From an uncultured Rickettsiales bacterium (GTDB lineage: Bacteria > Pseudomonadota > Alphaproteobacteria > Rs-D84), in contig URBZ01000002.1 of the NCBI GenBank assembly GCA_900546225.1, positions 78,411 to 142,410 of the forward strand: 64,000 bases of DNA, written 5' to 3'. Position 1 is the first letter of the stretch; each line of letters starts with the position of its first letter. Of the stretch, positions 1 through 64,000 are shown piece by piece. The translations under genes and the position numbers were made by a program. Under the pieces are notes generated by a model. That model did not search any database. It was not told where the DNA came from and worked only from the letters and a program-made list of their open reading frames with translations.

Positions 1-963
1 ATTTTTCCACAATTCCCAACTGGCCCCGATGCCACTGGGCCGCGGTGCGGGCGTGTTGTTGTCGCCATACGTACTGTTTTCGGTAATAGAACCATTGGTG
101 ATAAATACCAAATCGTCCGGCGACAGATTGATTTTTTTCTTGCGACCGGCGTGCACTGTTTCAATGGACTTTGCAATCTTGTTCGATGCACCGGAATCAA
201 TGACTACATTGGTCACACGCGTATCATAGTGGAACTTTACGCCGCGCGCGGTCAGCCACCGAACCAATGGCGTAATCAGCGATTCATACTGGTTATATTT
301 TGTAAATTTCAATGCAGACATGTCCGCCAAACTGCCCACATGATGAATAAAGCGCAATATATAGCGACGCATTTCCATCGCACTGGACCACGGTTCAAAC
401 GCGAACATTGTCGCCCAATAAATCCAGAAATTAGATTCAAAAAATTCCGATGTAAATACTTGGTCAATACGGACGTCTTGCAATTTGTCTTCGGGCGTCA
501 TTGCCAAATCGACCATTTCGCGTATAGCGCGTGGTGTCAGTGTCAATTTACCATCAGTTGGAATTTGCTGGCCACGATTTTCAATTACACGTGTGTGCGA
601 AAAACTGGGGTCTTCTTTGTTCAGCCAATAAAATTCATCCAAAACAGATACATTTTCATCTTCGAGTGATGGAATAGACCGAAACAAATCCCACAGGGTT
701 TCAAAGTGTGCCTCCATTTCACGGCCACCGCGAATGATATAACCCAACTTTGGATTCTTGATGCCGTCCATACTGCCACCAGAAACGGACAATTCTTCCA
801 GAATTTGAATCTTTTTACCGGACATTTTTGCGTCGCGTATCATAAATACTGCCGCCGCCAATCCGGCCAATCCCCCACCAATAATGTATGCTGATTTTTT
901 ATCTGCACCGACGGGCTGGCGCGGGTCGGCAAATGCCTCGTAATTACCGTTACTGTAATACAT
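1..963 (-). CDS. ohyA: oleate hydratase (FAD-dependent fatty-acid hydratase, MCRA family), N-terminal 321 codons; 3' end lies beyond the window start
   Basis: My own reverse translation from ATG at 963 gives [38 protein letters not shown]..., the signature oleate hydratase N-terminus with an FAD GxGxxG fold. RBS AAGGGGA precedes the ATG. The six-frame track lists only spurious plus-strand ORFs here because the gene is truncated by the window edge. Confidence 0.8.
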
Positions 964-1227
964 AATTTGTTTCCCCTTTGGTTGAAAAAAGTTATGTATC
1001 AATCATAACGCGCGGGGCAATACCGTTTAACAGGACAGTAATCCGCATCAGGTAAATATTTGACTAATGCCCATGGCGCGATTATAATTGTGGGTATGAA
1101 GCGAGTATTTATTGGATTTTTGTTGGTTGCGACATTGGCGACGGCGGCGTGCGGGGTAAAATCAGATCTGAGTCACCCTGACCCATCGTACCCCCGCAAT
1201 TACCCAGTGTATTAAAAAATCCCTTGT

Positions 1228-1312
1228 GCAGGTATGGCGAAACTGGTAGACGCGCTGGATTTAGGTTCCTGTGGGGTAACCCGTAAGAGTTCAAATCTCT
1301 TTACCTGCACCA
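1228..1312 (+). tRNA. tRNA-Leu (anticodon TAG), type II with long variable arm, CCA encoded
   Basis: Acceptor stem GCAGGTA/TACCTGC. Anticodon loop TTTAGGT. Variable stem-loop GGGG-TAA-CCC. T-arm AAGAG-TTCAAAT-CTCTT. 3' end ACCA. Confidence 0.8.
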
Positions 1313-1395
1313 ATATTTATAATAAATAAAAAACACTTGCTTTCTGGTAATTTTTAACATAAAATCGGCATCAGAATAATCAAAAGGTAATAAAC

Positions 1396-1575
1396 ATGGC
1401 ATCTAAAAAAGGCAGCAAGGAAGTTGTAAAGCTGGAAAACAAGGAAACCGGCTATTTCTATACAACAACCAAGAATACCAAGTCCGAAAATACGGCTGGC
1501 AAAATGAAATTCCGCAAGTATGACCCAAAATTGCGCAAGCACGTGGTCATGACCGAAGGCAAAATGCCTCACTAA
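1396..1575 (+). CDS. rpmG: 50S ribosomal protein L33
   Basis: 59 aa MASKKGSKEVVKLENKETGYFYTTTKNTKSENTAGKMKFRKYDPKLRKHVVMTEGK.., the canonical L33 pattern (GxFYTTTKN...KLxLxKYDPxxRKHV). Not in the ORF track (<60 aa); found by reading the sequence. Confidence 0.85.
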   Translation: MASKKGSKEVVKLENKETGYFYTTTKNTKSENTAGKMKFRKYDPKLRKHVVMTEGKMPH

Positions 1576-1580
1576 TAAAA

Positions 1581-1610
1581 CCGCCCCAAATGGGGCGTTT
1601 TTTTTAACAA
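1581..1610 (+). terminator. rho-independent terminator after rpmG (CCGCCCCAAATGGGGCGG + T8)
   Basis: GC hairpin followed by a T-run seen directly in the sequence. Confidence 0.6.
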
Positions 1611-1639
1611 ATGATTGATGAAGTTAAACAAATGATGTA

Positions 1640-1670
1640 AAAAACGCCCGTTTGGGCGTTTTTTTATTTT
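1640..1670. terminator. bidirectional terminator (AAAAACGCCCGTTTGGGCGTTTTTTT) serving the parC 3' end
   Basis: Symmetric hairpin flanked by an A-run and a T-run. Confidence 0.55.
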
Positions 1671-3895
1671 GTAAATTTACCGGTGCGGGGGAATCCCAAT
1701 GGTACGGTGCGCCCCTGTGACGCACGGCGACCCATCCATGGCGACCAATCGTCCAACTTGGTCGTGCCGCGCCCCGTTGTCCAACCGAACCCGTCCGCCG
1801 CGTTAAAGAACATAACGTCCAAAACATATGTGCGGTCGGCGTTATACTTTTGTAATATCACACCCTTGCCACGGGTCATTTCTGGGATTTCACTGGCGGG
1901 GAATATCAACAGTTTGTCGTTTGACCCCGACATCGCAATCGTATCGCCAGTTACCGGCACGCACATAATCGCAATGTTTGCGGCGTCTGTGTTCATAACC
2001 TGTTTGCCGTTCTTGGTCTGGGCCAAGCAATTTTCGCCCGACACAATGAATCCCGTGCCATGGCGCGCCACCAACAGGTACTTTGCCGACATGTCCAAAA
2101 CGAACGCGCGCACGATTGTTTCGTCCGCGGCGATGTCAGCCATCAAACGCACAGATTCGCCAAAACCACGTGCCGACGGCAATTCGTTTGCCGCCAATGT
2201 GAACATTTTGCCCGCAGATGTGAACAGGTTGATTTTGTCGGTTGACATCGCATGAAATGCGAATTGCAGTTCGTCGCCCTCTTTGAATTTCAAATCCAAA
2301 TTATTCAAATCCAGTGTGCCTTTGGCCGCACGAATCCATCCCATTGTGGACAAGATTATGGTCAATGGTTCTTTTTCAATAAATTCGTCGGCGTTGACCA
2401 CGATTTCTTCGGTCTGTTCCGCCCATGTGGTACGGCGACGACCCAATGCGGTCTTTTTATCATAACGCTTTTTAATATCGGTGAACCACGCCTTTAACTG
2501 GTCATTTTGCATTTGATCAGATGCCAGTAATTCCTGCAAATTCTTTTGTTCCGCCAATAATTCGGCATCTTCGCGACGGATTTCCATTTCTTCCAGTTTA
2601 CGCAAACTGCGCAGGCGGGTGTTCAGGATTGCCTCTACCTGAACCTCGCTCAACTTAAATTCCGACATCAAGACGGATTTCGCGTCATCTTCGGTTCTGA
2701 TGATTTCAATCACCCGATCCAAATTCAGGTACACAATCAGCAATCCGCCCAAGATTTCCAAGCGGCGCGTAATATTACCCAAACGCCAATTTGTACGACG
2801 AATTAAAACATTTTTCTGGTGCGCAATAAATTCACGCAAGACCGCACCAATGCCCATCACGCGCGGCGCGCCATTGGTATCGATGACGTTAAAGTTCATA
2901 TTGAACCGATATTCTAAATCGGTCATTGCAAACAGGTGCGCCATCATTTTGTCCAATGGGACATTACGGCTCTTTGGGGTGATAACAATACGAACATCGG
3001 TTGTGGATTCATCGACAATATCGTCAACCAATGGCAATTTGCGCGCATCAATCAGGCCGGCGATTTGCTCCACCAATTTGGATTTCAGCAAACCATACGG
3101 GATTTCGGTGATAACAACCTGCTCTGCGCCACGATCCAGTTTTTCAAATTCCCATTTTGCACGGATGCGGAATGCGCCACGGCCAGTTTCATAGTTTTTA
3201 ACGATTGTGTCAAAACTGTCAATCAAAACGCCGCCCGTTGGGAAATCAGGCCCGACCAGTTTCTTCATAATCTGGGCGGTGGTGGCGTCCGGCTTGTCAA
3301 TTACCAAGTTCAGGGCATCGCAAACCTCTGCCACATTGTGCGTCGGGATATTTGTTGCCATACCCACCGCGATACCCATACCGCCGTTGGCCAGCAAGTT
3401 TGGAAATGCCCCCGGCATAACCACGGGTTCAGACGTTGTGCCGTCAAAATTCGGCATCATATCAACGCTGTCTTCGTCAATCCCCTCCATAATCAGCATG
3501 GCGGCATCGGTCATTTTGGATTCGGTATAACGGTACGCCGCCTGGGGGTCACCATCGATATTACCAAAGTTACCCTGACCATCAATCAATGGATAGCGCA
3601 CCGAGAAATCCTGGGCCAAGCGCACCATTGCGTCATAGACCGAACTGTCCCCATGGGGATGATAATGACCCAGCACGTCGCCGACCACCGTCGCGCATTT
3701 ACGAAACGCCGCCGATGGCGACAATTTCTGGCGCAACATGGAATACAAGATGCGACGATGTACGGGCTTTAACCCATCGCGAACATCAGGCAGCGCGCGC
3801 GATACAATCGTGCTGACCGCGTATGACAAATACCGCTGTGACAGTGCGTCAGACAGTTGTTGTGATTCAATATTTTCGATTATTTCCTTGCTCAT
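1664..3895 (-). CDS. parC: DNA topoisomerase IV subunit A (GyrA/ParC family)
   Basis: 743 aa. N-terminal [12 protein letters not shown], the catalytic Tyr region [19 protein letters not shown] and the C-terminal beta-pinwheel. The length (743 vs about 850+ for GyrA) favours ParC. Confidence 0.75.
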
Positions 3896-4240
3896 TTCCC
3901 CCGAAATTTAGAACATTTGAAAAAAAATAACAACAGAAAAAATCCTTTTTTTCAGGGGCAAATTAAAAATTCATTAAAAAATTTAATAATTTTTCAATTT
4001 TCCACTTGAATTTTCGTTATGCATAACTATTATATGTATATACAAACTTTGGTTCCCCGTATGGGGCGGGCTGCCGGTGAATAATTATGGCAAGTCGGGG
4101 CGGTTTGGTTTTCCAAATTGTCTGAATGTACATCGCGAAATTTTTGTATCGCGGTGAACCAATCAAAAACAAAAAACAATATCAACATACCATGACCGTA
4201 CGGTCTGGGTGTGTCTGTTTGATTGCAAAGGAGGTAAAAA

Positions 4241-5377
4241 ATGTCATTCAAAAAAATTGTTCCATATGTGCTGATTCCGGCGTCTGTTATTTTGGCGGGG
4301 CTGTCGCGCGCTAATAATTCTAGTGCCAGCGCACAAACAGCAACCGGCACGTATGCTATTGCGACAATGGATTCCGGTATTACGCCTTTTAATGCAATAA
4401 TTGATATTGCAAACCCAGAAATGAAATCGCAACTGGATCAGATGTCTTTGGATAAAAAGGCCGACGATTTGGTTGGTAAATATGTCGACAATATGTTGAC
4501 CGCACAGCAGAAATTGAAACCATTGCTGGGTACGACCAAATACCGCAGTGCGGTTCGCCAAGAATTACCAGGTGCGCCGGTTGGGTATCACTGTGTTTAT
4601 GGGCAATACACACAACTGAACCGCGCATTGCGCGATATGGGCGACACATTGACCATTGTGCCGACAGATGCCAGCCGCGCATGCATTGCGTTCAAATCCG
4701 AAATGCGCAAAAAATATGCCGCGCCAGAATATCAGAACGCCATTCACGAAGGGCAAATGTTCGAATCTGACAGTGCATATAACGTCGCGTTGGGCAAATA
4801 CATGACCCGTCGCAAGGTTGCGCAAAACGCGCCTGATTCCGTGCGCAATGCGGTTGCCGCACAGTTTGCGGCCAAGAATTTTTCCGCAGACGAACTGTCT
4901 GCTGGCACGATGCTGGTTGTGCCCCGCTATCGCGGCAGCAAGAACAAGTTCCATATGATTATGCTGTTGGGTCGCGGACGCATTGAAAATGGGAAATTTG
5001 TCCCAGATGAAAACGGTCGCTATATCTATACCGGTCACAACCGCGAAACAATCGGTGACCTGTTTGAAACATGGGACGCGTCGAATGTATTTGCCGCCGA
5101 CACACGTAAAATTGCACGTGCCCAATATGCCGCCGAATGGCAACGCATAGAGGCAATGCCTGATTCCGCATTGATTTCATTTTTGGAACGCAATGACACG
5201 ACGACTAAACCGTGCCCAGTTTATTCCAATATGCCACGTCCTGTGTTGTTGGATTTGGTACGCAGTCGCTATTTCAAAGAGCCCGCGCCCAAAAACATTC
5301 CAAACCAGAACAATGCGCTGGCATATGCGCCACAGCAAAACATTATGTTGCGTGAATTTGCCCAGCATACAATGTAA
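4241..5377 (+). CDS. secreted hypothetical protein (Sec signal peptide)
   Basis: Strong RBS AAGGAGGT. N-terminal MSFKKIVPYVLIPASVILAGLSRA signal. Hairpin terminator GCGCCCAAATGGGCG at 5385-5405. Confidence 0.55.
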   Translation: MSFKKIVPYVLIPASVILAGLSRANNSSASAQTATGTYAIATMDSGITPFNAIIDIANPEMKSQLDQMSLDKKADDLVGKYVDNMLTAQQKLKPLLGTTKYRSAVRQELPGAPVGYHCVYGQYTQLNRALRDMGDTLTIVPTDASRACIAFKSEMRKKYAAPEYQNAIHEGQMFESDSAYNVALGKYMTRRKVAQNAPDSVRNAVAAQFAAKNFSADELSAGTMLVVPRYRGSKNKFHMIMLLGRGRIENGKFVPDENGRYIYTGHNRETIGDLFETWDASNVFAADTRKIARAQYAAEWQRIEAMPDSALISFLERNDTTTKPCPVYSNMPRPVLLDLVRSRYFKEPAPKNIPNQNNALAYAPQQNIMLREFAQHTM

Positions 5378-5405
5378 AAAGAAACGCGCCCAAATGGGCG
5401 TGTTT

Positions 5406-5684
5406 TTATTGTGCAATTTTATGTTTAATTTCACGGATTCGTGCCAAGATTTCCTTTAAGTCCGCATCGGTTGCAGCAGGCGTTGGTCTGTTATGCACTT
5501 CGTCCGCCAGAACTATACACAATGTCGCCAACAGTGCGTTTTCAGGCAGTGGGCCGATTTTATCCAAAATCTCGCGCGCACGCATATCAACCATTTTACC
5601 CAATTCAATCAGGCGCGATTCTTGGCCATCTTCGCACCCCATGGGATAATTTTTGTTCACAATGGGTATTGAAACGACACTCAT
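5406..5684 (-). CDS. zapA: cell division protein ZapA-like
   Basis: 92 aa. The pattern SIPIVNKNYPMGCEDGQESRLIELGKMVD...LLATLCIVLADEV aligns with the ZapA core (I.I.GR.Y.L.C...Q..L...A..L....AL..A.E). ATGA overlap with the upstream coiled-coil gene. Confidence 0.5.
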   Translation of the reverse strand: MSVVSIPIVNKNYPMGCEDGQESRLIELGKMVDMRAREILDKIGPLPENALLATLCIVLADEVHNRPTPAATDADLKEILARIREIKHKIAQ

Positions 5685-5890
5685 TTTAACTTCTTTAATA
5701 TAGATACAGATTTATCAATCATTTGGACGGCACGGGCATTTTTATCGCGCAGGGTACGAACCTGTTCGGTTAAAATTGCAACCTCTAGATCCGTTTGTTT
5801 GCCGGCGGCGACGGCCGTTCCACGCAGGCGGGCGGCGGCCTCTTCCAATGCGTTTAATTCTTGAAAAATTTGCTGTTTTATGTCTGCCAT
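5681..5890 (-). CDS. small coiled-coil protein (ZapB/ZauP-like partner of ZapA)
   Basis: 69 aa heptad-rich sequence, translationally coupled to the putative zapA. Confidence 0.4.
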   Translation of the reverse strand: MADIKQQIFQELNALEEAAARLRGTAVAAGKQTDLEVAILTEQVRTLRDKNARAVQMIDKSVSILKKLK

Positions 5891-5971
5891 ACCCCCAGTG
5901 TAAGATATTTTTTATATGCGTTCAACACTAAAATGTGATATAATAGCCCTGTTTATTGGGGGACAGGTTTT

Positions 5972-7066
5972 ATGAAAACGAAAATAATCTATATTTCTGG
6001 CAGTGAAATCTTTGATATGGCCGATATTCGCGCCGCTTTTGAAGAGGTACGCGGTGCATTAGGTTTGGATTCTGACACGGTTTTGTTTGGTGTTCCGGTG
6101 GACAATGATAACGCATTGGGCGCAACCGATGATGCGCATGTGCAACCCGAAACGCCGGTCGCGGTGGACGTGGACGACGCCCCTGTTATGGAAATGGTCA
6201 CCCCAGAAGTTGTACCAGAACCTGTTATTGATATAGAACCCGCCCCAGAAATTGAACCTGAAAAACCCAAAAAGAAATCACGTGGTCGCCCCGCAAAGGT
6301 CGCCAAGGCCGCAGAAGTTACGACGGAGGCAGAAATTGTGGCAGGAGCCCCAACAGCCCCTGTGGCGGCAGAAACTGAATCCGAACCGGCCGCAGTGGCG
6401 GATGCGCCCGCGAATGTTAGTTCAATTCTGTCCGTGCTGACGTCAAAGTCGGTGGTCGAACCCGAACCAGTGGTTGCCGACGTAACAGAAAGCACGCCAG
6501 ACATCGACATTGCGGACACCGCCGAACCGGTTGATGTTGTTGCAGAAACCGTCACAGAAAGTGTTGTCGCCGAACCAGCCGTTGCCGATGCCGAACCCGT
6601 TATTACCGAAACCGACACGGTTCAGGTTGCAACAACCGACATTACCGACGAGGCCCCCGAAGAACCGATTGAAAAAACACTGGAACAGTTGTTGGAAAGC
6701 ATGACGCCACTGCGTGAAGATCATATGGACGAAGATGTGGCACAAAGCGCAGACGATGAATTTGATATGTCGCCCGCCCCTGTTGATACCGTTGATGTCC
6801 CATCGGACACCGATGACGACGACACGGACGCAACACTGGCCCAGTTGGCAACAGAATTTGCAGAAAATCAGGACAAAATACCAACACCAAAGAAAACCGA
6901 GGCACGTGGTAAAATCGGCAAACTGAAAAACATTTTGCCATTCAAAAAGGCAAAACGTGACGATACCGGACTGATGGGTGATTTGTTCGGGTGGGCGGGC
7001 ATTGCCGCAAATGATGACGATTTTGCTATGCCGGGGTTCTTTACAGGTGTTGCATCGAAAAAATAG
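5972..7066 (+). CDS. highly acidic low-complexity (P/E/V/D/T-rich) hypothetical protein
   Basis: 364 aa ORF, long and uninterrupted. The antisense ORFs in the same span are compositional artefacts. Confidence 0.5.
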   Translation: MKTKIIYISGSEIFDMADIRAAFEEVRGALGLDSDTVLFGVPVDNDNALGATDDAHVQPETPVAVDVDDAPVMEMVTPEVVPEPVIDIEPAPEIEPEKPKKKSRGRPAKVAKAAEVTTEAEIVAGAPTAPVAAETESEPAAVADAPANVSSILSVLTSKSVVEPEPVVADVTESTPDIDIADTAEPVDVVAETVTESVVAEPAVADAEPVITETDTVQVATTDITDEAPEEPIEKTLEQLLESMTPLREDHMDEDVAQSADDEFDMSPAPVDTVDVPSDTDDDDTDATLAQLATEFAENQDKIPTPKKTEARGKIGKLKNILPFKKAKRDDTGLMGDLFGWAGIAANDDDFAMPGFFTGVASKK

Positions 7067-7083
7067 GCAACGAATGAGCGCAC

Positions 7084-8334
7084 ATGGAAACCGCAACAAT
7101 TATTAGATTGCTGTCCAATGCCGGATTCCACGTTTTGGGGGCGGACGGGGCAAACCTGTACATCGAAGACCCGTCTTGCATTCTGCGCAGTTTTCAGACA
7201 TTCACCGAATATGCATGGATTATCATAACCTTTATCACAGGTATGTTGATTTTTGGCTGGGCCATATCAATGATACGCGGTGCAAAAAACAACATATTTA
7301 TGAACCTGCGTAATTTAACGATTATGTTTGGAACACTGGCCGCCGCCGGTGCAATACTGAATATGATATACGGCGGGGATTTATTTGCCCGCGGTTGCCG
7401 GACGGTTGCGGTAAATATTGACACGGTCAATGAAATGCTGGACATGCGCCAGAAAAAAATGTCGCCCCAGCAGACCGATTTGTACGAAAGCATTGATATA
7501 TACGATTCTGGTGTGGTGCGTGCGAATGTTGCAACGGACGACGATAACACAGATGATGCGCCGACCGGTAATGCGGTTATTGGTGATAAAATTGATATGC
7601 CAGATGACACCGACAACGTTTTTGAACCGATTTCACAACAATTATCAGACGAAGATAAAGAACGGTTACTTGATATTCTGGGGCGTGCGCCCAATGGCAC
7701 GATAACCGTACCACGCGACAAGATAAAAATTGATGATGGCGTGTTTGGCAAATTGCCGAATGGCGAATTACCGGTGGAAAATATGCCGTCTGTTGACATA
7801 CCACGCGACCGCCTGATACCACTGCCGTCCCAACGCGATCAGATACCAAATAATCCGTCCGTGCGTCACCCAGACAATCCGTCCGCCCAAGAATACACAT
7901 CGGCCACCGCCGCGGGGCGTGATGTTGTGTACACGACCGCCGATGGACGTCGCGTGCGTCGTACGGGTGGTACACGTGCATGGCGAAACCTGAACCCAGG
8001 AAATATTCGTTATTCTGAATTTTCGCGCAAGGCGGGCGCGATTGGTCAGGCGGGCGGATTCGCCGTATTTCCAGACGAAGAAACGGGTACACGTGCGGTT
8101 TCATCGCTGTTGCGCGGAAAATCATATAATAACCTGACCATTGCGCGTGCAATCACGCGATATGCACCACCGTCTGAAAACAATACCGCGGCGTATCACA
8201 GACGGATTCAACAGATTACAGGTCTGAACATCAATCGTCGCATCAGCGATTTAAGCGATGGCGAACTGTCCCGTGTGGTTGACGCAATTCGCGCGATTGA
8301 GGGCTGGGAAGCGGGCCGCATCATAGAGGAATAA
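7084..8334 (+). CDS. membrane protein, hypothetical (2-3 TM helices, then a soluble C-terminal domain)
   Basis: 416 aa; hydrophobic segments IIITFITGMLIFGWAISMI and IMFGTLAAAGAILNMIYGG. Confidence 0.5.
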   Translation: METATIIRLLSNAGFHVLGADGANLYIEDPSCILRSFQTFTEYAWIIITFITGMLIFGWAISMIRGAKNNIFMNLRNLTIMFGTLAAAGAILNMIYGGDLFARGCRTVAVNIDTVNEMLDMRQKKMSPQQTDLYESIDIYDSGVVRANVATDDDNTDDAPTGNAVIGDKIDMPDDTDNVFEPISQQLSDEDKERLLDILGRAPNGTITVPRDKIKIDDGVFGKLPNGELPVENMPSVDIPRDRLIPLPSQRDQIPNNPSVRHPDNPSAQEYTSATAAGRDVVYTTADGRRVRRTGGTRAWRNLNPGNIRYSEFSRKAGAIGQAGGFAVFPDEETGTRAVSSLLRGKSYNNLTIARAITRYAPPSENNTAAYHRRIQQITGLNINRRISDLSDGELSRVVDAIRAIEGWEAGRIIEE

Positions 8335-8337
8335 TTC

Positions 8338-8961
8338 ATGAACACACAACGTGGCAGTATCGGATTCAATATTATGTTCGCCATTATGCTGGTGGCGATT
8401 GGGGTTATGCTGTACATCTTATTGGGTGGGAAAAATCCATTTGTAACCAGTACCAACACCGTTGTGTCACCAGCCGCCATTGTGGACGAAACGACGCCAT
8501 CACGTGACGCAAACGGCGAATTTAACGATGGGTTGGGCACACCAGACGCCGCCACGGCGGGCGAACTGGACGAATATGGTGCGGGCATTGCCGCCATTGA
8601 TGTATTCAATCGCGACATAAATTCAGATGGCCGCATTGACCGCATAACCCGCACCCGCGTTGAAAACGGCACAGACCATTTCTATTATGAATATAAGCTG
8701 GAACTGAATACCCAGAACGGGTACATGGACATTACGCCAGATGGATTCCGCACAACCGAAGGGGCGGAATGCGCCCTGCGCAAATTGCGCTTTGTTTTTC
8801 GACCTGTGTTCAAGATTGATATTATTTCGCGCGAATGGGCGGACACGTGGCTAACCCCAACAATGGCGACAAAAACAACATACACGTTTCGTCATGGCGA
8901 ATTGAATGCATCTGACGCGACACAGATGCGCGTTGTATGTGATGTTGCGGATTTATTTTAA
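8338..8961 (+). CDS. membrane-anchored hypothetical protein
   Basis: 207 aa with an N-terminal TM helix (IMFAIMLVAIGVMLYILLGG). Starts 4 nt after the stop of the upstream gene, so an operon. Confidence 0.5.
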   Translation: MNTQRGSIGFNIMFAIMLVAIGVMLYILLGGKNPFVTSTNTVVSPAAIVDETTPSRDANGEFNDGLGTPDAATAGELDEYGAGIAAIDVFNRDINSDGRIDRITRTRVENGTDHFYYEYKLELNTQNGYMDITPDGFRTTEGAECALRKLRFVFRPVFKIDIISREWADTWLTPTMATKTTYTFRHGELNASDATQMRVVCDVADLF

Positions 8962-9622
8962 CAAAAACATATTACGTGCCGAATATACAATAGTTCCCGA
9001 CACAACAAAATGATCAAACAATTCTATTCCCGCCGCGGCCAATAAATCCCTGACCACGGTGGTGATTTCTATGTCTGCGGTTGAAAAAGATTTATTTGGT
9101 GTTGGGTGATTATGCACCAGAACAACACTGCGCGCATTCAGCACCAGCGCACGTTTCAGAATTTCACGTGGGTACACGACCGCTTCGTCATTTGTGCCAC
9201 AACTGTGCACGTCGTCCGCCAGCATACATAATTCAGAGCCCAGATAGAACACATGCATTTCTTCGGTTGTTTTGCCGGACAATATCGTGCGACAATAATT
9301 TGCAACCGCCGTCGCATCGCGAAAGATTGGCTGTTCGCTCAGTTTTTCGCGGTATAATCTGGTTTATTGATTTCAGGAAAATTGCGGTGTTACGCCCCAT
9401 ACCACGAAACGCAACCAATTTGTCCAATGGCGCGCTCAAGATTTGATGAACACCGCCAAACTGTGCCATCAGGCCGCGCGCCAACGGTCGCACATCGCGA
9501 CGCGGTATTGCATAGCCCAACAGCATTTCCAGCAATTCATAATCGGCCAATTTGCCGTCCAAGAATTTCTGGCGCAGGCGTTCGCGATGTCCCGTATGAA
9601 AATCAGTGTCCGAACCCGCCAT
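8953..9622 (-). pseudogene. radC: radC/yicR (JAB/MPN-domain protein), disrupted by a frameshift near 9356-9370
   Basis: N-terminal ORF (9233..9622): HTGHRERLRQKFL....FRGMGRNTAIFLKS. The C-terminal frame, read by hand upstream to the stop at 9364-9366, gives TRLYREKLSEQPIF...LVHNHPTPNKSFSTADIEIT...ELFDHFVV (JAB motif HNHP..S.D). The two halves are in frames offset by 1. Confidence 0.5.
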
Positions 9623-9638
9623 TGTTGTGCGCCCGCCC

Positions 9639-10400
9639 CTACATCATGCGTTCGGTGAAAATGGTAACGCCATCTTCGGTGATGCCCAACGTGTGTTCCC
9701 ACTGGGCGGACAGTCCACCATCAACCGTACGCGCCGTCCAACCGTCGGCATCAATTTTGCAATCGGGACGGCCCGTGTTTATCATCGGTTCAATCGTGAA
9801 CACCAAACCGGGTACCATCTTTACCTTGTCCCACATGGGGTCGTAAAAGTGATAGATTTGTGGGTCATCATGCATAACCTTGCCAATGCCATGGCCAACA
9901 AAATCGCGCGAGATTGAAAATCCGTGTGGTTTAACAACGGCCTCTATCGTTTTGCCGATTTCAGACAACGGCACACCTGGGGCGCAAACGGCGATGGCGG
10001 CGTTCAGCGCATCTTGACATGTTTGAACCAATTCACGCGCACGTGGCGTGACGTGGCCAATCATAAACATACGCGACATATCGCCATGAAACCCCTTGTA
10101 TTCCGCGGTCAGGTCGACGTTTACAATATCGCCATCTTTCAAAATACAATCATCACTGGGGATACCGTGTACAATAACATCATTGACCGATGTACAGATG
10201 CTTTTTGGATACCCTTCGTATCCCAAGTCAGATGAACGTGCGCCATTTGCGTGCAACCACGATGCAACCATACGGTCAATTTCACCGGTGGAAATACCCG
10301 CCTGAATATATGGTGTAATATAATCAAAACAACGCGCCACCAAATCGCCAGACGCACGCAGGCGTTTGAAATCTTTTGGTGCATAAACAGATGCTAACAT
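9639..10400 (-). CDS. map: type I methionine aminopeptidase
   Basis: 253 aa; VVHGIPSDDCILKDGDIVNVDLTAEYKGFHGD and other metal-ligand motifs. Confidence 0.85.
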   Translation of the reverse strand: MLASVYAPKDFKRLRASGDLVARCFDYITPYIQAGISTGEIDRMVASWLHANGARSSDLGYEGYPKSICTSVNDVIVHGIPSDDCILKDGDIVNVDLTAEYKGFHGDMSRMFMIGHVTPRARELVQTCQDALNAAIAVCAPGVPLSEIGKTIEAVVKPHGFSISRDFVGHGIGKVMHDDPQIYHFYDPMWDKVKMVPGLVFTIEPMINTGRPDCKIDADGWTARTVDGGLSAQWEHTLGITEDGVTIFTERMM

Positions 10401-10405
10401 TTTTC

Positions 10406-11398
10406 TTAGTTCCTTCTCTTGATAGACAAACGGTTTGCGCGCAGGGCCAATTTCAGTGCGAAATCACGAAATAAAACCTCTACCGGCATACCGGTTGTAC
10501 GAATTTGTCGTTCCAATTCAGACAGGCGTACCAGCACCCCATCAATTTCCGATGCAGGCCAAATTTTCATTGCCATGTTGAATTTATCGCGAACTTTCCA
10601 AAACAGGTTCGGCAGTTGTCCATCAACAACCGCAACCTGTAATTTTTTGAAATGCATTTGTAATTGGCGCAACAGTTTGTTTGAATCAACGCCCGTGTAC
10701 AGCAATCTGTCCAGTGCCTGCATCGTTTGGGCAATATACCCCGCCGTCAGCGAATAAAAGAAATCGTCCGCGACAACCGCGCCCGTATCCGGCAGACATT
10801 TTTCCACATCGTCTAATTCAACGGTCTTTTTATCATCAACATACAATGCAATTTTGGTCAAGAACCCACGCGTAATTGCGCGGTCACCACCCAAGTGCGC
10901 CGTCATATACGCCATCGCGTCGGGGGTTATTTGCTTGATACCCGCCGCCGCAGACAGTTCACTGCGTATCAATGTCGCCAATGCACGTGCATCGTCGGTA
11001 TAGCATGGCAATGCGGCAACATTTGTTTTTTTATCGTCTTCGAAATATGTACGCAATGATCCCGTGCGCAAATCGCCGGCACATACCAACACCGTTGCGC
11101 ACAGGCCACTGTGTTCAATCAGTTCGGCAATGCGCGATGTCATCGCATCGCCCGCCCCAGATATAATAACCATCTTGCGTCCACCAAACATTGATGGTGT
11201 GCAACTTTCCGCGAACAAGGCATCTTGCTTGTCCCGAAAATCATCAGCGTCCAGCGCAAACAGGTTGTCCTTGTCTATTTCCAGTTTTTTGATTGCCGTA
11301 TCACAGTATTCATCAATACGACCGGCATCCGGCCCATACAGCAATACCGCCGTGATTTTTTCAATACCTGTGTTAAAATCTGGTTCTTTCCATTTCAT
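10406..11398 (-). CDS. holA: DNA polymerase III delta subunit
   Basis: 330 aa; N-terminus ...VLLYGPDAGRIDEY. Length and position downstream of lptE match the conserved lptE-holA arrangement. Confidence 0.65.
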   Translation of the reverse strand: MKWKEPDFNTGIEKITAVLLYGPDAGRIDEYCDTAIKKLEIDKDNLFALDADDFRDKQDALFAESCTPSMFGGRKMVIISGAGDAMTSRIAELIEHSGLCATVLVCAGDLRTGSLRTYFEDDKKTNVAALPCYTDDARALATLIRSELSAAAGIKQITPDAMAYMTAHLGGDRAITRGFLTKIALYVDDKKTVELDDVEKCLPDTGAVVADDFFYSLTAGYIAQTMQALDRLLYTGVDSNKLLRQLQMHFKKLQVAVVDGQLPNLFWKVRDKFNMAMKIWPASEIDGVLVRLSELERQIRTTGMPVEVLFRDFALKLALRANRLSIKRRN

Positions 11399-11883
11399 TA
11401 TTTCTGACCACCGGATTGTGATTGTGCGCGTGATGTTTCGGCGATTGTACGTGTGCTGATTTTATCGGCCAATACCATAATAGCGTTTCTGACGGCATTA
11501 TTATATGACGCGTTCGCCGCAACCAAGTACCGCACAAATGTGTATGATTCAGACGCCTGTTCGACACCATGCGCGATTTCCACGTCCCCGCGGCGCAATG
11601 TATAGTTTGCACGCAAGCCAACCTCTTGCCAGGTGGCGTCACCGGTTGTTTCCAGTGCCTTGTACTTGGTATATGGTTCGGCCAAATCGATGGTCAAAGT
11701 ATATTCGGCATCAGACGTGCGTGCACCACCAAATTTTGCGTTCAATGCGTTACGCAATTCAATACCATTGATGCCACGGATTGGCGCAACATAGATGTCT
11801 GTATCGCCCCCAGAAAACATAGGACGAAAACCACATGCACCCAAAGCAAAAATACATAAAATCATCAGAATTTTTTTCATCAC
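11398..11883 (-). CDS. lptE: LPS-assembly lipoprotein LptE
   Basis: 161 aa; signal peptide with LGAC-type cleavage context; overlaps the holA start, as in other proteobacteria. Confidence 0.5.
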   Translation of the reverse strand: MMKKILMILCIFALGACGFRPMFSGGDTDIYVAPIRGINGIELRNALNAKFGGARTSDAEYTLTIDLAEPYTKYKALETTGDATWQEVGLRANYTLRRGDVEIAHGVEQASESYTFVRYLVAANASYNNAVRNAIMVLADKISTRTIAETSRAQSQSGGQK

Positions 11884-11969
11884 GCTGGCACCCTTGTTAT
11901 GTTTATGTGCGTTTTCCTGTTGCTTTTTTTTATTATATTACTTAGAGTTTTAATAAATCGCAAGAGGGA

Positions 11970-13208
11970 ATGATGAATATTTTTCTGATGGTATTGGTGG
12001 CTATATTCATGTTGGGATACTATATCATCGACAGCCCCAGCCTGCGCGTTCCAGAAATTGAAACAGAATATGCCGCACGACGCGCCGATTTGCACGCGAT
12101 TGCCCAATGCGCAGCGGCGGTTCATAATGCCCAGATAAAGGGGACAACATTTGATGATGTTTGCGTCACCCAGAACCAGATTGTCAGCCGATTGTTCTGT
12201 ATGAATGCCAGCATGAAGGAAATCGAATGCAAAATCGTCAAGAATAAAAAACCCACGTACAGTTATATCATCACAGCAACTGGTGCGCTGGACCCAGACG
12301 AATACAACAGTATGTTTGAAATACTGGAACAATATTATGCTGATGCCGGCACATTCGGAATTTTAATGGACGGGAAAATTGTATCAGGCGCGATTGGTTC
12401 AAAATACACCGTGCCAAAAAACGTCATGAAAACAATGGAACTGGGTAATGGGCAACTGGTGTATATGACACAATATGATATTACAAACATCACCAGTACC
12501 AGCAACACAAACACCACCACAGATATCAAATGCCCAACAGGGACAATCAAAACATATCGATTTGGACGCTGGCAGTGCATTGGCATAAATACAAAAACCG
12601 ATTGCGGCGGCGATATGATTTGGGATTCTGCTTTGTTGGAATGCGTGGCAGACGAATCCAGAAAACCGTTATGCGCATCGCAACAGACCGCGGTTATTGT
12701 TGATGATGTGTGGGAATGCATAAACCCGTTTCCAACAAAATCATGTCCTGATGATATGGTTGCGCGTTTGAATTACGACACGCTGGAATGGGAATGCATA
12801 GCGGACGCAACCAAGGGTAACAATATCACGAAATGCAGCCGTTTTACCAGTGGCGCGATATATGGTTCAGTTGGGGCAACATTGCGTGCGTCCCAGACAT
12901 CGTGCACCCCGTGCGAGAAAATGATACTGGACACCGACACATGCACATCATATTGCATACCCGACGCATCTAAACTGGGGACACCAGAATGTTATGCCGA
13001 TACACGTCAATGCAGCGGACGCAGTCGTGCATTTTATTTTGGTTTTCCAAACAAAAATTATGCCGGCAATATTCCAGAAATGTCTGGCAAGAATGTCCCA
13101 ATTGACCGCACACATAACCAGAACAGACGATTTAATTGTCTGGACTGTGGCGATGGTGAAATAGATACCGAAAAATCGTTTGCGCCATATACAGCGGTTT
13201 GCAAATAA
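11970..13208 (+). CDS. Cys-rich exported hypothetical protein (N-terminal TM/signal anchor, about 30 Cys)
   Basis: 412 aa ORF; terminator GCCCAAATGGGC at 13214-13235. Confidence 0.5.
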   Translation: MMNIFLMVLVAIFMLGYYIIDSPSLRVPEIETEYAARRADLHAIAQCAAAVHNAQIKGTTFDDVCVTQNQIVSRLFCMNASMKEIECKIVKNKKPTYSYIITATGALDPDEYNSMFEILEQYYADAGTFGILMDGKIVSGAIGSKYTVPKNVMKTMELGNGQLVYMTQYDITNITSTSNTNTTTDIKCPTGTIKTYRFGRWQCIGINTKTDCGGDMIWDSALLECVADESRKPLCASQQTAVIVDDVWECINPFPTKSCPDDMVARLNYDTLEWECIADATKGNNITKCSRFTSGAIYGSVGATLRASQTSCTPCEKMILDTDTCTSYCIPDASKLGTPECYADTRQCSGRSRAFYFGFPNKNYAGNIPEMSGKNVPIDRTHNQNRRFNCLDCGDGEIDTEKSFAPYTAVCK

Positions 13209-13238
13209 AGAAACGCCCAAATGGGCGTTTTTATTTAT

Positions 13239-14048
13239 TTAGTACGTGCGTGCATCACGCAATGATTTAACCAGGTCTAAATCCTGCTGGGCCTGTTCAA
13301 ATTGTGCACCACTGACGTATTGTGCGTTGTCCAGTGTGATTTGTGCACTTTCTGCCATTTCATCCAGTCGACATTCTTCATCAATAACAGGTGCACTGAC
13401 TGGCTGGGGCGCGACCGACATTGGCGCGATTTGTGCAGACATACCCTTGCGCGTGCCGTTTGGATAACGCGCCGATACCGCGGCAACAATACCGTGGCGG
13501 AAACGTTTCAAACGAAAGTCCTTCAAATTTTGCGATGCAATGGCATGAACGCTGGCATTTAATTTGGCCAACATTTTGTATTGTTTGTTTGGACTGCCAT
13601 CTGCACCCAAAAAAATATTTATCGTGCCACCAGACATAGTCAACATATGATCGCGCCACGAATTATTAGCCGTCTTGTTCAATGTCATATACGCAATCAG
13701 ATTACGACGGATTTTGCCCAACAGTTTCCCTTGTGGGGTTGATGTGTCCGCGATATTTGTTTTACAGAAACGATATATATCATTCTTGCCATTAAATACA
13801 AATGGGGAAACCATACCAAAACGCACAGGGTTTAACGACATTTCTTTCCACAAGGCATTACAAATAACGTTGCCATCAATATCACCAATACGAATGGTGA
13901 CCGAATGTTTTGGTTTATCCCATGAACTGGAAGTTTTAATTTGGCCATAAGCATCATGCAACGCCGCCGGCGTCATTTTATCAAAATATGGAATACTAGT
14001 GCTGTAACTGATGATACCCCGCACCTGTTCATTGCTCAGTGTTGCCAT
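13239..14048 (-). CDS. hypothetical protein
   Basis: Start moved to ATG 14048 (MATLSNEQ), which has RBS AAAAGGGG 7 nt upstream. About 269 aa. Confidence 0.45.
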   Translation of the reverse strand: MATLSNEQVRGIISYSTSIPYFDKMTPAALHDAYGQIKTSSSWDKPKHSVTIRIGDIDGNVICNALWKEMSLNPVRFGMVSPFVFNGKNDIYRFCKTNIADTSTPQGKLLGKIRRNLIAYMTLNKTANNSWRDHMLTMSGGTINIFLGADGSPNKQYKMLAKLNASVHAIASQNLKDFRLKRFRHGIVAAVSARYPNGTRKGMSAQIAPMSVAPQPVSAPVIDEECRLDEMAESAQITLDNAQYVSGAQFEQAQQDLDLVKSLRDARTY

Positions 14049-14168
14049 ATATAACCCCTTTTGTTTCCTCACACTGTTTAATATAGCCCAAATGTACGTT
14101 TTGTCAATATGTTATATTACACAAAAAGAAAACCGCCCGCATTCGCGGGCAGTTTTATATTTGCGCAA

Positions 14169-15752
14169 TTATTCCGCGCGTTGAAACGCGCCATTGTCCA
14201 ACATTTCTTTGACCGCGAAATGCTTGATTTTCTTGGCCGATGTTTGTGGCAATTCTTCTTCGGTGATTGCAAAGTGTTTAACCCATTTGTATGGCGCAAT
14301 CTTCAAATTAGATGCCTTTAACAACATGGCGACGCGGGTAACCGTTGTACCGGGCTTTACCTGAAATACTGCAAACGGTACGATTTTGCCAGCGATGACG
14401 TATTCAAATACCGCCGCCGCCAATATTTCGTCGTTTTGCAGATACAGGTCTTCCAATTCATCGGGGTAAACGTTTTTACCGCTGTCCAGAACGATGACCT
14501 GTTTTTTGCGTCCTTTGACAATCAGACGGCCATACTTGTCCAATTTACCCAAATCGCCTGTTTTGAACCAGCCATCTTCGAATGCTGCGGCGTTGGCCTC
14601 GTCATTATCCAAGTACCCTGGCATAACCATATTGCCACGCATCCAAATTTCACCGACGCCGTCTTTGTCTGGATCGTGAATCTGGATTTCATTGCCTGGC
14701 AATGGGCCGGCATAATACATAGAACCATCAGGACGACGGAATGCAAAGTTAAAGTTTGCAGGCCCCGTGGTTTCTGTCAGACCATAGCAATCACCAACCA
14801 CAAAATCCAAACTTTCAAAGAATTTGCGAATTGTTGGTTTCAGTGTTGCGCCAGCGGACACCAACACCTTGGTATTGCCGCCAAAGATATCGTGAACCGG
14901 TTTTGTAACCTTGTCCACAATACAGCCCAATCCGATTGCGCGCAGTACACGACGTGATGACATCACCATACGCATAACGGTGTACATGTGTTTTTCACGT
15001 GCGCTGTCCACAATCTTTTTATAGAACCCCTCCCATATACGTGGGACGGCGGGAATAACCTCTGGTCTGTATTCTTTGAAGTCCTTCAAAAATTCGCGTG
15101 GGTTCAAAATTGGTTGCAGCAATAATTGGCCACGCAAAATAATTGGGGCAATAATATTGATGACGACACCATATATATGATACAGCGGCAAGAACCCATA
15201 GAATGTGTACCCCGGATGAATTACCGGTTCATAAAATAATGCGCCCTGTGCCAATGACAACAGATTATCATGTGTCAGACCAACAACCTTTGGATTGCCG
15301 GTTGAACCCGATGTAAAAGACATCATTGCGATATCGTTACGGTCAACGTCCGCCGCGACGAAATCGTTTTCGTCGGTGTCGTCGATGGTTTCGATATCAA
15401 ACATTGTCGGGCCACCGTCCACAAAATGCGATTTTTGCGCCAATGCCAATTTGCAATTTGTGCGCGCCATCATGTTCAGGTGTTCTGCCTGTGACAGACC
15501 AGTGTCCAGCATCAGCGCATGTGCCCCTTGGGACAAAATGGCAAAATACGATTTGATAAATTCTGGGGTGTTACCCGACAGAATCGCAACCGTGTCGCCC
15601 TTTTTAATACCAAAACGTTGCGCCAGTACCACTGCACGTTGCTTTACTTTCTTTAACAGGTCTGCATATGTTTCATTCTGTCTGACAAAGAAAATACGGT
15701 CTTTATTCTGGGAACAAACATCACGCAGCATTTCATATACATTTTTCATCAT
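14169..15752 (-). CDS. long-chain fatty-acid--CoA ligase (AMP-binding enzyme family)
   Basis: 527 aa; AMP-binding motif SFTSGSTGNPKVV and a C-terminal lid domain. Confidence 0.8.
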   Translation of the reverse strand: MMKNVYEMLRDVCSQNKDRIFFVRQNETYADLLKKVKQRAVVLAQRFGIKKGDTVAILSGNTPEFIKSYFAILSQGAHALMLDTGLSQAEHLNMMARTNCKLALAQKSHFVDGGPTMFDIETIDDTDENDFVAADVDRNDIAMMSFTSGSTGNPKVVGLTHDNLLSLAQGALFYEPVIHPGYTFYGFLPLYHIYGVVINIIAPIILRGQLLLQPILNPREFLKDFKEYRPEVIPAVPRIWEGFYKKIVDSAREKHMYTVMRMVMSSRRVLRAIGLGCIVDKVTKPVHDIFGGNTKVLVSAGATLKPTIRKFFESLDFVVGDCYGLTETTGPANFNFAFRRPDGSMYYAGPLPGNEIQIHDPDKDGVGEIWMRGNMVMPGYLDNDEANAAAFEDGWFKTGDLGKLDKYGRLIVKGRKKQVIVLDSGKNVYPDELEDLYLQNDEILAAAVFEYVIAGKIVPFAVFQVKPGTTVTRVAMLLKASNLKIAPYKWVKHFAITEEELPQTSAKKIKHFAVKEMLDNGAFQRAE

Positions 15753-16122
15753 AATGATTATGCTCTTTTGTTAGTTTTAAGTAAAAATCTGGATAACCAT
15801 TACCCAGACATATTTACACTAAATCATTTTTAGATGGGAAACACAACCTATTTTAGCATTTAGGGAAATTTTGCACAGAAAAGCGCATCAATTTGTCAAC
15901 ATATAGACGCGATTTTGTAAAAACACACCTATATTTTGTATTTTTTGCGTTTTACGAATCGTTTTCTGGCGCGTTTTGGTCAAATTATTGACACAAAAAC
16001 ATATTTAGTATTCCGATTCGAGGAATCGGTCACAGCGCAAACGTACGGAAAACCCGCCTTTTGAAAAGTAAAGTAAAAAATGAAAAATTTTTTCTGTTTT
16101 ACGTGTTGATAGGAAACCTATA

Positions 16123-16170
16123 AAACTATATATTGGTATCAAATAAACAAAATAACCACTAGATATTGTG
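16123..16170 (+). promoter_or_regulatory. two candidate NrdR boxes (AAACTATATATTGGTA and ACCACTAGATATTGTG), 32 bp apart, upstream of nrdD
   Basis: Imperfect 16-bp palindromes resembling the acaCwAtATaTwGtgt consensus, separated by three helical turns, 26 bp before the nrdD ATG. Confidence 0.3.
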
Positions 16171-16195
16171 TTTTTACAAAACAAGGGACAGAAAG

Positions 16196-18238
16196 ATGTC
16201 TGATGCAGAAAACGAAACAAAAATTCAGGTTATTCCAACGCTGACGACCAAATTGGTCGCGGTACAAAAGCGCGGTGGCGAAACTGTCCCGTTCGATTCC
16301 AAAAAGATATTTGATGCAATTAAAAAGGCCGTTGCGGTCACGGGTGAAATATCTGATGCGGACGTGGCAACAATTACCCAAAACGTTTTGAACACGTTGG
16401 ACGCCAAGTTCACAGACCGTGTGCCATCGGTTGAACAGATTCAGGAAACCGTGATTCAGGCACTGATGGATGCCAAGGCGTACAAGACCGCAGAATCATA
16501 TATCATATATCGCCAGAAACGCAGCGAAATTCGCGATTCATACGTTGATGCCGTAGAGGTGATTGAGGGTTACGTTGGCGGGTCAAACTGGCGCATCAAG
16601 GAAAATGCAAATGTTGGCTATTCCATTGGTGGGTTGATTTTGCGTACCAGTGAACGCGTAACGGCGGAATACTGGCTGAACCTGTATCCACGTGAAATTG
16701 CAGAGGCCCACAAAAACGCATCTATTCACATTCACGATTTGGGCTGGCTGACGGGTTATTGTGCGGGCTGGTCGTTGCGTGAATTGTTGTACGAGGGGTT
16801 CAATGGTGTTCCGGGGTATTTGCAATGCGAACCGGCGAAACATATGGCGACCGCGATTTCGCATATGGTGAATTTCTTGGGTACATTACAGAATGAATTT
16901 GCGGGTGCACAGGCATTTTCGTCCGTGGACACGTATCTGGCACCATACGTCAGAATTGATAATCTGACATATGCCGATGTTAAAAACGCAATGCAGACGT
17001 TGATATTTAACTGTGCTGTGCCATGTCGTTGGGGTACGCAGACACCATTTATCAACTTTACATTCGATTGGACATGTCCAAAGGATTTGCGTGATCAGCA
17101 TCCATTTATTGGTAAAAAACAGGTTGATTTTACATATGGTGACCTGCAAAACGAAATGGACACAATCAACAAGGCGTTCTTGGAGGTTATGACCGAAGGT
17201 GACGCGTTGGGTCGTCCGTTTACGTTCCCAATTCCAACATATAACATTACCGACGATTTCCCATGGGAACACCCAAATGTCAAACCTTTGTTTGATTTGG
17301 CGGCAAAATACGGGATTCCAAATTTCCAGAATTTCTTAAATTCTGACCTGAATCCGACCGACGTGCGTTCTATGTGTTGCCGTCTGCGTTTGGACGTGCG
17401 CGAATTGTTAAAGCGCGGTGGTGGCCTGTTTGGGTCGGCGGAAAAGACCGGTTCAATCGGTGTTGTTACAATCAATTTGGCGCGATTGGGCTATGTACAT
17501 CGTGGCGATCGCGACGGGCTGTTCCGTGAACTGAAACGTTTGCTGGACATGGGTCGTGATTCACTGGAAATCAAGCGCAAGATTATTACCAAGAATATGG
17601 AACGCGGACTGTATCCGTTCACACGCCGTTACTTGGGCAACTGGGATCATCACTTTTCAACCATTGGCGTAAATGGTGCGAATGAAATGGTTCGCAACTT
17701 TACAGGCGACCGCGAAAACATCGCAACCCCAATGGGCAAGAAATTGGTTCTGGACGTGATGGATTTCATTCGTGAAAATCTGGCAAATTTCCAAGAACAA
17801 ACAGGCAACCTGTATAATTTGGAAGCCACCCCAGCCGAGGGTTGTTCATATCGCTTTGCCAAGACCGATGTGAAAAATTTCCCAGACATCATCACGGCGG
17901 GTACACATGATGCACCATACTATACCAATTCGACACAGTTGCCGGTGAACTTTACAGATGACCCATTTGTCGCGTTGGAACACCAAGAAGAATTACAGCG
18001 CAAATATACTGGTGGCACGATGTTGCACCTGTATATGGGCGAACCTGTATCCAGTGGCGAAGCCGCCCAGAAAATCGTACGTACAATCTTTGAAAACTAC
18101 AAGATTCCGTACATGACATTGACACCGACATTCTCGATTTGCCCGAAACACGGGTATTTGCCGGGGCGTCATGAATTCTGTCCGAAATGCGACGCAGAAG
18201 TTGTCGCAAATCAGAACTGTGAATGTAATCACGAATAA
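16196..18238 (+). CDS. nrdD: anaerobic ribonucleoside-triphosphate reductase (class III RNR) large subunit; appears to end after the Zn-ribbon, before the glycyl-radical motif
   Basis: N-terminal ATP-cone (VAVQKRGGETVPFDSKKI). Catalytic-domain motifs CCRLRLD and GSIGVVTINLARLG. C-terminal CPKH...CPKC...NCEC. Start moved to ATG 16196 (RBS AAGGGA). Confidence 0.85.
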   Translation: MSDAENETKIQVIPTLTTKLVAVQKRGGETVPFDSKKIFDAIKKAVAVTGEISDADVATITQNVLNTLDAKFTDRVPSVEQIQETVIQALMDAKAYKTAESYIIYRQKRSEIRDSYVDAVEVIEGYVGGSNWRIKENANVGYSIGGLILRTSERVTAEYWLNLYPREIAEAHKNASIHIHDLGWLTGYCAGWSLRELLYEGFNGVPGYLQCEPAKHMATAISHMVNFLGTLQNEFAGAQAFSSVDTYLAPYVRIDNLTYADVKNAMQTLIFNCAVPCRWGTQTPFINFTFDWTCPKDLRDQHPFIGKKQVDFTYGDLQNEMDTINKAFLEVMTEGDALGRPFTFPIPTYNITDDFPWEHPNVKPLFDLAAKYGIPNFQNFLNSDLNPTDVRSMCCRLRLDVRELLKRGGGLFGSAEKTGSIGVVTINLARLGYVHRGDRDGLFRELKRLLDMGRDSLEIKRKIITKNMERGLYPFTRRYLGNWDHHFSTIGVNGANEMVRNFTGDRENIATPMGKKLVLDVMDFIRENLANFQEQTGNLYNLEATPAEGCSYRFAKTDVKNFPDIITAGTHDAPYYTNSTQLPVNFTDDPFVALEHQEELQRKYTGGTMLHLYMGEPVSSGEAAQKIVRTIFENYKIPYMTLTPTFSICPKHGYLPGRHEFCPKCDAEVVANQNCECNHE

Positions 18239-18270
18239 ACACGCATTGCACAAATAAAAGGAGGAAAATT

Positions 18271-18456
18271 ATGCAGGCAGCCAGCAATCAGAGAACACAA
18301 TGTGAAGTTTTCTCACGTTCTATGGGATTCATCAGACCAGTGTCCAATTTCAATATTGGTAAATACTCTGAATTTTGCGAAAGAAAAACGTTCACAGAGG
18401 CAAACAGTTTGACCACCGGTGCGCGTCACAGTGAATTGTTAAAGAAGGCCGCATAA
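18271..18456 (+). CDS. small protein resembling the detached NrdD C-terminal glycyl-radical domain
   Basis: 61 aa with a strong SD AAAGGAGGA. The segment RSMGFIRPVSNFNIGKYSEF resembles the NrdD C-terminus as I recall it (RVCGYLGSPDARPFNAGKQEE). Lies between nrdD and nrdG. Confidence 0.4.
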   Translation: MQAASNQRTQCEVFSRSMGFIRPVSNFNIGKYSEFCERKTFTEANSLTTGARHSELLKKAA

Positions 18457-18460
18457 TAAA

Positions 18461-19162
18461 ATGTCTGACATTCAAATTGGGGGTTTGGTATCGTTTACAA
18501 CAATCGATTACCCAGGGAAACTGGCCGCGGTGCTGTTCCTGCGTGGGTGTCCGTTGCGATGCGTGTACTGTTCAAATCCCCATTTGTTGAATGTTGGCGA
18601 TGGCGAATACGACCCAGACAAAGTTTTTGATTGGTTACGTAATCGCGTCGGTAAATTAGAAGCCGTCGTCTTTTCCGGCGGCGAGGCATTGATGCAGGGG
18701 GACGCGGCGATTGATTATATGCGACGTGTTCGCGATTTGGGTTTCAAAATCGGCCTGCATACAAATGGATTTTACCCCGAAAATTTGGCACGCGCCGCCG
18801 ATACAGTTGACTGGATCGGGTTGGATTATAAAACCACGCGTGATAAATATGGTGCGCTGTCGGGTCAAAATATTGCCCACGACCGCATGATTCACAGTTT
18901 GGACATATGGCAGGCGACCGGCAAGGATTATGAGGTTCGCATTACATGTGATCCACGATTTGTTTCAAAACTGGATTTAATGGAAATCACCCGCGACTTG
19001 CACAATCGTGGTGTTCCAAAAATCGCAATTCAAAAATACATTCCACATTTCGAAGATAACGAACACGGCACAACCCCTGCCCAGCGCAATCAGTTCTTTG
19101 ATGATGCGAATTTGCGCGACGTGATAAATGGAATGTTTACGTCTGTTATTTGGCGGGAATAA
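18461..19162 (+). CDS. nrdG: anaerobic ribonucleotide reductase activating protein (radical SAM)
   Basis: 233 aa; CPLRCVYC (Cx3Cx2C) cluster near the N-terminus. Confidence 0.8.
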   Translation: MSDIQIGGLVSFTTIDYPGKLAAVLFLRGCPLRCVYCSNPHLLNVGDGEYDPDKVFDWLRNRVGKLEAVVFSGGEALMQGDAAIDYMRRVRDLGFKIGLHTNGFYPENLARAADTVDWIGLDYKTTRDKYGALSGQNIAHDRMIHSLDIWQATGKDYEVRITCDPRFVSKLDLMEITRDLHNRGVPKIAIQKYIPHFEDNEHGTTPAQRNQFFDDANLRDVINGMFTSVIWRE

Positions 19163-19628
19163 CGCCCTGCTCCCCGTTCAATAATTTTTCCTTGGTTGCA
19201 ATGCCACCGGCATAGCCCGTCATTGCACCGTGCGCGCCAACAACGCGATGGCATGGGACAATAATTGAAATCGGGTTGCGACCGACCGCACCGCCAACCG
19301 CCCGCGAGGACGCGCAACCGATGCGACGGGCGATATCAGAATACGACGCACGCGCACCATATGGTATTTCACGCAATGTGCGCCACACCGCGCACTGAAA
19401 TGCCGTGCCGCGCGGTGATAATTCAAAATCAACGGCTGGGCGGCCGCCCGCAAAATATTCGTCCAGCCAACGCGACACGCGGCGCAATATTGCATTATCG
19501 CCAAATGGAATACCCGACACATCGCCGTGATGACGTTGCCCCGCAATCCACAGGCCAACCAGCGCATTGTCAGATGCGACCAATGTCAATTTACCGATTG
19601 GCGATGCGTATTCTGATTTAATCAACAT
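19146..19628 (-). CDS. ogt: methylated-DNA--protein-cysteine methyltransferase
   Basis: 160 aa; active-site PCHRVV and the C-terminal helix-turn-helix. Confidence 0.8.
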   Translation of the reverse strand: MLIKSEYASPIGKLTLVASDNALVGLWIAGQRHHGDVSGIPFGDNAILRRVSRWLDEYFAGGRPAVDFELSPRGTAFQCAVWRTLREIPYGARASYSDIARRIGCASSRAVGGAVGRNPISIIVPCHRVVGAHGAMTGYAGGIATKEKLLNGEQGVIPAK

Positions 19629-19631
19629 AAT

Positions 19632-20531
19632 TTAACATACCCGTTCCACAGGTATATTATGTTTTTTACAGAAATCGTCAAGGAATCTGATAAACGCCCG
19701 AATTTTTGGTGAATTAATCAGTTTCGGACTGCACGCGGCAATCATGCGGTGCTCGTATTCAAAATCTATGTTCGGTACACGTATCAGTTTTGGTGGCTGT
19801 TGCACCATCCATGCCGGCAATAATCCAATACCGTCGCCATCACGTATCAGACGAAAAACCAAACCAACAGAATCCGTTGTCGTATTCAGTTTACGTGCAC
19901 GCTTTGCAATGAAAGAACATTCGGGTATATTCAAATATGACTGGTACATACACAGGTCAAAATTTTCCAACATATCGTCTATATCGCGTGGCACACCATG
20001 CGTGTCCAGATATTCCTGTGTGGTAAAGAAATACGCGGGTGTGCACAAACGAAACAATGTACGCCCAGGTATTTGATAGTTGGATTTTGCATCAACCACC
20101 GCCACCTCTATATTTGACAAGTTCTGTTGTCGATTGGTCAATAAATCCAAACGAATTTTTGGATACAACGCATAGAATCGTGATAATTCGCGCAAGATAT
20201 AACTGCCAACCAAACCTTCGGCAACCATGACAGAAATATAACCTGTCAGTTCTTCTTCGGGGGTAACCTGTTCTATTTTATCCAATGTGCTGCATATTGT
20301 TTCAATCGCAGAATAAATTTCTGAGGTCGCATTGGTTGGCAAACTGCCCGCGGGGGTGCGCTGTAACAATGTTGCATTCAGGCGCGTTTCCAAATCAGAA
20401 ATCAGTTTGGACATGTTCGAATGTTTGATACCGTTTTTATTCGCGGCAATTTGAATTTGGCCTGTATCGATGACTTCTTTTAACGCTAACAGTTCTTTCA
20501 ACAGGGTCACTCTGGTCTTGATGGTAGCCAT
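19632..20531 (-). CDS. LysR-family transcriptional regulator
   Basis: 299 aa; N-terminal winged HTH (LLKELLALKEVIDTGQIQIAANKNGIKHSNMSKLISDLE) plus a substrate-binding domain. Confidence 0.8.
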   Translation of the reverse strand: MATIKTRVTLLKELLALKEVIDTGQIQIAANKNGIKHSNMSKLISDLETRLNATLLQRTPAGSLPTNATSEIYSAIETICSTLDKIEQVTPEEELTGYISVMVAEGLVGSYILRELSRFYALYPKIRLDLLTNRQQNLSNIEVAVVDAKSNYQIPGRTLFRLCTPAYFFTTQEYLDTHGVPRDIDDMLENFDLCMYQSYLNIPECSFIAKRARKLNTTTDSVGLVFRLIRDGDGIGLLPAWMVQQPPKLIRVPNIDFEYEHRMIAACSPKLINSPKIRAFIRFLDDFCKKHNIPVERVC

Positions 20532-20704
20532 CGCTATACCTTTTGATTAAAGAATAAAAAAATAACAAAAACACGTGAATATAATTGTTTATTCTCATTA
20601 TACACGATTATTTAACCTAAAAACAGCATAAAAGACAGATTTTTGAAATTTTTTTATAAATACATAATACCGCATGCACAAACATGCGGTATTATTTTTA
20701 TATT

Positions 20705-20947
20705 TTACAATTCGTTTTGTTTGTTTGCAAAGTATTTGGTGAAATTACTGACGCTTTCGCCGGTCGCCGCCAAGATTTTTGCAATACTGCCAGTTGATGG
20801 CCAACGTGGCTGGCCATATTTTGACCAACGTTTACTTTTGTTAAAAATTGTTGGATCCAAACCGCTGCGACGCGCCAAGCCAGAACAGGACATTTTGTGC
20901 GCACTGGCAAAGCAATCGATTGCGTACCATACATCACTGTGTGTCAT
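20705..20947 (-). CDS. small HTH DNA-binding protein (XRE/CI-like)
   Basis: 80 aa; MSCSGLARRSGLDPTIFNKSKR resembles an HTH recognition helix. The overlapping plus-strand ORF 20643..21050 is less plausible. Confidence 0.35.
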   Translation of the reverse strand: MTHSDVWYAIDCFASAHKMSCSGLARRSGLDPTIFNKSKRWSKYGQPRWPSTGSIAKILAATGESVSNFTKYFANKQNEL

Positions 20948-21248
20948 TTATTTTTTCACCTTTGTCTGTTTGTTGTTTTGTCTATATTCACAATATAACC
21001 CCAGTGGGGATTTTTCCGGCTATACTCTTTTTATATGTGACCGTGTATAAATCGGAGCAGGCAGCAAAAACCGCAGAAATCTGGGAAAAAACTTACAATA
21101 AAGGGAAAATGCAACGATTTTTTTCTTAGCACAAATTTTTTTATTGTGACATATGTCCTGCGCTTCTAAGACAAATGTCTTGTGGTTATTTATTATCAAC
21201 CGATTCGTTTGAGAAACAAAAAACGGGGCGATGCCCCGTTTGGTATTT

Positions 21249-22610
21249 TTAAGCATTTATGATTTCGGTCACTCGACGCGGTACGTCTGCAATGGCGACG
21301 CGTTCCTGACTCATATCATCACGATGACGCAATGTTACAGTACCGTCTTCCAGCGTCTGGTGGTCAACCGTTATGCAAACTGGTGTACCGATTTCATCGT
21401 GACGACGATAGTTTTTACCGATGTTACCGGAATTTTCCAGCTCAATACGGCCGATATGCAGCGCACGCAATGCATTTTCAATATCGTTTGCGGCCTGAAC
21501 CAATTCGGGTACATTACGCGCCAATGGAATAACCGCCGCCTTGACCGGTGCAAGTTTTGGTTTCAATTTCAAAACCGTGCGGGTCTTGCCATCTGGCAAT
21601 GTTTCTTCGGTATATGCCTCTATCATAACTGCCAACATTGCGCGGTTCACGCCCATTGCGGTTTCAATGACGAATGGAATAAAACTTTCGCCCGTCTGGG
21701 GATCAGAATACGCCAATTTAACCGTACTGTCGTGATTTTCCATGACATGCGCAGAAATATGAAATTCATTTTGCGCCTTGGTATGCGAACCCAAATCAAA
21801 GTCCTGACGGTTGTGAACACCTTCGACCTCGTCAAAGCCATCTGGGAATGCGTATTCGATGTCACCCGCGGCCTTGGCATAATGGGCCAATTTTTCGTGT
21901 GGTGTGAAACGCAATTTGTCCGCAGGAATGCCCAGCACATTTACCCACCATGCCATACGCGTCTTCTTCCATTCTTCGAAATATTTCGCATCATCGGCAG
22001 GATTGATAAAATACTGCATTTCCGCCTGTTCAAATTCGCGCATACGGAATACAAATCCACGTGGGGAAATTTCGTTACGGAATGCCTTGCCAATTTGGGC
22101 AATACCAAACGGCAATTTATGTGGGCACGCGTCCAAAACGTTTTTGAAATTCACATATGTTGTGGTCGCTGTTTCTGGGCGCAGGTACGCGTTGATTGCA
22201 CCATCGGCGGTTGCACCAATGGACAGCCCCATCATCAACTGGTACGCGCGTGGGTCGGTTAAATCCGTGCTGCCACAATTATCACACTTGGTTGGATCTT
22301 TCATTTTATCCTGACGCATGCGCGCGCCACATTTTTTGCATTCAACCAATGGATCAGAAAAACTGCCCTCGTGCCCTGAATATTTCCACATCAGTCGGTT
22401 GGAAATCAACGCCGCATCCAGCCCTTCGATATCATTACGGGAATAAATCATGGCGTTCCACCATGCGTTCTTAATATTCTTCATCAATTCAACACCGTAT
22501 GGGCCGTAATCGTATGCGCCACCCAAACCGCCATAGATTTCAGAACCTGTGAAAATAAAACCGCGCCGCTTGCACAATGCGACGATATCATTTACTGATT
22601 TTGCTGGCAT
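21249..22610 (-). CDS. glyQS: glycine--tRNA ligase (dimeric alpha2 type)
   Basis: 453 aa; class II motifs, N-terminus VALCKRRGFIFTGSEIYGGLGGAYDYGPYG. Confidence 0.85.
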   Translation of the reverse strand: MPAKSVNDIVALCKRRGFIFTGSEIYGGLGGAYDYGPYGVELMKNIKNAWWNAMIYSRNDIEGLDAALISNRLMWKYSGHEGSFSDPLVECKKCGARMRQDKMKDPTKCDNCGSTDLTDPRAYQLMMGLSIGATADGAINAYLRPETATTTYVNFKNVLDACPHKLPFGIAQIGKAFRNEISPRGFVFRMREFEQAEMQYFINPADDAKYFEEWKKTRMAWWVNVLGIPADKLRFTPHEKLAHYAKAAGDIEYAFPDGFDEVEGVHNRQDFDLGSHTKAQNEFHISAHVMENHDSTVKLAYSDPQTGESFIPFVIETAMGVNRAMLAVMIEAYTEETLPDGKTRTVLKLKPKLAPVKAAVIPLARNVPELVQAANDIENALRALHIGRIELENSGNIGKNYRRHDEIGTPVCITVDHQTLEDGTVTLRHRDDMSQERVAIADVPRRVTEIINA

Positions 22611-22710
22611 TTTAATCCTCTATTTTTAACGCACCAATTATTATACTGTTTTTGCGTATTTGCAACAAAAAGAAACGGGGCGTTTGCCCCGCTTTATTAC
22701 CAATGCATAC

Positions 22711-22893
22711 TTACTGTACATCGGGGGCAATCGCCGCAACCGGACACACCGCCGCACATGTACCGCACGAAATGCACTTTGCTGGGTCAATCGCACACTT
22801 GCCATCAGATGTGGTCGCAATCGCACATACAGGACATGCGCCCATACATGTGTGACAGCCGATGCATTTAGATGGGTCAATTTTATACGCCAT
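22711..22893 (-). CDS. 2x[4Fe-4S] ferredoxin
   Basis: 60 aa with two CxxCxxCxxxCP motifs; terminator at 22668-22698. Confidence 0.75.
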   Translation of the reverse strand: MAYKIDPSKCIGCHTCMGACPVCAIATTSDGKCAIDPAKCISCGTCAAVCPVAAIAPDVQ

Positions 22894-22918
22894 TTTTTCT
22901 TTCCTTTTTTGGTTTTAC

Positions 22919-23650
22919 TTAGTCGCGGTTAAACAAACTCAGCAAATACTGGAACATCGCAATGAACGAGATGTACAGGTGCAACGCGCCCAATACCGCC
23001 AACTGGTTTTTCTGGTGTTCATCACCGCCCATTGCATTGTATGCATATTTCAAATTCTGCATATCATACGCGGTGAACAGTGCGAATACCAATACGCCAA
23101 TCAGGCATACGACTGTGCCAAATGTACCGCCGATAATCGCCGGCCAAATGAATGACGCCAATCCGACCAAGATTAAACCAATCATGCCCATGGTCAAGAA
23201 TACACCCAAGAATGACAGGTTCTTGATGGTCTTGTAACCGAACAACGCCATGCACGCGAACATAACCGCCGCCAGTACAAACGCCGCGATAATTGTAATC
23301 GGGTTGTTATACAATGCGAACAGCAACAAAGGTGTCATCACGATACCCAATGTCGCGGCATAGACGAACAGAATTGCCGCCGCGCGCGCCGGTGACATTG
23401 AAAATGCACGTGCCTGTGCCCATAAGGACAACCCCAATCCACCGAACATCAAAATGTAATACAGTGGTGACATGCCTGTTTCGGTGAACATCATGCCAAT
23501 CAGTGGCGTTACCATCGTGATAAACGACGCCAATGCCGTTACGCCAATCGCAGCAAACATCAGTGCGAATACGCGTTTCAGGTACAATCCCATGCCGTTA
23601 TTGTGTGCGGCGGCGGGCGACACCTGGTTCAATGATTTCTTTGCAATCAT
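22919..23650 (-). CDS. Bax inhibitor-1/YccA family membrane protein
   Basis: Start trimmed to ATG 23650 (RBS AAGGAGA). 243 aa, seven TM helices. N-terminal FLRKVY-like motif (GLYLKRVFALM). Confidence 0.65.
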   Translation of the reverse strand: MIAKKSLNQVSPAAAHNNGMGLYLKRVFALMFAAIGVTALASFITMVTPLIGMMFTETGMSPLYYILMFGGLGLSLWAQARAFSMSPARAAAILFVYAATLGIVMTPLLLFALYNNPITIIAAFVLAAVMFACMALFGYKTIKNLSFLGVFLTMGMIGLILVGLASFIWPAIIGGTFGTVVCLIGVLVFALFTAYDMQNLKYAYNAMGGDEHQKNQLAVLGALHLYISFIAMFQYLLSLFNRD

Positions 23651-23714
23651 AACTTTCTCCTTGTTATTCACCGAATATATAATACAATGCCCCCGTAATT
23701 TCAAGGGATTTAAG

Positions 23715-24569
23715 ATGGCAATAACAGTCAACCCAATTTCACCTGTTGCGTTTTCTGTCCTGGGCGTGGACATTCGTTGGTACGCGTTGGCGTATATTGC
23801 CGGATTCATTGCGGGGTACTATTTGTTCCGCCACCTGATGCGGCGCAGTGACAGCCAGATTAAATTAAACAAGACCCAAATGGACGACCTGTTGACCGCC
23901 GTGATTTTGGGCGTGATTCTTGGGGGACGTTTGGGATACGTGTTGTTCTATAACCTGCCCTATTTTCTGGCGCACCCGTTACAGATATTTATGGTGTGGA
24001 ATGGCGGTATGAGTTTCCATGGCGGGCTGATTGGTGTAATCGTGGCGACATTTTTCTATGCACACAAATTGCATCGCGCATCAAACAGTGGCATCACGGG
24101 TGGCACAGTGAATATCGCGCTGCGCATACTGGACTTGCTGGCCGTGGTGACACCGATTGGATTCTTTTTCGGGCGCATTGCAAACTTTATAAATATGGAG
24201 GTTATGGGTCGTCCAACCGACATGCCATGGGGCGTTGTGTTTAACGGCTACACCCAAATCCCATTGCACCCCAGCCCATTGTACGAGGCCACCGCCGAAG
24301 GCATTGTCTTGTTCACGTTTATGTATTGTATGTATCGTTTCACGGGACTGCGCCGGCACGCGGGCGCGATTGGCGGGGTGCTGGGTATGGCATATGCCAC
24401 CGCGCGTATATTCTGTGAACAGTTCCGTATGCCGGACGCACAAATCGGATTTTTAACAAATTGGGGGCTGACCATGGGCCAGTTGCTGTCGGCGATAATG
24501 TTTGCCGCCGGCGCGACGCTGTTTGCCTGTGCGATGCGGGGGGACAAAACCAAAGGACAAATCAAATGA
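23715..24569 (+). CDS. lgt: prolipoprotein diacylglyceryl transferase
   Basis: 284 aa from ATG 23715 (RBS AAGGGA); Lgt signature GGMSFHGGLIG and N-terminal ISPVAF...IRWYALAYI. Confidence 0.85.
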   Translation: MAITVNPISPVAFSVLGVDIRWYALAYIAGFIAGYYLFRHLMRRSDSQIKLNKTQMDDLLTAVILGVILGGRLGYVLFYNLPYFLAHPLQIFMVWNGGMSFHGGLIGVIVATFFYAHKLHRASNSGITGGTVNIALRILDLLAVVTPIGFFFGRIANFINMEVMGRPTDMPWGVVFNGYTQIPLHPSPLYEATAEGIVLFTFMYCMYRFTGLRRHAGAIGGVLGMAYATARIFCEQFRMPDAQIGFLTNWGLTMGQLLSAIMFAAGATLFACAMRGDKTKGQIK

Positions 24570-24832
24570 TTCTGGATTACAAGTTGCCCGATGTCTTGGT
24601 TGCGAACCTGACCGACACTGGCGCGTGTGATAAATGTTGCTTTAACGGATTCTTTCCGGCGTGTTTCAAATTACAATGCGAAGCACCCAATGGCAAGGTT
24701 GTGCACTGGACACTGGCACATGATTGTAACCCATTTTATATACCCGACCTGTGGCGCGAATACGCACGCACAGCCCCAAATTACACAAAAATGTGCACAG
24801 CCAAAATTGCACAGGCGCAAAAAACAAAATAA
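24566..24832 (+). CDS. Cys-rich small protein, translationally coupled to lgt (ATGA overlap)
   Basis: 88 aa, 9 Cys; terminator hairpin CCCGTCGCG..CGTGACGGG + T-run at 24855-24890. Confidence 0.35.
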   Translation: MILDYKLPDVLVANLTDTGACDKCCFNGFFPACFKLQCEAPNGKVVHWTLAHDCNPFYIPDLWREYARTAPNYTKMCTAKIAQAQKTK

Positions 24833-25171
24833 GACAGCAGTTGCATATCCCGTCGCGCGTTCTGGAATCGTGACGGGTTCTTTTTCTTGAATTTATCTGG
24901 TAAATGTGTCAACATATACACCAGAATCAACCCGGAATGTTGGTTCGGGGCTGTGGTAAGCCCAATATATTCGGTGCAAGTGCATCGTAATCTGATGTTT
25001 CCGGTGCATTTTGCATCGTAATCATCCCCTTGCCATTTGGTTGGGGGGCTGTTCGCTATAAGGATTTATCCAAAGGCAACAGAATCACTGATATATTGAT
25101 TTACCAACTCCCCAACCGCCATTTCCGTGGGCGGTTTCTTTGTTTTGTTTATATGCCAAGGGGGAATTGAC

Positions 25172-26038
25172 ATGACACAGGTTGCAATTTTGTATATTGC
25201 GCTCGGTCGCTATACGGTGTTTTGGGACGATTTTTACAAATCGTGTGAAAGATATTTGACACCGTGTGACAAACATTACTTTATCTGGACGGACAGTCCG
25301 ACGTCCGCGATGCGTGGTAAAAACATCACGATTATCCCGACACAAAAACGTGGGTGGCCGTATGACAGCCTGATGCGTTTTGAGATGTTTCTGGGGGTGG
25401 CAGATAAACTGAAACAGTTTGATTATGTTTTCTTTTTTAATGCGAATTTCCAATTTTATAACCCGGTGGATTTGGCAGAAATCACCCCGCGCGAATGGCA
25501 TAATGGACTGGTTGCCGGGTTGCATCCGGGGCCGTCCGGCGATATCCATCAGGTCCCAGATAATTACCCGTATGAACGGCGTCCTGAATCCACCGCGTGC
25601 GTGCCGTATTGGCGCGGCCGCCACTATGTGTGCGGTGCATTTAATGGGGGAACGGCGGCCGCGTTTCTGAAAATGTGCCGCGTGCTGGCGAAAAACGTCC
25701 AAACCGATTTGCAACATAATATTGTGGCATGTGTTGATGATGAATCACACCTGAACGCATATTTGGTTGAACATCCGGATTTCTTGCTGTGCGGCCGCGC
25801 ATATGGTTTCCCCGAAGGAGCAATAAAACATATCCCGCGGCGCCAACGCGTAATGATAAAAATAATCAGTCGGGCCAAGGACAGCACAAAATACGGCGGA
25901 ACACAGTGGTTGCGCGGAAATACGGATAAAAAGATGTCAACCAGTATATTCGCAGCGATTATTCGTAAATTGTTGCGCGTGGTTGCATGCATGGTGCCGT
26001 CACAAAAATTGCGTCGTAAAATTCGCGGTCTGTATTAA
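25172..26038 (+). CDS. putative glycosyltransferase-like protein (hypothetical)
   Basis: 288 aa from ATG 25172 (RBS AAGGGGGA). The family assignment is a guess from WDDF...YFIWTD...YVFFFNANFQ hydrophobic/acidic patterning. Confidence 0.35.
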   Translation: MTQVAILYIALGRYTVFWDDFYKSCERYLTPCDKHYFIWTDSPTSAMRGKNITIIPTQKRGWPYDSLMRFEMFLGVADKLKQFDYVFFFNANFQFYNPVDLAEITPREWHNGLVAGLHPGPSGDIHQVPDNYPYERRPESTACVPYWRGRHYVCGAFNGGTAAAFLKMCRVLAKNVQTDLQHNIVACVDDESHLNAYLVEHPDFLLCGRAYGFPEGAIKHIPRRQRVMIKIISRAKDSTKYGGTQWLRGNTDKKMSTSIFAAIIRKLLRVVACMVPSQKLRRKIRGLY

Positions 26039-26158
26039 AGAAAACACTTGCCAACCGGGTCACATTAAACTATACTGCCACCACACAGCATTAAAACATG
26101 CGACGTGGTGCGAACAAAACCGCAGGTTTGAAAGACCGGCGGAAAAAGAAACAGTTTC

Positions 26159-26248
26159 GGATGGGTGGCAGAGCGGTCGAATGCGACGGTCTTGAAAACC
26201 GCTGAAGGGGCAACTCTTCCGGGGGTTCGAATCCCTCCCCATCCGCCA
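26159..26248 (+). tRNA. tRNA-Ser (anticodon TGA), type II, CCA encoded
   Basis: Acceptor GGATGGG/CCCATCC, discriminator G, CCA. Anticodon loop CTTGAAA. Long variable arm. T-arm GGGGGTTCGAATCCCTC. Followed by terminator hairpin CATCCCGTGG..CCACGGGATG + T-run (26258-26292). Confidence 0.8.
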
Positions 26249-26476
26249 GGAAAATTAGACATCCCGTGGTAATCCCACGGGATGTTCTTTTTCGCCCCAT
26301 TTCCGGCGGTTTTTCTGCACGATGTTACCGGTGTATATTATCCCTTGCACTCAATCCGCCCAAAATCCAGCAACTTATATACCTTGCCCAAAATCTCGAC
26401 GCCAGTTTCTTGTTGTTTTTTGTGGATTTTATAATAATTTGTTTTAACATAAAACGAATAAAACGACAGAAATCAA

Positions 26477-27451
26477 ATGACACAAGATAATAAAGTAATA
26501 AAATTAGAAACTTTTTCCACTCATTTCTTTACAAATGGGGCAGACAAGCATTTTATAATAGCGGAAGATTATAAAATATTTATAGAAAGCATAGAACAGA
26601 TACTAGCGAACATAAATACGGAATTACTGAAAGGACAAGCAAAGTACGAATTATGCATTGTTGCAAATAAAGAAGGTGGTTTTTGGAGTACTGTTGGTGT
26701 GCTTGGGACTTTAATAAGTATACCTGCTGCATTGGATTCAGAACTTATACATGGTTTCTATACAGGATTAACTGGACACGATTATGATTTAAGAAGTGTC
26801 GGTGAAAATGTTGGAAGTTTTTTACGAGATGCAACTGTCGGTATTTTTTCTAAAAATGCGACAGAACTGTCGAAAATTATACCCAAAGAATTGAATCTAG
26901 ACAAAGCGATTTATGCTAAAAATGGGTTCTATCGTATGTGCGCTACAAATCAAGACATTAGGGGGGTGTCTTTTTCTGATAGCAATGAGCCAGAAATTCA
27001 AAAGAAAGATTTTGTAAATTATATTGTGTCCGATACCGACAAAAATTTGCCAGCAGAACAGTTTATAGATATTGTTACAATTGTTAAATCGGTAAATGTA
27101 AAAAGTGATGCTAAATGGTCGGTAAAAATTGGCGAAAGTGCCAAACCTAAATCTGTAGAAATGTTAGACGACGAATTTAAAAAAGAATTCCTATCTGGCC
27201 GATATGCAATAAAACAGACCGAACAAGATGACACGATGACGGTTTTATTAGAAAAAAAGAAAAAATATGTCAACGGACATGAACAAGACGCAGGTTTATC
27301 CATAGTAAAAGTATATAAATTTAATGATACACAAATATTACCAATTCCATCAGATATCGCTCATAAAACACGCCGTCCAAAAATAGATTTGTTTAATTTT
27401 CAAGATAATATTACAACTGATTCTTCCATGCAATCTGAAACAAATCGTTAA
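26477..27451 (+). CDS. hypothetical protein (first gene of the AT-rich island)
   Basis: 324 aa ORF, low GC, no recognisable motif. Confidence 0.4.
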   Translation: MTQDNKVIKLETFSTHFFTNGADKHFIIAEDYKIFIESIEQILANINTELLKGQAKYELCIVANKEGGFWSTVGVLGTLISIPAALDSELIHGFYTGLTGHDYDLRSVGENVGSFLRDATVGIFSKNATELSKIIPKELNLDKAIYAKNGFYRMCATNQDIRGVSFSDSNEPEIQKKDFVNYIVSDTDKNLPAEQFIDIVTIVKSVNVKSDAKWSVKIGESAKPKSVEMLDDEFKKEFLSGRYAIKQTEQDDTMTVLLEKKKKYVNGHEQDAGLSIVKVYKFNDTQILPIPSDIAHKTRRPKIDLFNFQDNITTDSSMQSETNR

Positions 27452-27710
27452 CGTTGATTTTGAATTTCCCTGACAAGATTTCGTTAATCTTGTCCGGATT
27501 CATATATGCCAGGTCGAGGTGGCGATAAAACTGACGTGGGGATGTGTGTTCGGATGCGATGATTTTGTCTGCATCGCCACATTCTTCATATGTTTCCCGA
27601 TACTTCCATGCGATGGCAAAGGCTTTGACGATCAGGAGATTATTATCGGTGACGGTCAAGACTCTGTTCTTGGATTTATTAAACACTGTGTTCACATACT
27701 GACGTAGCAC
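27411..27710 (-). pseudogene. N-terminal fragment of a P4-type tyrosine integrase (arm-binding DUF4102-like region only)
   Basis: 99 aa; LLIVKAFAIAWKYRETY...SPRQFYRHLDLAYMNPDKI matches the LYLxVxPxGxKxWxxRYR...LGxYPxxSLAxAR N-terminal integrase pattern. No catalytic domain follows. Confidence 0.3.
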
Positions 27711-27979
27711 AATCGGTATGGTTAAAACTATTCTGTTGCCGCCACAGCTGTAGAATTGGCCGGTAAATCACCAGAAATGACCAAGAAATTATTGGCAGCA
27801 TCGGTGGGAAATAATGTACTGATTGCAACCGGTTACACCATATACCATTACTTTGCTTAGCATTTAAAAGTTTATTATAATCTTATAATCATCAATAAGT
27901 TATGCCAGAAGCCGCGATATAATTTTGTTGCAATTGTTCGTTTTTGTACTAGTATCAAGTGGGTGGGGAGAGGACAACT

Positions 27980-29152
27980 ATGAAAGGTGCCACAATGCTT
28001 TTACGCAATAATTTATTTCGTTTTGAGAAGCCGGACAATTTCCAAAATCTTTCAACTTCCAGATTAATGAATGGTTTGGTTTATGATTTTAACGATCCTT
28101 ATATTCCATTTTTTACACCAATTGGTACACGACTGTTCAACAACATAGAAAATATATTTAAACAAAATGCTATGCGTATTGATTGTAATGAGGTTATTAT
28201 TCCACAATTAATGACCACAGAGTTATTGACCCAAGGTCAAGAAATTGGTGAATTGTTTGGGCGTAAAGTAATGCATCTATCAGGTACGATGGCAGAGTTC
28301 CATCTTCTTACATCTCCGGAGATGATGTTTATAAATATGTTGAAAAAAAATAACATAGAGAGTAATGCGCTGCCAATACATTACTATTTTGTATCTAATT
28401 TTTTCAGAGATATGCATGATCCAAAAAACATACTTCGAACTAAGCAATTGCGTGTTATTGCAGGTATTTCTTTTGACAAAACACAGAATGATAGATTGAA
28501 GACAGAAAATAAACTGTTACAAACTTTGCACAACACGTTTGTTGATTGTAAAGTCCCATTCTTAGCAGAGTATGGCTCTAGTGGATTTACGTGCGAATAT
28601 TTTTACATGAATTCCAAAGAAACAGAAAACTATATAATTCCAAGCATAAATCCGCACAAGAAAACAAAAGCTCTCAGCTTCGCAATGATTTATGATTATG
28701 GTCAAGAATGTCCATTTGATGTTTTACACAAAAATTCAGTAACAGGGCTAAAAGACAAAACCTTTATGACATCATACGCAATAAGCGCCCAGCGATTACT
28801 TTATGTAATAATGGATTCGTGCAGAGATAGCAAAGGCTTTTCAATGCCATCTAATATCCGTCCATACGATGTCGCGCTCATAACAAATGAACAGCAATCG
28901 GATATAGCGCAGAAAATGGCGCGAGATTTGTCATGCAGTGGTATCTCTTCCTATATAGACAATATGTTTACTAAGGCGCACGTTAAGCGTCTGGATGTTG
29001 CCGATTACATAGGAGTCGGATTAAAAATTGTTAATAAGAATGATAAGTTTACTGTCTTTAACCGCGATGGAGAGATGCTGATAACAGGCTTCGCACCAGA
29101 CCTGATTATTTCAGCGGTTAAGGATTCGATTATAGCACAAAAACAAAAATAG
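27980..29152 (+). CDS. class IIa aminoacyl-tRNA synthetase paralog (ProRS/HisRS/ThrRS-like catalytic core plus a C-terminal anticodon-binding-like domain)
   Basis: 390 aa from ATG 27980 (RBS GGAGAGGA). Motif-1-like VIIPQLMTTELLTQGQ. Motif-2-like FFRDMHDPKNILRTKQLRVIAGISFD. Motif-3-like SYAISAQRLLYVIMD. C-terminal PYDVALITNEQ...GISSYIDN...DYIGVGLKIVNK..FTVFNRDGE resembles the HGTP anticodon-binding fold. Confidence 0.55.
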   Translation: MKGATMLLRNNLFRFEKPDNFQNLSTSRLMNGLVYDFNDPYIPFFTPIGTRLFNNIENIFKQNAMRIDCNEVIIPQLMTTELLTQGQEIGELFGRKVMHLSGTMAEFHLLTSPEMMFINMLKKNNIESNALPIHYYFVSNFFRDMHDPKNILRTKQLRVIAGISFDKTQNDRLKTENKLLQTLHNTFVDCKVPFLAEYGSSGFTCEYFYMNSKETENYIIPSINPHKKTKALSFAMIYDYGQECPFDVLHKNSVTGLKDKTFMTSYAISAQRLLYVIMDSCRDSKGFSMPSNIRPYDVALITNEQQSDIAQKMARDLSCSGISSYIDNMFTKAHVKRLDVADYIGVGLKIVNKNDKFTVFNRDGEMLITGFAPDLIISAVKDSIIAQKQK

Positions 29153-29221
29153 TTAAACTGCTTTGCGAGAAGAAAGATACTGTAATTTTCAGAAACAGTA
29201 TAGTGGCTTTTTGAAAAACCA

Positions 29222-29252
29222 GAAAATGCTTGGTAATAATTACATTACTACC
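29222..29252. terminator. bidirectional terminator between the convergent aaRS-like gene and the MccF-like gene (GCTTGGTA...TACCAAGC flanked by A/T runs)
   Basis: 8-bp inverted repeat with A-run upstream and T-run downstream. Confidence 0.5.
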
Positions 29253-29271
29253 AAGCAAAATTTTTACCCGC

Positions 29272-30312
29272 TTAGATAACAGCATTTTCTAAGATAGAAA
29301 ACTTTTTATTTATCATATCCATCTCTGCCAATGCGCCATATGGCAGGTAAAACATAGGGTCTGTGTGTCCGAAATCCATTTGGGTTATAATAGGCATATC
29401 ACTACGACCACATTCGCGTGTGATTGTCAGTAATGCATTTTCGTAAATTGATAAATTGTCTCTGCTGCCTTTTGCCCGTCCCATAATAATCCCCGATATT
29501 CTGTTAAGGATTCCTTGGGCTGCTAAACTGCGCAACCAATACAAAAGCATATCTTCTGGTGGCAAGCTTTCGGACGTTTCAAGAAATAAAATTGCTTTAT
29601 CAAATTCATCCGTTTTAGGAAATAGCTCTGTCCCTGTCAGCATCAATAATACCTCAAAACAACCACCAATCAATCTGCCACGCACTACAGAATTACCTTG
29701 CAAATAATTTGGCCCAGTATATGGATACAGTTTCCGTTTGATTTTTAAATTTTCAGGATATGTCCAATCTAAAAATTCGTCTGTCCAACCATCGGTTGCG
29801 GGTAAAATTTCCCCGATGACATCAGTAGCAAATAATGTTTTCTTTGTTTGCTCTATTGTATATGGAAACAAGCTGACATTTTCGCCGAACCCAGCCATTA
29901 CGGTAGGTCCATAGATAGAGCTTAATCCCGCTTTATAGCACATAAAGTGAATTGCGGTTGGATCAGAATACCCCAAAAAAATCTTTGGATTATTTTTGAT
30001 GATATTCAAATCCAGATATGGGAATAATCTGATACAATCATCACCACCAATGATAGAAATAATCGCTTTTACTTCTGGATTTTCAAACGCCCACATCAGG
30101 TCTTTTGCACGTTCTTCGGGATGTTCATATAAATAATCAATTGATTGCAAAGCGTTCGGAGTTTCTATCACTTTTAGCCCAAAGTTATTTTCTATTTGAC
30201 TTTTCCCCCATTGATATTGATGCGGGAAACGACTTGCTGAACCATAAGAGCAACTAATTGCTGCAACTGTATCGCCAACTTGCAGGGCTTTGGGTTTTAT
30301 TAATGTTTTCAT
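29272..30312 (-). CDS. S66-family serine peptidase, MccF-like (microcin C7 self-immunity / LD-carboxypeptidase fold)
   Basis: 346 aa (MccF is about 344, LdcA about 304). Motifs VGDTVAAIS, IIGGDD, GYSDPTAIH (nucleophile Ser), ...MDFGHTDPMFYLPYGALAEMD (catalytic His). RBS AAGGGAGAA. Confidence 0.75.
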   Translation of the reverse strand: MKTLIKPKALQVGDTVAAISCSYGSASRFPHQYQWGKSQIENNFGLKVIETPNALQSIDYLYEHPEERAKDLMWAFENPEVKAIISIIGGDDCIRLFPYLDLNIIKNNPKIFLGYSDPTAIHFMCYKAGLSSIYGPTVMAGFGENVSLFPYTIEQTKKTLFATDVIGEILPATDGWTDEFLDWTYPENLKIKRKLYPYTGPNYLQGNSVVRGRLIGGCFEVLLMLTGTELFPKTDEFDKAILFLETSESLPPEDMLLYWLRSLAAQGILNRISGIIMGRAKGSRDNLSIYENALLTITRECGRSDMPIITQMDFGHTDPMFYLPYGALAEMDMINKKFSILENAVI

Positions 30313-30345
30313 GCTGTTTTCTCCCTTGGTTTTATATTCGGAGCA

Positions 30346-38987: not shown

Positions 38988-39224
38988 TCAAAAACGTAAT
39001 GCCATGGATATTAAAACAAGCCCGTGTGACCGCTGATTTGTTCGTTGTCGATGTAAATGACCCCTTGGGAAAACGCATCGCATTGGTCTTTGAATATGCA
39101 CCCCAGAAACGCCAACAATTCCTTTTTGAATTCTGTCCACCACGGACCAGCTTCGTTCGGGAATAATATGTGATTTTATAAGTTCCCTTTCTTGCCCACA
39201 AAATTTACAAATTCTAACTACCAT
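38988..39224 (-). pseudogene. truncated HNH-type protein fragment (N-terminal CxxC...HIIPE only)
   Basis: 78 aa. MVVRICKFCGQERELIKSHIIPE resembles the N-terminus of the 346-aa HNH-like protein at 55602..56642 (CIFCGKKPENKNKEHVIPQWL). The rest of the fragment is low-complexity. Confidence 0.3.
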
Positions 39225-39434
39225 ACGGTAAAAATAGTTTTTTTAATGTGATTGTCAAGATTTAGAACCACCCATACTCAATATAGACATCATTTGAAAT
39301 ATCGACAAAAAACATTCAACTCCAAGTTGTATTTTTCAAATACATACACAATATTTCCTAAAAACGCATAAGACAGTCAATAAATACATAACACACATGC
39401 AAATTCAATCAATCATAAAAAGGGACTTATAAAA

Positions 39435-41735
39435 TTATATTTTTATACTCAATGCGTTAAAATGCTTTTTGTCTGTACTTTTGATAAAATGGAACAAATC
39501 TGCAATTTCGTCTCGGCCAGCCACATAGCTAAAGTTCTGACATCCGGAAATCGCGCCAACACCATTCGAATGAGAAAACGCATTGGCCACGCCCCATAAA
39601 TAGTGAAATCTATTATTATCATTTTCTGTCAGACAGTTAAACTTTTTCAAATACGAATTTGTATTAGGAATCTTTGCATCCAAGTAAGTTTCTAGTACCC
39701 GTCGAATAAGATTACCTATGCATACGTCTGGGGGTGTTCGTTTATTCTGATAAAATTCATTTAATTTCTGTACAAGATCCAAATATTCAGAAGTACTGTT
39801 TTGTAAGTAATCACTAGCCATTCTAATCTTTGAACCCACTGATGCTATTTTTTGTATTTCAAATATCTTGAAATTATTCTTATCTATATGTTTCATAGCT
39901 TCTCTAATTTTTACAAAAAAATAGAAATTATGTGTCAGCAATATTACTTGCTCACATTTTTTTATAGTGGTAACTATCCAGTCACCTATTTGGAATAGAT
40001 TCTTACTATCCAAGCTAGAAACAGGATCATCAATAACTATTATTGGACTTTCCTTTCCGGCTTTTTTCATCGATTGAATTGGAATGATAAAATACAAAAA
40101 TGCGATAAGAGTTTTCTCACCTTCGCTTAGATTTTTTGCATCAACGAATGTACCATCGTCAAGCTTTCTTTGTATTGTATAAACATTCTCCCTTGGGCCC
40201 TCTCTAAAAGAGATATTATTTAATGCAGATTGTTCCAATGCTTTATTGATCAACATAATAATTTTAGACTTCTCGGCCAACTTACGCTTACAATCCAGTT
40301 TCTGCTTTTCTAAATCACCTAATCTTTGTTTGTCTGTATCCCTATCTTTTGTTTTTTGTTTTATTTTTTCATCCATTATATTTAATGTCTGTGAATTCTT
40401 TTGGATATAAAACAGAACCACTTGCTGCTTATATTTTACTTTTCTACTTTCCAGAGAATCTATAATTGCATTGTGTTGTTGTATTATAACCTCTATCGTC
40501 TTTATCGATTTTATTAAACATTGTAAATTATCATATATCTGATTTTCGTACGTTATAGAATACGTTGTCTCCAAATTAAGTGCTTTTTTTGCAACAGATT
40601 CATCTAATTTTTCTAAGAGTGGTTTCAGCTCTATCAATATGTTATTTATTTGATTCTTTTCTGCAATATACCTATCATACGCACTGTCCCTAGATAATTT
40701 AGAAGCATCCGGCAAAGATATTTCAACTTGTTCTATAAGTTCCCTATTATCTCTCAAGACATCTATTAACGTCCAAAAAGCTTTTTCTTGCATATCAAAA
40801 ACAACATCTTTCTTGACCAACTCTTTTATTTCTTGATAACGCTGCTGCCAGAAATCATCGGCAATCTTTTGATTACAAAACAAACAATTAGAATGATTAC
40901 CCCGGTGCAATGCCAAGCCACTTTCTAACCACTGTTTTATATTCTCTGTTCCAGGATTGGAATTTCTGGATAACGATGTCTGCAAAATATCTATTATCGA
41001 TTTATACGCATCAATATTGAAATCTGCATCAAAGTTTCTTAATTTATTGACTATATTTAATTCTATTTTCGTTTTTATTGGTTCAATAAAAATATCTCTT
41101 GCGTGATTTTTTTCTTCTTCACTAATGCGTTCCTCTTTATCCTGTTGCACACGTTCTAAATCTATCTTTAATTGCTTTTGTGTATACTTCTGCGGGCTAT
41201 CAATATGCAAGCAAATACGTATTTCTTTTGCAACATTACTTAGAAAATCATTTTTTTGTTGTTCTAGCTTTTGCAGCTCTATATTTGACTTTAAGTCCGT
41301 ACCACCACCAACAACAAGGGTTTCAATATCCGCATTGATTTTATTTAGTTTTTCTGTAATTTTTATATTTTGATCACCAATAATAATATCAACTTTGTTT
41401 GCTCGAGATTTTTTTAAGGAAAGATTATTCTCTATAAAATCCGTATTAAAAACTTTTATTTTATCTATCAATGGCCCATCTACTACAGAACGAAAAACCT
41501 TTCTTTTTCCGCCAACTTTGTAACACAACTCGCCTTTAGAAAAATTGTACAGCACGTTATTTTCATTGTCTACGTATTGCATTTGACCACGACTGATACA
41601 TTCAAACATTCGACTAAGAGTTGTTTTCCCAGTGCCATTGTAACCATAAAACAGATTGTATTTTGCTAATTTTACTGTTTCTGACTGCTTACGAAAACTA
41701 CCTATGTTAGAAATCTTTTGAATAGCATCTATCAT
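39435..41735 (-). CDS. RloC/PrrC-family AAA ATPase with coiled-coil insertion (predicted anticodon-nuclease-type abortive-infection protein)
   Basis: 766 aa. Walker A GYNGTGKTT. Long coiled coil with CLFCNQ (CxxC, zinc-hook-like). ABC signature NLSEGEKTLIAFLYF. Walker B IIVIDDPVSSLD. H-loop LLTHNFYF. C-terminal about 160 aa with IRRVLE (RxxxE), then His about 33 aa later in RFHYLW (PrrC-like ACNase spacing). Confidence 0.55.
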   Translation of the reverse strand: MIDAIQKISNIGSFRKQSETVKLAKYNLFYGYNGTGKTTLSRMFECISRGQMQYVDNENNVLYNFSKGELCYKVGGKRKVFRSVVDGPLIDKIKVFNTDFIENNLSLKKSRANKVDIIIGDQNIKITEKLNKINADIETLVVGGGTDLKSNIELQKLEQQKNDFLSNVAKEIRICLHIDSPQKYTQKQLKIDLERVQQDKEERISEEEKNHARDIFIEPIKTKIELNIVNKLRNFDADFNIDAYKSIIDILQTSLSRNSNPGTENIKQWLESGLALHRGNHSNCLFCNQKIADDFWQQRYQEIKELVKKDVVFDMQEKAFWTLIDVLRDNRELIEQVEISLPDASKLSRDSAYDRYIAEKNQINNILIELKPLLEKLDESVAKKALNLETTYSITYENQIYDNLQCLIKSIKTIEVIIQQHNAIIDSLESRKVKYKQQVVLFYIQKNSQTLNIMDEKIKQKTKDRDTDKQRLGDLEKQKLDCKRKLAEKSKIIMLINKALEQSALNNISFREGPRENVYTIQRKLDDGTFVDAKNLSEGEKTLIAFLYFIIPIQSMKKAGKESPIIVIDDPVSSLDSKNLFQIGDWIVTTIKKCEQVILLTHNFYFFVKIREAMKHIDKNNFKIFEIQKIASVGSKIRMASDYLQNSTSEYLDLVQKLNEFYQNKRTPPDVCIGNLIRRVLETYLDAKIPNTNSYLKKFNCLTENDNNRFHYLWGVANAFSHSNGVGAISGCQNFSYVAGRDEIADLFHFIKSTDKKHFNALSIKI

Positions 41736-41752
41736 CGTGTAACTTCTTATGC

Positions 41753-43078
41753 TTATTTTAGATCCTCAAATGCTTTCGCCATTGTCGGGTTATTTCTTGT
41801 CAAACGTTTTATTGATAAATTCTGCGCTTTATCATTAGCCAAACGCAGATTATTTTCAGTCCCGAGTAAGGCATCCTTTATTTTTTGCAAGTGATCTATT
41901 GTCTTATCAATTTCTTCTATAGCCTTCTTGAATTTGTCGCTGGCTGTTTTATAATTCCGACCAAAGCGATCTCTAAACTCATTCATTTCTGCTTCAAAAT
42001 TTGAGACATCGATATTGGCCTGCTTGTATTCTGCAATTTGTTGTTTGTATTGAACAGAATTCAGTGCCGCATTCCGTAACAATGTTATAATTGGAATAAA
42101 ACATTGTGGTCTTACAACATACATTTTTGGATATTTGTGCGACACATCAACAATACCAGCATTATATAATTCATTGTCAGATTCCAGCAACGAAACCAAA
42201 ACAGCATATTCACAATTTTTATCCTTTCGGTCTTTATCAAGTTCTTTGAAAAAATCTTCATTTTTGTGTTTTGTGGCTGTTGTATCCATCTCGTTTTTCA
42301 TTTCAAACATAATGGATATAAATTCCGTTTTTTTATCAACATCTGCATAATCACGAAATATAAAATCGCCCTTACTTCCATTCTTGACTTCGTTGTCTTT
42401 TTCGAAATATGCATTTGGGAATGCTGCAGGCCGCATCCGTTCAAATTCAATATGACAGTGTTGTTCCAATGTCTCTCCTACCATTTTTGTGGACATTTTT
42501 GTTTTCATGTCCTTGTATAGCGCAATTTCGACATCTTTTGCCTTTAATTGTGCATCATATTCACTTTTTAATGTTTGTTGTTTTAATTCAATATCTTGTG
42601 CGGCCGCCTTTACTTCGCCCTGCAAGGCAAGAATTTGCGCGTCTTTTTCAAAAAGCATATCCTTTGATTTACTTAATGCCTTTTCTACTGCAATTACCTT
42701 TTCCTGCTCTGATGCATTTATACGTGCTTTGAATTCGACAATTTGTTCATTCAAACATGCAATAGACTTTGCTTTGTCCGCTTCTATACCCGCAATTTTT
42801 AACTTCATTTCAGCCGCAGCATCGCGCTCTGCCGATGAAATTTTCTCTTTGAGTGTTGCTATTTCTTCTTTTAACGCAGAAATTGATAATTCTTTATCGT
42901 TTTTTGCCTGTTCTTTTAATAAGTCGATTTCACTTTTTGATTGCGCCTTATATTGTTGTAATCGCAACGCAACCTCCTTGTCAAACTCAACATTTTTAAT
43001 TTGACTTACAATCGCTGCATAACCCGATTCATCAATAGTGAATTGCGTATTACATTTCGGACATTTTATCTCGTGCAT
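41753..43078 (-). CDS. DUF2130 family protein (N-terminal zinc ribbon, long coiled coil, C-terminal nuclease-like domain)
   Basis: 441 aa from ATG 43078 (RBS AAGGAGAAATAT). N-terminus MHEIKCPKCNTQFTIDESGYAAIV is typical of DUF2130. 17 nt upstream of the RloC-like gene. Confidence 0.65.
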   Translation of the reverse strand: MHEIKCPKCNTQFTIDESGYAAIVSQIKNVEFDKEVALRLQQYKAQSKSEIDLLKEQAKNDKELSISALKEEIATLKEKISSAERDAAAEMKLKIAGIEADKAKSIACLNEQIVEFKARINASEQEKVIAVEKALSKSKDMLFEKDAQILALQGEVKAAAQDIELKQQTLKSEYDAQLKAKDVEIALYKDMKTKMSTKMVGETLEQHCHIEFERMRPAAFPNAYFEKDNEVKNGSKGDFIFRDYADVDKKTEFISIMFEMKNEMDTTATKHKNEDFFKELDKDRKDKNCEYAVLVSLLESDNELYNAGIVDVSHKYPKMYVVRPQCFIPIITLLRNAALNSVQYKQQIAEYKQANIDVSNFEAEMNEFRDRFGRNYKTASDKFKKAIEEIDKTIDHLQKIKDALLGTENNLRLANDKAQNLSIKRLTRNNPTMAKAFEDLK

Positions 43079-43088
43079 ATATTTCTCC

Positions 43089-43421
43089 TTAAATCTTGGA
43101 CACATCTAGGTCAACATGCGCGACACACTGCTGCTCACATTTGTGTTGACACTGTTCATCTGTGTACCATTGACCATCACGCACAACCAAGCGAGACATT
43201 TTTGCAATTTTAAAGCAACGCCACGACGCAGGTATTTCCGTTGGTATCTGCCCTTTGCTGCTTTCTCCAGCAAACTGATACCCTAGCAACTGTTCTTGGC
43301 CTTGGTCATTCAATCCGATTATATGTGGACACACTTCTCGATGAAATCCGTCATAATCAAAAAACAATTGCTGTTTGTGCTCAATTGCACCCCTAATAAC
43401 CATATAGTTTTCAGACGCCAT
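43089..43421 (-). CDS. small WYL-like domain protein (no HTH)
   Basis: About 110 aa from MASENY (RBS AAGAGGAAAAAGC). QLFFDYDGFHREVCPHIIG...LLGYQF...IPASWRCFKIAKMSRL fits the WYL-fold pattern (R.v.P..l...W.R.FrldRI). Stop is 10 nt before the DUF2130 start. Confidence 0.35.
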   Translation of the reverse strand: MASENYMVIRGAIEHKQQLFFDYDGFHREVCPHIIGLNDQGQEQLLGYQFAGESSKGQIPTEIPASWRCFKIAKMSRLVVRDGQWYTDEQCQHKCEQQCVAHVDLDVSKI

Positions 43422-44021
43422 GCTTTTTCCTCTTGTTTTACAATAAAGAGATAGCACACATTAGGAACAAAAGCAATAACTTATTGTAATTACTGTATTT
43501 TAGGAAATTTTTCCCAATATTTTTGTGATATATTGCTTTTATGTGCAACATAACTGGATATATTGTCGCGCATCACGCGCTTTTTTGCACCAATACAGAG
43601 TATTACAGACCACAATTCAACCACAGGTTGTACAAAGACGAAAATTCAATTTATTTTTTACAAACATCCTAACCATCAGACAAAATTCGCGTGATACGCG
43701 AATTTATGCAAATATTCAATCACCGGTTACACAATGCGTTTTTTATAAAGAAATCAACCAATACTAGAATTTACACCTAATTTTGTACTATATGCAAACT
43801 TTTTTACAACTTTACACATTTATACCATTTAGACAATCGACATCTGAAAACCGCCCTGCAATTCAACCATTGGTTGAATTGTTTATATTTTTCTATCACT
43901 GCTTACAAAAACAGCTGTTTTTTCTACCACAGATTGTATTTTATGACAAAATCAACTTATTGTAGAATACACTGTTCGTTTTTTGAGATTTTACGTAATT
44001 ATCACACAAAAAACATATCTC

Positions 44022-44915
44022 GTTATAGGCTGCTTCTCAAATCGTCTTTGATATAATCATTTTTTCGTTCGCTTTTCGCAACTTACAGTTATAGGTTGCT
44101 TCTCAAATCGTCTTTGATATAATGTGAATTACCAGAAATAGGCAATTTAACCTGTTATAGGTTGCTTCTCAAATCGTCTTTGATATAATTTATATGCTTA
44201 GCATGTGCGAGCGTCTACGGTTATAGGTTGCTTCTCAAATCGTCTTTGATATAATCCAGCATTCGCAACGGTACAAATCAACCCGGTTATAGGTTGCTTC
44301 TCAAATCGTCTTTGATATAATCGAAATATGTAGAACAGAGCACTCGAAGGAGTTATAGGTTGCTTCTCAAATCGTCTTTGATATAATGGCACATCTTTGT
44401 CAACCTGCGCCTGCAAAGTTATAGGTTGCTTCTCAAATCGTCTTTGATATAATGTCAACAGTCGCAATAACATTTCCCATCGTGTTATAGGTTGCTTCTC
44501 AAATCGTCTTTGATATAATAAAAAGGATTAAGCTATGATACTCAGAGATGTTATAGGTTGCTTCTCAAATCGTCTTTGATATAATGTCAACAGTCGCAAT
44601 AACATTTCCCATCGTGTTATAGGTTGCTTCTCAAATCGTCTTTGATATAATAACACAATCCCGGTGTGGTATGTAAACCTGGTTATAGGTTGCTTCTCAA
44701 ATCGTCTTTGATATAATCGAATTCAAAGACCTTGATTGGGCGCATTTGTTATAGGTTGCTTCTCAAATCGTCTTTGATATAATATTCGGGGTTGTACCAC
44801 GTAACACAATTCCGTTATAGGTTGCTTCTCAAATCGTCTTTGATATAATAAACCATTCGAACACATTTACACGTGCAATGTTATAGGTTGCTTCTCAAAT
44901 CGTCTTTGATATAAT
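44022..44915 (+). CRISPR. CRISPR array, 14 x 36-bp repeats (GTTATAGGTTGCTTCTCAAATCGTCTTTGATATAAT), 13 spacers of 30 nt, period 66
   Basis: Repeat starts at 44022, 44088, 44154, 44220, 44286, 44352, 44418, 44484, 44550, 44616, 44682, 44748, 44814, 44880. The first repeat is degenerate (GGC for GGT). Spacers 7 and 9 are identical. Each repeat ends in TTTGATATAAT (extended -10). Confidence 0.95.
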
Positions 44916-44922
44916 AGACACA

Positions 44923-44957
44923 CAAAAACCCACTGATAAAAGTGGGTTTTTGTGTAT
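44923..44957. terminator. bidirectional hairpin terminator between the array and cas2 (CACAAAAACCCACT-GATAAA-AGTGGGTTTTTGTG)
   Basis: 14-bp inverted repeat seen directly in the sequence; symmetric, so functional on both strands. Confidence 0.5.
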
Positions 44958-45018
44958 TATATTCAACAAAAAACGTACGTATTGCCATCGGCTGATGACG
45001 AATCGTCTTGTTTTTTTA

Positions 45019-45351
45019 TCAAAACATCAGTAATTGTTGCGAACTGATTTTTTCTGCCGTGGGCGCATCGCCAACCAAAAACAGCATATCTGCGAATTGT
45101 TTTTCCGTGACGGTTAAAACCCTGATTGAACCAGATGGCGGCGTCAAATGTCGCAATCGTTGTAAATGCTTCTCCATTCCGGCCAACCCCTTGACTATTC
45201 GGGAATATACCGAGAATTGCATCATGTAATACCCGTCGTTCAACAAGTCGTTTCTGAAACGCGTAGCATATTTCCGTTCACGCTTTGTGCCAACGGGCAA
45301 ATCAAAGAATACTATTATACGCATAAATTTTTCCTGACGGTTGTACAACAT
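45019..45351 (-). CDS. cas2: CRISPR-associated endoribonuclease Cas2
   Basis: 110 aa; MLYNRQEKFMRIIVFFDLPV...RFRNDLLNDGYYMMQFSVY. Confidence 0.85.
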   Translation of the reverse strand: MLYNRQEKFMRIIVFFDLPVGTKRERKYATRFRNDLLNDGYYMMQFSVYSRIVKGLAGMEKHLQRLRHLTPPSGSIRVLTVTEKQFADMLFLVGDAPTAEKISSQQLLMF

Positions 45352-45352
45352 T

Positions 45353-46267
45353 TTAGTTCTGGGTATTTACTATTTCTGGTGCTGATTTTATAGATGGCAA
45401 TTTCAATGCATCTAAGTTTTTATTACAAAAACATGTTGCCACGGATTCTGCATACAGCGGCATGGCATTCAGCACCGAATGTCGAACACCACCAAAGGCG
45501 CAACTGTGCAATAATACCGACACCAATCGTTGTTTGATATTTGGGGTTAAATGCGCACAACCATCAAAATCAAATGACAGCACAATAAAGTCCACAAATG
45601 GCCGCCACGGTTCAATCATGTCGTCGACCATGCAAAAATTATCAAGTTTGTTACAATGATGTACGCCATAAAAAGGTAACAGACCCGCACCAACCGCGCT
45701 GCGTGCGACACACCCGCGTAATATGGCATAGCCGTAATTCAATGCATGATTTCGTACATCGGCATCATCACTGCGGTTGAAATTTTCCCACAGGGCCGAC
45801 CAATAGATACGAGCCGCAAGCCCCTCTATATTTTTAGTGTCACCAGACGCGACATTTTCAGCCAAAATTTCCAAACGCTTATATGCGGGATTATCACACA
45901 ACTTTAAGATTGCCGATTGATTTCGAATTTTTTGTTTAACAATTTCTTGCCACATACGTTTACGGAATGGCAACGACGATGCAATTTGTGCATGCGCAAT
46001 TTCAGTATATCTGGAATTATTATGAAACGGAAAGAATGCACCATTCGGCAGGTGTGACGCATCACAAGAAAACGCAACCACGCCGTTTTCAGCCAATTCA
46101 GACATCAGCGCAGATGTAATTTGAATCTGGGGATTTTCCAGTATGACAACCGCGATATCTTCTAATGGGATATCTTGGACACCACCGGTGTCACCAGTCC
46201 AGTGCAGTTGCTTGTGCCGAACACAAATCCGACATGGATTTGTCAGGGTCAGAATACGCCAAGACAT
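45353..46267 (-). CDS. cas1: CRISPR-associated endonuclease Cas1 (type II)
   Basis: 304 aa; typical Cas1 beta-sandwich and alpha-helical domain motifs (HALNYGYAILRG...); 1-nt gap to cas2. Confidence 0.9.
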   Translation of the reverse strand: MSWRILTLTNPCRICVRHKQLHWTGDTGGVQDIPLEDIAVVILENPQIQITSALMSELAENGVVAFSCDASHLPNGAFFPFHNNSRYTEIAHAQIASSLPFRKRMWQEIVKQKIRNQSAILKLCDNPAYKRLEILAENVASGDTKNIEGLAARIYWSALWENFNRSDDADVRNHALNYGYAILRGCVARSAVGAGLLPFYGVHHCNKLDNFCMVDDMIEPWRPFVDFIVLSFDFDGCAHLTPNIKQRLVSVLLHSCAFGGVRHSVLNAMPLYAESVATCFCNKNLDALKLPSIKSAPEIVNTQN

Positions 46268-46315
46268 TTAATTGTCCTTTGTTTGTATCCTTTCCCACAC
46301 AGGTGATATAGTGCA

Positions 46316-49264
46316 CTATTTTCGTTTTACAACCGGCGTGCGCTGTTCTGGCAACTTTATCGGTTTTGGTGTACCCAGTAATGACACAGCAAACTTTTCA
46401 ATGTTTGTGCATTTACCAACAGATTTTTTCACAACCTGTGTCCGATTGTTATCTTGGCGATACAATATGAAGTTTGTGCCATGATCCATTTTGGTGATAT
46501 ATCCTTCGTACACACCATCTGCAGCGGTCAGGCGAACATAATCGTCCTTGTGTAACGAACAGACAAATTCACCATCTGGGACTTTGAAGACATCGTCATC
46601 TTTCCCCTTGGTATCGGTAACAAAAATCGGAACACACACGTATTTGCCATGCGCATTGCGCCAAATATCAAATCGAAACATATCGCCACGAACAGCGCGT
46701 CCATGTCGAATTTCCAGTGATCCTTTGTCGCGATTTTTATTCAGACCACGTTTTGAACGATATGATTTTGGATCTGCGTAAATTGTTTCATCGTGCGCCG
46801 CACCCGTGGCGTTACAACGTGGCGGGCGCGATACAATAATATCGTTCAAGCAGGAGATAACATCAGTACGAAAACCGTTCCATGGTTCTTGGATAGAAGT
46901 TTTCAGTGCGGTATACCATGCCTGACCATATTTTTGAATCAGCGCATATTTGTTTTCAAATCGCGCCGACAGCGTTGACAGGTACTTTACCATACCCTGT
47001 GTCGCACATGCGATTACAATCGCGTCTTGGGCATGATGTTTGTCTGATTCATCACGATTTTTGACCAAGCCCCACTGGTGACGCAGATAGTCCGTCAAAG
47101 AACCAGTACGCACCAATACTCGCTTTTTTATATCATCAGATGCAGGCCAATCGATACCATATTCCAAATATTCCGTGGCGAACTTGGCAATAGTGGCATT
47201 ATCATTCGCGTTACGTTCAATAAAACCGTTTTGTTCGGCATCACACTTGGGTAAATCGGTGTTCGTCAATTTTTTGAACTTTGCAGGATTATGCAAGGCA
47301 CGCGCACGCACCGTCATGTCATAAAATTGTTCAGATGTCAGAAACTCATATGGCGTTTTGCTGCCCTTGCGTTGATTACATTCGTGACAGACCAAAACCC
47401 TGTTGCTCTGCGAATTATCAAGGGAACGCGAATATGGCAAAATATGGTCTATTTCATACGCCCCCCAATCACCAGCAGCCAATACCGCATTACAGTATGG
47501 GCACTTGCCACCCTGCTCCATATACAATTTATACTTAAAGTAATTTTTGCCGTACTCTTTGCGGGCTTCTTCGGTTGCCTGACGATTGCGTTCCTGTTCG
47601 CGATTCATGCGCGCAATATCATCGGGCGAATTTTTTAATTCACGACCGATTTCCAAATGGATTCTGTCGGGCGCGCCAAACCGATAAACCATCGCATTAT
47701 AAACCTTGCGTAATTGGACAAGGGTTCGCTTGGCAACTGGTGATGTAATACGATTACCCAGCAAAGTCCAATTTATCTGGTGCAGATGCCCCGCTGGCGC
47801 GCCGTCGTCGCGATTTATATACGACACGTTTTGTGCCCTGAAATCTTTGTTCAGGCCAGATGCAACCGCTTCGTTATACTTTTTGCCATTCTCCATTTCA
47901 GGAATAATTTTTTGCAATGCAGAGATAGACAACTTGATAAATTCTGAACTGGTGATTTGTGCGATTGCGGCGGCATGTTCTGGCAATATTTCAGACACAG
48001 CGCGTTCAATATTTTCCGGCGTTTTCTGGGTTGCGATGACATCAAATATCTTGTCCATCGTGTCTATATCGGTTGTGTATTTGGCCAGTTTATGCCAACC
48101 CGTAAATGCATAGAATTTCTGACATTCGATTTTCTTGATATCAGGTTCAATCCACACCTTGTTTTCTTTGTCATATATACGGGAATAGTTCAACGTTTTG
48201 AACTGTTTATCATCGTCCCATTTCAACAGGTTACGCACGTCGGCATATTTCAGCCCCGTTTTCTTTTTATATAACTCATCTATAACTGTCTGGGTTTCAG
48301 CAACCGTAAAATCATTTTGGCGACACTTGGTCAATGCGACAAACTTTTGCGCCGTTGGCGATTCCTTGGGCGCGACCGGTTCATTCGTGAACGGACATTT
48401 GCCACGCATTTCCGCAATAGATTTGGCCAATGGCGATGCAGATTCATTAAATTTACGTTGGCGACACGCAACAGCCCACCATTTTTCAAACGCGTCCGAA
48501 AAATCATTACCAAAGTCACGTTGCGCGTGCAAAATCATTTCTGCTTCGCGCTTGATTTCCGAACGCGGAATAGAACTTGAATACGTTGATTGCACTTCTG
48601 TTTTTTGCGTGCCGTCTTTTGCGATTTTGACAACGCTTTTTCTGCCGTTGCGCATCTGAGCGTGTTCGGTGGCATACAGCATTTGGCACATTGTTTGATC
48701 CGGATTTTCACGTTGCAGTTTGGCCAAATTATCTTTGATTGCACCAATGGCTTTTAATTCCTCTTTGGACTCTGCGTCGTCCGCCTTTTCTGATTTTGCA
48801 CCAGCTGGCACAGGGTATGTTATATCATCGTACCCGCGATGCTTTGCCAAATGGTACAAGATGCGTCCTGTTTCACGCGGCGTCAGTTTTCGCGTAAAAG
48901 CGTCAACCGCACGCAGTTGCCAGATGTTTATATCCGTATCACGGTTCAGATAAAAATTATTTTGTCCGTCAGATTTTGGTTCTGGAATATCAATCAGATG
49001 GTATTGACGTAAAATATCGCGAATTTCGCGCATACGCTGTGCACGATGTCTGATTCTGCGACGCGCACCACGCGCCGTGCGACGATCGGCGGCATTTTGT
49101 GCCTGATCAAAACAGCGCACACCCGCACCCACTATTTCACCCACGGGGCGGCTGTCGGGCGCGGACGCATCTGTGGTTGATGCCGTTGGATCTGACATTC
49201 TAACAGCGGCCCAACCGATACTGGCGATACCCAAATCGAATCCAAAAATCAAAGACATGTGCAT
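46316..49264 (-). CDS. cas9: Cas9, compact type II-C
   Basis: 982 aa. RuvC-I IFGFDLGIASIGWA. Arg-rich bridge helix. HNH YEIDHILPYSRSLDNSQSNRVLVCHECNQRKG. RuvC-III HHAQDA. No csn2 or cas4 nearby, so subtype II-C. Confidence 0.95.
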   Translation of the reverse strand: MHMSLIFGFDLGIASIGWAAVRMSDPTASTTDASAPDSRPVGEIVGAGVRCFDQAQNAADRRTARGARRRIRHRAQRMREIRDILRQYHLIDIPEPKSDGQNNFYLNRDTDINIWQLRAVDAFTRKLTPRETGRILYHLAKHRGYDDITYPVPAGAKSEKADDAESKEELKAIGAIKDNLAKLQRENPDQTMCQMLYATEHAQMRNGRKSVVKIAKDGTQKTEVQSTYSSSIPRSEIKREAEMILHAQRDFGNDFSDAFEKWWAVACRQRKFNESASPLAKSIAEMRGKCPFTNEPVAPKESPTAQKFVALTKCRQNDFTVAETQTVIDELYKKKTGLKYADVRNLLKWDDDKQFKTLNYSRIYDKENKVWIEPDIKKIECQKFYAFTGWHKLAKYTTDIDTMDKIFDVIATQKTPENIERAVSEILPEHAAAIAQITSSEFIKLSISALQKIIPEMENGKKYNEAVASGLNKDFRAQNVSYINRDDGAPAGHLHQINWTLLGNRITSPVAKRTLVQLRKVYNAMVYRFGAPDRIHLEIGRELKNSPDDIARMNREQERNRQATEEARKEYGKNYFKYKLYMEQGGKCPYCNAVLAAGDWGAYEIDHILPYSRSLDNSQSNRVLVCHECNQRKGSKTPYEFLTSEQFYDMTVRARALHNPAKFKKLTNTDLPKCDAEQNGFIERNANDNATIAKFATEYLEYGIDWPASDDIKKRVLVRTGSLTDYLRHQWGLVKNRDESDKHHAQDAIVIACATQGMVKYLSTLSARFENKYALIQKYGQAWYTALKTSIQEPWNGFRTDVISCLNDIIVSRPPRCNATGAAHDETIYADPKSYRSKRGLNKNRDKGSLEIRHGRAVRGDMFRFDIWRNAHGKYVCVPIFVTDTKGKDDDVFKVPDGEFVCSLHKDDYVRLTAADGVYEGYITKMDHGTNFILYRQDNNRTQVVKKSVGKCTNIEKFAVSLLGTPKPIKLPEQRTPVVKRK

Positions 49265-49380
49265 TCCTCTTTGTTTTTACCCTTGTATTATGAATATAGA
49301 CCCAACAAGCACAAATTACAACCCGACACCATAAAAACAAAAAACTTGACGTCAGCAATAATCTATCATAGCATAGTGAC

Positions 49381-49503
49381 GTAAGAAATCTTTATTGACG
49401 GACGATTTGAGAAGCAACCGTTTATATAATAAAGAATATTTTCTGTGGGGTTTTACGATTACGTATCCCCTGCGCCGTCCCCCAACGGGGGACGGCTTTT
49501 ATT
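49381..49503 (+). ncRNA. tracrRNA (divergent from cas9)
   Basis: GACGATTTGAGAAGCAACC (49401-49419) is perfectly complementary to repeat positions 7-25. Upstream TTGACG-17-TAGCAT promoter (49346-49374). 3' terminator CCGTCCCCCAACGGGGGACGG + TTTTATTTAT (49475-49505). Confidence 0.7.
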
Positions 49504-49515
49504 TATGGCAAACAC

Positions 49516-49548
49516 ATCAAAAAACACCCGCGGGCGGGTGTTTTTGTT
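49516..49548. terminator. terminator AAAAACACCCGCGGGCGGGTGTTTTTGTTTT (3' of the 49549 gene)
   Basis: GC hairpin flanked by A/T runs. Confidence 0.5.
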
Positions 49549-51324
49549 TTATCGGTTGATCATTGTGGGGATTACGATTTCGTCGTTGTAATAGCCCAAG
49601 AATCGTTTTCCGGTGGCGCAGTATATTTTCTGCAACGAATCCTTGTATTCGCGCACGGCCGTGACCCAACGGTTTTCAATATCGGATTGCGCCCCTTGGT
49701 ATCCGGCGTATGCACCCAACGCACCACCAGCACCCGCGCCAATCAATGTGCCTTTTAATCTGGCCTTGTTACCAAAGTCAATAATACCACCATCGGACGC
49801 ATCGACCATTATTGGGTAGAAGTCGCTGATGCTGTATTCGCCGTCCAAAGCATATCCAGCACCACTGGACGTGCGGCCCAAGATTGTATGCCCTGATAAA
49901 TCTGTTTTCAATTTGGCCCAATCAGAACGCTTGTAACCAAATGCCTTGTCATTGACGTCGGCAATCATCGCAGGAATCTGTGTACCGGTGGCAATGGTGG
50001 CACTGGAAATCTTGGCATACATCGCACTGTCAGGATTTGCACCATTTTTCATTTCGTTTTTTTCGGTCAGATAAAACTGTTTTGCTGAATCAGCTTTGAC
50101 CTTTTCGAACCCTTCCTTGGCCACAGCTTCAATGTCTTTGTTCGGGTATGCCTCTAGTTTAATATTCAACAGGGTTTCTTGTTTACAACCAGTATCGTCT
50201 GAGTTACATACTAATGTTGTTTCGTCGCCAGTGTTGTAATAAGCGTTTTTACCAGACAGTGCCGTACTCTTTCTGATAACACCCCACAGGCACTTGGAAT
50301 TTTTATTCTGTGGCTCGGCGGGTTTATCGTCCGTTGTGGCACTGGCGGACGCGGACGCAGTCGCGCTGGCTGAACCGGTATTATTGGACGTATCTGACTT
50401 TTCCTGATTTGATTTTGGTTTTTCGGTGATGCTGGGTATTTTGCAATCCTCGATACGCAGGACAGATTCCCCACTGGCGGCAATGTTGCCAATCATACTG
50501 CCCGCGGCGGCGTTGACACCAGTTGACAGAATTGTGTCACCTGCAACCTTGCCAGAATAGGCATTGCCCGCCATCAGTGCTGCGCCGCTGAGTGCGCCGA
50601 TGATTGTGCCGGTGGTTTTATGTTTGCCACCGCCCAATATACTGTCACTGCCGATTTCGTTTTTGCCGGCGGCATTGCCCGCCAGACCACCAATCACCGT
50701 GCCCGCCGCGATGCGCAGGCCGGCGTTTTGTTTCTGTTCCGCATTTAATACCTGAACCACGTCCGCACGGGTCGGTTCGTTGTCCGCGGGGAATGTAACC
50801 TGTGCCGCGTCGGTGGTGTATGAAAATTCAGGAAAGTCAGAGATATTACATTTGACCGCATCGCCAGCCGCCAAATTTGCGCGCGCCAAAACGGCATCAG
50901 AACCGTCCAGTCCCATTTGATAGCCACGCAATTCGACAACCGCGACACACGTTGATGCGCCACCCGCACCATTGCCAACCGTCGGCGAATCCCATGCAAA
51001 TTCGCCATTTGGATATACCATTGCGCAAGAATCCAGTGTTGCAATACTGACACGCGAATCCGTTTCGCCACGTGATAACTTTTGTGCCAATTCACGATTT
51101 GCCACCCGCACCGGCAGGTTTGTTTCCGCGTCCGCCGACTGGGTCGTGGCAGTTGGTGTGGCGGCGGCCGCTGCGGCCGCTGCAATCTGTTCACGTTGGG
51201 CATTTACCTGTTGATAGCCGGCTGCATAACTGCGCGATGCGTTGCCAACACGCACTGCGGCGGCGGCGTGGCCGCCAGATAATAGAGCATAGATAATAGA
51301 TAATAGATAATAGTTATATTTCAT
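49549..51324 (-). CDS. secreted Gly/Ala-rich (glycine-zipper-like) hypothetical protein
   Basis: 591 aa. N-terminal signal-like MKYNYYLLSIIYALLSGGHAAAA; these first codons are encoded by the left inverted repeat of the adjacent cassette. Many GxxxG repeats. Confidence 0.45.
   Translation of the reverse strand: MKYNYYLLSIIYALLSGGHAAAAVRVGNASRSYAAGYQQVNAQREQIAAAAAAAATPTATTQSADAETNLPVRVANRELAQKLSRGETDSRVSIATLDSCAMVYPNGEFAWDSPTVGNGAGGASTCVAVVELRGYQMGLDGSDAVLARANLAAGDAVKCNISDFPEFSYTTDAAQVTFPADNEPTRADVVQVLNAEQKQNAGLRIAAGTVIGGLAGNAAGKNEIGSDSILGGGKHKTTGTIIGALSGAALMAGNAYSGKVAGDTILSTGVNAAAGSMIGNIAASGESVLRIEDCKIPSITEKPKSNQEKSDTSNNTGSASATASASASATTDDKPAEPQNKNSKCLWGVIRKSTALSGKNAYYNTGDETTLVCNSDDTGCKQETLLNIKLEAYPNKDIEAVAKEGFEKVKADSAKQFYLTEKNEMKNGANPDSAMYAKISSATIATGTQIPAMIADVNDKAFGYKRSDWAKLKTDLSGHTILGRTSSGAGYALDGEYSISDFYPIMVDASDGGIIDFGNKARLKGTLIGAGAGGALGAYAGYQGAQSDIENRWVTAVREYKDSLQKIYCATGKRFLGYYNDEIVIPTMINR
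51278..51324. repeat. left inverted repeat (GATAATAGAGCATAGATAATAGATAATAGATAATAG) of the four-helix-bundle cassette, with AGATAAT tandem units
   Basis: Its reverse complement TATCTATGCTCTATTATC recurs at 51684-51701. Confidence 0.6.
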
Positions 51325-51683
51325 TTTTTCTTTACCTGCTTTTTTGTCTTGATGGTGGCCGTCAATAATTTCATTATCTCTTCACAGTCAGAATTTATAC
51401 TCTCATACCATTCTGTTGGAATTAAACCAACATTCTTTAACAAATCTAACCAATACAACGTTTCTGAACACTCCTTGTACGCAATATAAACTTTGGCTAA
51501 AAAATCATCTGCCGATATTGCGCATTTGGCCTCTGATAGATTTGCGCCGATGCTTGTTCCCGACCGCAACAACTGACGAGATAAAATTATTTCGTTTTTC
51601 TCTCCTGTTAAATATTTACACAACTTATAGATACGAACAGCGAAATCCTTACTCTTTTGTACCGTTACGCTATTTGCCGTCAT
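51321..51683 (-). CDS. four-helix-bundle protein (23S rRNA intervening-sequence protein family, PF05635-like)
   Basis: 120 aa; LLRSGTSIGANLSEA....KECSETLYWLDLL matches the family signature (RSxxSIxANIAEG...KExxETxYWL). Confidence 0.75.
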   Translation of the reverse strand: MTANSVTVQKSKDFAVRIYKLCKYLTGEKNEIILSRQLLRSGTSIGANLSEAKCAISADDFLAKVYIAYKECSETLYWLDLLKNVGLIPTEWYESINSDCEEIMKLLTATIKTKKQVKKK

Positions 51684-51720
51684 ATCTATGCTCTATTATC
51701 TATGCTCTATGCTCTAAAAC
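51681..51720. repeat. right inverted repeat (CATATCTATGCTCTATTATCTATGCTCTATGCTCT), with TATGCTC tandem units
   Basis: Shares the 18-bp core TATCTATGCTCTATTATC in inverse orientation with 51278-51324. Contains the start codon of the 4HB gene and the stop codon of the OMP gene. Confidence 0.6.
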
Positions 51721-52793
51721 TGCAAACGCGCGCGGACACCCAAATCAACCATGCCCAGACGGCCACTTTCGTACCAGTTGGTATAGTGGAACACGCTGTC
51801 GTATGGTGCTTGGTATTCACCGCCCGCATCGTCGCCCAACCATTCGGTTTGGGAAACAACGATACTGCCCGATGTTTTAACCTTGCCTAAATTGGCATAG
51901 CGAACAAAGAAATCCAATTTAATGCCGCCGTCCAGTTCGGTGGTTAAACCACCCTCGACCGAAAAGGCCAACTGTTCTGTTGTGCCGCCGTTGTGATATG
52001 CATATACGTCCGAGATACCCGTCAGGTCACCCGCACCCGCCGCCGATGGATCCATCACGTCATAAAACGTGCCATCGTACACGACATAGTCGGCGATTGT
52101 GTTCAACGAAATACCAACACCAGCCCCGATGTACGGACGCAACGCGCCCCCCGCCAGATAGCCAGTATAAGAATCGATATTATAATACACGTTCAACATC
52201 GTCGTGTTTGCGGTGATTGCGCCACCACTGACCTTGCCCGTGATATAGCCACCATTACCATCGGCGGATTCAACCGTGTCTGGGTAACTGAGGCCCGAAT
52301 AACGCAAGAACGAGAAATCAATACGCACATCGTTATTGATTGCCGCGCCAACCGATACCTGTAATGGAATCACGGTATCAGACGAAAAGTTTGCATCTTT
52401 GAATGCGCCGGGGACGACATACGATTTATCTTCGCCGGCATAGTCGGCGGACATGCTGCCCGTGATTGATGCAGAATACCCCGCGGAAACACCGATGTAC
52501 AGACCACTGTCCGCCAAACGGTCATAGTCCGCTGGCTGGTAATACTGGCGTCCTGCATTTGTTGCAGACGACCCGACACGTGGTAATGCGCCCGTGACAC
52601 GGGTATTGGCCGGCAAACTGGTACTGGTCGTGACCGACGTTTGATTTGGCAATGCGATAACCTGACCCTGGGCGGTGGTTGCCTGATATGTTGTTGGATA
52701 CGCCGCCTGATACACAGGATACGCGGCACGCGCGTCAAATGATACGCCCGCCAAAACACCCGTTAAAACGGCAAAAACAGCAGATTTTTTCAT
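51714..52793 (-). CDS. outer-membrane beta-barrel protein
   Basis: Start at MKKSAVFAVLTGVLAGVSFDARA (signal peptide, ATG 52793). Alternating amphipathic strands. C-terminal ...RARLQF (terminal Phe). Confidence 0.6.
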   Translation of the reverse strand: MKKSAVFAVLTGVLAGVSFDARAAYPVYQAAYPTTYQATTAQGQVIALPNQTSVTTSTSLPANTRVTGALPRVGSSATNAGRQYYQPADYDRLADSGLYIGVSAGYSASITGSMSADYAGEDKSYVVPGAFKDANFSSDTVIPLQVSVGAAINNDVRIDFSFLRYSGLSYPDTVESADGNGGYITGKVSGGAITANTTMLNVYYNIDSYTGYLAGGALRPYIGAGVGISLNTIADYVVYDGTFYDVMDPSAAGAGDLTGISDVYAYHNGGTTEQLAFSVEGGLTTELDGGIKLDFFVRYANLGKVKTSGSIVVSQTEWLGDDAGGEYQAPYDSVFHYTNWYESGRLGMVDLGVRARLQF

Positions 52794-52903
52794 GTAAAAT
52801 CCATTTCCTTTTGCGTACATTATATCATAAAAATCCCTAAGAGTACAAAACAAAAATCCCGCATTACGCGGGATTTAGTCCAATATGTTTTGTTGTTTTA
52901 TGT

Positions 52904-53965
52904 TTAGAACGTAAAGTTCAGGCGAACGCCCATTTCGGCCTTGACATCTGTCCCGTTTTGGGATTTACGATGCGAGTCGTCCAGCGTATATTCGCCATAA
53001 AGCGTAATCTGGGTGTTATCAGTCAACTGGTTTGAAAATGACGCGCCGATAACGTATTCGTCCCAACCGTCTTCCATATCAGCCAACTGTTTTTCCAGCG
53101 CAGCCGCCAATCCCTTGGTGCGCGCATTTGGCATTTCGGTTGTGATTTTATCAACGCCATGATCAGAATGACGATTGAATTTGAACCAGCCGCCCATGCT
53201 CCAACGGTTTGAAAATTCATAGAACCCTTGGACACCGGTACTCAAATCAGTATTTCCTTTTAATTTTGCGGAAATCTGGGTTGGTGCATCAATGGCGGCC
53301 AATGCCAATCTGTTTCCCTTGTTTGCACCGACAACACGTATCATATTGTTGTCATCTGCGAATGTTTGCAGGATTTCAACAAATGCCTGTGCGGTAAATT
53401 TGTCCCATACGTGACCAAATTTTGTTCCCGCGTGGAATCCCCACATACCGTCGGAATAGTTATCATAATCAAACACGCCGTACACAGTGCTCGGGTTATT
53501 CAAGTCACCCTTTACATTGTATGTGCCGCGCATTTCACCGACACCACCCAAGTGGATATCGCCGTACACGTCCCACACAAAACCCTTGTACAGGTTCAAG
53601 ATACGATATGTTGTACCCAAACGGCCGCCGGACAGACCGGTACGACCAATGTCGTTATCGTGGGTGTATTGCAACATAAAGTGTGCCGCCCAACGATCTG
53701 TAATACCATAGCCCATTTCTTCTTGGACGCGGACGATTGGAAATTCAAATCCGCCGCTGTGATTTTTTTCGCGGTGCGCCCATGAATTATCGGCGACCTT
53801 TAACATAATACCGTTGGATAATTTGGAATAGAACATATTCTGTTCTGGCAAATATAACGGATTTTCCATGTTATGAACCGTAGAATACGGCCCAGGAATG
53901 TTTGCAGCCATCGCAGGCGCAGTCAGCGCAGCCACTGCTGTCGCCAACGTAATTGTTTTTTTCAT
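52904..53965 (-). CDS. outer-membrane beta-barrel protein
   Basis: Start at MKKTITLATAVAALTAPAMA (ATG 53965, RBS GAAGGAG). C-terminal ...VRLNFTF. Confidence 0.6.
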   Translation of the reverse strand: MKKTITLATAVAALTAPAMAANIPGPYSTVHNMENPLYLPEQNMFYSKLSNGIMLKVADNSWAHREKNHSGGFEFPIVRVQEEMGYGITDRWAAHFMLQYTHDNDIGRTGLSGGRLGTTYRILNLYKGFVWDVYGDIHLGGVGEMRGTYNVKGDLNNPSTVYGVFDYDNYSDGMWGFHAGTKFGHVWDKFTAQAFVEILQTFADDNNMIRVVGANKGNRLALAAIDAPTQISAKLKGNTDLSTGVQGFYEFSNRWSMGGWFKFNRHSDHGVDKITTEMPNARTKGLAAALEKQLADMEDGWDEYVIGASFSNQLTDNTQITLYGEYTLDDSHRKSQNGTDVKAEMGVRLNFTF

Positions 53966-54134
53966 CAAATAACTCCTTCGTTGTGATGAAATTCTGCGGC
54001 CCCCATTATTGGCAAGACCGGAGGTCATATCCACACCGCCCATTATTGGCAACAGTGCGTTTTTGTGACACGACCGTTTATCATGGTATACCTATTTTGG
54101 GAATAAAGTCAAAGAAATCTTTTTCTTGCAAAAT

Positions 54135-55379
54135 TTATTTATGCTGGTATGCGACAACGCACGGCGCAAATTTTTCCCAGTTTTCCGCCGAAATCCACGC
54201 GCGCGGTATTGTAATACTGTTATGCTGGCCCGCCGACATTTTTGGCAACGCATCGCCATTTTTTGCATTTATAATTTGATTCAGGTGCACCGTTGCGCCA
54301 CCGATTACCCCAGGCAACACGAATGTAATGTCGGTATCGGCGCGCAATTCATTGCGTAATTCCAGTGTAATTTTGTCCGTGTCCACCGCGGTTACCACGC
54401 CCACCGCATGCCAATCAGACGTTGAACGCGTTGTTTCGTAATCATGCGCGTCTGCCCCCAAGTTCCCGTCAAAGAACGCCGTGGTGTATCCGCGCGTTTC
54501 CAACTTGTTCAGCAAATCCATAAATGGCGCGGGGTCAAAATTATCAGGCCCCGCCGCATACGCGTCCAGCGCACAGCGATATGCATTCGTCACCATGGCG
54601 ACATAGTATTCGCTGCGATTGCGCCCCTCTATCTTTAATGAATCAGGGTGCGCGGCAATAATTTCTGCCAAGCGTGGCATCAGGCACAAATCGCGCGAGT
54701 TCATGATGTATGCGCCACGGGAATCTTCCTCTATCGGCATTTCAACGCCGGACTGGGCCTCGCGCAAAATAACATCGTATTTCCATCGGCACAGTTGCGC
54801 GCACGCCCCGCGGTTTGATGGACGCCCCGTGATAAAGTTTGATAACAGGCAACGGCCCGAATAACTCATACACATTGCGCCATGAACAAATATTTCCAGA
54901 CCAACATCGGGGCACGCAGCGCGGATTTCACAAAATTCGTTAAATGGGACTTCGCGCGCCAAAACGCACAATTTTGCGCCCGCTTTTTGCCAGAACTTTA
55001 CCGACGCCGATGAACAAATATTCGCCTGTGTCGACACATGAATTGGAATATCAGGATGATGTTCGCGCACCCACATCATAACCCCAGGGTCGGCGACAAT
55101 CAGCGCATCAGGGCGCAGGTAATCTATCACCGCACTGACACGGGGCATATTCGCATATTCGCGTTCGTGTGCAAACAGATTAAAAGCCAAATAAACCCGT
55201 TTGCCCGCAGCATGGGCCAGATCTATGCCCTGCTTTACCTCGTCAACTGTAATTTTTGCACGCGCACGCATTGAAAAACCCGGCAGACCAGCATAAATTG
55301 CGTCTGCGCCATATAAAATTGCGGTTTTGAATGCGTCCAGCGTGCCCGCCGGTGCAAGTAATTCTGGTAATTTAATCAT
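54135..55379 (-). CDS. peptidase U32 family protein
   Basis: 414 aa; N-terminal MIKLPELLAPAGTLDAFKTAILYGADAIYAG... is characteristic of the U32 (PrtC/YegQ/YhbU) family. Confidence 0.75.
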   Translation of the reverse strand: MIKLPELLAPAGTLDAFKTAILYGADAIYAGLPGFSMRARAKITVDEVKQGIDLAHAAGKRVYLAFNLFAHEREYANMPRVSAVIDYLRPDALIVADPGVMMWVREHHPDIPIHVSTQANICSSASVKFWQKAGAKLCVLAREVPFNEFCEIRAACPDVGLEIFVHGAMCMSYSGRCLLSNFITGRPSNRGACAQLCRWKYDVILREAQSGVEMPIEEDSRGAYIMNSRDLCLMPRLAEIIAAHPDSLKIEGRNRSEYYVAMVTNAYRCALDAYAAGPDNFDPAPFMDLLNKLETRGYTTAFFDGNLGADAHDYETTRSTSDWHAVGVVTAVDTDKITLELRNELRADTDITFVLPGVIGGATVHLNQIINAKNGDALPKMSAGQHNSITIPRAWISAENWEKFAPCVVAYQHK

Positions 55380-55487
55380 AATCCGTGCCCTTTGCTGTAT
55401 ATTTTTTACGGTTATTGCATAAAATCAAGCGATTTATGATTTTTACACTTGAAATTATTTTTTTAACCATGTATAGTAAAGCCCGTT

Positions 55488-55563
55488 GCCAGTTTAGCTC
55501 AGCTGGTAGAGCATCTGATTTGTAATCAGAGGGTCGTTGGTTCAAGTCCGACAACTGGCACCA
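55488..55563 (+). tRNA. tRNA-Thr (anticodon TGT), CCA encoded
   Basis: Acceptor GCCAGTT/AACTGGC. D-arm AGCTCAGCTGGTAGAGC. Anticodon stem TCTGA/TCAGA with loop TTTGTAA. T-loop GGTTCAAGTCC. Terminator CCGCGGTCACCCGCGG + T-run follows (55568-55592). Confidence 0.8.
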
Positions 55564-55601
55564 GAATTACCGCGGTCACCCGCGGTTTTTTGTTTGTGTT
55601 T

Positions 55602-56642
55602 TTAACGTTGATGTTTGTCCAGTTCGTGCATCAGGCGTTTGTAACGTTCTGTTTCATTCTTTAATGAATCAGCCACTGATTTGAAATATTCTGTGCGGCC
55701 GGCGTAATCGAACAGATTCAAAACCGTGTGTTGTAAATCGTACACCTTGGCCGTCATTTGATACAGCGATACGTTTTCGGGTGACTTGCGCGGTACGATA
55801 TTTATTTTGTCGTTTGCGCCCAGATATCTGACCGTGTTATCGCCACGCTGGTAAAACACACCGCCCACGCCGTTTTCCATATCCAATGAATGTGACAGGA
55901 CATATGGCACATTGTAATATTCCGTGCGCGTTGTGGGCGCAAAGCATTTGAACATTGGCTGATAAATCAATGTGCGATATGGTGATGCCTGTAACGATGC
56001 CACCACAGGGTGTTTGGTTTTGTTGCGTCCGGGGGTAATGTCACAGGTTGTTTCCGCGTCCTTTCTGATTTTTGATATTTGTGGGTATCCCAAACGGTTT
56101 GCCACCAATCCCATTTCAGATGCATTTGTGAACAGGTAATCGCCAATACACAGTTGAAACGCACTGGGGCATGTCATAAATGTTTCTGTGTTTGTACCCG
56201 CAAATCCGATTCTGGCCTCTGGCTGGTGCAGGCGTTCAACAATCAACATACGATCTTTTGTGCCAATGCGGTCGGCAATATGAAACTGGGGTTCAATGTC
56301 ACGCTTTTCGTCCACCAGCATCAGTTGCCCCAACCACAGGCCAACACGAACCTTGTCAAACCAATCCAATAATGTGTTGATTTCGGTTGCGGTGATGGCG
56401 TTGCCCGCCATTACTTTTTCCAAGACGATTTTGGCGGCGGCCTCCAATTCCCCAAATTTGGTATTGCACGCGGTGCACGCCGGAAATGTCAGTTTGCCAA
56501 ACGTAATCTGCTTTTCGGTCAACGCACCAAAATTACAGACGTGATCATAACTGCCCACCAGTTTACTGAGCCACTGGGGAATAACGTGTTCCTTGTTTTT
56601 ATTTTCCGGCTTTTTACCACAAAAAATACACTGCTGTGCCAA
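55602..56642 (-). CDS. HNH-endonuclease-like domain protein (hypothetical; possibly phage-defence related)
   Basis: 346 aa; N-terminal CIFCGKKPENKNKEHVIPQWL (CxxC...H-IP, an HNH-like motif) plus a second Cys pair PACTACN. Lies immediately after tRNA-Thr. Confidence 0.45.
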   Translation of the reverse strand: MAQQCIFCGKKPENKNKEHVIPQWLSKLVGSYDHVCNFGALTEKQITFGKLTFPACTACNTKFGELEAAAKIVLEKVMAGNAITATEINTLLDWFDKVRVGLWLGQLMLVDEKRDIEPQFHIADRIGTKDRMLIVERLHQPEARIGFAGTNTETFMTCPSAFQLCIGDYLFTNASEMGLVANRLGYPQISKIRKDAETTCDITPGRNKTKHPVVASLQASPYRTLIYQPMFKCFAPTTRTEYYNVPYVLSHSLDMENGVGGVFYQRGDNTVRYLGANDKINIVPRKSPENVSLYQMTAKVYDLQHTVLNLFDYAGRTEYFKSVADSLKNETERYKRLMHELDKHQR

Positions 56643-56744
56643 TTTAATTTCCTTTTGTCACACCTATTATATATTGACAAATATTTTTTTCCACAACAAA
56701 ATATGCCCCGCGTGGGGGCATACCGGATACCAAGGAAATCGTTA

Positions 56745-57266
56745 TTATCGGTCATGACGCGGGCGATAATTGCGACGTGGGGCGTTGCGATCATCATCGT
56801 CGTATTCGTCGTCATCGTATTCCGTATCGTCAAAGTCGGACGCATCGGCATAATAATTTGGGTTATTGATTTCGTCCAACCAGCGACGAATATTTCCATG
56901 ACGGCGCGCATAGCGTTTAACGCCCATCATCAATGCTGCCGCAATCATTTTTTCCATATCTGGTTGGCTGATGTGGCCCGCAACATGGTCACGGACATTT
57001 TCGGCGATTGCGCGCACCGCGCCACGCGCCCGACGCAATACCGAATGACGCCGGCGGCGCACCACCACAATTTCACGAATCCACATTGCAATTAAAAATG
57101 CAATCATTGGCACAGCCGCACAAACAATAAAATATTTATACACTGCGTCTGAACAAAACGGCAGGCCAAACAATGTCGCGCACGTATTGGGCAAATGCAG
57201 CAATATCACCGCGATAATTTCATACAAGAAAAATACAGTTGTGCAAATTTTTAATCTGAAAAACAT
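56745..57266 (-). CDS. membrane protein with acidic D/E/Y-rich C-terminal tail (hypothetical)
   Basis: 173 aa ORF, start uncertain; terminator CCCCGCGTGGGGG at 56700-56724. Confidence 0.3.
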   Translation of the reverse strand: MFFRLKICTTVFFLYEIIAVILLHLPNTCATLFGLPFCSDAVYKYFIVCAAVPMIAFLIAMWIREIVVVRRRRHSVLRRARGAVRAIAENVRDHVAGHISQPDMEKMIAAALMMGVKRYARRHGNIRRWLDEINNPNYYADASDFDDTEYDDDEYDDDDRNAPRRNYRPRHDR

Positions 57267-57387
57267 TCTGCGCCCCCATTGGTTTATGTACCACTATTTT
57301 TGCATATGTGGCGCATCATGTCATCGGGAACGATTTCATAAAAAAAACACCGCACGAATGTGCGGTGAATAATTTCTGATATGCGCC

Positions 57388-58140
57388 CTATTCTGCATCA
57401 ATATCAGGGTTGGCGGCATCGCGCGCCTCTTCGGCACGGGCGGCGGTTTCAATCTGTAATAACTGATTTTCCAATGCGGTGCGTTCAGACGATTTATACC
57501 CTGTTTCAGGGGCCGCGGCATTTTCTGTTTTTGTGCCGTCGCTTGCTTTCTGTTTTGAATCAGACACCGCCGGATTTATCAAATTATTATAGATTTCAAT
57601 CGATTCACGAGAACCCGCCATATCGCGCGCCAGCAACTTGTTCTCAGCCCCAGGCACGAACCATTCGTCCAATTTTACCGCCGTCAACTGCATAACCGGA
57701 CGCGTGCGCGCATCGGCAATCCACTGGGGCATTTGTGGTGCATCGGAATAATACCACAGCATAATCCAATACACGACACCCATAACGAATATACCGCGCA
57801 CAATACCAAATATTACGCCCAATGTGTGGTCGGTAACCTTTATCATGCTGGCCTGAATTTTGTCGCGTAATTTCTGGTTAAAGAAACCAACCAACAGCAA
57901 AATTGCAAAGAACACGATAAAGTACGATGCAACCAATGTTCCGACCGTTGAATCCGTCAGGTCAAACCAACGTTGCAACAACGAATCCAATAATGGGGAC
58001 GCAAATCGCGCAGACACCGCCGCCGCAACCCATGACAGGGTTGCGATTGTTTCGTAAACCCCACCACGGATTGTTGCCCAAACAGTAGATGCCAATAAAA
58101 CACCCACATAGATATAGTCAAGCGTTGTTAAATCAAACAT
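57388..58140 (-). CDS. cvpA: CvpA family (colicin V production) membrane protein
   Basis: 250 aa; MFDLTTLDYIYVGVLLASTVWATIRGGVYE and four TM helices typical of CvpA. Confidence 0.65.
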   Translation of the reverse strand: MFDLTTLDYIYVGVLLASTVWATIRGGVYETIATLSWVAAAVSARFASPLLDSLLQRWFDLTDSTVGTLVASYFIVFFAILLLVGFFNQKLRDKIQASMIKVTDHTLGVIFGIVRGIFVMGVVYWIMLWYYSDAPQMPQWIADARTRPVMQLTAVKLDEWFVPGAENKLLARDMAGSRESIEIYNNLINPAVSDSKQKASDGTKTENAAAPETGYKSSERTALENQLLQIETAARAEEARDAANPDIDAE

Positions 58141-58178
58141 ACGGTATCCCCAGCGATTCTGTTACATGCGTGACGCGA

Positions 58179-58757
58179 TTATTTTTTCTTGCGAACCAGA
58201 ACAAATCCCAATGCAGCAACCAGTACAATCAGCAAACCATAGAAGTATGCAGTTGTGCCGTGCTTTACATCATTTTTTTTTTGCGCGGTTTCATCAGATG
58301 CCGCGGTCGCACTGTATTCAGAAACCGCATTTGCACGATCAGCATGTGCGGCCTTGAACCCTTCGGCGTCTTGTTCATATGCCTTGCGGTTTTCAGCGGC
58401 GGTTGCCTTGTCAGCATCGCTCATATCTGCTTCGACAGCGTTACGCAAATCCTGTTGCATGAAATCTGCATATCCTTGGAAGCATTTGTCGCCGATAACG
58501 ATTACAGGTACGCCACCAGAATCATATTCACATTTTGCCAATGCGTCTTGGAATTTTTCAACATTTTCAGGAACCATAACGTTGATTTCACTGACCGACA
58601 GTGTTGGATATTCATAGACCAACTGGCCCTCGATAAAATCACGGGCGTGATGACAGTGTGGACATGTTGGCGAATGATAAATAGCAATATCCGCAGCAGA
58701 CGCCGCACCAAACACAGCCATACACAATACAGCCGACAAAATAGATAATTTTTTCAT
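58179..58757 (-). CDS. periplasmic thioredoxin/glutaredoxin-fold protein (CPHC active site) with C-terminal TM anchor
   Basis: Start at MKKLSILSAVLCMAVFGAASA (ATG 58757, RBS AAAGGAGAAAAA); YHSPTCPHCHHARDF. Confidence 0.55.
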   Translation of the reverse strand: MKKLSILSAVLCMAVFGAASAADIAIYHSPTCPHCHHARDFIEGQLVYEYPTLSVSEINVMVPENVEKFQDALAKCEYDSGGVPVIVIGDKCFQGYADFMQQDLRNAVEADMSDADKATAAENRKAYEQDAEGFKAAHADRANAVSEYSATAASDETAQKKNDVKHGTTAYFYGLLIVLVAALGFVLVRKKK

Positions 58758-58831
58758 TTTTTCTCCTTTTCCTGCCGTGATTATAGAAAGACCGCGCAAG
58801 TGGCGCAAGACATTTTTTCAAAATATCTGAC

Positions 58832-59137
58832 TTACAACTGGCTGTGATTCATTAAACGCACGTCATCAAATTCCGCGTATCGGCCGAACATCGCGCGGGC
58901 AAAGGGGCACAAGGGTATAATCTTGCGATGTTGTTGTCGCGCCAGATTGCATACCTGACGTACCAGATTTCGACCAACCTGTGCATTGCGATATTCGGGC
59001 ACAACCGCGGTATGGTCGATAACAAATTTATCAATGCCAACGCGAAAGAATGTAATTTCACCGATATGCCGTCCTGACACGTCGGCACTGAACCCCAGAC
59101 CATTTGAATACAGCGTATATATAATTTTATCTGGCAT
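58832..59137 (-). CDS. small GNAT-like acetyltransferase-fold protein
   Basis: About 101 aa from ATG 59137 (RBS GGGGGA); ...VVPEYRNAQVGRNLVRQVCNLARQQHRKIIPLCPFA resembles the short GNAT_acetyltran_2 family. Confidence 0.45.
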   Translation of the reverse strand: MPDKIIYTLYSNGLGFSADVSGRHIGEITFFRVGIDKFVIDHTAVVPEYRNAQVGRNLVRQVCNLARQQHRKIIPLCPFARAMFGRYAEFDDVRLMNHSQL

Positions 59138-59235
59138 GTAAAAATCCCCCATCTGTATGCAAATTATACCAATGGGGGTAATGATATTAAATATGATTGA
59201 ATCCATAAACGCCGCGGTTACGTGTCCGCGTGTGA

Positions 59236-60171
59236 TTATTTGCCAATCGAATCGTAATTCTTGCGAATGATTTTTGCGCACTTGCGCAACGCCGCAGATT
59301 CCGACGCCGACATTTTCGGCATAATTGGGGCGGACGCGCCGTCGGCCCCGACCACGCGCGGCAAAGACATTGCGACCATATTTGCACCCACGCCATTTAC
59401 ACAACTGACGGTCAAAATACGATGTTCGTTATTGATGATGCAACGCAGCAAATCCGCCGCCGCCGCACCGATACCGTCCCATGTTGCACCGCGACCCTGA
59501 ATGATTTCATATGCCGCATTACGCACGCGATGTTCAATCGTTGCACGCGTTGTCGCGGGCAATGGCGTTTTCATCTGGCGACAGAAATCGTCCAGTGCAA
59601 CCGCACCAATCGTGGCAGACGTCCAATTTATCATACTGGAATCGCCGTGTTCGCCCAATACGTATGCATTGATGGACTGGGTCGACACCGACAGTTGACG
59701 TGACAAAATTGTGCGCAGGCGTGCGGAATCCAACATAGTACCCGTACCAATTACGCGGGACGCCGGCAACTTGGACAATTTCTGGGCCAACATAACCATC
59801 ACATCCAACGGATTTGTCACAACGATAATACGAACGCGCTTTGGGTCAACATTTGCCATAACACGCGGCACAATGTCAGAAATTACCGCAACGTTTTTAT
59901 TCAACAAATCTGTGCGCGTTTCACCGGGTTTCTGGTTTGCGCCCGCAGAAATAATCACGATGTCAGACCCACGAATGCCGCGATAGTTGCTGACCGCGGA
60001 AATTTTAACGTCAAACCCAAAACTGGCGGCGTGGCCTAAATCTTCGGCGGCGGCGCGTGCGCGAATTGCGTCACGGTCGAACAAAACTATTTCGTGTACG
60101 AACCCAGTATTCTTTACCGCGGTGGCAACCGCCGAACCAACCGTACCAATACCAATAATTGCAATTTTCAT
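59236..60171 (-). CDS. ldh: L-lactate dehydrogenase (LDH/MDH superfamily)
   Basis: 311 aa. Rossmann MKIAIIGIGTVGSA. Substrate loop GANQKPGETRTDLL (Gln at the specificity position favours LDH). Catalytic His in GEHGDS. Confidence 0.75.
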   Translation of the reverse strand: MKIAIIGIGTVGSAVATAVKNTGFVHEIVLFDRDAIRARAAAEDLGHAASFGFDVKISAVSNYRGIRGSDIVIISAGANQKPGETRTDLLNKNVAVISDIVPRVMANVDPKRVRIIVVTNPLDVMVMLAQKLSKLPASRVIGTGTMLDSARLRTILSRQLSVSTQSINAYVLGEHGDSSMINWTSATIGAVALDDFCRQMKTPLPATTRATIEHRVRNAAYEIIQGRGATWDGIGAAAADLLRCIINNEHRILTVSCVNGVGANMVAMSLPRVVGADGASAPIMPKMSASESAALRKCAKIIRKNYDSIGK

Positions 60172-60261
60172 GTGATTCCTCTCTCTGTTTTTTTGTCGGT
60201 CTGATTATATCAAATTTTTACCCCACCGTCCAGAAGACCGCATAGGATTTATTATCAGATT

Positions 60262-60290
60262 GATTTTGTATGAGATTTGTGGTATAATAT
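60262..60290 (+). promoter_or_regulatory. sigma70 promoter TTGATT-17-TATAAT upstream of the tail-fibre-like gene
   Basis: Consensus-like hexamers with 17-nt spacing, followed 25 nt later by hairpin AGACC-GCGTC-GGTCT + T7 (60313-60335). Confidence 0.4.
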
Positions 60291-60369
60291 GCGCACTTGC
60301 CGATGCAGACCGCGTCGGTCTTTTTTTATTCAAACAACCGACCGACGAACAATCAACAAAGGAATAAAA

Positions 60370-60837
60370 ATGTCCAGACAAATTCAGTTTCGTCGGGGAA
60401 CCGCCGACGAACATAAAAACTTTACCGGGGCCGAGGGCGAAATAACCGTTGACCTGACCAACAAGACCCTGCGCGTGCACGATGGCGTGACCGCCGGCGG
60501 CACAATGCTGGCGCGACAAAGCGCGCTGAACGGCGCAGATTATGTCATCGCATGGCAAACGCCCACCGCCGAAAATAATTACACATGGTATCGTAAATAT
60601 AAAAGCGGCTGGGTGGAACAAGGGGGCAATTATAACCAAAGGAACACGCAAATCATACTGCCTGTAAAAATGCAAAACAATGCGTATATGGTCATGTTGT
60701 CATTCAGTACAACATCAGGCAATAATTCACAATATAACTCATTCAGTTATACAAACAAAACCTGTACTGGCTTTGTGATAAATAACAGCGGAACCGTTCT
60801 TGGCGAATGGTGCGCGTATGGTTTTTGCGAACAATAA
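60370..60837 (+). CDS. phage tail-fibre N-terminal-domain-like protein (short, 155 aa)
   Basis: MSRQIQFRRGTADEHKNFTGAEGEITVDLTNKTLRVHDGVTAGG matches the conserved tail-fibre N-terminal pattern (QxRRGTxxExxxxxxxxGExxxDxxxxxLxxxDGxTxGG). RBS AAGGA. Confidence 0.5.
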   Translation: MSRQIQFRRGTADEHKNFTGAEGEITVDLTNKTLRVHDGVTAGGTMLARQSALNGADYVIAWQTPTAENNYTWYRKYKSGWVEQGGNYNQRNTQIILPVKMQNNAYMVMLSFSTTSGNNSQYNSFSYTNKTCTGFVINNSGTVLGEWCAYGFCEQ

Positions 60838-60859
60838 TATATGGGGTAACCCCCATATA

Positions 60860-61897
60860 TTATTTATAATTTTTTAGTATATCCAGATAGTCGTTTGCAG
60901 TTTTTACCCAGTCAAAATTCTTGACAACAGCATATCCTCGCTCAATCATATCAGATGAATTTGATGATTCAAACGCGTCCAAACATCTGGTCAAATCACC
61001 CGGACAATCTGGTTCAAAATATATTGCAGCATCACCACAGACCTCTGGTATAGATGTATACTTGGTCGTAAACACTGGTGTGCCCAGTTGCATTGCTTCT
61101 AACGGGGGCAATCCAAACCCTTCATATTTTGAAGGATAAATAAGCGCACGCGCATTTGATATTAAATTTGCTAATGTTTTTTCGTCAACATATCCATGCT
61201 GAACAAGAATATTTTGCTTTTCCGCAATATTGACAAGTCGCTTGAAATCGGACGAAAAATACTGTATTTCACCAACGAAATGCAATTTACGATGTGGGCA
61301 CTTATATACAAACTCTTCTAACAAAGGAATCAAACCCTTGCGGGGGTGATAACCGCCAGCATAAATATAATAATCGGATTTATCTTTGTTTTGTAAAATT
61401 GGCATAGCAGTAAGTCCATGTTTCAAAACAAAAATCCCGCAATTTATTAGAAAATTATCACATATTTTATTTTTTGAATATACTGATGGTGTTAATAATA
61501 TATCGGCTTCATTTATATCTTTTTGCAATTTTTCTTTATATTTTTTCAATGCATGTTGCGATGGGAAAAAATCAGGAATATCCAATGGCAAAACATCGTG
61601 AATCATCACTATATTTTTGTGTTTTTTTATACTTGAAACAATGCCACCGTTCCAGTGGTAATGAACCCAATCACAATTACGCAATTTGTATTTTAACAAC
61701 ATGCGCCCCAGTTTTGAGTTTTTATAAACAATGTTTGTTGTTGGAAAATCAAAACTATAAGACACAGGTTTATTTGAAAATAAAATAAATTCCAACGATG
61801 GACATATTTTATGAACATTATTTATCAAATATATTAAACTTTTTGCCACGCCTGTTGGCGCCATACATAAAACATTTGCTTCTATTGCAATTTTCAT
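60860..61897 (-). CDS. glycosyltransferase family 4 (GT-B, EX7E motif)
   Basis: 345 aa; KYEGFGLPPLEAMQLGTPV. Confidence 0.75.
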   Translation of the reverse strand: MKIAIEANVLCMAPTGVAKSLIYLINNVHKICPSLEFILFSNKPVSYSFDFPTTNIVYKNSKLGRMLLKYKLRNCDWVHYHWNGGIVSSIKKHKNIVMIHDVLPLDIPDFFPSQHALKKYKEKLQKDINEADILLTPSVYSKNKICDNFLINCGIFVLKHGLTAMPILQNKDKSDYYIYAGGYHPRKGLIPLLEEFVYKCPHRKLHFVGEIQYFSSDFKRLVNIAEKQNILVQHGYVDEKTLANLISNARALIYPSKYEGFGLPPLEAMQLGTPVFTTKYTSIPEVCGDAAIYFEPDCPGDLTRCLDAFESSNSSDMIERGYAVVKNFDWVKTANDYLDILKNYK

Positions 61898-62493
61898 GAC
61901 ACATTCCTTTTTATCTGACCACGTAATCTTTCTATACTTTGCAAAAAATCACCGGGGGGGGTAGAAAAATCTACTGTTTTCAATAGGTTATACGGCAAAT
62001 CCCACCATTTGCTCTCTAGCATTCTTTTTATTGTCGCTTTTGGATAACGATAACGTATAACCCGCCCCGGTGCGCCAACAACAACGGCATAAGGCGGCAC
62101 ATCATGTGTTATAACTGCACCCGCGCCAATTATTGCACCTGTTCCTATTTTACAAGATTTCAAAACCAGAACATTATACCCAATCCACACATCATTACCA
62201 ATCTCTACCTTGGGGAATCTTTGGATATCGCCATTAGCATAGTGTTCACACATTAGGCATGGCGATGTTGTTATATAATCGGTTGGGTGAAAATCTGCCC
62301 CAATCTTGACCCCAGTGGCAATAGAACAATATTTTCCAATTATTGTACCAGGTGCAATAAAATCCGCACCACTATACGAATGTTCTCCCATAGTATAATT
62401 TAATACAACGGGGACGAGTTTCTTTCGCAATTTATGCCGTATATGTTTAATCGGAATAAACTTTATTAAAAATAATTTTGTCTGTGTTTTCAT
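61894..62493 (-). CDS. hexapeptide-repeat (LbH) acetyltransferase
   Basis: 199 aa; left-handed beta-helix repeats (IGNDVWIGYNVLVLKSCKIGTGAIIGAGAVIT). 4-nt overlaps on both sides indicate an operon. Confidence 0.7.
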   Translation of the reverse strand: MKTQTKLFLIKFIPIKHIRHKLRKKLVPVVLNYTMGEHSYSGADFIAPGTIIGKYCSIATGVKIGADFHPTDYITTSPCLMCEHYANGDIQRFPKVEIGNDVWIGYNVLVLKSCKIGTGAIIGAGAVITHDVPPYAVVVGAPGRVIRYRYPKATIKRMLESKWWDLPYNLLKTVDFSTPPGDFLQSIERLRGQIKRNVS

Positions 62494-63665
62494 CTGATTA
62501 ATGCCTGTTTCAAATTTTTCAAAGATTCATCGTGTACACACTTCTCTAATTTTGCTAATTCAGATTGCATTTGTTTATACTCATGGTCTCGTATTACCAA
62601 CGCTGTCTCTATCGCGCCAGTCAGTTCATTGTTCGTATAAACTATTGCATTTGTCGAATTCAATCCAACAGGTTTTGCAAATTCTGATGCGATTATCATA
62701 GGAGTGCCAAACCCCAATGACAATTGCAAACTTCCTGATGTTGATGTTTTGTTCTTGAAACGATCATATATCGGATTACCTGGATCTAATAGCCCCAAAA
62801 TAAAATCTGCGCCTGCAACATGGTCATACATATCTTGATAATTCAAGCGGCCTAAAAATTGCACATTGGTTCTAATCTGATTTGGTACTTTGAAATTGCC
62901 TTTGCCTATAATTTCTATGATAAAATCCGTATGCCCGTGGGCACGTAATTGCATAACTGTATTTATTATTGTCTGTCTAGATAAACCGCCTCGGATGCCG
63001 ACCGCAACAAATATTTTTCGCTTGTTTAATTTATGTACAGATACTGGCCCAAAATAATGTGGATTTACACGCGGGATACCATTGTTTTCCGTTAAGGCAA
63101 ACAATCTGTTTTCTTTCAAATATTTATATTCATTATATTCCAATAGGCATGGCACCGCATTATGCTCAACCATAATAATTCCATGTTCGGCATAAGGTTC
63201 ACGTCCCAGAAAATCTAAATATGCGCCATAGAATTCTGGCAAATTCCAAAACGCAGACGATGTCAAAAATATATATTTATACTCTGTACCTTTTAATTTT
63301 AATAACCAATCACGCAACATATCTGCAGTCCCAGCAAATATACGCGGTGGATTTGGATAAATTGCAAACGGATTTTCTTCAAGATTTTCATATCGACACA
63401 TAACATCTACGGTATAACCCAGTTCTTGAAAATATCTAACATACCCAGGTATAATTTCACCATGATATGGATTTGGTTCTACCAATAACACACTGTTTTG
63501 TTCTGTGTCTCCATAAAATTTTGGTGCCTTTGCATATTTTCTCGCCAATCTTTGCTGTCGTTTCGTAAAATCTGAAACCGCAATTTTAGACCTTATATAG
63601 CGTCGTAACGATTTCACAGGCGTTATGTGCAAAAATAACTTTAATAAAATTATTGTCATTTCCAA
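62490..63665 (-). CDS. glycosyltransferase-like protein (GT-B fold, probable)
   Basis: 391 aa; C-terminal GTPMIIASEFAKPVGL... resembles the GT1/GT4 donor-binding region. Assignment is tentative. Confidence 0.45.
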   Translation of the reverse strand: MEMTIILLKLFLHITPVKSLRRYIRSKIAVSDFTKRQQRLARKYAKAPKFYGDTEQNSVLLVEPNPYHGEIIPGYVRYFQELGYTVDVMCRYENLEENPFAIYPNPPRIFAGTADMLRDWLLKLKGTEYKYIFLTSSAFWNLPEFYGAYLDFLGREPYAEHGIIMVEHNAVPCLLEYNEYKYLKENRLFALTENNGIPRVNPHYFGPVSVHKLNKRKIFVAVGIRGGLSRQTIINTVMQLRAHGHTDFIIEIIGKGNFKVPNQIRTNVQFLGRLNYQDMYDHVAGADFILGLLDPGNPIYDRFKNKTSTSGSLQLSLGFGTPMIIASEFAKPVGLNSTNAIVYTNNELTGAIETALVIRDHEYKQMQSELAKLEKCVHDESLKNLKQALIR

Positions 63666-64000
63666 AACTCCGACATTGCGTGTGTTATTTTTTGGGCGGC
63701 ATGACCATCGCCGTATGGATTCTTGGTGCCATCCAGACGAGTTTCTGATTTTGGGCGTGCCAGAATTGCGCGTGCCGATGACAAAATCAAATCAACATCC
63801 GCACCAACTAATTTTGCAAATCCTGCGGTCACACCCTCGGTTCGTTCGGTTTCATAACGCATTACCAATACAGGTGCACCAAATGTCGGTGCTTCTTCCT
63901 GTATACCGCCAGAATCGGTCAAAACCAATTTTGCGTCTTTCATAATTGATACCAATTCGGGATAATCCAATGGCTCGGTCAATATTACATTTGTAATATT
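63656..64000 (-). CDS. wecB: UDP-N-acetylglucosamine 2-epimerase, C-terminal part (gene continues beyond the window end)
   Basis: LVLTDSGGIQEEAPTFGAPVLVMRYETERTEGV is the conserved epimerase C-terminal motif. The ORF-track start at 63982 is an internal Met. Confidence 0.8.
   Translation of the reverse strand, partial: NITNVILTEPLDYPELVSIMKDAKLVLTDSGGIQEEAPTFGAPVLVMRYETERTEGVTAGFAKLVGADVDLILSSARAILARPKSETRLDGTKNPYGDGHAAQKITHAMSEFWK

What the first reader, a model, noticed from the sequence alone, without database searches (positions are those of the whole stretch)
51278..51720. Inverted-repeat-flanked cassette encoding a four-helix-bundle (23S-IVS-type) protein, wedged between two genes
A 120-aa PF05635-like gene is bracketed by an 18-bp inverted repeat (TATCTATGCTCTATTATC) embedded in short tandem repeats (AGATAAT x3 on the left, TATGCTC x3 on the right). 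The left IR supplies the start codon and signal-peptide codons of the 591-aa secreted protein. The right IR contains the stop codon of the OMP gene. These four-helix-bundle genes are known from rRNA intervening sequences and small multi-copy elements. Here it looks like a mini mobile or structured insertion that has become part of neighbouring reading frames. The tandem repeats could mediate phase variation.
Basis: partly seen in the sequence, partly recalled or inferred. Interest (0 to 1): 0.55.

Follow-up and report, generated by a model that had tools for sequence, protein, structure and literature searches.

The report
Strain-variable four-helix-bundle gene cassette with heptamer arms
A small gene for a ring-forming four-helix-bundle protein, flanked by two mirror-image runs of 7-base repeats, is present in some strains and absent in others between two surface-protein genes, and the same gene-plus-repeat layout recurs across many bacterial phyla, hinting at what this orphan protein family binds.

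Summary
A 120-aa PF05635/TIGR02436 gene (51321-51683, minus strand) is bracketed by a perfect 19-bp inverted repeat. Both arms are arrays of two heptamers (AGATAAT and AGAGCAT), five units upstream and six downstream.

It is a discrete cassette. Strains of the same species, and of a sister species, either carry it or have a 33-nt Shine-Dalgarno spacer in its place, exactly between the OMP stop codon and the start codon of a hypervariable secreted-protein gene. The downstream arm forms codons 4-16 of that gene's signal peptide. The 4HB stop overlaps the next start (ATGA).

The protein is under strong purifying selection. No contig shows inversion or a repeat-number frameshift, so phase variation is not supported.

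The layout is family-wide. In 80 diverse genomes, 62 relatives have period-7 arrays on both sides. The arrays point inward, share the core A-R-T-K-N-N-N, and most often have five units. PF05635 proteins are reported as homopentamers.

My best reading is an IVS-type cassette whose arrays are cis sites for the pentamer and can also pair into an IVS-like stem. The mechanism is inferred, not shown. I found no paper or Rfam family describing this link.

The parts
51684..51715 (-). Upstream (mRNA 5') arm. It holds five in-phase heptamers, AGAG-CAT AGAG-CAT AGAT-AAT AGAG-CAT AGAT. It fills the whole 30-nt gap between the OMP stop and the 4HB ATG, and the ATG directly follows the fifth core.
   Evidence: L006 and L009 have four units.
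51321..51683 (-). 120-aa four-helix-bundle protein gene (PF05635 / TIGR02436). It carries the RxxxSxxxNxxE motif (RSGTSIGANLSE).
   Evidence: Closest solved chain is 2RLD, E=4.9e-30. dN/dS is 0.05-0.12.
51277..51315 (-). Downstream (mRNA 3') arm. Read on the + strand it is six in-phase heptamers, AGAT-AAT AGAG-CAT AGAT-AAT AGAT-AAT AGAT-AAT AGTT. On the mRNA it is the complement and encodes codons 4-16 (NYYLLSIIYALLS) of the 591-aa protein's signal peptide.
51321..51324 (-). ATGA overlap of the 4HB stop codon with the start codon of the 591-aa gene, a translational-coupling arrangement. There is no separate Shine-Dalgarno spacer in the filled allele.
   Evidence: Empty alleles have the spacer ttttttataatgccagagtaggggggggagaga instead.
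49549..51324 (-). 591-aa secreted protein gene with no Pfam or NCBIfam family. It is hypervariable within the species.
51714..52793 (-). Upstream outer-membrane-type protein gene (359 aa as called in conspecific contigs). Its stop codon TAG at 51714-51716 is the left boundary of the cassette.
49520..49545 (.). Bidirectional terminator-like hairpin just after the 591-aa gene. Another lies at 52854-52876(-) before the OMP gene and none in between. This suggests that OMP, 4HB and the 591-aa gene form one transcription unit.

Best explanation
SHOWN.
This is a discrete, strain-variable cassette of the 23S-IVS-protein type. It is a functional gene for a PF05635 four-helix-bundle protein, bracketed by two inward-pointing arrays of heptamers (AGAKMAT; family consensus A-R-T-K-N-N-N), five upstream and six downstream.

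It occupies exactly the interval between the stop codon of an OMP gene and the start codon of a hypervariable secreted-protein gene. Cassette-free strains have a 33-nt Shine-Dalgarno spacer there. The downstream array is translated as the hydrophobic core of the neighbour's signal peptide. The neighbour's ATG overlaps the 4HB stop (ATGA). The same gene-plus-inverted-heptamer-array architecture surrounds relatives of this protein in many phyla.

INFERRED MECHANISM.
- The three genes are co-transcribed.
- In the filled allele the secreted-protein gene has lost its own ribosome-binding site and is translated by coupling to the 4HB gene.
- The heptamer arrays are the cassette's cis elements. Each array of about five A-R-T-K cores is a binding platform for one 4HB homopentamer, one core per subunit. 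I propose this occurs on single-stranded nucleic acid, most likely its own mRNA, where the fifth core abuts the start codon. That would give TRAP-like autoregulation.
- The complementary downstream array can pair with the upstream one (19 perfect or about 35 imperfect bp). This closes the ORF in an IVS-like stem that would hide both start regions and be an RNase III substrate.
- The arrays also delimit the unit that is gained, lost or exchanged between strains.
For: Anatomy.

Presence/absence at identical boundaries in two species.

The signal-peptide type is linked to cassette state. All 12 filled contigs have SIIYALLSGG and all 8 empty ones have SMLYALCS.

The cassette sits at the same site in at least 6 lineages whose 591-aa homologues are only 38-59% identical. 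In each lineage both arms carry the same changed heptamers (AGGGCAC/AAGGCAC, AAGGCAT, AAGCAAT, AAGGCAA).

Purifying selection on the protein: dN/dS is 0.05-0.12.

Within the species the cassette is 98.1-100% identical in nucleotides, while the flanking U32 peptidase gene is 94-96% and the OMP gene 89.6-98.9%. This suggests recent spread across strain backgrounds. Between the two species, 4HB divergence (83%) matches the housekeeping gene (81%).

Family-wide evidence:
- 62 of 80 diverse loci have period-7/14/21 arrays on both sides. 154 of 170 tandem repeats within 120 nt of the ORF have those periods. That is about 8 per kb, against 0.34 per kb elsewhere.
- The aligned consensus is A 146/150, R 132/150, T 116/150 and K 150/150. 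Its information content is 5.31 bits, against 3.80 +/- 0.14 in the shuffled null.
- Orientation is conserved: 64 of 75 upstream arrays are purine-rich on the sense strand.
- The in-phase core run length peaks sharply at five. In the 5' flank the counts are 8, 28 and 6 loci for 4, 5 and 6 cores. In the 3' flank they are 12, 21 and 7.
- Eight of nine IMG/VR loci show the same layout.

PF05635 relatives are reported as homopentamers: Xcc0516 as cited in PMC4990558 and PMC3936711, and Avd in bioRxiv 10.1101/2023.10.23.563531. PDB entry 2RLD has five chains.

The predicted minimum-energy fold of the transcript pairs the two arms (-117.9 kcal/mol, z = -2.86). The Coxiella IVS precedent is a 428-444-nt element with a 28-bp terminal stem around an S23p ORF, cut by RNase III (PMC4990558). 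There is no terminator inside the three-gene unit.
Against: - No binding, processing or expression data exist. Pentamer stoichiometry for this protein is assumed from relatives.
- The downstream array has six cores here, and many loci have 3, 4 or 6.
- In only 16 of 55 loci does the array abut the start codon. In the rest it lies 12-100 nt upstream.
- Mismatches between arms show no G-U wobble bias: 31 sense-compatible against 36 antisense-compatible, p=0.63. RNA pairing is therefore not independently supported.
- An RNA-binding protein would see only one of the two arrays on the mRNA. The need for the inverted partner is not explained by binding alone.
- Empty alleles keep a heptamer array in the signal peptide together with an ancestral-looking spacer. 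The order of events (array first or cassette first) is unresolved.
- No target-site duplication and no second copy in the window. Transposition as such is not shown.
- The 80 loci are one subfamily (47-64% identical to the query), not all of PF05635.
Confidence: 0.5

Rival explanations
1. Pure RNA element. The arrays matter only because they pair. The cassette is an IVS transplanted into an mRNA. Its stem is cut by RNase III, which separates the OMP, 4HB and 591-aa messages or down-regulates the 591-aa gene. The protein does not recognise the repeats.
For: - Arm complementarity is maintained through sequence change in at least 6 lineages.
- The predicted fold pairs the arms.
- The size (about 440 nt) and layout match the Coxiella IVS, which RNase III cuts.
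- ORF-less heptamer hairpins exist in other genomes.
Against: - A stem does not need tandem heptamers, a conserved A-R-T-K core across phyla, a fixed polarity or a copy-number mode of five.
- There is no G-U wobble excess. The commonest mismatch is G/T at core position 4, which breaks pairing.
- Cleavage in the stem would cut the 591-aa mRNA inside its signal-peptide codons.
Confidence: 0.25
2. The arms are DNA-level ends of a small mobile element, that is terminal inverted repeats with multiple protein-binding sites. The element is moved by the 4HB protein or by a host or trans enzyme. ORF-less heptamer hairpins would be its MITE-like derivatives.
For: - Presence/absence polymorphism within two species.
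- The cassette is much less diverse than its flanks.
- A relative with 66% identity and nearly the same heptamers sits at a different locus (L103).
- The inward-pointing symmetry of the arrays is what double-stranded DNA recognition predicts.
- ORF-less (+,-) array pairs occur.
- A different selfish ORF (GIY-YIG) sits at the same junction in L143.
Against: - No target-site duplication at the filled/empty junction.
- The right-hand array is present in empty alleles too.
- There is no nuclease or recombinase domain in the 120-aa protein.
- The cassette sits at the same site in lineages that diverged to 38-59% identity in the neighbouring gene.
- There is only one copy in the 64 kb.
Confidence: 0.15
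3. Contingency locus. Slipped-strand changes in heptamer number switch the 591-aa surface protein on and off, or tune 4HB expression.
For: - One AGAGCAT unit is missing from the non-coding arm in L006 and L009.
- The array lies in the 5' coding region of a hypervariable surface protein.
Against: - None of about 30 filled or empty contigs has a frame-shifting unit number in the coding arm. Differences there are in-frame unit-type swaps.
- The two apparently N-truncated proteins are explained otherwise. One is a TAT>TAG point mutation and the other a gene-calling choice.
- The arrays have only 5-6 interrupted units.
Confidence: 0.05
4. Invertible DNA switch (inverton), or an accessory of a nearby system such as a DGR Avd or the adjacent type II-C CRISPR-Cas.
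For: - Inverted repeats flank a roughly 400-bp segment.
- PF05635 genes have been reported in cas loci (PMC3936711) and resemble Avd (PMC10053308).
- cas9 lies 2 kb away.
Against: - The 4HB gene is co-oriented with both neighbours in all of about 31 filled contigs from several species.
- There is no recombinase, reverse transcriptase or TR/VR in the neighbourhood.
- In other strains the cas9 position is occupied by Mrr, GmrSD, DUF6998 or DUF6119 genes while the cassette is unchanged.
Confidence: 0.03

Closest known systems
ORF-containing intervening sequences (IVS) of 23S rRNA (Leptospira, Coxiella burnetii S23p; PMC4990558)
   Same: - The ORF belongs to the same protein family (PF05635).
- The element size is similar, about 440 nt here against 428-444 nt.
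- The ORF is enclosed by terminal inverted repeats that fold into a long stem.
- The ORF lacks a good ribosome-binding site.
   Different: - It is not in an rRNA gene. It sits between two protein-coding genes in an mRNA.
- One arm is translated as a signal peptide.
- The ORF is under strong purifying selection here, whereas it is decaying in Coxiella.
- The arms are tandem heptamer arrays. I could not check whether this is true of rRNA IVSs.
- RNase III cleavage is untested here.
Avd, the accessory protein of diversity-generating retroelements
   Same: - It is a homologous four-helix-bundle fold.
- Avd is a positively charged homopentamer that binds structured RNA next to its own gene (bioRxiv 10.1101/2023.10.23.563531).
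   Different: - There is no reverse transcriptase, template repeat or variable repeat nearby.
- The flanking elements here are heptamer arrays, not an Avd-binding stem-loop and spacer RNA.
Heptanucleotide tandem repeats of unknown function (TAACTGA arrays of Beggiatoaceae, Cyanobacteria and Bacteroidetes, PMC4679880; cyanobacterial STRR, from my own knowledge)
   Same: - Short arrays of 2-6 heptamers lie in intergenic DNA, often ending within a few nt of a start codon.
- TAACTGA is the complement of AGTTATC, which fits the A-R-T-K core.
- The cyanobacterial 4HB loci L070 and L079 carry this very heptamer.
   Different: - Those arrays were described as direct repeats scattered genome-wide.
- That paper makes no link to PF05635 genes or to inverted pairs. 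It has no occurrence of S23, IVS or four-helix.
TRAP (trp RNA-binding attenuation protein) and Hfq distal-face binding
   Same: This is the working model only: a ring-shaped homo-oligomer that binds as many short tandem RNA repeats as it has subunits and blocks an adjacent start codon.
   Different: - The fold is unrelated.
- Binding by the 4HB protein is not demonstrated.
- This is a functional analogy, not a claim of family membership.
MITEs and small transposons with subterminal repeated binding sites
   Same: - Inverted ends are built from repeated short units.
- ORF-containing and ORF-less versions exist.
- There is presence/absence polymorphism.
   Different: - There is no transposase or target-site duplication.
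- One end pre-exists in empty alleles.
- The cassette sits at the same site in several deeply diverged lineages.

Membership tests
PF05635 / TIGR02436 four helix bundle protein (23S rRNA IVS protein, S23p) | Profile score above the curated cut-off | tested here: met
   Pfam 95.1 bits against 33.8. TIGR02436 108.6 bits against 24.
PF05635 / TIGR02436 four helix bundle protein (23S rRNA IVS protein, S23p) | Conserved motif GxxRxxxSxxxNxxE (PMC3936711) | tested here: met
   RSGTSIGANLSE is present. R40, S44, N48 and E51 fall in invariant or near-invariant columns of A1. The leading G is Q in this subfamily.
PF05635 / TIGR02436 four helix bundle protein (23S rRNA IVS protein, S23p) | Homopentameric toroid | not testable with these tools
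   Only inferred from relatives: Xcc0516, Avd, and 2RLD with five chains.
23S rRNA intervening sequence (IVS) | Inserted in a 23S rRNA helix (25 or 45) | tested here: not met
   There is no rRNA in the window. The flanks are protein-coding genes.
23S rRNA intervening sequence (IVS) | Terminal inverted repeats forming a stem that encloses the element | tested here: met
   19 perfect or 35 imperfect bp. The arms are paired in the predicted minimum-energy fold.
23S rRNA intervening sequence (IVS) | Excision by RNase III | not testable with these tools
   Needs RNA end mapping or an in vitro assay.
DGR accessory protein Avd | Adjacent reverse transcriptase with a template/variable repeat pair | tested here: not met
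   No RT family among neighbours within +/-5 kb in 10 conspecific contigs or in the window.
Invertible promoter / inverton | Both orientations of the IR-flanked segment present in populations, with a site-specific recombinase | tested here: not met
   About 31 filled contigs all have the same orientation. No recombinase is nearby.
Simple-sequence-repeat contingency locus | Unit-number variation that shifts the reading frame or promoter spacing among close relatives | tested here: not met
   The coding arm is invariant in unit number in about 30 contigs. There is one 7-nt indel in the non-coding arm, in 2 of 12 filled contigs.
MITE / TIR transposon | Terminal inverted repeats plus target-site duplication plus multiple genomic copies | tested here: inconclusive
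   TIR-like arms and filled/empty alleles are present. There is no target-site duplication, and the window holds no other copy. The whole genome was not searchable.
Heptanucleotide repeat arrays (TAACTGA/STRR type) | Tandem 7-nt units in short arrays next to start codons | tested here: met
   Arrays of 5 and 6 units. The upstream array ends at the 4HB ATG.

The most novel reading that the evidence does not exclude
Standalone PF05635 proteins are sequence-specific, ring-shaped binders of tandem A-R-T-K-N-N-N heptamers, five repeats per pentamer. The gene together with its two inward-facing arrays is the autonomous form of a pan-bacterial family of hairpin elements. Its ORF-less derivatives and scattered arrays would account for the long-unexplained heptanucleotide repeats (STRR, TAACTGA) and for the origin of ORF-bearing rRNA intervening sequences. 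In this gut alphaproteobacterium, one such element has been kept as a balanced presence/absence polymorphism that rewires translation of a hypervariable surface protein.
Probability: 0.3. Interest if true: 0.85.

Novelty: new variant of a known kind. Interest (0 to 1): 0.7.

Why it matters
PF05635 proteins ("four helix bundle protein", "S23p", Avd-like) are annotated in very many bacterial genomes. Their only known role is as the DGR accessory factor. Most copies are standalone orphans.

Heptanucleotide tandem repeats have likewise been catalogued for decades without a partner protein.

This follow-up links the two. It finds a conserved 4-nt core, a fixed polarity and a preferred copy number of five, equal to the subunit number reported for these proteins. 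That turns two open questions into one directly testable binding hypothesis.

It also shows that an IVS-type element can live inside an mRNA operon. There it segregates as a filled/empty polymorphism in human-gut bacteria, donates or shares sequence with a neighbour's signal peptide, and replaces that neighbour's ribosome-binding site. This is a concrete case of a selfish-looking cassette becoming part of host gene expression.

Tried and rejected
- G-U wobble asymmetry between arms, as a signature of RNA-level selection: none found (31 against 36, p=0.63).
- Inverted orientation of the cassette: none in any contig.
- Heptamer-number frameshifts in the coding arm: none. The N-truncated proteins P0228 and P0152 turned out to be a TAT>TAG nonsense mutation and a gene-calling choice.
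- Other copies of the IR or of any A-R-W-K array in the 64-kb window: none.
- Rfam at gathering threshold on the window and on 20 related loci, and at E<=5 on the cassette: only chance hits.
- Literature: seven searches and several full-text look-ups found no paper linking PF05635/S23p/IVS proteins to heptamer repeats. Ralph & McClelland 1993 is not held.
- Generality of the signal-peptide exaptation: in the 80 diverse loci the downstream array is usually not part of a downstream ORF. Neighbours are unrelated housekeeping or restriction-type genes. The exaptation is specific to this alphaproteobacterial clade.
- CRISPR or DGR association: rejected, because the neighbourhood is variable and there is no RT.
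Whole-genome copy number of the cassette could not be determined.
Full report
**1. The observation**

- A 120-codon ORF on the minus strand (51321-51683) matches PF05635 (E=3.5e-27, 95 bits against a 33.8 cut-off). It also matches TIGR02436 "four helix bundle protein" (108.6 bits against 24).
- Its closest solved relative is the uncharacterised chain 2RLD (E=4.9e-30, five chains in the entry).
- A perfect 19-nt inverted repeat flanks it (51277-51295 and 51683-51701). In registers shifted by 7 or 14 nt the repeat reaches 33-35 nt at 86-88%.
- The 18-mer occurs 5 times with up to 3 mismatches, all within the two arms, against 0.01 expected.
- Both arms are period-7 arrays. They are the only such arrays in the 64 kb.

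On the coding strand the layout is:
- The OMP gene ends ...TTT TAG.
- The AG of that stop begins five in-phase heptamers: AGAG-CAT AGAG-CAT AGAT-AAT AGAG-CAT AGAT.
- These are followed directly by the 4HB ATG.
- The 4HB stop overlaps the next start (ATGA).
- Codons 4-16 of the 591-aa gene (NYYLLSIIYALLS) are the reverse complement of six heptamers.

The start codon of the 591-aa gene is outside the repeat, and only two bases of the OMP stop codon are inside it.

**2. Context**

- Terminator-like hairpins lie before the OMP gene (52854-52876) and after the 591-aa gene (49520-49545), with none in between. I infer a three-gene transcript.
- The 591-aa and OMP proteins have no Pfam or NCBIfam family.
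- Downstream lies a type II-C CRISPR-Cas locus: cas9 at 46316-49264, then cas1, cas2 and an array at 44022-44916.
- In other strains that position holds Mrr, GmrSD, DUF6998 or DUF6119 genes while the cassette is unchanged. The CRISPR proximity is therefore incidental.
- The organism is an uncultured human-gut alphaproteobacterium. Source names include "Alphaproteobacteria bacterium" and "Pseudomonadota bacterium", and samples come from Hadza and other gut metagenomes.

**3. It is a discrete cassette, present or absent within species**

A metagenome scan with an alignment of 591-aa homologues returned 43 loci.

| Group | Filled (cassette present) | Empty (cassette absent) |
|---|---|---|
| Window species (OMP protein 96-99% identical) | L001-L010, L110, L121 | L111-L116, L153, L154 |
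| Sister species (4HB 86% aa identity) | L011-L016, L117, L122 | L118-L120 |

- Empty alleles have, in place of the cassette, the 33-nt spacer ttttttataatgccagagtaggggggggagaga. It carries a strong Shine-Dalgarno sequence directly before the ATG of the 591-aa gene.
- The boundaries are exact: after the OMP TAG on one side and before the 591-aa ATG on the other.
- More distant relatives (31-50% identity, L124-L152) lack the cassette. They have ordinary signal peptides without heptamers, and several have a similar gagagaATGAA spacer. OMP-591 adjacency with an SD spacer is therefore ancestral.

Empty alleles of both species still encode a heptamer-built signal peptide (MKFNYYLLSMLYALCS = CTATTAT x2, CTATGCT x3). 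Filled alleles have MK(Y/S)(N/H)YYLLSIIYALLSGG. The signal-peptide type tracked cassette state in 12 of 12 filled and 8 of 8 empty conspecific contigs. The polymorphic haplotype thus runs from the OMP stop to about the end of the signal peptide. Whether the array or the cassette came first is unresolved.

**4. Age, selection and spread**

- The cassette sits at the same site in at least six lineages whose 591-aa homologues are only 38-59% identical (window, L011, L017, L106, L108, L109, L023).
- In each lineage the heptamers have changed and both arms carry the same variants. For example, L017 has AGATAACAGGGCACAAGGCACAG and CTGTGCCTTGTGCCCTTTTATCT.
- The 4HB gene is under strong purifying selection. 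dN/dS is 0.05-0.12 and synonymous sites are near saturation.
- Within the species the cassette is 98.1-100% identical in nucleotides. The flanking U32 peptidase gene is 94-96% and the OMP gene 89.6-98.9%.
- Between the two species the 4HB gene (83%) is as diverged as the housekeeping gene (81%).

I infer an old element that has recently been homogenised or spread among strain backgrounds. The filled and empty haplotypes both predate the species split or have been exchanged. The 591-aa protein itself is highly polymorphic, with over 100 distinct 90% clusters at 86-100% identity.

**5. Phase variation and inversion**

- One AGAGCAT unit is missing from the non-coding arm in L006 and L009, giving four cores instead of five.
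- No contig has a frame-shifting unit number in the coding arm. Differences there are in-frame swaps of unit type.
- Two proteins that seemed to start at an internal Met are explained by a TAT>TAG point mutation and by gene calling.
- All of about 31 filled contigs have the gene in the same orientation as both neighbours.

Neither slipped-strand switching nor DNA inversion is supported.

**6. The architecture is family-wide**

A scan of species-representative genomes with an alignment of close homologues gave 80 loci. They come from Bacteroidota, Clostridia, Negativicutes, Verrucomicrobia, Acidobacteria, Spirochaetes, Cyanobacteria, Neisseriaceae, Alphaproteobacteria and others, and include isolates such as Segatella copri, Bacteroides oleiciplenus and Pontibacter.

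- Most ORFs are flanked by inverted arrays of tandem heptamers that differ from locus to locus (AGATTAC, AGTTAGG, AATGCGT, AATTAGG, GTGTAAA, AATGTTG and more).
- 62 of 80 loci have period-7/14/21 arrays on both sides.
- 154 of 170 tandem repeats within 120 nt of the ORF have those periods. That is about 8 per kb, against 0.34 per kb in the rest of the loci.
- Aligned by rotation, 150 array consensus units give A (146), A/G (132), T (116), G/T (150 of 150), then three variable positions.
- Total information is 5.31 bits, against 3.80 +/- 0.14 when bases are shuffled within units and fitted the same way.
- The A-R-T-K strand is the sense strand upstream (64 of 75 arrays) and the antisense strand downstream (57 of 75). 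The arrays therefore point inward.
- The longest in-phase run of cores peaks at exactly five.

| In-phase cores | 5' flank (loci) | 3' flank (loci) |
|---|---|---|
| 4 | 8 | 12 |
| 5 | 28 | 21 |
| 6 | 6 | 7 |

- Background arrays in these loci show the same bump at five.
- Eight of nine IMG/VR loci show the same layout.
- Near several loci there are ORF-less pairs, an A-R-T-K array followed by a 7-110-nt loop and then the inverse array.
- The window's AGAKMAT units fit the core, with A instead of T at position 3. The upstream arm has five cores in the window species, L011, L017 and L103.

**7. Mechanism**

PF05635 relatives are reported as homopentameric, positively charged rings: Xcc0516, cited in PMC4990558 and PMC3936711, and Avd, in bioRxiv 10.1101/2023.10.23.563531, where it contacts structured RNA. 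Three features point to a protein partner rather than mere pairing:
- a conserved 4-nt core with a 3-nt variable spacer;
- a fixed polarity;
- a modal copy number equal to the subunit number.

My preferred model is that each array is a platform for one pentamer on single-stranded nucleic acid. The most likely target is the cassette's own mRNA, where the fifth core abuts the start codon in 16 of 55 loci, including this one.

The complementary array can close the ORF into a stem. It is paired in the predicted fold, at -117.9 kcal/mol with z = -2.86. This matches the RNase III-processed stem of the 428-444-nt Coxiella IVS.

In this locus the filled allele has replaced the SD of the 591-aa gene by ATGA coupling. 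Expression of the surface protein would therefore depend on 4HB translation and on whatever binds or pairs the arms.

All of this is inference. The evidence against it is:
- Mismatches between arms show no G-U bias (31 against 36).
- A sequence-specific RNA binder would see only one arm.
- The inverted symmetry would equally suit DNA-level end recognition of a mobile unit. For that rival, however, there is no target-site duplication, no catalytic domain and no second copy.

**8. Comparison with what is known**

- The closest known entity is the ORF-bearing 23S rRNA IVS. It shares the protein family, size and enclosing stem. This element is not in rRNA, so it fails that defining feature.
- It is not a DGR, because there is no RT or TR/VR.
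- Heptamer arrays near start codons are known as unexplained repeats (TAACTGA, PMC4679880). TAACTGA is the complement of AGTTATC, which fits the core. The cyanobacterial 4HB loci L070 and L079 carry it. That paper does not mention this protein family.
- Only nine papers in the searchable library name the family at all, and none mentions heptamers.
- No Rfam family matches.

**9. Verdict**

- The finding is real. It is a member of the IVS-protein cassette kind in an unusual setting: inside an mRNA operon, polymorphic within species, and sharing an arm with a signal peptide.
- The broader link uncovered here, between PF05635 genes and inward-pointing, about five-unit A-R-T-K heptamer arrays, appears undescribed and gives a testable function for an orphan family.
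- I rate it a new variant of a known kind, with interest 0.7.

Noticed in passing
window 44022-49264: Complete type II-C-like CRISPR-Cas locus. The array has about 13 repeats of a 36-nt unit (GTTATAGGTTGCTTCTCAAATCGTCTTTGATATAAT). It is followed by cas2 (45019-45351), cas1 (45353-46267) and a 982-aa cas9 (46316-49264), all on the minus strand.
   Followed up: partly
L001-L010, downstream of the 591-aa gene (equivalent to window ~46000-49500): The slot after the 591-aa gene is a variable defence island. Different strains carry cas9, an Mrr-type restriction enzyme, GmrSD, DUF6998 or DUF6119 genes there, next to a conserved 153-aa gene.
   Followed up: no
window 49549-51324 and P0121-P0229: The 591-aa secreted protein is hypervariable within the species. 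There are over 100 distinct 90%-identity clusters at 86-100% identity, with lengths of 566-600 aa. An in-frame low-complexity insert (SASATASASASAT...) is present in some alleles only. The protein has a conserved C-terminal glycine-zipper-like segment and no known family.
   Followed up: partly
L143:1770-2500: A distant relative (31% identical 591-aa homologue) carries a different small selfish-looking ORF at the same OMP-591 junction. It is a GIY-YIG-like protein (YYVYILFNKPDGTLYIGITNDLYRRIGEHK...). It is surrounded by several copies of a roughly 35-nt repeat, GTCATTGCGAGCGTTCGCAGAATGCGAAGCAATCT. The downstream signal peptide there is built from CATTATT x4.
   Followed up: partly
L024, L025, L037, L039, L063, L064, L075, L081, L090, L093 (coordinates): These loci contain ORF-less hairpins made of an A-R-T-K heptamer array, a 7-110-nt loop and the inverse array. 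They usually use the same heptamer as the nearby 4HB cassette. They may be non-autonomous derivatives.
   Followed up: partly
L025, L033, L064 (gene starting 21-46 nt after the 4HB stop): Three unrelated genomes have the 4HB cassette directly upstream of a roughly 980-aa protein beginning (M)KFKFKIQQYQTDAV. This looks like a helicase or restriction-type enzyme. It may be a recurrent association or a preferred insertion site.
   Followed up: no
L153:1473-1475: One empty-allele strain has a TAT>TAG nonsense mutation at codon 5 of the 591-aa gene. An in-frame ATG inside a CTATGCT heptamer remains as a possible alternative start.
   Followed up: yes
L103-L105 (GCA_009783145.1): A relative with 66% identity and almost the same heptamers (AGAGCAT/AGATAAC; five cores on each side) sits at a different locus. 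It lies between a 218-aa and a roughly 266-aa gene, and the latter's N-terminus again reads through the downstream array as a hydrophobic segment.
   Followed up: partly
P0121-P0240 N-termini: Two protein clusters have a hybrid signal peptide, MKFNYYLLSMLYALLSGGHADAAI. The first half is the empty-allele type and the second half the filled-allele type. This suggests recombination inside the heptamer array.
   Followed up: no
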